Origin: a virus | Lineage: Duplodnaviria; Heunggongvirae; Uroviricota; Caudoviricetes | Strand: one strand, 5' to 3' | Virus record (IMG/VR): IMGVR_UViG_2526164633_000050 | DNA length: 6,664 nt | Shown here: piece by piece, positions 1 to 6,664 of the stretch | Position numbering within the stretch: position 1 is the first letter of the stretch | How the letters are laid out: each line of letters opens with the position of its first letter | The notes under the pieces: generated by a model | Database searches by the model: none | Told to the model about the DNA's origin: nothing | Seen by the model: only the letters and a program-made list of their open reading frames with translations | Made by a program: the position numbers and the translations under genes

Positions 1-1278
1 GTACTGCCATCCGCCCTGCGCCAGTCTTCAGCCCGTAAACCGTTACCGGCCTCACTTCCCCGTGAAACCCGGGTCATCCGGCCGGAAGAGGAATGCTGCC
101 CGGCCTGTGGTGGTGACCTCAGTCCTCTGGGGTGTGATGTGTCAGAGCAACTGGAGCTTATCAGCAGCGCCTTTAAGGTTATCGAAACACAACGTCCGAA
201 ACTGGCCTGTTGTCGGTGCGACCATATCGTGCAGGCAACAGTACCTTCAAAACCCATTGCACGCAGTTATGCCGGAGCGGGGCTTCTGGCCCATGTTGTT
301 ACCGGGAAATATGCAGACCATCTGCCGTTATACCGCCAGTCAGAAATATACCGTCGCCAGGGCGTGGAGCTGAGCCGCGCCACGCTGGGGCGCTGGACAG
401 GTGCCGTTGCTGAACTGCTGGAGCCGCTGTATGACGTCCTGCGCCAGTATGTGCTGATGCCCGGTAAAGTCCATGCTGATGATATCCCCGTCCCGGTCCA
501 GGAGCCGGGCAGCGGTAAAACCCGGACCGCCCGGCTGTGGGTCTACGTCCGTGATGACCGTAACGCCGGTTCGGAAATGCCCCCGGCGGTCTGGTTCGCG
601 TACTCACCGGACCGGAAAGGTATCCATCCACAAAATCATCTGGCCGGTTACAGCGGTGTGCTTCAGGCCGATGCTTACGGTGGTTACCGGGTGTTATACG
701 AATCCGGCAGAATAACGGAAGCCGCGTGTATGGCTCATGCCCGGAGAAAAATCCACGATGTGCATGCAAGAGTGCCCACCGACATCACCACGGAAGCCCT
801 GCAGCGTATCGGTGAACTGTATGCCATAGAGGCAGAAGTCCGGGGATGTACAGCAGAACAGCGTCTGGCGGCAAGAAAAGCCAGAGCTGCGCCACTGATG
901 CAGTCACTGTATGACTGGATACAGACTCAGATGAAAACACTGTCGCGTCACTCGGATACGGCAAAAGCGTTCGCATACCTGCTGAAACAGTGGGATGGCC
1001 TGAACGTGTACTGCAGTAATGGCTGGGTGGAAATCGACAACAACATCGCAGAGAACGCCTTACGGGGAGTGGCCGTAGGCCGGAAAAACTGGCTGTTCGC
1101 GGGTTCCGACAGCGGTGGCGAACATGCGGCGGTGTTGTACTCGCTGATCGGCACATGCCGTCTGAACAATGTGGAACCAGAAAAATGGCTGCGTTACGTC
1201 ATTGAGCATATCCAGGATTGGCCGGCAAACCGGGTACGCGATCTGTTGCCCTGGAAAGTTGATCTGACCTCTCAGTAA
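1..1278 (+). CDS. tnpC: IS66-family transposase (TnpC-like), 5'-partial; continues upstream of window
   Basis: Frame 1 is open from base 1 to TAA at 1276-1278. Translation (VLPSALRQ...[27 protein letters not shown]...LWVYVRDDR...[17 protein letters not shown]...[54 protein letters not shown]) matches remembered IS66 TnpC hallmarks: N-terminal Cys-rich zinc-finger, central catalytic region, conserved C-terminal block. ORF-track start at 139 is an internal Met. Confidence 0.93.
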
Positions 1279-1308
1279 ATATCAATACGGTTCTGGCGAG
1301 CCGCTTAC
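1..1308 (+). mobile_element. IS66-family insertion sequence, right-hand portion (left part outside window)
   Basis: Contains the TnpC ORF. The 30 nt after its stop end in ...GCCGCTTAC at 1308, whose reverse complement starts GTAAGCG, the typical IS66-family terminal inverted-repeat start. Exact end is inferred because the left end is not available for comparison. Confidence 0.7.
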
Positions 1309-1565
1309 TTGCTGATGATGCTTTGTGCCAGCTTTTCACGCTGTCCGGCTTCCTCAAGGGATGCCATGAGTTTTTTACCCACGGTGGATTGTGCGAAAAA
1401 GGCTTCCTCCTTCGCTTCCTGTTCTTCCAGAGCCTTTTTGTCTGCCTCAAGGTAGTAACGGATGGCGCGTTGCAGGTCGGTTTCAGTTTCCTGCCTGTGC
1501 TCCGTAAATCTGGCCGGATCAATGGCTGGCCGTGGTTCATTCCAGCTCCATGCAAACTCATTCAT
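1305..1565 (-). CDS. hypothetical prophage protein, 3' end interrupted by the IS66 terminus
   Basis: ATG at 1565..1563 overlaps the TGA of the upstream ORF (ATGA, + strand tcat 1562-1565). The frame runs to TAA at 1307..1305, which lies inside the inferred IS terminus, and the last sense codon (1310..1308) spans the junction. ORF-track start at 1592 is a GTG. Confidence 0.5.
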   Translation of the reverse strand: MNEFAWSWNEPRPAIDPARFTEHRQETETDLQRAIRYYLEADKKALEEQEAKEEAFFAQSTVGKKLMASLEEAGQREKLAQSIISK

Positions 1566-1951
1566 GGCTGGTATCCCGTCACGCGCTGCCACTCCTGCGA
1601 GAAGAGGGCAGAAAGGCGGTTAAATTCAGCGGTGTATTCACTCAGCGAGGCACACCCGCCAGCAGTGCGATGCGCCAGCATTGCCGCAAATACGGAGGCC
1701 GGGGAGTCGTAATACGCCAGCAGTGATTCTCCGTGTGGTGTCAGGCAGTGCAACGCCAGCCCGTGTGGTGTGAAGTCCACGCGGTAGCAGTCGTCTACTG
1801 TGAAATAAAGGGTGTCTGCATTCTCCGGTTTTGTGGTGCGTGCTCTGTTGTCACGACCACGGATGTAGAGATCAAATAATCCCTGAAGAACGGGAGCCAG
1901 ACGGGTGTCCTGTGTGCGCACCCATCTTGTGAAGTCATGAGCGTCAATCAT
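1562..1951 (-). CDS. hypothetical prophage protein (129 aa)
   Basis: ATG at 1951 preceded by AAAGAGAA; 129-codon ORF ending TGA 1564..1562, translationally coupled to the next ORF. Not recognised as any named family. Confidence 0.55.
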   Translation of the reverse strand: MIDAHDFTRWVRTQDTRLAPVLQGLFDLYIRGRDNRARTTKPENADTLYFTVDDCYRVDFTPHGLALHCLTPHGESLLAYYDSPASVFAAMLAHRTAGGCASLSEYTAEFNRLSALFSQEWQRVTGYQP

Positions 1952-2023
1952 GCTGCAATTCTCTTTACTACAGATGTGCGAAGGCCTCCCGCCGCAAGGT
2001 GCAGGAAAGGCCCGGAACAGGAA

Positions 2024-2254
2024 TTAATGGAGTTTGTTTTGCTGCTGGAAGAGTTGTTGCAGCTCGCGCAGATCATCCGCCAGATAGCTGAAAACAGAGG
2101 CGGAATAGATGTTCGATAGCGCGTGGCTGCGCTCATGCAGCATATTGATGTGCATGATTTGCGCGACGCGTGATGCGCGGAAAAGTCTACGGTTGATTTC
2201 AGTCTGGATGTGACGACGCGCAGCGTATGCGCGCTGTTGTTTGCGGTTTGCCAT
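2024..2254 (-). CDS. hypothetical small basic protein (76 aa, Arg/Lys-rich N-terminus)
   Basis: ATG at 2254 preceded by AAGAGG with about 8 nt spacing; stop TAA 2026..2024. Sits downstream of the minus-strand terminator and a putative promoter in 2390-2425. Confidence 0.5.
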   Translation of the reverse strand: MANRKQQRAYAARRHIQTEINRRLFRASRVAQIMHINMLHERSHALSNIYSASVFSYLADDLRELQQLFQQQNKLH

Positions 2255-2431
2255 GGTGTGGCCTCTTTGCTCGGTGATAGAAATAGCTCACCATCCAGAG
2301 TTGAGAATCTCGGGGTGGCGAGACGTACAGGGTTCTCAACACCGGAGAGCAAAGAATCCGGCCCGACCGAAGTCGGCCCCGTACGCCCCGCCATAATTCT
2401 GACGCGAAAAAGACGTGGCAATACAGTACGC

Positions 2432-2456
2432 ACAAAAAAACCGCTGGCGCGGTTAT
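2432..2456 (-). terminator. putative rho-independent terminator (minus strand)
   Basis: Minus strand reads AACCGC-GCCA-GCGGTT (perfect 6-bp stem, 4-nt loop; + coords 2439-2454) followed by a 7-T run (including the two stem Ts) then GTG (A-run at + 2434-2440). Lies about 120 nt downstream of the ORF ending at 2577. Confidence 0.5.
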
Positions 2457-2526
2457 GCGCTTTGCTCTGTATCGGGTTGAGAATCCCGGCACCCGTTTTA
2501 TGAGGTGCAGCGGAAATGTAACCTGA

Positions 2527-2555
2527 CCGATTGCGGCATGGCAAGCGGTTTTTTT
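2527..2555 (+). terminator. putative rho-independent terminator (plus strand)
   Basis: CCGATTGC (2527-2534) / loop GGCATG / GCAAGCGG (2541-2548): 7 of 8 pairs with one A-G mismatch, followed by TTTTTTT (2549-2555). No convincing plus-strand gene lies upstream. Confidence 0.45.
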
Positions 2556-2576
2556 GTGTGTGCATGTTCTGGTTTC

Positions 2577-2876
2577 TTACTGGTTCAGAAAAAAATCAAA
2601 AACCTTGTCAATGCGTTGCAGCAGCTCTTGCTGCATTGCTTCCGGCGTTTCCGGTTCGCCAGGTGCCCCCAGCGTTGCGCAGAAATCAGCGATTTCATGA
2701 TGGAGCGTCAGGCGAATGGCAGGAGCCGTGGTTCTGGCGTGCTCCAGCTGATCCAGCAGTGCCAGCACAGCAGACGGCGAGAGCATTGCGCGAAATGCCA
2801 GTAATTTTTGAGGAGTTGCCATTCGTTGCAGGGCAAATGCCAGTTCGCGTAGCTTCTGGTGGTTGATGGTGCTCAT
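2577..2876 (-). CDS. hypothetical early-operon protein (99 aa)
   Basis: ATG at 2876 overlaps the TGA of the upstream ORF (ATGA, + tcat 2873-2876); stop TAA 2579..2577. Last ORF before the minus-strand terminator. Confidence 0.6.
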   Translation of the reverse strand: MSTINHQKLRELAFALQRMATPQKLLAFRAMLSPSAVLALLDQLEHARTTAPAIRLTLHHEIADFCATLGAPGEPETPEAMQQELLQRIDKVFDFFLNQ

Positions 2877-3139
2877 GTTCTGGCTTCCTTCAGTAGCTGG
2901 TTAAACATGTGAGTAAGTGGATTGCTACACCCGAACGGCATCGGGTTTACTTGGTAAGAAGCCTGGCCTCCAGTTTTGCGAGCGCGACCACCTGTGCTGC
3001 GGTTTGTTCTGATGACTAAGCCGCCGCGCCAAAGTTGGCGTAACTCAGCATTAATGGCTGTGGTTGGAGTATTCAGTGCTGCGGCGATCTCTCCGCCGCT
3101 ACACCCCGGATGAGTAGCGATGTAGTCCAGAATGGTCAT
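2873..3139 (-). CDS. hypothetical early-operon protein (88 aa), possible helix-turn-helix DNA binder
   Basis: ATG at 3139 overlaps the upstream stop (ATGA, + tcat 3136-3139). N-terminal segment DYIATHPGCSGGEIAAALNTPTTAINAELRQLWRGGLV resembles an HTH/winged-helix pattern; this is inference only. Confidence 0.55.
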   Translation of the reverse strand: MTILDYIATHPGCSGGEIAAALNTPTTAINAELRQLWRGGLVIRTNRSTGGRARKTGGQASYQVNPMPFGCSNPLTHMFNQLLKEART

Positions 3140-3339
3140 CTGCGTGGCTCCTGTACTTGTCGGATAAGATTCACCCGCGCCACGTTGGTGGCGCAGAAAT
3201 AAGTGCCGTCAGTGAGGTAGATGTGGTGCGCATCCTTTTCCGAACGATGTTTGTCGATAGTGGTAATCAGGCGTTCGTCGACCTCGTATTCGCGCCCTCT
3301 GGAGGTAAAGCGAACGACGGAAAAATGCTTAATTGCCAT
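3136..3339 (-). CDS. hypothetical early-operon protein (67 aa)
   Basis: ATG at 3339 preceded by AAGGGGG; stop TGA 3138..3136, coupled to the next gene. Confidence 0.55.
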   Translation of the reverse strand: MAIKHFSVVRFTSRGREYEVDERLITTIDKHRSEKDAHHIYLTDGTYFCATNVARVNLIRQVQEPRR

Positions 3340-3362
3340 TGCGCCCCCTTTGTCCAGTAACC

Positions 3363-3701
3363 CTATGCGTTAAATACGGCACGTTGCGCGTCATCAATGA
3401 ATACAGCTTGAGAGCGTTCTATCAGGCGGAGATTTGTCAGAAGCTCAGACTCTTTTGTGTGGTAAGGCGTTATCAGGTATTTGCCGTGCAGTTCGGCAAT
3501 AATGGTGTATTGCGGCATCATTGCTGAACCAAGAATATAAATGCAGCGTCCAATGCTGGACGGATTCATGGCTGCAACTGTTGACTGTGTTTTAAGAGTG
3601 TCGATTTCTTTGCTCTGTTCCTCAATAATTTTGGCTGCGTCAGCGGTGATTTTTGCAATGGTCAGTGCGTGAAGTGCTGCCATATGTTGGCTACGCTTCA
3701 C
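3363..3701 (-). CDS. hypothetical early-operon protein; start uncertain (GTG 3701 or ATG 3683), probably the frameshifted continuation of an ORF starting at ATG 3778
   Basis: Long open frame ending TAG 3365..3363. The frame is open upstream to 3779 but the only in-frame starts (GTG 3701, ATG 3683) lack a Shine-Dalgarno. A strong RBS+ATG at 3778 is in another frame and joins this one at an A7 run (see findings). Confidence 0.55.
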   Translation of the reverse strand: MKRSQHMAALHALTIAKITADAAKIIEEQSKEIDTLKTQSTVAAMNPSSIGRCIYILGSAMMPQYTIIAELHGKYLITPYHTKESELLTNLRLIERSQAVFIDDAQRAVFNA

Positions 3702-3870
3702 GGCATCTTTAGCCGTTTCATCTTCCGCTTCTGATATTTTTTTAATGTGTTGATAATGCCTTCTTCTTTTGTGTTCATTTTATATCTCCGTTATTTACGT
3801 GTGCGAATACCTCCGCGAATGCGGATAGTTTTCAGGTTTTCGGGTTTAATCTGGTGTTTTGTTTAAGCTG

Positions 3871-3984
3871 TTATTCGTCAGTGAAAAAGCGTTCAATCTT
3901 TTTTACTGAATGAATAATTCGCATAATCCCAATGGCGCAGGCCACCGAAATAATCAGAACAAGCCATGAGATAAATATACTCAT
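3871..3984 (-). CDS. putative small membrane peptide (37 aa: MSIFISWLVLIISVACAIGIMRIIHSVKKIERFFTDE)
   Basis: Not in the ORF track (short). ATG 3984..3982 overlaps the TGA of the 80-aa ORF (ATGA, + tcat 3981-3984) and is preceded by GGGGA about 7 nt upstream; stop TAA 3873..3871. One predicted hydrophobic helix followed by a charged tail. Confidence 0.4.
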   Translation of the reverse strand: MSIFISWLVLIISVACAIGIMRIIHSVKKIERFFTDE

Positions 3985-4223
3985 GCGATATTCCCCAGCT
4001 TATACGGTTCAATATGTTCCCCGCATTCTGCGGCACAGATCAGCTCGGAAAGTTCGTTAAGTGCATCCAGATCATCAGCGTAAAAAGCGACGTCATACAA
4101 ACTCCGGATTGCCCTGGTCAATGAGTCACGAGCTGCACGTTCAGCATGAGCGCCTGATGCACTTAAGCGAAAATAAAATCGTTCAAGTGCTTTGTTAATG
4201 AGAGTTTTATATTCTTTGCCCAT
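3981..4223 (-). CDS. hypothetical early-operon protein (80 aa)
   Basis: ATG at 4223 with AAAGGG upstream; stop TGA 3983..3981. Confidence 0.55.
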   Translation of the reverse strand: MGKEYKTLINKALERFYFRLSASGAHAERAARDSLTRAIRSLYDVAFYADDLDALNELSELICAAECGEHIEPYKLGNIA

Positions 4224-4234
4224 CGCAACGCCCT

Positions 4235-4513
4235 TTAATCTGCTTTCTGAATTTCAGCTTCTGAATCCATACAAATAATTTCGATATATGGTTCATCGCC
4301 ATTAACCTGACGTGCCTTTTCAGCTTCGCTAATGATTTCTCGCACGGTCTGGTACGGAAGCTCCACAGTCAGGCGCGTACCGTTCAGATAAACGTAAGTA
4401 GCTGCGTTTTTTTCGGATGGAACAACTCCGTCAATGGCTGATGCGCGTAATAACAGTTCACCGCGAAAATCAATAAAACGGATAAATACACCTTGTGCAT
4501 GCTCTTTGGTCAT
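4235..4513 (-). CDS. hypothetical early-operon protein (92 aa from ATG 4513)
   Basis: ORF-track start at 4573 is a TTG inside the upstream gene. ATG at 4513 is preceded by AGGTG and lies 10 nt after the upstream stop; stop TAA 4237..4235. Confidence 0.55.
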   Translation of the reverse strand: MTKEHAQGVFIRFIDFRGELLLRASAIDGVVPSEKNAATYVYLNGTRLTVELPYQTVREIISEAEKARQVNGDEPYIEIICMDSEAEIQKAD

Positions 4514-4523
4514 AAAGCACCTG

Positions 4524-4865
4524 TTATAAATCAGCCTGTTTAATAAAACTTTGCCCACGAAACAGACGATCAACCGTGCGAAGTGCTTCGTATAATGTGA
4601 AATCCTGCCCGAATTGATTGTCGCCGTAGCTCAATGCAAAAATGCGGTTTCCGGTAAACGGATTGCGTGGGCATTTGTGGATCACGATTCCAGCTTTCTC
4701 AATCAGCCAGGCATGCTCGCCGATTTGTTTTACTGGGTAGCCATCCGGCGTTGCGTGTGTATCACTCAGGCTGTAGCGGATGTTGCTGCGTGATGCACTG
4801 GTAGCGAAACGGTTAGCGTGGCGTTCAGCACCATTACGAAAGCGTGAATTACGTTGCTGTTTCAT
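4524..4865 (-). CDS. hypothetical early-operon protein (113 aa, basic N-terminus)
   Basis: ATG at 4865 preceded by GGGAG with about 6 nt spacing; stop TAA 4526..4524. Second gene of the leftward operon, 18 nt after the cox-like stop. Confidence 0.6.
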   Translation of the reverse strand: MKQQRNSRFRNGAERHANRFATSASRSNIRYSLSDTHATPDGYPVKQIGEHAWLIEKAGIVIHKCPRNPFTGNRIFALSYGDNQFGQDFTLYEALRTVDRLFRGQSFIKQADL

Positions 4866-4883
4866 ATCAAAACTCCCTGCATC

Positions 4884-5210
4884 TCATGCAGCAAAATTAA
4901 GAAAGCCTAATCCCAAATCTTCCGCCAGCTTCTTGGCTTTCTTAAGCCAGTGATTGCGCCAATCTTTACGCTCAGGAGGAAGCTGTTTCGTTGCGTCATA
5001 GACCATTTCGAGCCACTCATTCCAAAGGATGAGAAGACGGCGTGAACTCCCTTCCTCGCCTAAAACCTCGCGCTCAGTAGTTAGAGGGATGAGTCGACGC
5101 TCTACCAACTTTCTTACGGCTGATTCGGTCTTACCTGTGCGGCGGGAAAACTCATCGACGGTGATGGGGTCTGGGATCTTAAACAATGCCCTCAATAGTT
5201 CTTCATTCAT
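4884..5210 (-). CDS. Cox-like small DNA-binding protein (putative excision/lysis-lysogeny regulator), 108 aa
   Basis: First gene transcribed divergently from the repressor. ATG at 5210 has the best RBS (GGGAGA, 7-nt spacer); ORF-track start 5279 and ATG 5267 have none. HTH-like segment ITVDEFSRRTGKTESAVRKLVERRLIP and C-terminal PERKDWRNHWL resemble remembered P2 Cox. Position and size fit a cox/apl-type gene. Confidence 0.6.
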   Translation of the reverse strand: MNEELLRALFKIPDPITVDEFSRRTGKTESAVRKLVERRLIPLTTEREVLGEEGSSRRLLILWNEWLEMVYDATKQLPPERKDWRNHWLKKAKKLAEDLGLGFLNFAA

Positions 5211-5305
5211 GTGATAATCTCCCTGTTTGGGGTATTTCTTGCGACGGATGCCCCAAATCAAACTCATTTGTATAAACATTAATACAGACGTTGGAGAATT
5301 GCAAC
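5211..5305. promoter_or_regulatory. putative lysis-lysogeny switch region (divergent early and repressor promoters with inverted-repeat operator candidate)
   Basis: 95-bp gap between divergent cox-like and C-like genes. Inverted repeat TTTGGGG (5226-5232) / CCCCAAA (5251-5257) with 18-bp spacer. Candidate leftward promoter TTGCAA (5299-5304), 17 nt, TAATGT (minus; + 5276-5281). Candidate rightward -10 TATAAA (5271-5276). Promoter calls are pattern matches only. Confidence 0.45.
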
Positions 5306-5608
5306 ATGCGTATGACTATTGGAGAGCGCATAAAAATCATGCGTGAAAGCGAGAGACTTACTAGCCTCCCGGATACAGCAAAAATGCTTGGTTTAAACCG
5401 TGATGCTCTGTGGAGATATGAAAGCGGTAAAACTATCCCTAATGCTGAAGTAATTGAGCAAATACTAAACAACCCCAGATTTGAGAAATATGCGTTGTGG
5501 TTTATGACTGGGAAAATTGCGCCTGAATCCGGGCAGATAGCTCCGGCTCTCGCACACTATGGGCAAGAGCCAACGGACTTACCCCCATCCGAAAGGAAAA
5601 TTGGCTAA
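5306..5608 (+). CDS. P2 C-type immunity repressor (about 100 aa)
   Basis: ATG at 5306 preceded by GGAGA at 5293-5297; ORF-track start 5291 is 15 nt upstream in frame. N-terminal HTH-like region and the block YALWFMTGKIAPESGQIAPALAHYGQ resemble remembered P2 C repressor. Immediately upstream of the integrase on the same strand, as in P2. Confidence 0.8.
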   Translation: MRMTIGERIKIMRESERLTSLPDTAKMLGLNRDALWRYESGKTIPNAEVIEQILNNPRFEKYALWFMTGKIAPESGQIAPALAHYGQEPTDLPPSERKIG

Positions 5609-5674
5609 CCCTTTATTATTCTTACGTTTTACAAACTGGAAATGTCTTTCCTCGTTTCACCGGAGGGCTTGCCA

Positions 5675-6664
5675 ATGGCAATTAAAGCGCTCGATGGTGG
5701 ACGGTATAAAGTGGATGTTAGACCGCGTGGCCGAAGTGGACGTCGGATTCAGCGGATTTTTAAGAAAAAGGCAGATGCAGTGGCCTTTGAGCGTTATGTT
5801 CTCAGCCACATGCACGATAAGGAATGGCTTGAAAAGCCAACAGAGCAACGTCATCTCTCAGATCTGCTTCCGTTATGGTGGGAATTGGGTGGACGCAATA
5901 AGCCATATGCTAACGGCGTTCTAACCAGGTTGAAAAAAATCATCAAAGAAATGAATGATCCAAGGGTTAGCCAGATTAATGCTCGTTTCATGGCCGCTTA
6001 TCGAAGCTCCCGTTTATCCTTGGGAGTAAAAGAGTCTACTGTTCGGCGTGATGAGTCGGATCTCGGAGGAATGTTTACACTCCTGGCAAATGCCGGGGAA
6101 TTTCACGGAGAAAATCCGCTCCGCGCCCTCCCCTCTTTGAAACGAAAATCACCCGAAATGACGTATCTCACCACGGAAGAAATCGCCAAATTACTGGATG
6201 CAGTAAGCGGTGATGCCCGGCGGATTACGCTACTTTGTCTCAGTACTGGGGCGAGATGGGGAGAAGCGAAAAATCTGCGCGCGGAACACATCATCAATAA
6301 TCGCGTGACGTTTAACAAAACTAAAAACGGAAAAGTTCGAATTATTCCTGTCTCTGATGAAGTTGTTAGTGAGATCAAAACAAAGAAATCCGGCCTTTTG
6401 TTTGACGTCAATTATGAGGAATATCGCAAGGTGCTTCGCAGTGTTAAGCCAGACCTACCAAAAGGACAGGCTGTACATGTTCTACGCCATACCTTTGCTG
6501 CTCACTTTATGATTAATGGAGGAAATATACTTACGCTCCAGCGAATTATGGGGCACGCCACGATCCAGCAAACTATGACCTATGCGCACCTCGCTCCTGA
6601 TTTCCTCCAGGATGCAATTTCACTTAATCCGTTAAAAGGAGGCATCCACATTTCATCCACATAA
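5675..6664 (+). CDS. int: P2-type tyrosine integrase (site-specific recombinase), 329 aa
   Basis: ATG at 5675 preceded by GGAGGG; the ORF-track start 5642 adds 11 residues not expected from the P2 Int N-terminus. N-terminus MAIKALDGGRYKVDVRPRGRSGRRIQRIFKKKADAVAFERY and catalytic boxes (TGARWGEA, HVLRHTFAAHF, GHATIQQTMTYAHLAP, C-terminal LQDAISLNPLKGG) match remembered P2 Int. TAA stop is 6662-6664, the window end. Confidence 0.95.
   Translation: MAIKALDGGRYKVDVRPRGRSGRRIQRIFKKKADAVAFERYVLSHMHDKEWLEKPTEQRHLSDLLPLWWELGGRNKPYANGVLTRLKKIIKEMNDPRVSQINARFMAAYRSSRLSLGVKESTVRRDESDLGGMFTLLANAGEFHGENPLRALPSLKRKSPEMTYLTTEEIAKLLDAVSGDARRITLLCLSTGARWGEAKNLRAEHIINNRVTFNKTKNGKVRIIPVSDEVVSEIKTKKSGLLFDVNYEEYRKVLRSVKPDLPKGQAVHVLRHTFAAHFMINGGNILTLQRIMGHATIQQTMTYAHLAPDFLQDAISLNPLKGGIHISST

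Follow-up and report, generated by a model that had tools for sequence, protein, structure and literature searches.

Very likely truncation of a P2-type replication endonuclease gene by IS679 in a prophage beside pheA of Escherichia coli

The window analyzed here, a stretch of DNA of 6,664 nucleotides, joins the right end of an IS679 element to the early region of a P2-like prophage, and the element very likely truncates the replication endonuclease gene of the prophage (gpA) at codon 86. In the proposed course of events, an IS679 of 2704 bp would have inserted itself by transposition into a P2-like prophage next to pheA, within gene A, between codons 86 and 87 of the 946 that make up this gene. 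The right terminal repeat of the element, which reads GTAAGCG on the coding strand of the gene, would then put a TAA codon directly after Lys86, and the product left would be an 86-residue N-terminal stub without the Phage_GPA catalytic domain (residues 185-509). The window corresponds to the terminal 6664 bases, in reverse orientation, of the draft contig AIHB01000062.1 (assembly GCA_000250235.2, E. coli), and the following features are recognized in it.

1..1308, plus strand: the 1308 bp at the right end of IS679, an IS66-family element, with 100% identity to annotated copies; cut at window position 1.
1..1278, plus strand: 3' part of tnpC, an IS66-family DDE transposase gene, with the frame open from base 1 and the stop at 1276-1278 (Pfam and ORF list).
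1287..1308, plus strand: right terminal inverted repeat of IS679, ACGGTTCTGGCGAGCCGCTTAC, from a by-eye comparison with the left end of the copy in strain 12A (L008), GTAAGCGCATCATTTAAACCGT.
1305..1565, minus strand: gpA', the first 86 codons of a P2-type replication endonuclease gene and an IS-derived TAA (1305-1307), the 258 coding bases being identical to intact genes.
1309..1316, no strand assigned: TTGCTGAT, the first 8 bp of phage DNA beyond the IS end, the predicted target-site duplication, by reference to the 8-bp duplications at other copies.
1562..1951, minus strand: intact early-operon ORF of 129 aa directly upstream of gpA; intact relatives have the same gene (WP_000564228.1) at this place.
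1952..6664, no strand assigned: remaining left arm of the P2-like prophage, from Pfam hits and colinearity with the UMNF18 prophage.
2024-2254, minus strand: 'derepression' ORF of 76 aa (PF25738).
2873-3139, minus strand: MarR-like ORF (Pfam).
4884-5210, minus strand: Cox-like ORF (Pfam Phage_Cox at 24.6 bits, below the curated cut-off of 27.5).
About 5306-5608, plus strand: C-type HTH repressor (Pfam).
5675-6664, plus strand: integrase with Int_N and Phage_integrase domains, adjoining pheA.

The identity of the element is given by positions 1-1308 of the window, which are 100% identical to annotated IS679 copies, both chromosomal and plasmid-borne (RefSeq: 'IS66-like element IS679 family transposase'). 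Also, a Pfam search of positions 139-1278 (plus strand) returned DDE_Tnp_IS66 (PF03050, 3.2e-103), DDE_Tnp_IS66_C (PF13817) and zf-IS66 (PF13005). This identity over 1308 bp, the DDE_Tnp_IS66 domains and a terminal repeat ending GTAAGCG are shared with IS679, and the element differs from the other IS679 copies in its location only, the comparison covering the right-hand 1308 bp. IS679 was first described on the EPEC plasmid pB171 (Han et al. 2001, J Bacteriol 183:4296, as cited in PMC6778807), and the target duplication of IS66 is 8 bp (PMC6778807).

The right terminus of IS679 lies at window position 1308, where the earlier note had placed it. In strains F5505-C1 and E7476, two IS66-family copies inserted at unrelated sites follow the window through ...GGCGAGCCGCTTAC and part from it immediately afterwards. 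The IS679 of E. coli O111:H2 strain 12A, which is 100% identical, likewise ends in ...GCCGCTTAC, after which comes an 8-bp duplication. The end is set at 1308 because the independent copies agree through ...GCCGCTTAC (1300-1308), the last sequence common to them, and all three diverge straight after TTAC. The full copy from strain 12A (L008, 805-3508) is 2704 bp long, carries tnpA, tnpB and tnpC, starts with GTAAGCGCATCATTTAAACC and ends with GGCGAGCCGCTTAC; it sits within a split yiaA/yiaB-family gene, with the 8-bp direct repeat GTACGGCA on both sides. Moreover, the related copy of F5505-C1 (L003) has GTTTCTGA on both flanks, again an 8-bp duplication. The terminal inverted repeats begin with GTAAGCG, the right one being present in the window and the left one, GTAAGCGCATC..., being taken from the identical copy of strain 12A. 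The genes tnpA and tnpB are present upstream of tnpC in identical or related copies, and the left half of the element is absent from the window because the draft assembly breaks at the repeat, position 1 being the physical end of the contig, 1308 bp inside IS679; this absence is not a property of the genome.

On the phage side of the junction, the minus-strand ORF 1565..1305 encodes 86 aa (95 aa if the upstream GTG at 1592 is used, according to the ORF list), and all of its 258 coding bases agree (100% identity) with the 5' end of the genes for 946 aa in the O121 strain RM8352 (L001) and in ETEC6335 (L002). The ORF is colinear with the 5' end of the full-length gene, and both the start position and the upstream gene match. 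In ETEC6335 the gene begins at the equivalent of window position 1565 and extends over 2841 bp (946 aa), the same 946-aa gene is found in UMNF18 (L009) in a prophage at the same pheA site, and RM8352 has a gpA gene of equal extent but frameshifted. In the intact related prophages of ETEC6335 and UMNF18, gpA is continuous across the site, the translated protein reading ...EKLAQSIISK86-R87QATEQDPVARAF..., and the intact 946-aa protein contains the Phage_GPA domain (PF05840) at residues 185-509 (Pfam, E = 1e-129). More generally, window positions 1309-2600 are 100% identical in at least 18 complete E. coli genomes, with the feature at their left end annotated 'replication endonuclease'. According to a 400-bp probe centered on the site, with at least 80% of its length covered, 406 of the 5426 complete E. 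coli genomes contain the site without interruption; those among the matches listed are all annotated 'replication endonuclease'.

At the level of codons, the intact genes read ATC ATC AGC AAG|CGT CAG and the window reads ATC ATC AGC AAG TAA GCG GCT C..., where GTAAGCGGCTC in the coding-strand read is the terminal repeat of the IS. As had been claimed before, the stop codon of the ORF is supplied by the IS and the final sense codon spans the junction: the TAA is the complement of 1305-1307, inside the terminal repeat (GTAAGCG on the minus strand), and the codon AAG is the complement of 1308-1310. The intact target is GACGC TTGCTGAT GATGC. Since base 1308 is a C both in the IS and in the intact phage (...GACGC|TTGCTGAT), Lys86 is native and the position of the junction is ambiguous by one base. 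The 8 bp that would be duplicated as the target are TTGCTGAT (1309-1316), as the earlier note had predicted.

These data also bear on the statement of the earlier note that no replication gene is recognizable between cox and the IS. No intact one is present there, but the truncated ORF is itself the 5' end of gpA, so that the gene found missing and the interrupted ORF are one and the same. The accompanying proposal, that the IS had disrupted early or replication functions, holds for gpA itself. A Pfam search of the 86-aa ORF returned no domain, the Phage_GPA catalytic domain included. Unlike full-length gpA, the window gene comprises codons 1-86 only, and its predicted product is a fragment devoid of the catalytic domain and no functional member of the family. 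The intact alleles resemble P2 gene A and the 'replication endonuclease from retron Ec67' in carrying PF05840 and, like P2 gene A, are located at the end of a Cox-led early operon, although they are longer, with 946 aa against about 761-764 aa for the P2-sized relatives listed from Salmonella.

The first 107 codons or so of gpA form a variable, mosaic N-terminal module (L002, 5801-6257; L010 and L011, 1-120). About 900 complete genomes match the 400-bp gpA probe over its first 136 bases only, the part that covers the gene from roughly codon 108 onward, and some draft contigs (L010, L011) begin near codon 90 with divergent N-terminal sequence. The approximately 900 partial matches point to a mosaic N-terminal module, and the IS679 insertion falls within it.

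In another assembly, with a prophage at yecA, the contig ends one base past gpA codon 86 (L006, 10240-10259). This contig was considered as a second insertion and rejected, being an uninterrupted gpA cut by the contig end: it finishes in ...AAGC, as the intact gene does, and not in ...AAGT. Its identical 86-aa product is most likely a coincidence picked by exact-sequence look-up.

A simple transposition, with duplication of TTGCTGAT and with the rest of gpA located beyond the IS, is the origin of the junction that we consider probable. Such an insertion predicts a left flank ...CCTGACGCTTGCTGAT (the 3' part of gpA), that is, ...GCCTGACGCTTGCTGAT directly before GTAAGCGCATCATTTAAACC. Exact degenerate patterns for either IS junction with the TTGCTGAT flank gave 0 matches in genome contigs and 0 in metagenome contigs, and three C-terminal fragments predicted from the ETEC6335 allele (starts at V95, V104 and M193) had no exact match in the collection. 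Also, a protein search with residues 87-946 of gpA provided four candidates that were checked, none of which is an IS-adjacent C-terminal fragment. Two of them, P0003 (857 aa) and P0004 (856 aa), come from 4.3-kb contigs and begin at the contig end, where a divergent N-terminal module stands and not an IS. The other two, P0031 (735 aa) and P0029 (754 aa), are internal to their contigs, have no IS beside them and look like frameshift or alternative-start calls.

The main alternative, possible although rather unlikely, is that the junction is real but marks the border of a rearrangement mediated by IS679, such as a deletion or an inversion, whether through homologous recombination of IS679 copies with each other or through adjacent deletion, so that the far side of the element would not be the gpA remainder. 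The replication, partition and late genes that make up the remainder of the prophage would in this case be partly or wholly missing, or located elsewhere. IS679 is indeed multicopy in related pathotype strains, with up to 15-16 matching places per chromosome in 12A and FDAARGOS_1059, and the source contig stops inside the IS, the left flank being outside the observed sequence. Moreover, recombination of IS66-family elements drives large deletions, recognizable by non-matching 8-bp flanks (PMC6778807). Nothing speaks directly against this alternative. Nonetheless, on the observed side the complete terminal repeat abuts the target without loss, just as a simple transposition would leave it, and simple insertions are the commoner event.

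A mis-assembly of the repeat in the draft genome would be conceivable for a window that represents the terminal 6.7 kb of a draft contig breaking inside a multicopy IS, and in which a homopolymer of differing length (3738-3744) hints that the sequence quality is imperfect. However, the same IS-phage junction is present in a second, independent assembly (GCA_002542395.1, L007), in a 2775-bp contig that carries 77 IS bases beyond the junction and aligns to window positions 1232-4005 with 99.96% identity over 2775 bp and a single 1-base gap. The identical junction in an independent assembly makes a mis-assembly very unlikely, and a break exactly at the terminal nucleotide of the IS is not favored by chimeric joins. 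Among the 5426 complete E. coli genomes the junction is absent, a 321-bp spanning probe giving IS-only or phage-only matches.

Finally, a reading of the 86-aa ORF as a small prophage gene in its own right, with a natural end and an IS that only lies next to it, would agree with its plausible ATG and stop and with the protein annotated by one source (EHX24346.1, 'putative replication endonuclease from retron EC67 domain protein'), but this is refuted by the read-through of the site in other genomes, since identical DNA elsewhere reads on for 860 codons as one 946-aa gene, none of the homologues checked ends naturally at the same residue (the 946-aa genes continue, and 406 genomes are uninterrupted), the stop codon lies within IS sequence, and the listed members of the 90% cluster of the product, barring a representative with no recorded name, are named replication endonuclease and are mostly partial.

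Regarding the consequences of a truncation of gpA by IS679, the gpA protein of P2 nicks ori and so starts rolling-circle replication, gene A being required. The title of Liu, Saha and Haggard-Ljungquist (1993), cited in PMC5694545, presents P2 gene A as cis-acting and as sequenced together with ori. With a stub that lacks the catalytic domain and a gene A that in P2 is essential and cis-acting, one would expect a prophage that is defective in replication, cannot be induced as a replicating phage and is rescued neither by a co-resident P2-like phage nor by gpA supplied in trans. It is scarcely probable that the retained stub acts as a dominant-negative or exclusion factor against P2-like phages, or that the insertion locks in a host-useful isrK/C4/derepression arm. 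If this were true, the stub, translationally coupled and driven by the early promoter, would act on incoming phages that share its variable N-terminal module.

IS-disrupted cryptic or defective prophages occur in pathogenic E. coli, the defective prophage pool of O157:H7 Sakai being an example. The prophage described here would be like those of the Sakai type in that an IS inactivates an essential phage gene and the integration and immunity module is intact, and it differs from them as one specific instance, with no new principle. The finding is correct but ordinary, a routine prophage decay in which every component is known: IS679 is a characterized member of the IS66 family, its target is a gpA of the standard P2-family kind, and IS inactivation of prophage genes is commonplace. 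Compared with the complete genomes searched, what is new is the insertion site alone. In annotations, the 86-aa 'hypothetical protein' is better labelled as the fragment of a gpA pseudogene into which IS679 has inserted, and the pheA prophage as probably defective. This adds one more case of IS-driven prophage inactivation in IS679-rich E. coli of pathogenic type, and neither opens nor settles an outstanding question.

Apart from gpA, the prophage arm appears, as far as its sequence can be read, to be intact except for one frameshift. The layout is P2-like (Peduovirus-type), with a tyrosine integrase, a divergent C-type repressor and Cox, and an early operon that ends in gpA, the stop of the 129-aa ORF overlapping the gpA start (ATGA at 1562-1565). 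Any structural and lysis genes of the late region would be located past the IS. The gene order matches that of annotated relatives with a 'Cox family DNA-binding protein' and with a phage portal protein beyond gpA, and the gene list of L005 places pheA, tyrA and aroF beyond int. The prophage arm of UMNF18 is the most similar overall, being colinear, located at pheA and 97.4% identical over window positions 1309-6664. The O111:H2 strain 12A was rejected as an intact reference, the best complete genome being only 97.4% identical over the arm; this value implies that there is no near-identical prophage in the complete-genome set.

The homopolymer at 3738-3744 is A7 in the window and A8 in both the independent assembly (L007) and UMNF18. 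The A7 frameshifts the minus-strand ORF region 3363-3779, which encodes 138 aa in relatives, and is probably a draft sequencing error rather than biology.

Two Rfam matches above the gathering score are located on the minus strand in a 320-bp non-coding gap just upstream of the derepression ORF (2024-2254): a C4 antisense RNA (RF01695) at 2311-2398, with 78.5 bits, and isrK (RF01394) at 2434-2508, with 62.8 bits. Together with the derepression ORF, C4 and isrK look like an sRNA-controlled module of the anti-repressor type in the early operon of a P2-like prophage. An ORF of 205 aa (1948-2565, minus strand) runs across the C4/isrK region, overlapping the derepression ORF as well, and its counterpart is called as a gene in a related contig annotation (L006, 9001-9618). 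Because of the sRNA matches, this ORF is probably spurious.

In the intact relatives (L002, 2065-3340; L009, 1066-2340), a parM-like segregation gene and a plasmid partitioning/stability gene are found directly downstream of gpA, and in ETEC6335 the portal gene comes after the parM-like and partition genes. Such a plasmid-type partition module is unusual for an integrated P2-like prophage.

Follow-up and report, generated by a model that had tools for sequence, protein, structure and literature searches.

The region between positions 2255 and 2576 of the window (the whole 6,664-nt stretch of the viral record IMGVR_UViG_2526164633_000050 that was analysed here) is part of a P88-like (P2-like) prophage and lies in its early operon, with a 76-aa gene of the epsilon family, a 129-aa gene and the replication gene A downstream of it. 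The flanking genes are of the P2 type, namely integrase, a C-like HTH protein, Cox, the replication endonuclease A and ParM, and the phages nearest to the host element are P88 and Xuanwuvirus. The C-type repressor of the prophage is located at 5291-5608. Judged by these P2-type flanks, as against the satellite set of alpha primase, sid, delta and psu, the host element does not fall into the class of P4-like satellites. In this window gene A is interrupted at about 1308 by an IS66-family element, and the switch described below may therefore be vestigial here. The 322-bp region itself is widespread: it was matched over at least 80% of its length in 1158 of the 5426 complete E. coli genomes. RefSeq annotates at this place either nothing or an 'ash family protein', and our literature search, which was limited in reach, found no paper on this module in P88 or P2-like phages.

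The 76-aa gene (2024-2254, minus strand) encodes a member of the 'derepression protein' family of P4 epsilon (Pfam PF25738). Its product scores 31.5 bits against the PF25738 Derepression model (cut-off 27) and matches P4 epsilon in BLASTP with 33% identity over 51 aa (E = 4e-9), and related phages annotate its homologue as 'derepression protein'. By analogy with P4 and P1, this would be the first gene under the control of an RNA switch, and its product is a putative anti-repressor. The initial annotation, made from the letters of the sequence, had named a small RNA and a structured 5' UTR for the 76-aa gene among the possible roles of the region. The general idea was sound, but the specifics, that is the strand and the RNA, were not.

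On the minus strand, positions 2508-2434 match the isrK family of Rfam (RF01394) with 62.8 bits (GA 50) over model positions 1-77 of 77. This isrK-type leader RNA corresponds to the PLE leader of P4 and carries the equivalent of seqA. It folds into hairpin 1 (2508-2489) and hairpin 2 (2488-2473), the loop of which exposes seqA-a, GGGAUUCUCAACCC (2487-2474); seqA-b, AGAGCAAAG, is located at 2468-2460. The leader ends in an intrinsic terminator detected by the terminator scan (stem 2454-2439, U-run 2440-2434), the equivalent of P4 t1. Its stem and U7 are invariant across the relatives, and the stem and T-run agree with the minus-strand terminator that had been noted earlier. The promoter scan places an internal promoter of the constitutive type, equivalent to P4 PLE, at 2515-2555 on the same strand, with a -35 TTGCCA (2544-2539), an 18-nt spacer, a -10 TACATT (2520-2515) and an A7 tract (2555-2549) ahead of the -35 that is possibly an UP element. 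Transcription is predicted to start 7 nt past the -10, at G2508, where position 1 of the isrK model falls. Among the 44 related phage variants that made up our covariation sample, the promoter hexamers are constant in all 44, apart from a single change immediately 3' to the -35; the 18-nt spacing is kept in every variant checked, and the spacer sequences diverge. TTGCCA-18-TACATT (2544-2515) is the only invariant promoter of the region and was overlooked in the initial annotation. The minus-strand promoter-like site that was proposed instead, TTGCCA-17-AATTAT (2421-2393), is present, with its -35 degraded in 16 of the 44 relatives, and could act as a separate feed for the synthesis of the C4 RNA.

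The C4/CI-type antisense RNA occupies positions 2398-2311 of the minus strand, where the C4 family of Rfam (RF01695) is matched with 78.5 bits (GA 45) over model positions 1-87 of 87. A 17-bp closing stem across 2393-2316 encloses two stem-loops. Stem-loop 1 (2376-2363) has the UUCG loop of the hairpin previously seen at 2363-2376 on the minus-strand RNA, and the loop of stem-loop 2 carries b', UUCUUUGCUCU (2356-2346). The segment seqB/a', GUUGAGAACCC (2340-2330), is single-stranded. The RNA has an MFE of -47.6 kcal/mol (z = -4.9), and its MFE fold is the Rfam consensus structure. Among 43 distinct relatives, 98.3% of the cells at C4-internal pairs are paired, with compensatory changes at 5 pairs.

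The repeats of the region fall within these elements. The 10-mer GTTGAGAATC, to which the initial annotation had drawn attention, occurs exactly at 2300-2309 and 2476-2485 and as an inverted copy with one mismatch at 2331-2340. The claimed enrichment holds (chance expectation of 0.41 matches per window, with three matches reached in 3 of 200 shuffles), and a search for further copies, run within the window, returned none. Likewise, 2300-2307 and 2333-2340 are complementary over 8 bp, and the match widens to 14 nt at 86%. The direct copies of GTTGAGAATC are the P4-style targets seqA and seqC, and the inverted copy is seqB in the C4 RNA. A second complementary triple, AGAGCAAAG / CUUUGCUCU / GAGCAAAGAGG, had been overlooked. 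On the minus strand, seqC comprises the target seqC-a (GAUUCUCAAC, 2300-2309), complementary to seqB, and the target seqC-b (GAGCAAAGAGG, 2262-2272), complementary to b' in loop 2 of the C4 RNA. The latter holds the Shine-Dalgarno sequence AGAGG of the 76-aa gene, 7 nt ahead of the ATG at 2254.

Covariation across the relatives, which had been suggested as a check on these motifs, is strong for both pairings of the C4 RNA with its targets. For the seqA-C4 helices (a and b), 96.3% of the cells are paired and 10 of the 20 pairs are changed on both sides; none of 500 shuffles was as good, and slid registers gave 34-55%. For the C4-seqC/SD helices, a and b taken together, 94.6% are paired and 9 of 18 pairs are changed on both sides. 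The G-U wobbles, which replace GC by GU in 16 rows and UA by UG in 13, are compatible with minus-strand RNA only. We distinguished six a-types and 13 b-type sequence combinations, or about 11 once near-identical ones are merged, and in a 10x10 cross matrix the cognate duplex is the most stable in every row. A scan of genome contigs with the 76-aa protein yielded 3 loci only and little extra diversity. As judged from these alignments, the copies of the 10-mer constitute a code for RNA-RNA pairing, because changes in the inverted copy are met by complementary changes in both direct copies.

The region had been described as lacking a convincing ORF, but a conserved 205-aa minus-strand ORF (1948-2565 in the ORF list) crosses all of it. 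Its ATG (2565-2563) is located 11 nt past the TAA stop of the upstream 99-aa gene. The ORF covers the promoter, the leader, the C4 RNA and seqC, overlaps the 76-aa gene out of frame, and ends in a TGA (1950-1948) that shares bases with the ATG (1951-1949) of the 129-aa gene, forming ATGA. Its frame is that of P4 eta: position 1 of the isrK model lies at an offset of 57 nt here and 120 nt in P4, and position 1 of the C4 model at 167 and 305 nt, respectively, so that the frame matches at both RNA elements despite a 72-nt difference in the spacer between them. The eta-like frame has no stop before roughly the same end point in about 80 of 90 unique variants, and the other frames close early; part of this openness reflects shared ancestry, since the variant sequences are 85-100% identical. 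In most variants with an open eta-like frame the stop overlaps the next start codon (ATGA). Against the Pfam model Phage_ASH (PF10554) the 205-aa ORF aligns over model positions 1-102 of 107 with 19.3 bits, under the 26-bit cut-off, and P4 eta scores 82.2 bits against the same model. The Icd/Kil-like C-terminus, which in P4 eta is represented by residues 161-208 matching NF033153, is absent from the 205-aa ORF. A candidate -1 frameshift site in the eta-like frame, A AAA AAC (2555-2549), was discarded; the hairpin follows without a spacer, and the -1 frame stops at about 17 codons.

Overall, region 2255-2576 very likely constitutes the regulatory part of an antisense-RNA immunity cassette of the P4 type. 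This type of cassette goes by several names: seqA/CI/seqC with eta is the P4 designation, Rfam terminology gives 'IsrK-C4', and P1 has c4 with a1b1/a2b2. The features first taken for a noncoding hub are parts of one known minus-strand system, the phage P4/P1 switch, which is already well studied. The class of mechanism is known, and the cassette shows no new kind of mechanism. Family membership, the RNA structures, the conserved promoter, the three-way covariation and the conservation of the ORF are established by the present analysis.

The similarity to P4 is extensive. The parts follow each other in identical order, the isrK and C4 models of Rfam matching P4 in the same order upstream of epsilon. 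The promoter-to-leader geometry (PLE) agrees as well, and so does the two-segment complementarity, in which the second segment lies over the Shine-Dalgarno sequence of the first gene (in P4, UUCACAGG / CCUGUGAA / UUCACAGGAGG). P4 likewise has a long ORF that runs in the same frame from upstream of the internal promoter through the leader, and likewise an epsilon-family gene downstream. There are, however, several differences. The cassette resides in a satellite in P4 but in the early operon of a P2-like phage here; the spacer between terminator and C4 RNA is 35 nt here compared to 107 nt in P4; and the first controlled gene here is epsilon-like, a Kil/Icd-like gene being absent. The long ORF here is out of frame with the first gene and has an ATGA overlap with the next one. 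The specificity sequences are different, and the cargo is a P2-type replication gene A here, whereas it is the alpha primase in P4.

The immI region of P1 and P7 encodes an RNA of the same Rfam family (C4) as the one described here. In these phages, the a' and b' segments of c4 recognize the targets a1b1 and a2b2, situated upstream and downstream of the RNA gene and followed by icd-ant. The downstream target occludes the RBS of the first gene of the anti-repressor operon, and heteroimmunity arises via changes in the short segments. Compared to P1, taken here from its description, the putative anti-repressor of our cassette is epsilon-like and 76 aa long instead of Ant, and an icd-like gene is absent. 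IsrK and C4 have been equated with P4 seqA and CI as an 'IsrK-C4 immunity system' (PMC3632133, PMC4825925). The same order of an isrK leader, a C4-like RNA and an anti-repressor-type gene is found in Gifsy-1 (IsrK/STnc1160-orf45-anrP) and in Stx2 phages, and in Gifsy-1 lysogens both IsrK and STnc1160 are expressed at high levels (PMC7067206). Unlike the cassette described here, the lambdoid versions have no long eta-like ORF (in L132 and L181, frame 0 extends without a stop only between -21 and +147), and they lack the A7 tract and the inverted repeat. The model published for IsrK in Gifsy-1 also differs, being activation in trans and not repression. Hfq binding and a trans-acting function are counted among the features of the isrK family.

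A working model for the cassette can be assembled from these parts, with RNA processing, the termination mechanism, translation-driven escape and the function of the 76-aa protein as an anti-repressor carried over from P4 and P1. In a lysogen, the internal promoter (2544-2515) is predicted to start an untranslated leader at about 2508, and most leader transcripts would end at the terminator (2454-2434), giving an isrK-like RNA of about 75 nt. Transcripts that read through would be processed, by RNase P and PNPase as in P4 and P1, into a stable C4/CI RNA of about 80 nt (approximately 2393-2316) with two exposed segments, b' (loop 2) and seqB/a' (multiloop strand). By pairing with seqA (a and b) in the nascent leader, these two segments would strengthen termination, resulting in autoregulation. 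By pairing with seqC (a and b) they would cover the Shine-Dalgarno sequence of the 76-aa gene and block its translation, and this block would in turn lead, as in P4 and P1, to premature termination ahead of the anti-repressor gene and those that follow it, gene A among them. No Rho-dependent site was identified downstream, which counts against the proposed mechanism. Transcripts from the upstream early promoter would include the ATG at 2565, and the eta-like ORF would be translated across the leader. With ribosomes crossing the whole leader, such transcripts may escape the terminators, as has been shown with PLL and eta in P4. There, transcripts initiated upstream no longer respond to immunity when eta is translated (Forti 1999, as summarised in PMC10111431).

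The best surviving alternative is an activation of the IsrK type, in which the leader RNA (2508-2434) remodels the read-through transcript in trans and renders the first downstream gene translatable. The isrK part would then serve as an activator and be more than a target or attenuator. This could coexist with C4-mediated repression, and we regard it as possible though rather unlikely. The leader matches the Rfam isrK model along its entire length, and since seqA-type and seqC-type sequences are the same, free leader RNA could titrate the C4 RNA. The Gifsy-1 study proposes trans activation for IsrK, with IsrK and the C4-like STnc1160 having complementary sequences (PMC4825925). But activation in trans is not required by the sequence, in that pairing of the C4 RNA with both targets explains all of the covariation, and the downstream gene is epsilon-like here compared to orf45-anrP in Gifsy-1. 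In addition, Briani et al. (2000) reportedly found the P4 leader terminator to be an autoregulatory stop, which also argues against it.

Another possibility is a long-range antiterminator. In transcripts begun at the upstream early promoter, ACACACAAAAAAACCGCUUGC (2561-2541) would base-pair with positions 2448-2428, which comprise the U-run and the 3' half of the leader terminator, and termination would be confined to transcripts from the internal promoter. The two arms form a 21-nt inverted repeat (2541-2561 / 2428-2448) that is 90% complementary, and the MFE structure of the 2580-2425 RNA takes the long-range helix over the terminator hairpin (-51.4 kcal/mol, z = -4.0). The core ACAAAAA(AA)CCGC is present in all classes of the upstream junction, and in the relative L055 one A and one T have been lost together. 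However, the partner of the upstream arm is the half of the terminator that is made last, so the arm cannot kinetically pre-empt the local hairpin with its 4-nt loop. Past about 13 nt the arm is not conserved (variants include TTCTCAC and GACGATAC) and shows no compensating changes. The arm shares its position with the A-tract and -35 of the invariant promoter as well as with the opening codons of the eta-like ORF, and either overlap would explain its conservation; the versions in P4 and the Stx phages lack it, and ribosomes on the eta-like ORF would unwind the helix. Although thermodynamically favoured, such an antiterminator is thus quite unlikely on grounds of kinetics, partial conservation, and coincidence with the promoter A-tract and the ORF start.

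The initial annotation had favoured the opposite strand, with a small RNA of about 120 nt starting from CTGACG-17-TACAGT (2399-2427), ending at a plus-strand terminator at 2527-2555 and antisense to the leader. A T7 run does follow a hairpin of -8.4 kcal/mol there, and the plus-strand 2428-2562 RNA is stable (-62.5 kcal/mol, z = -5.2), as a mirror of the minus-strand structures and the inverted repeat. At one C/T polymorphism the pair is kept, as G-U, in the plus sense only. The terminator hairpin is nevertheless weak, mismatched and unreported by the terminator scan; its sequence coincides with the A-tract and the -35 of the minus-strand promoter and makes up the 5' arm of the 21-nt inverted repeat with the leader terminator. 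In relatives the hairpin drops to -4.6 to -6.2 kcal/mol, adopts other shapes or is separated from the T-run by a gap. The supposed pair of convergent terminators is accordingly one real leader terminator and a promoter/A-tract that resembles a terminator on the other strand. The plus-strand promoter matches 8 of 12 positions, under the threshold of the scan, and among the relatives its -35 reads CGTGTG in 15 of 44, with a changed -10 in 9 of 44. Both Rfam RNAs, the isrK-like and the C4/CI-like, are on the minus strand, and the plus strand returned no family except CRISPR-DR33 (2431-2467), a match at chance level given its E of 0.46 and a score below gathering. With its promoter unconserved, its hairpin weak and variable, and support from RNA families absent, the plus-strand small RNA was rejected as highly improbable. 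The least probable reading of all is that the 10-mers are DNA sites (operators or iterons) for a prophage regulator or replication protein: there are three copies in 190 bp, two direct and one inverted, near gene A and adjoining a MarR-type regulator gene, but the inverted copy changes in relatives to the complement of the direct copies, unlike a shared operator read on the other strand, the minus-sense-only G-U wobbles and the one-base seqA/seqB offset in every type are signatures of an RNA duplex, six or more versions of the 10-mer occur in nearly identical phages with unchanged neighbouring regulator genes, and every copy sits where the Rfam models place it, so that this proposal of the earlier description was rejected on the covariation pattern and the wobbles.

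As a P4-type RNA immunity switch, the cassette is very common in E. coli, and naming it as such corrects the RefSeq annotation. Many P2-like prophages probably have a two-layer immunity, with the C repressor and, in addition, an antisense RNA over the epsilon-family anti-repressor and gene A. The co-varying specificity types are a compact example of the diversification of a short RNA 'address', and they could guide work on heteroimmunity and on helper-satellite conflict. We further suggest, tentatively and with more doubt than confidence, that phages of the P88 type, the helper class of P4, carry the immunity and derepression cassette of the satellite itself as a layer of RNA immunity, with two diversified address segments (at least 6 x 11 types in nearly identical phages), incompatibility groups and a new read-through route. 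If this is true, the RNA layer would gate the epsilon-like anti-repressor and gene A as a second immunity, and the out-of-frame eta-like ORF together with the promoter/terminator inverted repeat would represent a new passage for early-operon transcripts. The re-assorted addresses would then define RNA-based incompatibility groups that serve in the competition among P2-like prophages, or against P4-like satellites.

An Rfam scan of the entire window at the curated gathering (GA) thresholds gave two full-length matches on the minus strand: isrK (RF01394) at 2508-2434 (62.8 bits, GA 50) and C4 antisense RNA (RF01695) at 2398-2311 (78.5 bits, GA 45). Satellite phage P4 (NC_001609) has the same two matches in the same order over its PLE leader and CI RNA, which precede kil/eta and epsilon. 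IsrK has been described as a "structural homolog" of the P4 SeqA RNA, with STnc1160, a processed C4-like RNA, downstream of it (PMC4825925), and homologous RNAs are abundant in Gifsy-1 lysogens (PMC7067206). From these matches and the equivalence with P4, the motifs first noticed here by eye can be assigned to parts of the two RNAs and to the P4-style elements seqA (leader target), seqB (C4 RNA segment) and seqC (target before the first gene). Two exact copies of the 10-mer GTTGAGAATC lie at 2300-2309 and 2476-2485, with an inverted copy carrying one mismatch at 2331-2340 and no further copy in the window; 0.41 matches are expected by chance, and three were reached in 3 of 200 shuffles. The copy at 2476-2485 is seqA, in the hairpin 2 loop of the leader, and that at 2300-2309 is seqC; the inverted copy is seqB and lies on the unpaired multiloop strand of the C4 RNA. 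The 8-bp complementarity of the first two copies was likewise recovered. The UUCG hairpin (2363-2376) is C4 stem-loop 1, and the minus-strand terminator (stem 2454-2439 plus a T-run) is the leader terminator, corresponding to P4 t1 (reportedly described by Briani et al. 2000).

A second repeat triple had been overlooked: AGAGCAAAG at 2468-2460 (minus sense), its complement within 2356-2346, and GAGCAAAGAGG at 2272-2262. P4 shares this two-segment layout: UUCACAGG lies in its leader, CCUGUGAA in the loop of CI, and UUCACAGGAGG at the Shine-Dalgarno (SD) sequence of kil. An Stx2 phage shares it too, and it is also how P1 c4 is organised (a'/b' with a1b1 and a2b2). The specificity polarity is reversed relative to P4 (window 2330-2340; P4 2160-2175 and 1940-1955): the C4 RNA of the window has UUGAGAAC, resembling the P4 target seqA (GUGAGAAC), and its targets have UUCUCAA, resembling P4 seqB (UUCUCAC). 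Stx2-converting phages, represented by vB_EcoP_phi346 (PV189404; L084:2440-2800), have a homologous isrK and C4 module (~71% identity to window 2261-2507). It belongs to the PL operon, where it precedes a 215-aa "transcriptional regulator" and kil/gam/recT, with neither a crossing long ORF nor the inverted repeat at the A7 tract discussed below.

Pairing between the C4 RNA and its targets was examined in 80 viral loci encoding the 76-aa protein, plus loci found by a C4-core DNA pattern, yielding an alignment (A1) of 44 distinct control regions. Between seqA (a+b) and the C4 RNA, 96.3% of cells were paired, with both sides changed in 10 of 20 pairs; none of 500 shuffles reached this value, and slid registers gave 34-55%. 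Between the C4 RNA and seqC (a+b, including the SD), 94.6% were paired and both sides changed in 9 of 18 pairs (slid registers 42-50%), and for the internal helices of both RNAs the figure was 98.3%, with five pairs changed on both sides (slid registers 36-47%). Several pairs switch between G-C and G-U or between U-A and U-G among relatives, alternations that fit only RNA pairing in the minus-strand sense. The b2 target holds the Shine-Dalgarno sequence, 7 nt before the ATG at 2254. Six "a" types and 13 distinct "b" combinations (~11 once near-identical ones are merged) were found, and the two segments re-assort, locus L050 joining the "a" of one group with the "b" of another. When duplex energies were compared in a 10x10 matrix, every row had the cognate C4-target duplex as its most stable, for upstream and downstream targets alike. 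One relative, L017 (81-396; A1 columns 229-245), carries a 17-nt insertion in C4 loop 2, which holds two different b' segments in tandem, the window type followed by that of L026; the arrangement resembles an intermediate of recombination between specificity types, and the insertion, not being a multiple of three, would break the long reading frame described below.

Transcription of the leader would start from a predicted minus-strand promoter, TTGCCA-18-TACATT (2544-2515), whose hexamers are constant in the 44 relatives and whose 18-nt spacing is kept while the spacer sequence depends on lineage. Its predicted start, G2508, lies 7 nt past the -10 and coincides with isrK model position 1, matching the geometry of P4 PLE. 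The minus promoter of the initial annotation, TTGCCA-17-AATTAT (2421-2393), is present in the window, but its -35 is degraded (TCGCCA or similar) in 16 of 44 relatives, and its start would fall within the C4 closing stem. The plus-strand promoter of that annotation, CTGACG-17-TACAGT (2399-2427), has only 8 of 12 matches, with the -35 lost in 15 and the -10 altered in 9 of the 44; the hairpin of the supposed plus-strand terminator is weak (-8.4 kcal/mol here, -4.6 to -6.2 in relatives, with differing shapes) and was not reported by a terminator scan of the window. It mirrors the -35 region of the conserved promoter and the A7 tract just upstream, and is most likely a non-functional by-product of both. 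The region would be a source of small RNAs, as had been suggested, though on the minus strand, and is very probably not a protein-binding hub.

The suggestion that the region holds no convincing ORF does not stand. A 205-aa minus-strand ORF runs from ATG 2565, which precedes the internal promoter and lies 11 nt past the 99-aa gene's stop, to TGA 1950-1948, crossing the leader, the C4 RNA and seqC and overlapping the 76-aa gene out of frame; its stop overlaps the ATG of the 129-aa gene (1951-1949) as ATGA. The P4 equivalent is eta, a 214-aa ORF whose C-terminal part is Kil, with an Icd-like C-terminus. P4 eta scores 82 bits against Pfam Phage_ASH and the window ORF 19.3 bits, below the cut-off; the RefSeq label "ash family protein" in this region refers to this eta-like ORF. 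The ATG lies 57 nt (window) and 120 nt (P4) from isrK position 1, both multiples of three, and 167 and 305 nt from C4 position 1, both 2 modulo 3, so that the window ORF shares the eta frame at both RNA elements although the spacer between them differs by 72 nt. This frame is open in ~80 of 90 distinct variants, starting beside or fused to the upstream gene and ending at an about constant point, with the stop in most open variants overlapping the next start codon (ATGA); the remaining two frames are closed within 8 to 307 nt. L036 and L054 combine a +1 insertion in seqA with a -1 deletion just before seqC (A1 columns 96 and 286), so the ORF regains frame and still ends at ATGA. In L099 (2278-3390; also L119, L173, L205 and L207), the frame is open ~550 nt farther upstream, giving a 370-aa ORF, apparently a fusion of the eta-like ORF with another coding region upstream; the A-tract is A5 and the promoter spacer unrelated.

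In P4, as outlined in a passage of PMC10111431 (citing Forti et al. 1999), a constitutive promoter is internal to eta. The same passage states that its transcript is soon terminated via CI and seqA interactions and processed to CI, whereas eta translation prevents termination and upstream-initiated transcripts read through. By analogy, we infer that the same translational escape may operate here, which would explain how early-operon transcripts pass the leader terminator to reach gene A. An RNA antiterminator as the alternative route past the terminator is very unlikely. A 21-nt inverted repeat (2561-2541 versus 2448-2428, 90% complementary) flanks the leader RNA gene, one arm at the promoter A-tract and the other at the terminator U-tract. 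In the minimum free energy fold of an upstream-initiated RNA it dominates and displaces the terminator hairpin. However, its partner is the last-synthesised half of the terminator, so the arm cannot pre-empt the local hairpin; moreover, the repeat is conserved over only ~13 nt, coincides with the promoter A-tract and ORF start, and is absent from P4 and the Stx-phage version. Besides an antiterminator, an inverted duplication of a terminator half and an UP element are candidate origins or functions of the repeat, both homopolymer runs of which are one base shorter in L055. The A7 tract (2549-2555, minus) reads A AAA AAC in the eta-like frame, a classical -1 slippery heptamer adjoined by the hairpin at 2548-2527; with no spacer between the two and a -1 frame that closes after ~17 codons, it is probably a coincidence.

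The window covers the early part of a P2-like prophage of the P88/Xuanwuvirus type, not a P4 satellite; UMNF18 is among the related strains in which the prophage adjoins pheA. The integrase (from 5642) and a C-like HTH repressor (5291-5608) are on the plus strand. The minus-strand early operon comprises Cox-type and other small ORFs, a MarR-type wHTH protein (3139-2873), the 99-aa ORF (2876-2577), the control region, the 76-aa gene (2254-2024), the 129-aa gene (1951-1562) and the P2-type replication endonuclease gene A, cut at ~1308 by an IS66-family (ISCro1) element. Sequence places the 76-aa protein in the "derepression protein" family of P4 epsilon (Pfam PF25738, 31.5 bits versus a cut-off of 27; 33% identity to P4 epsilon, BLASTP E = 4e-9). 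Within the 99-aa gene, AAATGCCAGT is an exact 10-nt direct repeat (2793-2802 and 2835-2844, 42 nt apart), of the two-copy kind that often arises by chance. The ISCro1-like element occupies 1-1308, with a 379-aa transposase ORF at 139-1278. Since gene A is reduced to its first ~95 codons (1592-1305, minus strand) and related prophages align only from 1308 onward, this copy is probably replication-defective. P88 is inducible by mitomycin-C, and the paper describing it is silent on the module (PMC5285337).

All components have counterparts already described in P4, P1 or Gifsy-1, and curated RNA models recognise the locus. In the literature consulted, we found no account of the cassette immediately before gene A in the early operon of a P2-like phage, of an epsilon-like first controlled gene (in place of kil/icd) with an out-of-frame eta-like ORF, or of how far the specificity types vary in combination. 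The internal promoter, active in the lysogen, would yield the short leader RNA, and transcripts that read through would be processed to the C4/CI RNA. The latter would pair with seqA, making termination autoregulated, and with seqC and the SD, blocking translation of the epsilon-like gene with polar effects on the 129-aa gene and gene A. Jointly, these interactions would form a second, RNA-based immunity layer; in the lytic phase, early-operon transcripts translated through the eta-like ORF would escape. Processing and the mode of termination are proposed from homology, as is the putative anti-repressor activity of the 76-aa protein. The cassette is common in E. coli: of 5426 complete genomes, 1158 contain a match to 80% or more of the region.

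Follow-up and report, generated by a model that had tools for sequence, protein, structure and literature searches.

The window, by which we mean the whole 6,664-nt stretch of DNA analysed here, matches the first 6,664 nt of contig AIHB01000062.1 (GCA_000250235.2) with 100% identity. The AIHB prefix belongs to Escherichia coli DEC12B, a strain of serotype O111:H2 (PMC4959244). The window is the early operon of a P2-like prophage. An integrase gene (5642 onward) and a gene for a C-type HTH repressor (5291-5608) are found on the plus strand. The minus strand carries a Cox-like gene, DUF4761 and DUF4754 genes, small ORFs, a split gene, a 67-aa ORF, a MarR-like gene and a 99-aa ORF. It also carries a C4/isrK RNA region and a 129-aa ORF, as well as what is left of replication gene A, its first 86 codons.

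Gene A of this prophage is interrupted by an insertion sequence. The 3' part of an IS66-family (ISCro1-like) element occupies positions 1..1308 of the plus strand within the gene, and is 96.4% identical to the ISCro1 transposase region in a gapless alignment. The reading frame of the element is open to base 1, and both the window and the contig begin inside it. Of gpA, the replication endonuclease, 86 codons are left (1305..1565, minus strand), the gene being cut by the IS66 insertion at about position 1308; in relatives a PF05840 protein of 946 aa is encoded here. The insertion truncates gpA and thereby renders the prophage replication-defective. The same IS66/gpA junction is present in a second assembly, GCA_002542395.1. 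A search of the GTDB representative genomes with the junction pattern, and with the tract pattern described below, gave no match.

Two small RNAs are recognised by Rfam on the minus strand, the C4 antisense RNA at 2311-2398 (78.5 bits) and isrK at 2434-2508 (62.8 bits). A 205-aa ORF on the same strand (1948-2565) is called as a protein in some public annotations; it is probably spurious, because the C4 and isrK RNAs lie beneath it. A 76-aa ORF at 2024-2254 is assigned to the PF25738 'Derepression' family in public annotations. Rfam identifies no RNA family in or near 3683-3778, and a scan of the minus strand at the split site for promoters and terminators gave nothing relevant.

The split gene (3363..3778, minus strand) is a homologue of phrog_9338, and appears as a disrupted early gene of the P2-like prophage with a 1-nt deletion. 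Its 5' fragment, MNTKEEGIINTLKKYQKRKMKRLKMP, is an ORF of 26 codons (3698..3778, minus strand) that begins at ATG 3778 and stops at the TGA at 3700-3698. The ATG is preceded by the Shine-Dalgarno sequence GGAGA (3785..3789, minus strand), which is invariant in a six-locus alignment and stands 6 nt upstream of the start codon, or 7 nt if counted from the GGAG core. Upstream, the long frame extends without a stop as far as 3779, next to a TAA at 3782-3780; its own stop codon is at 3365-3363. The first start codons of the long frame are GTG 3701 and ATG 3683. The 3' fragment that begins at the GTG (3363..3701, minus strand) comprises 112 aa, which in the intact protein are residues 27-138; the ATG is the start chosen by gene callers and leads to a 106-aa product (P0078). 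GTG 3701 and the TGA of the short frame overlap as GTGA. A run of seven As (A7, or T7 on the plus strand) is found on the minus strand at 3737..3743, where intact relatives have eight (A8). In the frame of ATG 3778, the 0 frame, this tract reads TT A_AAA_AAA T. Residues 15-26 of the 26-codon frame (YQKRKMKRLKMP) are out-of-frame read-through up to the TGA at 3700-3698. The window as it stands holds residues 1-14 and 27-138 of the phrog_9338 protein in two different frames. The coordinates that the first-pass annotation had given for the two frames, the A7 run and ATG 3778 with its GGAGA are all confirmed in the sequence.

That annotation had also predicted that one added A would produce a continuous protein of about 138 aa. 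Exactly this protein is on public record as P0077, with 143 contigs. Each of four close variants is found on 999 contigs or on 1,000 and more, and contigs with intact proteins number more than 4,000. The orthologues are annotated as a single 417-nt CDS of 138 aa, for example in T28R and ECL27829, which are the closest relatives of the window region (T28R at 99.6% identity) and both have A8. The orthologue in T28R, which is intact, matches phrog_9338 over positions 1-138 of 138 with an E-value of 2.4e-81 and is one residue apart from the repaired window protein, with Met22 in T28R and Thr22 in the window. An alignment of homologues over the tract, which had been suggested as a check, gives A8 and one 417-nt CDS in the closest intact relatives. 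All the intact relatives examined carry a single ORF of 138 or 136 aa, which supports the reading of one gene split at the A7 run. The eight As of the intact gene belong to the codons TTA AAA AAA ATA (Leu-Lys-Lys-Ile).

The gene has the early-operon position typical of its family, between a 37-aa ORF that follows DUF4754 and the 67-aa and MarR-like genes. The gene order is the same in T28R, ECL27829, the O157 strains and draft assemblies. A 521-nt region around the gene is matched in 878 of 5,426 complete E. coli genomes and is covered to at least 80% in 542 of them.

Residues M1, A3, K4, E5 and L12 are invariant in a 30-member family alignment, with G7, I8 and K13 nearly invariant. Family-wide conservation thus extends over the first 14 residues of the short frame, which are the real N-terminus of the gene product, and ATG 3778 is the true start codon.

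No Pfam family matches the 112-aa fragment or the long frame translated from 3779 (138 codons), and a search for a named homologue of the gene product found none. The phage collection contains only four relatives, with 54-56% identity, all annotated as hypothetical. An AlphaFold2 model built with 30 homologues is of moderate confidence (mean pLDDT 67, pTM 0.41) and predicts an N-terminal helical hairpin followed by a small beta-rich, beta-barrel-like C-terminal domain. Foldseek comparison of this model with PDB and BFVD returned nothing at E <= 0.001; there are weak similarities only, to small beta-barrel (KOW/SH3-like) domains.

Residue 22, at which the window departs from T28R, is encoded at position 3715. 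The codon is ACG (Thr22) in the window and ATG (Met22) in most relatives. The Thr22 base is also found together with A8 at four other loci (L007, L008, L029 and L046). The ACG removes the internal ATG that lies behind 117-aa protein calls in the frameshifted alleles of other haplotypes.

Tract lengths were counted with the pattern ACACATT-A6-N{0,4}-TATCAGAAGCGGAAGATGA. Among 19 IMG/VR and eight metagenome contigs, A8 is present in 26 of 27, and the remaining one carries an in-frame substitution, A7T. The tract was recovered from 75 of the 5,426 complete E. coli genomes searched, with about 64 A8, six A9 and no A7. All six A9 genomes are of serotype O157:H7 (FRIK944, FRIK2455, FRIK2533, FRIK2069, ECP19-2498 and BB24-1). 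They come from several strain series and have the gene at similar chromosomal positions, and their A9 is probably one event. The A9 allele of FRIK2533 is annotated as frameshifted (A8V31_RS13050; locus L003, 683-1100), and such alleles have a 20-codon frame of the MNTKEEGIINTLKKNIRSGR type. Repair of an A9 allele would require a +1 or -2 shift, or else an mRNA with one A fewer. The presence of A9 in six complete genomes demonstrates that slippage of this tract really occurs.

The 106-aa product P0078 served to locate further A7 alleles. It is called on 13-15 contigs. Among the ten of these that were shown, four have A7 in mid-contig, three are A8 genes truncated at the end of their contig and a further three begin at the ATG. 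The four mid-contig cases are DEC12B itself, GCA_035951495.1, GCA_013106015.1 and GCA_032419845.1; A7 outside DEC12B is found in these three NCBI assemblies, on two other haplotypes. A7 alleles are found on three backgrounds in all, each with an A8 counterpart that is identical at the variable sites compared: the window pairs with L007, L008 and L029, locus L035 with L001 and L028, and loci L036 and L037 with L020 and L023. Each of the variant alleles examined, whether A7 or A9, has an A8 counterpart that is otherwise identical. N-terminally truncated calls of 106 or 117 aa occur on about 75 contigs, against more than 4,000 with intact proteins, or roughly 1-2%; this is a rough proxy for frameshifted alleles, as some of these calls are contig-end artefacts and pseudogenes with no protein record are uncounted. 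The tract site itself varies among intact alleles, the common O157 allele having AAAAATAG there and the 136-aa clade GAAAGAAA. The census points to an ordinary slippage-prone or error-prone homopolymer, and to neither a conserved recoding site nor a two-gene layout.

The two frames are, as read from these comparisons, a single 138-residue prophage gene in which A8 has contracted to A7, and the arrangement of the frames is accounted for by homology at the sequence level. We place the probability that this single gene has undergone a non-programmed loss of one homopolymer base, with mutation and miscall taken jointly, at about 0.9. The loss is considered non-programmed because the split layout is unconserved, the out-of-frame tail is confined to A7 alleles and the tract is not kept across the family. 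The pattern that would have spoken for two genes, namely homologues with two separate genes, the same A7 tract and a short upstream peptide, was searched for and not found. The first-pass annotation had offered four explanations. Two of these, a sequencing error and a recent frameshift pseudogene, survive the analysis; programmed slippage and functional phase variation find no support.

Homopolymer frameshift pseudogenes of this kind are already known. The O157:H7 strain FRIK2533 provides the nearest case, annotated by PGAP as a frameshifted gene, in which a one-base change in the same tract of the same gene splits the 138-aa ORF. The FRIK2533 change is in the opposite direction, to A9, and is common to six complete genomes, whereas the A7 of the window is private to one draft.

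We give about even odds to a genuine and very recent strand-slippage deletion in DEC12B, which would make the locus an incipient pseudogene and not a device. An incipient pseudogene is suggested in place of a device because the prophage has already been inactivated by the IS66 insertion in gene A. Compared with loci L007, L008, L026 and L029 the window has no further indel over 2.9-3.5 kb, and the sole other indel relative to T28R breaks the gene of T28R, not that of the window. The neighbouring ORFs tested in the window are all full-length matches to family models. These observations indicate that the DEC12B assembly is not riddled with homopolymer errors.

A sequencing or assembly miscall is somewhat less probable than a genuine deletion, and has a considerable claim of its own. 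The strain would then truly have A8 and an intact 138-aa gene, one A having been dropped from the draft consensus. An independent assembly with the same IS66 junction argues for this. It is represented by NMEO01000122.1 (GCA_002542395.1; locus L046), a contig of 2,775 nt that was found via its 86-aa truncated gpA and extends 76 nt into the IS element. Over its 2,775 nt this contig is 100% identical to window positions 1232-4005 apart from the tract, which is A8 and leaves the 138-aa gene intact. As L046 has the same junction with A8, A7 on this haplotype appears to be private to the DEC12B draft. A7 on the window's haplotype is also a singleton, no similar places being recorded for L034, and as noted it is absent from the 5,426 complete genomes. 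The source is a draft contig from 2012 that breaks inside an IS element. Two other 7-nt runs of the window have an extra base in one genome each, the run at 2589-2595 in T28R and that at 4407-4413 in CDE6306, which suggests that homopolymer discrepancies are common among assemblies of this prophage. On the other side, the window has seven further runs of 6-7 nt, and in the comparison with relatives these show no indel save those that break the relative's own gene; the A9 common to six O157:H7 genomes is a heritable length change at the same site; and A7 recurs in mid-contig in three other assemblies.

The host gene of the T28R and CDE6306 runs is annotated as a pseudogene in both genomes, and the window has the intact length at both.

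A third possibility is that the A tract is a contingency locus, switched between ON (A8) and OFF (A7 and A9) by slipped-strand mispairing. The tract is 40 nt into the coding region, lengths of 7, 8 and 9 are all found, and for each of at least three A7 backgrounds, as for one A9 background, there is an A8 sequence that is otherwise identical. Two assemblies, the window and L046, differ in length at the tract and nowhere else. OFF alleles are rare, however, both by the truncated calls and in the complete genomes (0 A7 and 6 A9 of 75). The tract is not conserved in the family, as the common O157 allele and the 136-aa clade demonstrate, and frameshifts at non-repeat positions of the same gene in other assemblies fit simple decay. 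In a contingency locus the OFF lengths are common and the tract is maintained by selection; here the OFF lengths are scarce and the tract is replaced in other intact alleles. We therefore regard phase variation as very unlikely.

Some product could in principle still be made from the A7 allele. Ribosomes that initiate from GGAGA and ATG 3778 would mostly make the 26-residue peptide and stop at the UGA at 3700-3698. A minority might slip by -1 on A_AAA_AAA and so produce the exact wild-type sequence ...LKK-ISEAED...; after a tandem -1 slip, ATA is read as the next codon. A restart at the GUG that overlaps the stop codon would yield a protein without residues 1-26, which cover helix 1 of the helical hairpin in the AlphaFold2 model. 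By analogy with studied A runs the leak from A7 is probably small, perhaps negligible. With the host RNA polymerase, out-of-frame reporters were not detectably rescued on runs of fewer than eight As (PMC6260861). The tract length might nevertheless tune the dose of the protein, with A7 leaky through -1 slippage or GUG reinitiation and with A7, A8 and A9 recurring; we hold this to be as improbable as the ON/OFF switch. If it were true, A7 would result in reduced full-length or N-truncated protein and would not be a null allele.

Expression of the A7 allele by design is more improbable still. The 26-aa and 138-aa products would both be made, the longer one by -1 ribosomal frameshifting or by transcriptional insertion of an A. 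Programmed -1 frameshifting of the dnaX type uses the heptamer A_AAA_AAG, an upstream Shine-Dalgarno sequence and a downstream hairpin. The A7 allele likewise has a Lys-Lys slippery heptamer in the 0 frame; the run is a canonical X_XXY_YYZ heptamer, and a -1 shift on it restores the exact wild-type protein. In contrast to the dnaX type, the A7 allele is without conserved stimulators or a conserved two-frame layout, and a shift would repair a lesion, not add a product. The 82 nt 3' of the run are predicted to fold at -24 kcal/mol (z = -2.9), but the predicted structure begins 2 nt past the run, where 5-9 nt is usual, and the stretch involved is ordinary coding sequence. The sequences differ too little for covariation to be informative, and the fold was given no weight.

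The Gateway vector pDEST17 contains a comparable Lys-Lys run of As, C_AAA_AAA in its attB1 site, at which adventitious -1 frameshifting takes place (Belfield et al. 2007, PMC1851650). In this E. coli expression vector 25-60% of the product was frameshifted, and one-base-deletion mutants still gave active protein of the correct size (PMC1851650). The pDEST17 case is experimental and concerns T7-driven overexpression, and T7 polymerase is itself prone to slippage (PMC6260861); the A7 described here is known from sequence, and with the host polymerase the leak is probably far less.

Poly-A tracts at the junction of two frames are also found in Citrobacter rodentium tssM1, which has A11 (PMC4256274), and an extra A in the mRNA restores the product there as it would here. 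The runs of nine As or Ts in IS elements follow the same junction logic (Baranov et al. 2005, PMC1088944). The tssM1 and IS-element tracts are 9-11 nt long and are conserved together with their split layout, whereas the tract in the window is 7 nt long and is unconserved. Slippage-prone lengths in bacteria are typically nine (PMC1088944), and A7 falls short of the eight As that E. coli RNA polymerase needs for detectable slippage on A runs in reporters (PMC6260861). Nearly all relatives are A8 single ORFs, the split layout is not conserved, and the tail YQKRKMKRLKMP is a feature of A7 alleles only. Programmed recoding is rejected on this lack of conservation.

The remaining alternative, two real genes with a 26-aa leader coupled through GTGA to a 112-aa protein, has next to no chance of being correct and is rejected on homology: the stop and start do overlap as GUGA, but the homologues are single ORFs in which the GTG is an internal Val codon, no Shine-Dalgarno sequence lies upstream of GTG 3701, the 112-aa GTG-start product is not on record by exact look-up, and the 26-aa peptide is absent from the protein collection. 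The GTGA overlap is incidental, as the intact gene reads these bases as GCC GTG AAG (Ala-Val-Lys).

The result has little significance beyond annotation. In the annotation of DEC12B, EHX24351.1 (106 aa) and the unannotated 26-codon ORF should be treated as one frameshifted gene, or the tract should be corrected to A8. The locus is a clean example of a homopolymer indel that mimics a recoding signal, with a good Shine-Dalgarno sequence and ATG on the short frame, a long frame that lacks a start and an in-frame slippery heptamer; a census of the orthologues settles the matter. If the lesion is real, it would be a further sign of decay in a prophage disabled by IS66 in its replication gene.

Damage to the gene is frequent in public assemblies. 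Six other proteins (P0009, P0011, P0012, P0028, P0063 and P0072) reflect frameshifts elsewhere in the gene, for example after ...YHTK and after ...GRCI / GRRI, and P0008 is a fusion of the gene with the DUF4761 gene. About the last 80 nt of the gene and the spacer to the next gene (window positions ~3340-3445, minus strand; alignment columns 420-525) do not differ by a single nucleotide among the six aligned loci, including an allele that is only about 76% identical across the whole 521-nt region. This pattern looks like a mosaic or recombination boundary.

Follow-up and report, generated by a model that had tools for sequence, protein, structure and literature searches.

The minus-strand frame of 37 codons at 3984..3871 of the window, as we call the whole stretch of 6,664 nucleotides that was analysed, is a genuine protein-coding gene under purifying selection, as judged from the comparison of related sequences, and we regard it as highly likely that this small ORF is a real, translated gene. 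It opens with an ATG at 3984-3982 and closes with a TAA at 3873-3871, and its 37-aa product is MSIFISWLVLIISVACAIGIMRIIHSVKKIERFFTDE. The assignment of the coding sequence (3871..3984 including the stop, minus strand) as a small membrane protein gene draws on hydrophobicity, AlphaFold2 modelling, conservation and existing annotation. The gene is already catalogued, and it is a member of the P88-like (Xuanwuvirus / P2-family) early-operon gp07 family.

The preliminary description had presented the small ORF as unannotated, which proved to be incorrect. RefSeq E. coli holds it as the PGAP 'hypothetical protein' WP_000021654.1, with an identical annotated CDS in NZ_CP182387 (99.6% identical to the window), phage P88 carries it as gp07, 'membrane protein' (YP_009113050.1, 97.3% identity by tblastn), and the record of phage vB_EcoM-569R5 names it 'putative membrane protein'. 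The exact 37-aa sequence lies in a 183-member 90% cluster found on >1000 contigs, listed by UniRef as 'Prophage membrane protein' with members from Escherichia, Shigella and Salmonella. P88 gp07, WP_000021654.1 and the UniRef entries represent the same gene, being 97-100% identical, differing by single substitutions and occupying the same position after the gene for the DUF4754 protein; all of them supply a name only, with no function attached. No significant match of the peptide was obtained in Pfam, PHROGs, NCBIfam, PADLOC or a PDB sequence search. The roles put forward in the preliminary description, namely host inhibitor, toxin or exclusion factor, are conjectural. A literature search found no mention of the gene accessions, DUF4754 or DUF4761, and the published P88 paper concerns tail fibres. 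We would place the product, as an uncharacterised member, among the small single-pass phage/prophage membrane proteins.

The ORF together with its 3' spacer was present in 1352 of 5426 complete E. coli genomes (~25%), and the carriers included O157:H7 and ST131 strains; Salmonella, Shigella and Citrobacter prophages carried it as well. One 226-kb contig labelled as a Firmicute (L004, NZ_JBQPOM010000071.1, 'Vagococcus sp. WN89Y') carried the enterobacterial prophage module, with DUF4754 98% identical and a small ORF of the identical type, and its label is probably the result of assembly contamination or mislabelling.

The window covers that part of a P88-like (Xuanwuvirus, Peduoviridae, P2-family) E. 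coli prophage in which its regulatory and early genes lie. A tyrosine integrase gene (5642..6664, plus strand) runs off its end, followed inwards by a C-type HTH immunity repressor gene (5291..5608, plus strand) divergent from the early operon. The first gene of the early lytic operon is Cox-like (4884..5210, minus strand); its PF10743 Phage_Cox score of 25.3 bits is just under the cut-off of 27.5, and Cox genes occupy the same place in relatives. Then come, all on the minus strand, the DUF4761 gene (4524..4865; PF15958, E=4.6e-68), a 92-aa gene (4235..4513; phrog_3800) and, directly upstream of the small ORF, the 80-aa DUF4754 gene (3981..4223; PF15946, E=2.8e-54). Beyond the small ORF lies a gene of 138 aa in relatives (3363..3778, minus strand; phrog_9338), succeeded by 67-aa, MarR-like and 99-aa genes, isrK-like and C4-like RNAs, a 'derepression' gene, a 129-aa gene and the start of gpA.

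The 138-aa gene is frameshifted in the window, where one A has been lost (A7 at 3737-3743 vs A8 in relatives), leaving a 26-aa stub and a GTG-initiated remnant ORF from 3701. A 170-bp non-coding gap had been described after the small ORF, and this figure could be traced to the frameshift, since the ORF track shows only the GTG ORF from 3701; the actual spacer is 92 nt long, with the ATG of the next gene at 3778. At the other end of the operon, an IS66-family transposase gene (139-1278, plus strand) abuts the gpA replication-endonuclease gene (about 1280-1600) and truncates it. With gpA cut by IS66 and the 138-aa gene frameshifted, the prophage copy in the window is defective, and expression from this copy is therefore uncertain. 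We also observed Rfam matches to the C4 antisense RNA (78.5 bits) and the isrK Hfq-binding RNA (62.8 bits), at 2311-2398 and 2434-2508 on the minus strand. Both precede the 'derepression' (antirepressor-like) gene (2024-2254), in the gap on its upstream side, a layout that recalls the P1/P7 immI type within a P2-family prophage.

For the comparative analysis, 184 DUF4754-bearing loci were fetched from annotated E. coli and phage records, IMG/VR contigs and assemblies, some contigs being included twice. Viral scans with DUF4754, alignment-based and single-sequence, returned the same 80 near-identical loci, and divergent DUF4754 queries gave 4 loci. The small ORF was open in all of the fetched loci, always with its ATG at the 4-nt overlap after DUF4754, and encoded 36 distinct peptides. 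Loss of the frame in related prophages had been named in the preliminary description as the observation that would count against a gene; the frame was open in 184/184 and pN/pS over the first 33 codons was well below 1. In addition, a phmmer scan of 1.84 billion representative proteins matched this family only, in forms of 37, 41, 45 and 59 aa and down to 47% identity.

Since short ORFs are common in the window and most E. coli copies show 86-100% DNA identity, a chance ORF that owes its open state only to recent copying of the prophages might be considered. The divergent loci speak against this. Their forms of the small ORF sat at the same site in all divergent P2-like early operons examined, at an ORF nucleotide identity of 61-71% and with pS of 0.5-0.8, which is near saturation, while pN was 0.2-0.3. 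Frame and overlap were kept at this distance, and the peptide remained 48-64% identical over its first 33 residues where DUF4754 was only 26-40% identical to that of the window. Pairwise dN/dS was 0.15-0.5 for most pairs, and Fisher tests placed nonsynonymous below synonymous change with p from 0.013 to 1.3e-5. Among six divergent sequences the annotated frame was the sole one of the six frames free of stops, and it had the lowest pN/pS (0.45 vs 0.52-2.1). As far as comparative data can do so, these results refute a chance ORF, which we regard as scarcely credible.

The end of the frame was less constrained, as frameshifts were tolerated in the last 4-8 residues, giving a 45-aa tail variant through a 1-nt deletion in a T-run and a 59-aa variant (L090). 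Separately, a lineage was noticed in which codon 4 carries a 1-nt deletion (L187, GCA_031627035.1, about 1193-1225, with cluster members P0006 and P0008), for which gene callers report 34-aa or 28-aa products from non-ATG starts, and there were occasional pseudogenised alleles. The disrupted alleles in some lineages indicate that the host, and in at least some cases the prophage, can do without the small ORF; some decay of its alleles is expected for prophage genes.

The hydrophobicity of the product was then considered against the background of the window, which holds 89 ORFs of at least 30 aa, so that length alone is commonplace by chance. The most hydrophobic 19-residue stretch of all 89 was formed by residues 3-21 of the small ORF, with a summed value of -2.93 kcal/mol on the Hessa scale; of the 15,705 ORFs that shuffling of the window produced, only 1 reached this value. 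The predicted transmembrane helix (residues 3-21) corresponds to nt 3922-3978 and the basic amphipathic tail (residues 22-37) to nt 3874-3921, both on the minus strand. A hydrophobic stretch followed by a basic/acidic tail had been described before, and this was borne out by the Hessa scale, which gave a TM-type helix at residues 3-21, and by the charged tail. AlphaFold2 modelled the 37-aa peptide as one continuous helix from residue 2 to 35 (pLDDT 90.7). Its residues 22-35 form an amphipathic segment, whose hydrophobic moment of 1.98 compares with a mean of 0.90 in shuffles (p about 0.01). These results suggested that the 37-aa product is very likely a membrane protein, and we infer that it inserts into the membrane. 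Because all Lys/Arg of the peptide lie on the C-terminal side of the helix, the positive-inside rule predicts that the topology is probably N-out/C-in, with the tail cytoplasmic.

Across 48 distinct peptides of the family, S6, W7, L10, I11 and I24 were invariant and G19, R22 and K28 nearly so, and the substitutions that did occur in the helix were conservative. Variability along the helix showed no helical periodicity (p=0.23), so that a specific interaction face is not supported. A bacterial lipoprotein was also considered and rejected, the peptide having no basic N-region and Cys16 not being conserved, as family members can have Met, Ser or Tyr there.

In its build, a short N-terminal TM helix passing directly into an amphipathic helix, the peptide resembles TatA/TatE, although it is half the length of TatA. 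The window peptide gave no match to TatA/TatE NF003393, and two 41-aa family members gave E=0.004 and 0.11 at 12-17 bits, the best score being 16.9 bits against a 104-bit cut-off; the TatA resemblance is most likely compositional. The small bacterial inner-membrane regulators AcrZ, MgrB, KdpF and Blr are single-pass proteins of fewer than 50 residues that act by binding larger membrane proteins and keep their positive charge cytoplasmic, and the Pf3 coat protein exemplifies the mode of insertion of very short N-out/C-in proteins. No sequence relationship to any of these five was found, and the peptide studied here differs from them in being phage-encoded and, as we infer, early-lytic rather than chromosomal.

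Small hydrophobic membrane peptides are also made by type I toxin genes (Hok/Gef, Ldr, TisB, Fst, BsrG), whose products, 20-60 residues long, combine a single hydrophobic helix with a charged tail; prophages frequently carry them. On one alternative reading, the small ORF product would damage membranes on its own, as a 'kil'-type or type-I-toxin-like peptide: its helix would form oligomers in the inner membrane, dissipate the proton-motive force and arrest the host early in lytic growth, DUF4754 being irrelevant. One TM helix with a charged tail, a size like that of Hok-, Ldr-, Fst- and BsrG-type toxins, extreme hydrophobicity, the location on a prophage and the rare lineages with inactivated alleles all agree with such a reading. 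However, when ten family members were scanned against Pfam at E up to 10, no type I toxin family appeared and the only families reported, PET117, DUF2975, DUF6007 and RAMP4, were below significance, and NCBIfam had nothing relevant to toxin families for the peptide. Type I toxins have their own transcription unit, which is without counterpart here: the small ORF lacks a promoter of its own, and its start codon overlaps the upstream stop in every locus. They also have an antisense RNA, and for the small ORF none was found, as neither a promoter-like site on the antisense strand at 3300-5400 (by a consensus scan, which could miss a weak promoter) nor an Rfam antisense RNA (at 3700-4050, E up to 1) was detected; the gene is instead embedded in, and coupled to, an operon. 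Early host killing would be counter-productive unless mild, and the invariant or nearly invariant polar and special residues S6, W7, G19 and R22 suggest more than bulk hydrophobicity. We consider a toxin of this kind unlikely.

The translation signals tie the small ORF to the gene before it. Its ATG and the TGA of DUF4754 share the sequence ATGA (3981..3984, minus strand), a putative signal for translational coupling, and a GGGGA Shine-Dalgarno-like run (3992..3996, minus strand) lies within the 3' end of the DUF4754 gene, 7 nt ahead of the ATG. Both elements had been noted in the preliminary description and were confirmed. The 4-nt overlap with DUF4754 was kept in divergent loci (for example, gene coordinates 3762..4004 and 4001..4126). 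The duplex of GGGGA with the 16S 3' end was predicted at -5.5 kcal/mol, as compared with -3.8 to -10.7 for other genes of the operon, and a purine-rich SD-like run was retained at the same place (GGGGAA, GAGGAG, AGGAGG or GAGGTGG) although the surrounding DUF4754 C-terminus changes. The conserved overlap and purine-rich run thus uphold the earlier proposal of a real small gene coupled to the preceding early-operon gene. A single sense-strand promoter candidate was found inside DUF4754, and it was weak, with 9 of 12 positions matched.

These signals, together with the place of the gene, make early-lytic expression by coupling likely. In the P2 and 186 records, Pe/pR are annotated as repressed by C/CI. 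By the P2/186 paradigm, the small ORF, fifth in the Cox-led early lytic operon, would be transcribed with it and shut off by the C repressor in lysogens, and it would be translated by coupling to DUF4754 through the ATGA overlap and the internal SD. Given the repression of the operon by C/CI in P2 and 186, the peptide should act in the early lytic phase and not as a lysogenic-conversion factor. Its action would then be timed to lytic growth or induction rather than to the resting lysogen, the timing being deduced from the operon.

Such an expression pattern bears on whether the peptide might be a superinfection-exclusion or anti-phage factor that blocks the entry of incoming phage DNA at the inner membrane. 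Membrane exclusion proteins are a known kind, and a small inner-membrane protein of a temperate phage would suit this role. Nevertheless, the gene lies within a Cox-led early lytic operon that would be repressed in lysogens by the P2/186 paradigm, it is not in the known P2 conversion loci, a convincing independent promoter was not found, and none of three peptide variants matched a PADLOC model at E up to 10. We therefore judge an exclusion factor to be very unlikely. A holin was likewise set aside, the gene being located in the Cox-led early operon between DUF4754 and regulatory/replication genes and not in a lysis cassette.

The small ORF is followed by a 92-nt spacer (3779..3870, minus strand), which is A/C-rich and G-poor on the sense strand and contains repeated GAAAAC motifs. 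About 45 nt past the small ORF stop, the spacer can form a 5-bp hairpin (3812..3825, minus strand; sense RNA UCCGC-AUUC-GCGGA). The form UCCGC-N4-GCGGA was present in all 184 fetched loci, in 31 distinct versions. One stem pair had changed from C-G to U-A, a compensatory double change, in 4 of 16 distinct versions, and one-sided changes gave G-U, which pairs only in the sense RNA; stem cells were paired in 80%, vs 35-55% with the partner slid. Mosaic breakpoints between different 'middle' gene sets were located about 15 nt beyond the hairpin. The whole spacer folded no better than shuffles (z = -1.29), and Rfam gave no match at 3700-4050 at E up to 1.

A sense-strand intrinsic terminator after the small ORF was rejected, there being no U-tract in the sense direction, and the hairpin resembles an intrinsic terminator only on the opposite strand. 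In some divergent relatives (L086, 4672-5157, and L090, 4968-5450, both on the minus strand of the locus), a gene of 160-161 aa in the opposite orientation was observed a few genes downstream. Its transcription runs in the direction of the small ORF, and transcripts of this sort could be stopped by the hairpin, which is terminator-like in the antisense orientation.

The conserved hairpin also raises the question of whether the peptide itself is unimportant and the translation of the short ORF is regulatory, for instance by keeping ribosomes on the mRNA as far as the G-poor spacer and hairpin, which would control Rho-dependent polarity or RNA processing ahead of the variable middle genes. The G-poor, A/C-rich spacer and the conserved hairpin follow the ORF in every locus, terminators stand at the analogous boundary in P2 and 186, and the C-terminal tail tolerates frameshifts, all of which would fit. 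The constraint at the amino-acid level, with dN well below dS, conservative helix substitutions and invariant residues, is unexpected for a purely regulatory frame, and we regard this explanation as highly improbable.

The comparison with the relatives P2 and 186 bears on both the gene and the hairpin. In the 186 record, two genes annotated as host-directed, fil (cell-division inhibitor) and dhr (host replication inhibitor), end the first early block, after which comes terminator tR1; the P2 record places a terminator after B. DUF4754 and the small ORF, as a pair, are found at the corresponding position. The 186 genes fil and dhr are positional analogues of the small ORF, as small overlapping genes that end the first block of an Apl/Cox-led early operon and are followed by a boundary element. 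By analogy with 186 tR1, the hairpin may serve in RNA processing, in stability or as a Rho-dependent boundary, although the element at this boundary lacks a U-tract and is a hairpin, not an intrinsic terminator. The gene products also differ, Fil and Dhr not being transmembrane peptides, unlike the product of the small ORF. Homology to 186 Fil/Dhr or P2 Orf78 was set aside: no resemblance was evident when the translations were compared by eye, and none of them has a transmembrane segment.

The upstream neighbour of the small ORF was also examined. DUF4754 was modelled by AlphaFold as a three-helix bundle (pLDDT 90.4), and its predicted structure had no informative fold match. DUF4754 and the small ORF occurred together in 184/184 fetched loci. 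The suggested partnership of the two proteins, which we offer as conjecture, has as its basis this invariable co-occurrence and the coupling. Their linkage may equally reflect block inheritance in a narrow family. One locus (L092, GCA_900536625.1) pairs an E. coli-type DUF4754 with a 41-aa-type peptide, indicating recombination inside the module, and this mosaic argues against tight co-adaptation of DUF4754 and the peptide. In the same locus, at 1-1795, a Mu-type transposase gene was seen where int, C and cox normally sit.

Taken together, we propose that the small ORF would encode a 37-residue bitopic inner-membrane protein, with a two-residue N-terminus, a TM helix at residues 3-21 and a short amphipathic tail bearing all Lys/Arg, which probably inserts without dependence on a signal peptide, as other very short proteins do. 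Through its strongly conserved helix the peptide would bind a host inner-membrane protein, or else it would self-associate in the membrane, and it plausibly works with the soluble three-helix DUF4754 protein. The host target is a matter of conjecture, and a function as host-directed membrane effector is put forward tentatively, at less than an even chance. The statement as a whole, namely a P88-like gene for a bitopic protein, with coupled early-lytic expression and a guess at a host-directed effector, comes just short of an even chance. A more daring version, quite unlikely in our estimate, is that DUF4754, the 37-41-aa peptide and the 3' hairpin would constitute an undescribed early-lytic host-takeover module of P88-like phages, in which the TatA-like peptide would dock on a host inner-membrane machine (e.g. 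the divisome, FtsH or a translocase) and inhibit it or recruit DUF4754.

The small ORF is an ordinary catalogued hypothetical gene with good comparative support, which is unsurprising in itself, and it makes a sound small-protein candidate. Its amino-acid sequence is more tightly held than that of its neighbour DUF4754. As a class, small membrane proteins have been little explored, and the early genes of phages have proved to be a source of inhibitors that act specifically on host machines. Should the peptide have a defined host target, it would offer a compact tool and supply a missing part of the P2-family lytic programme.
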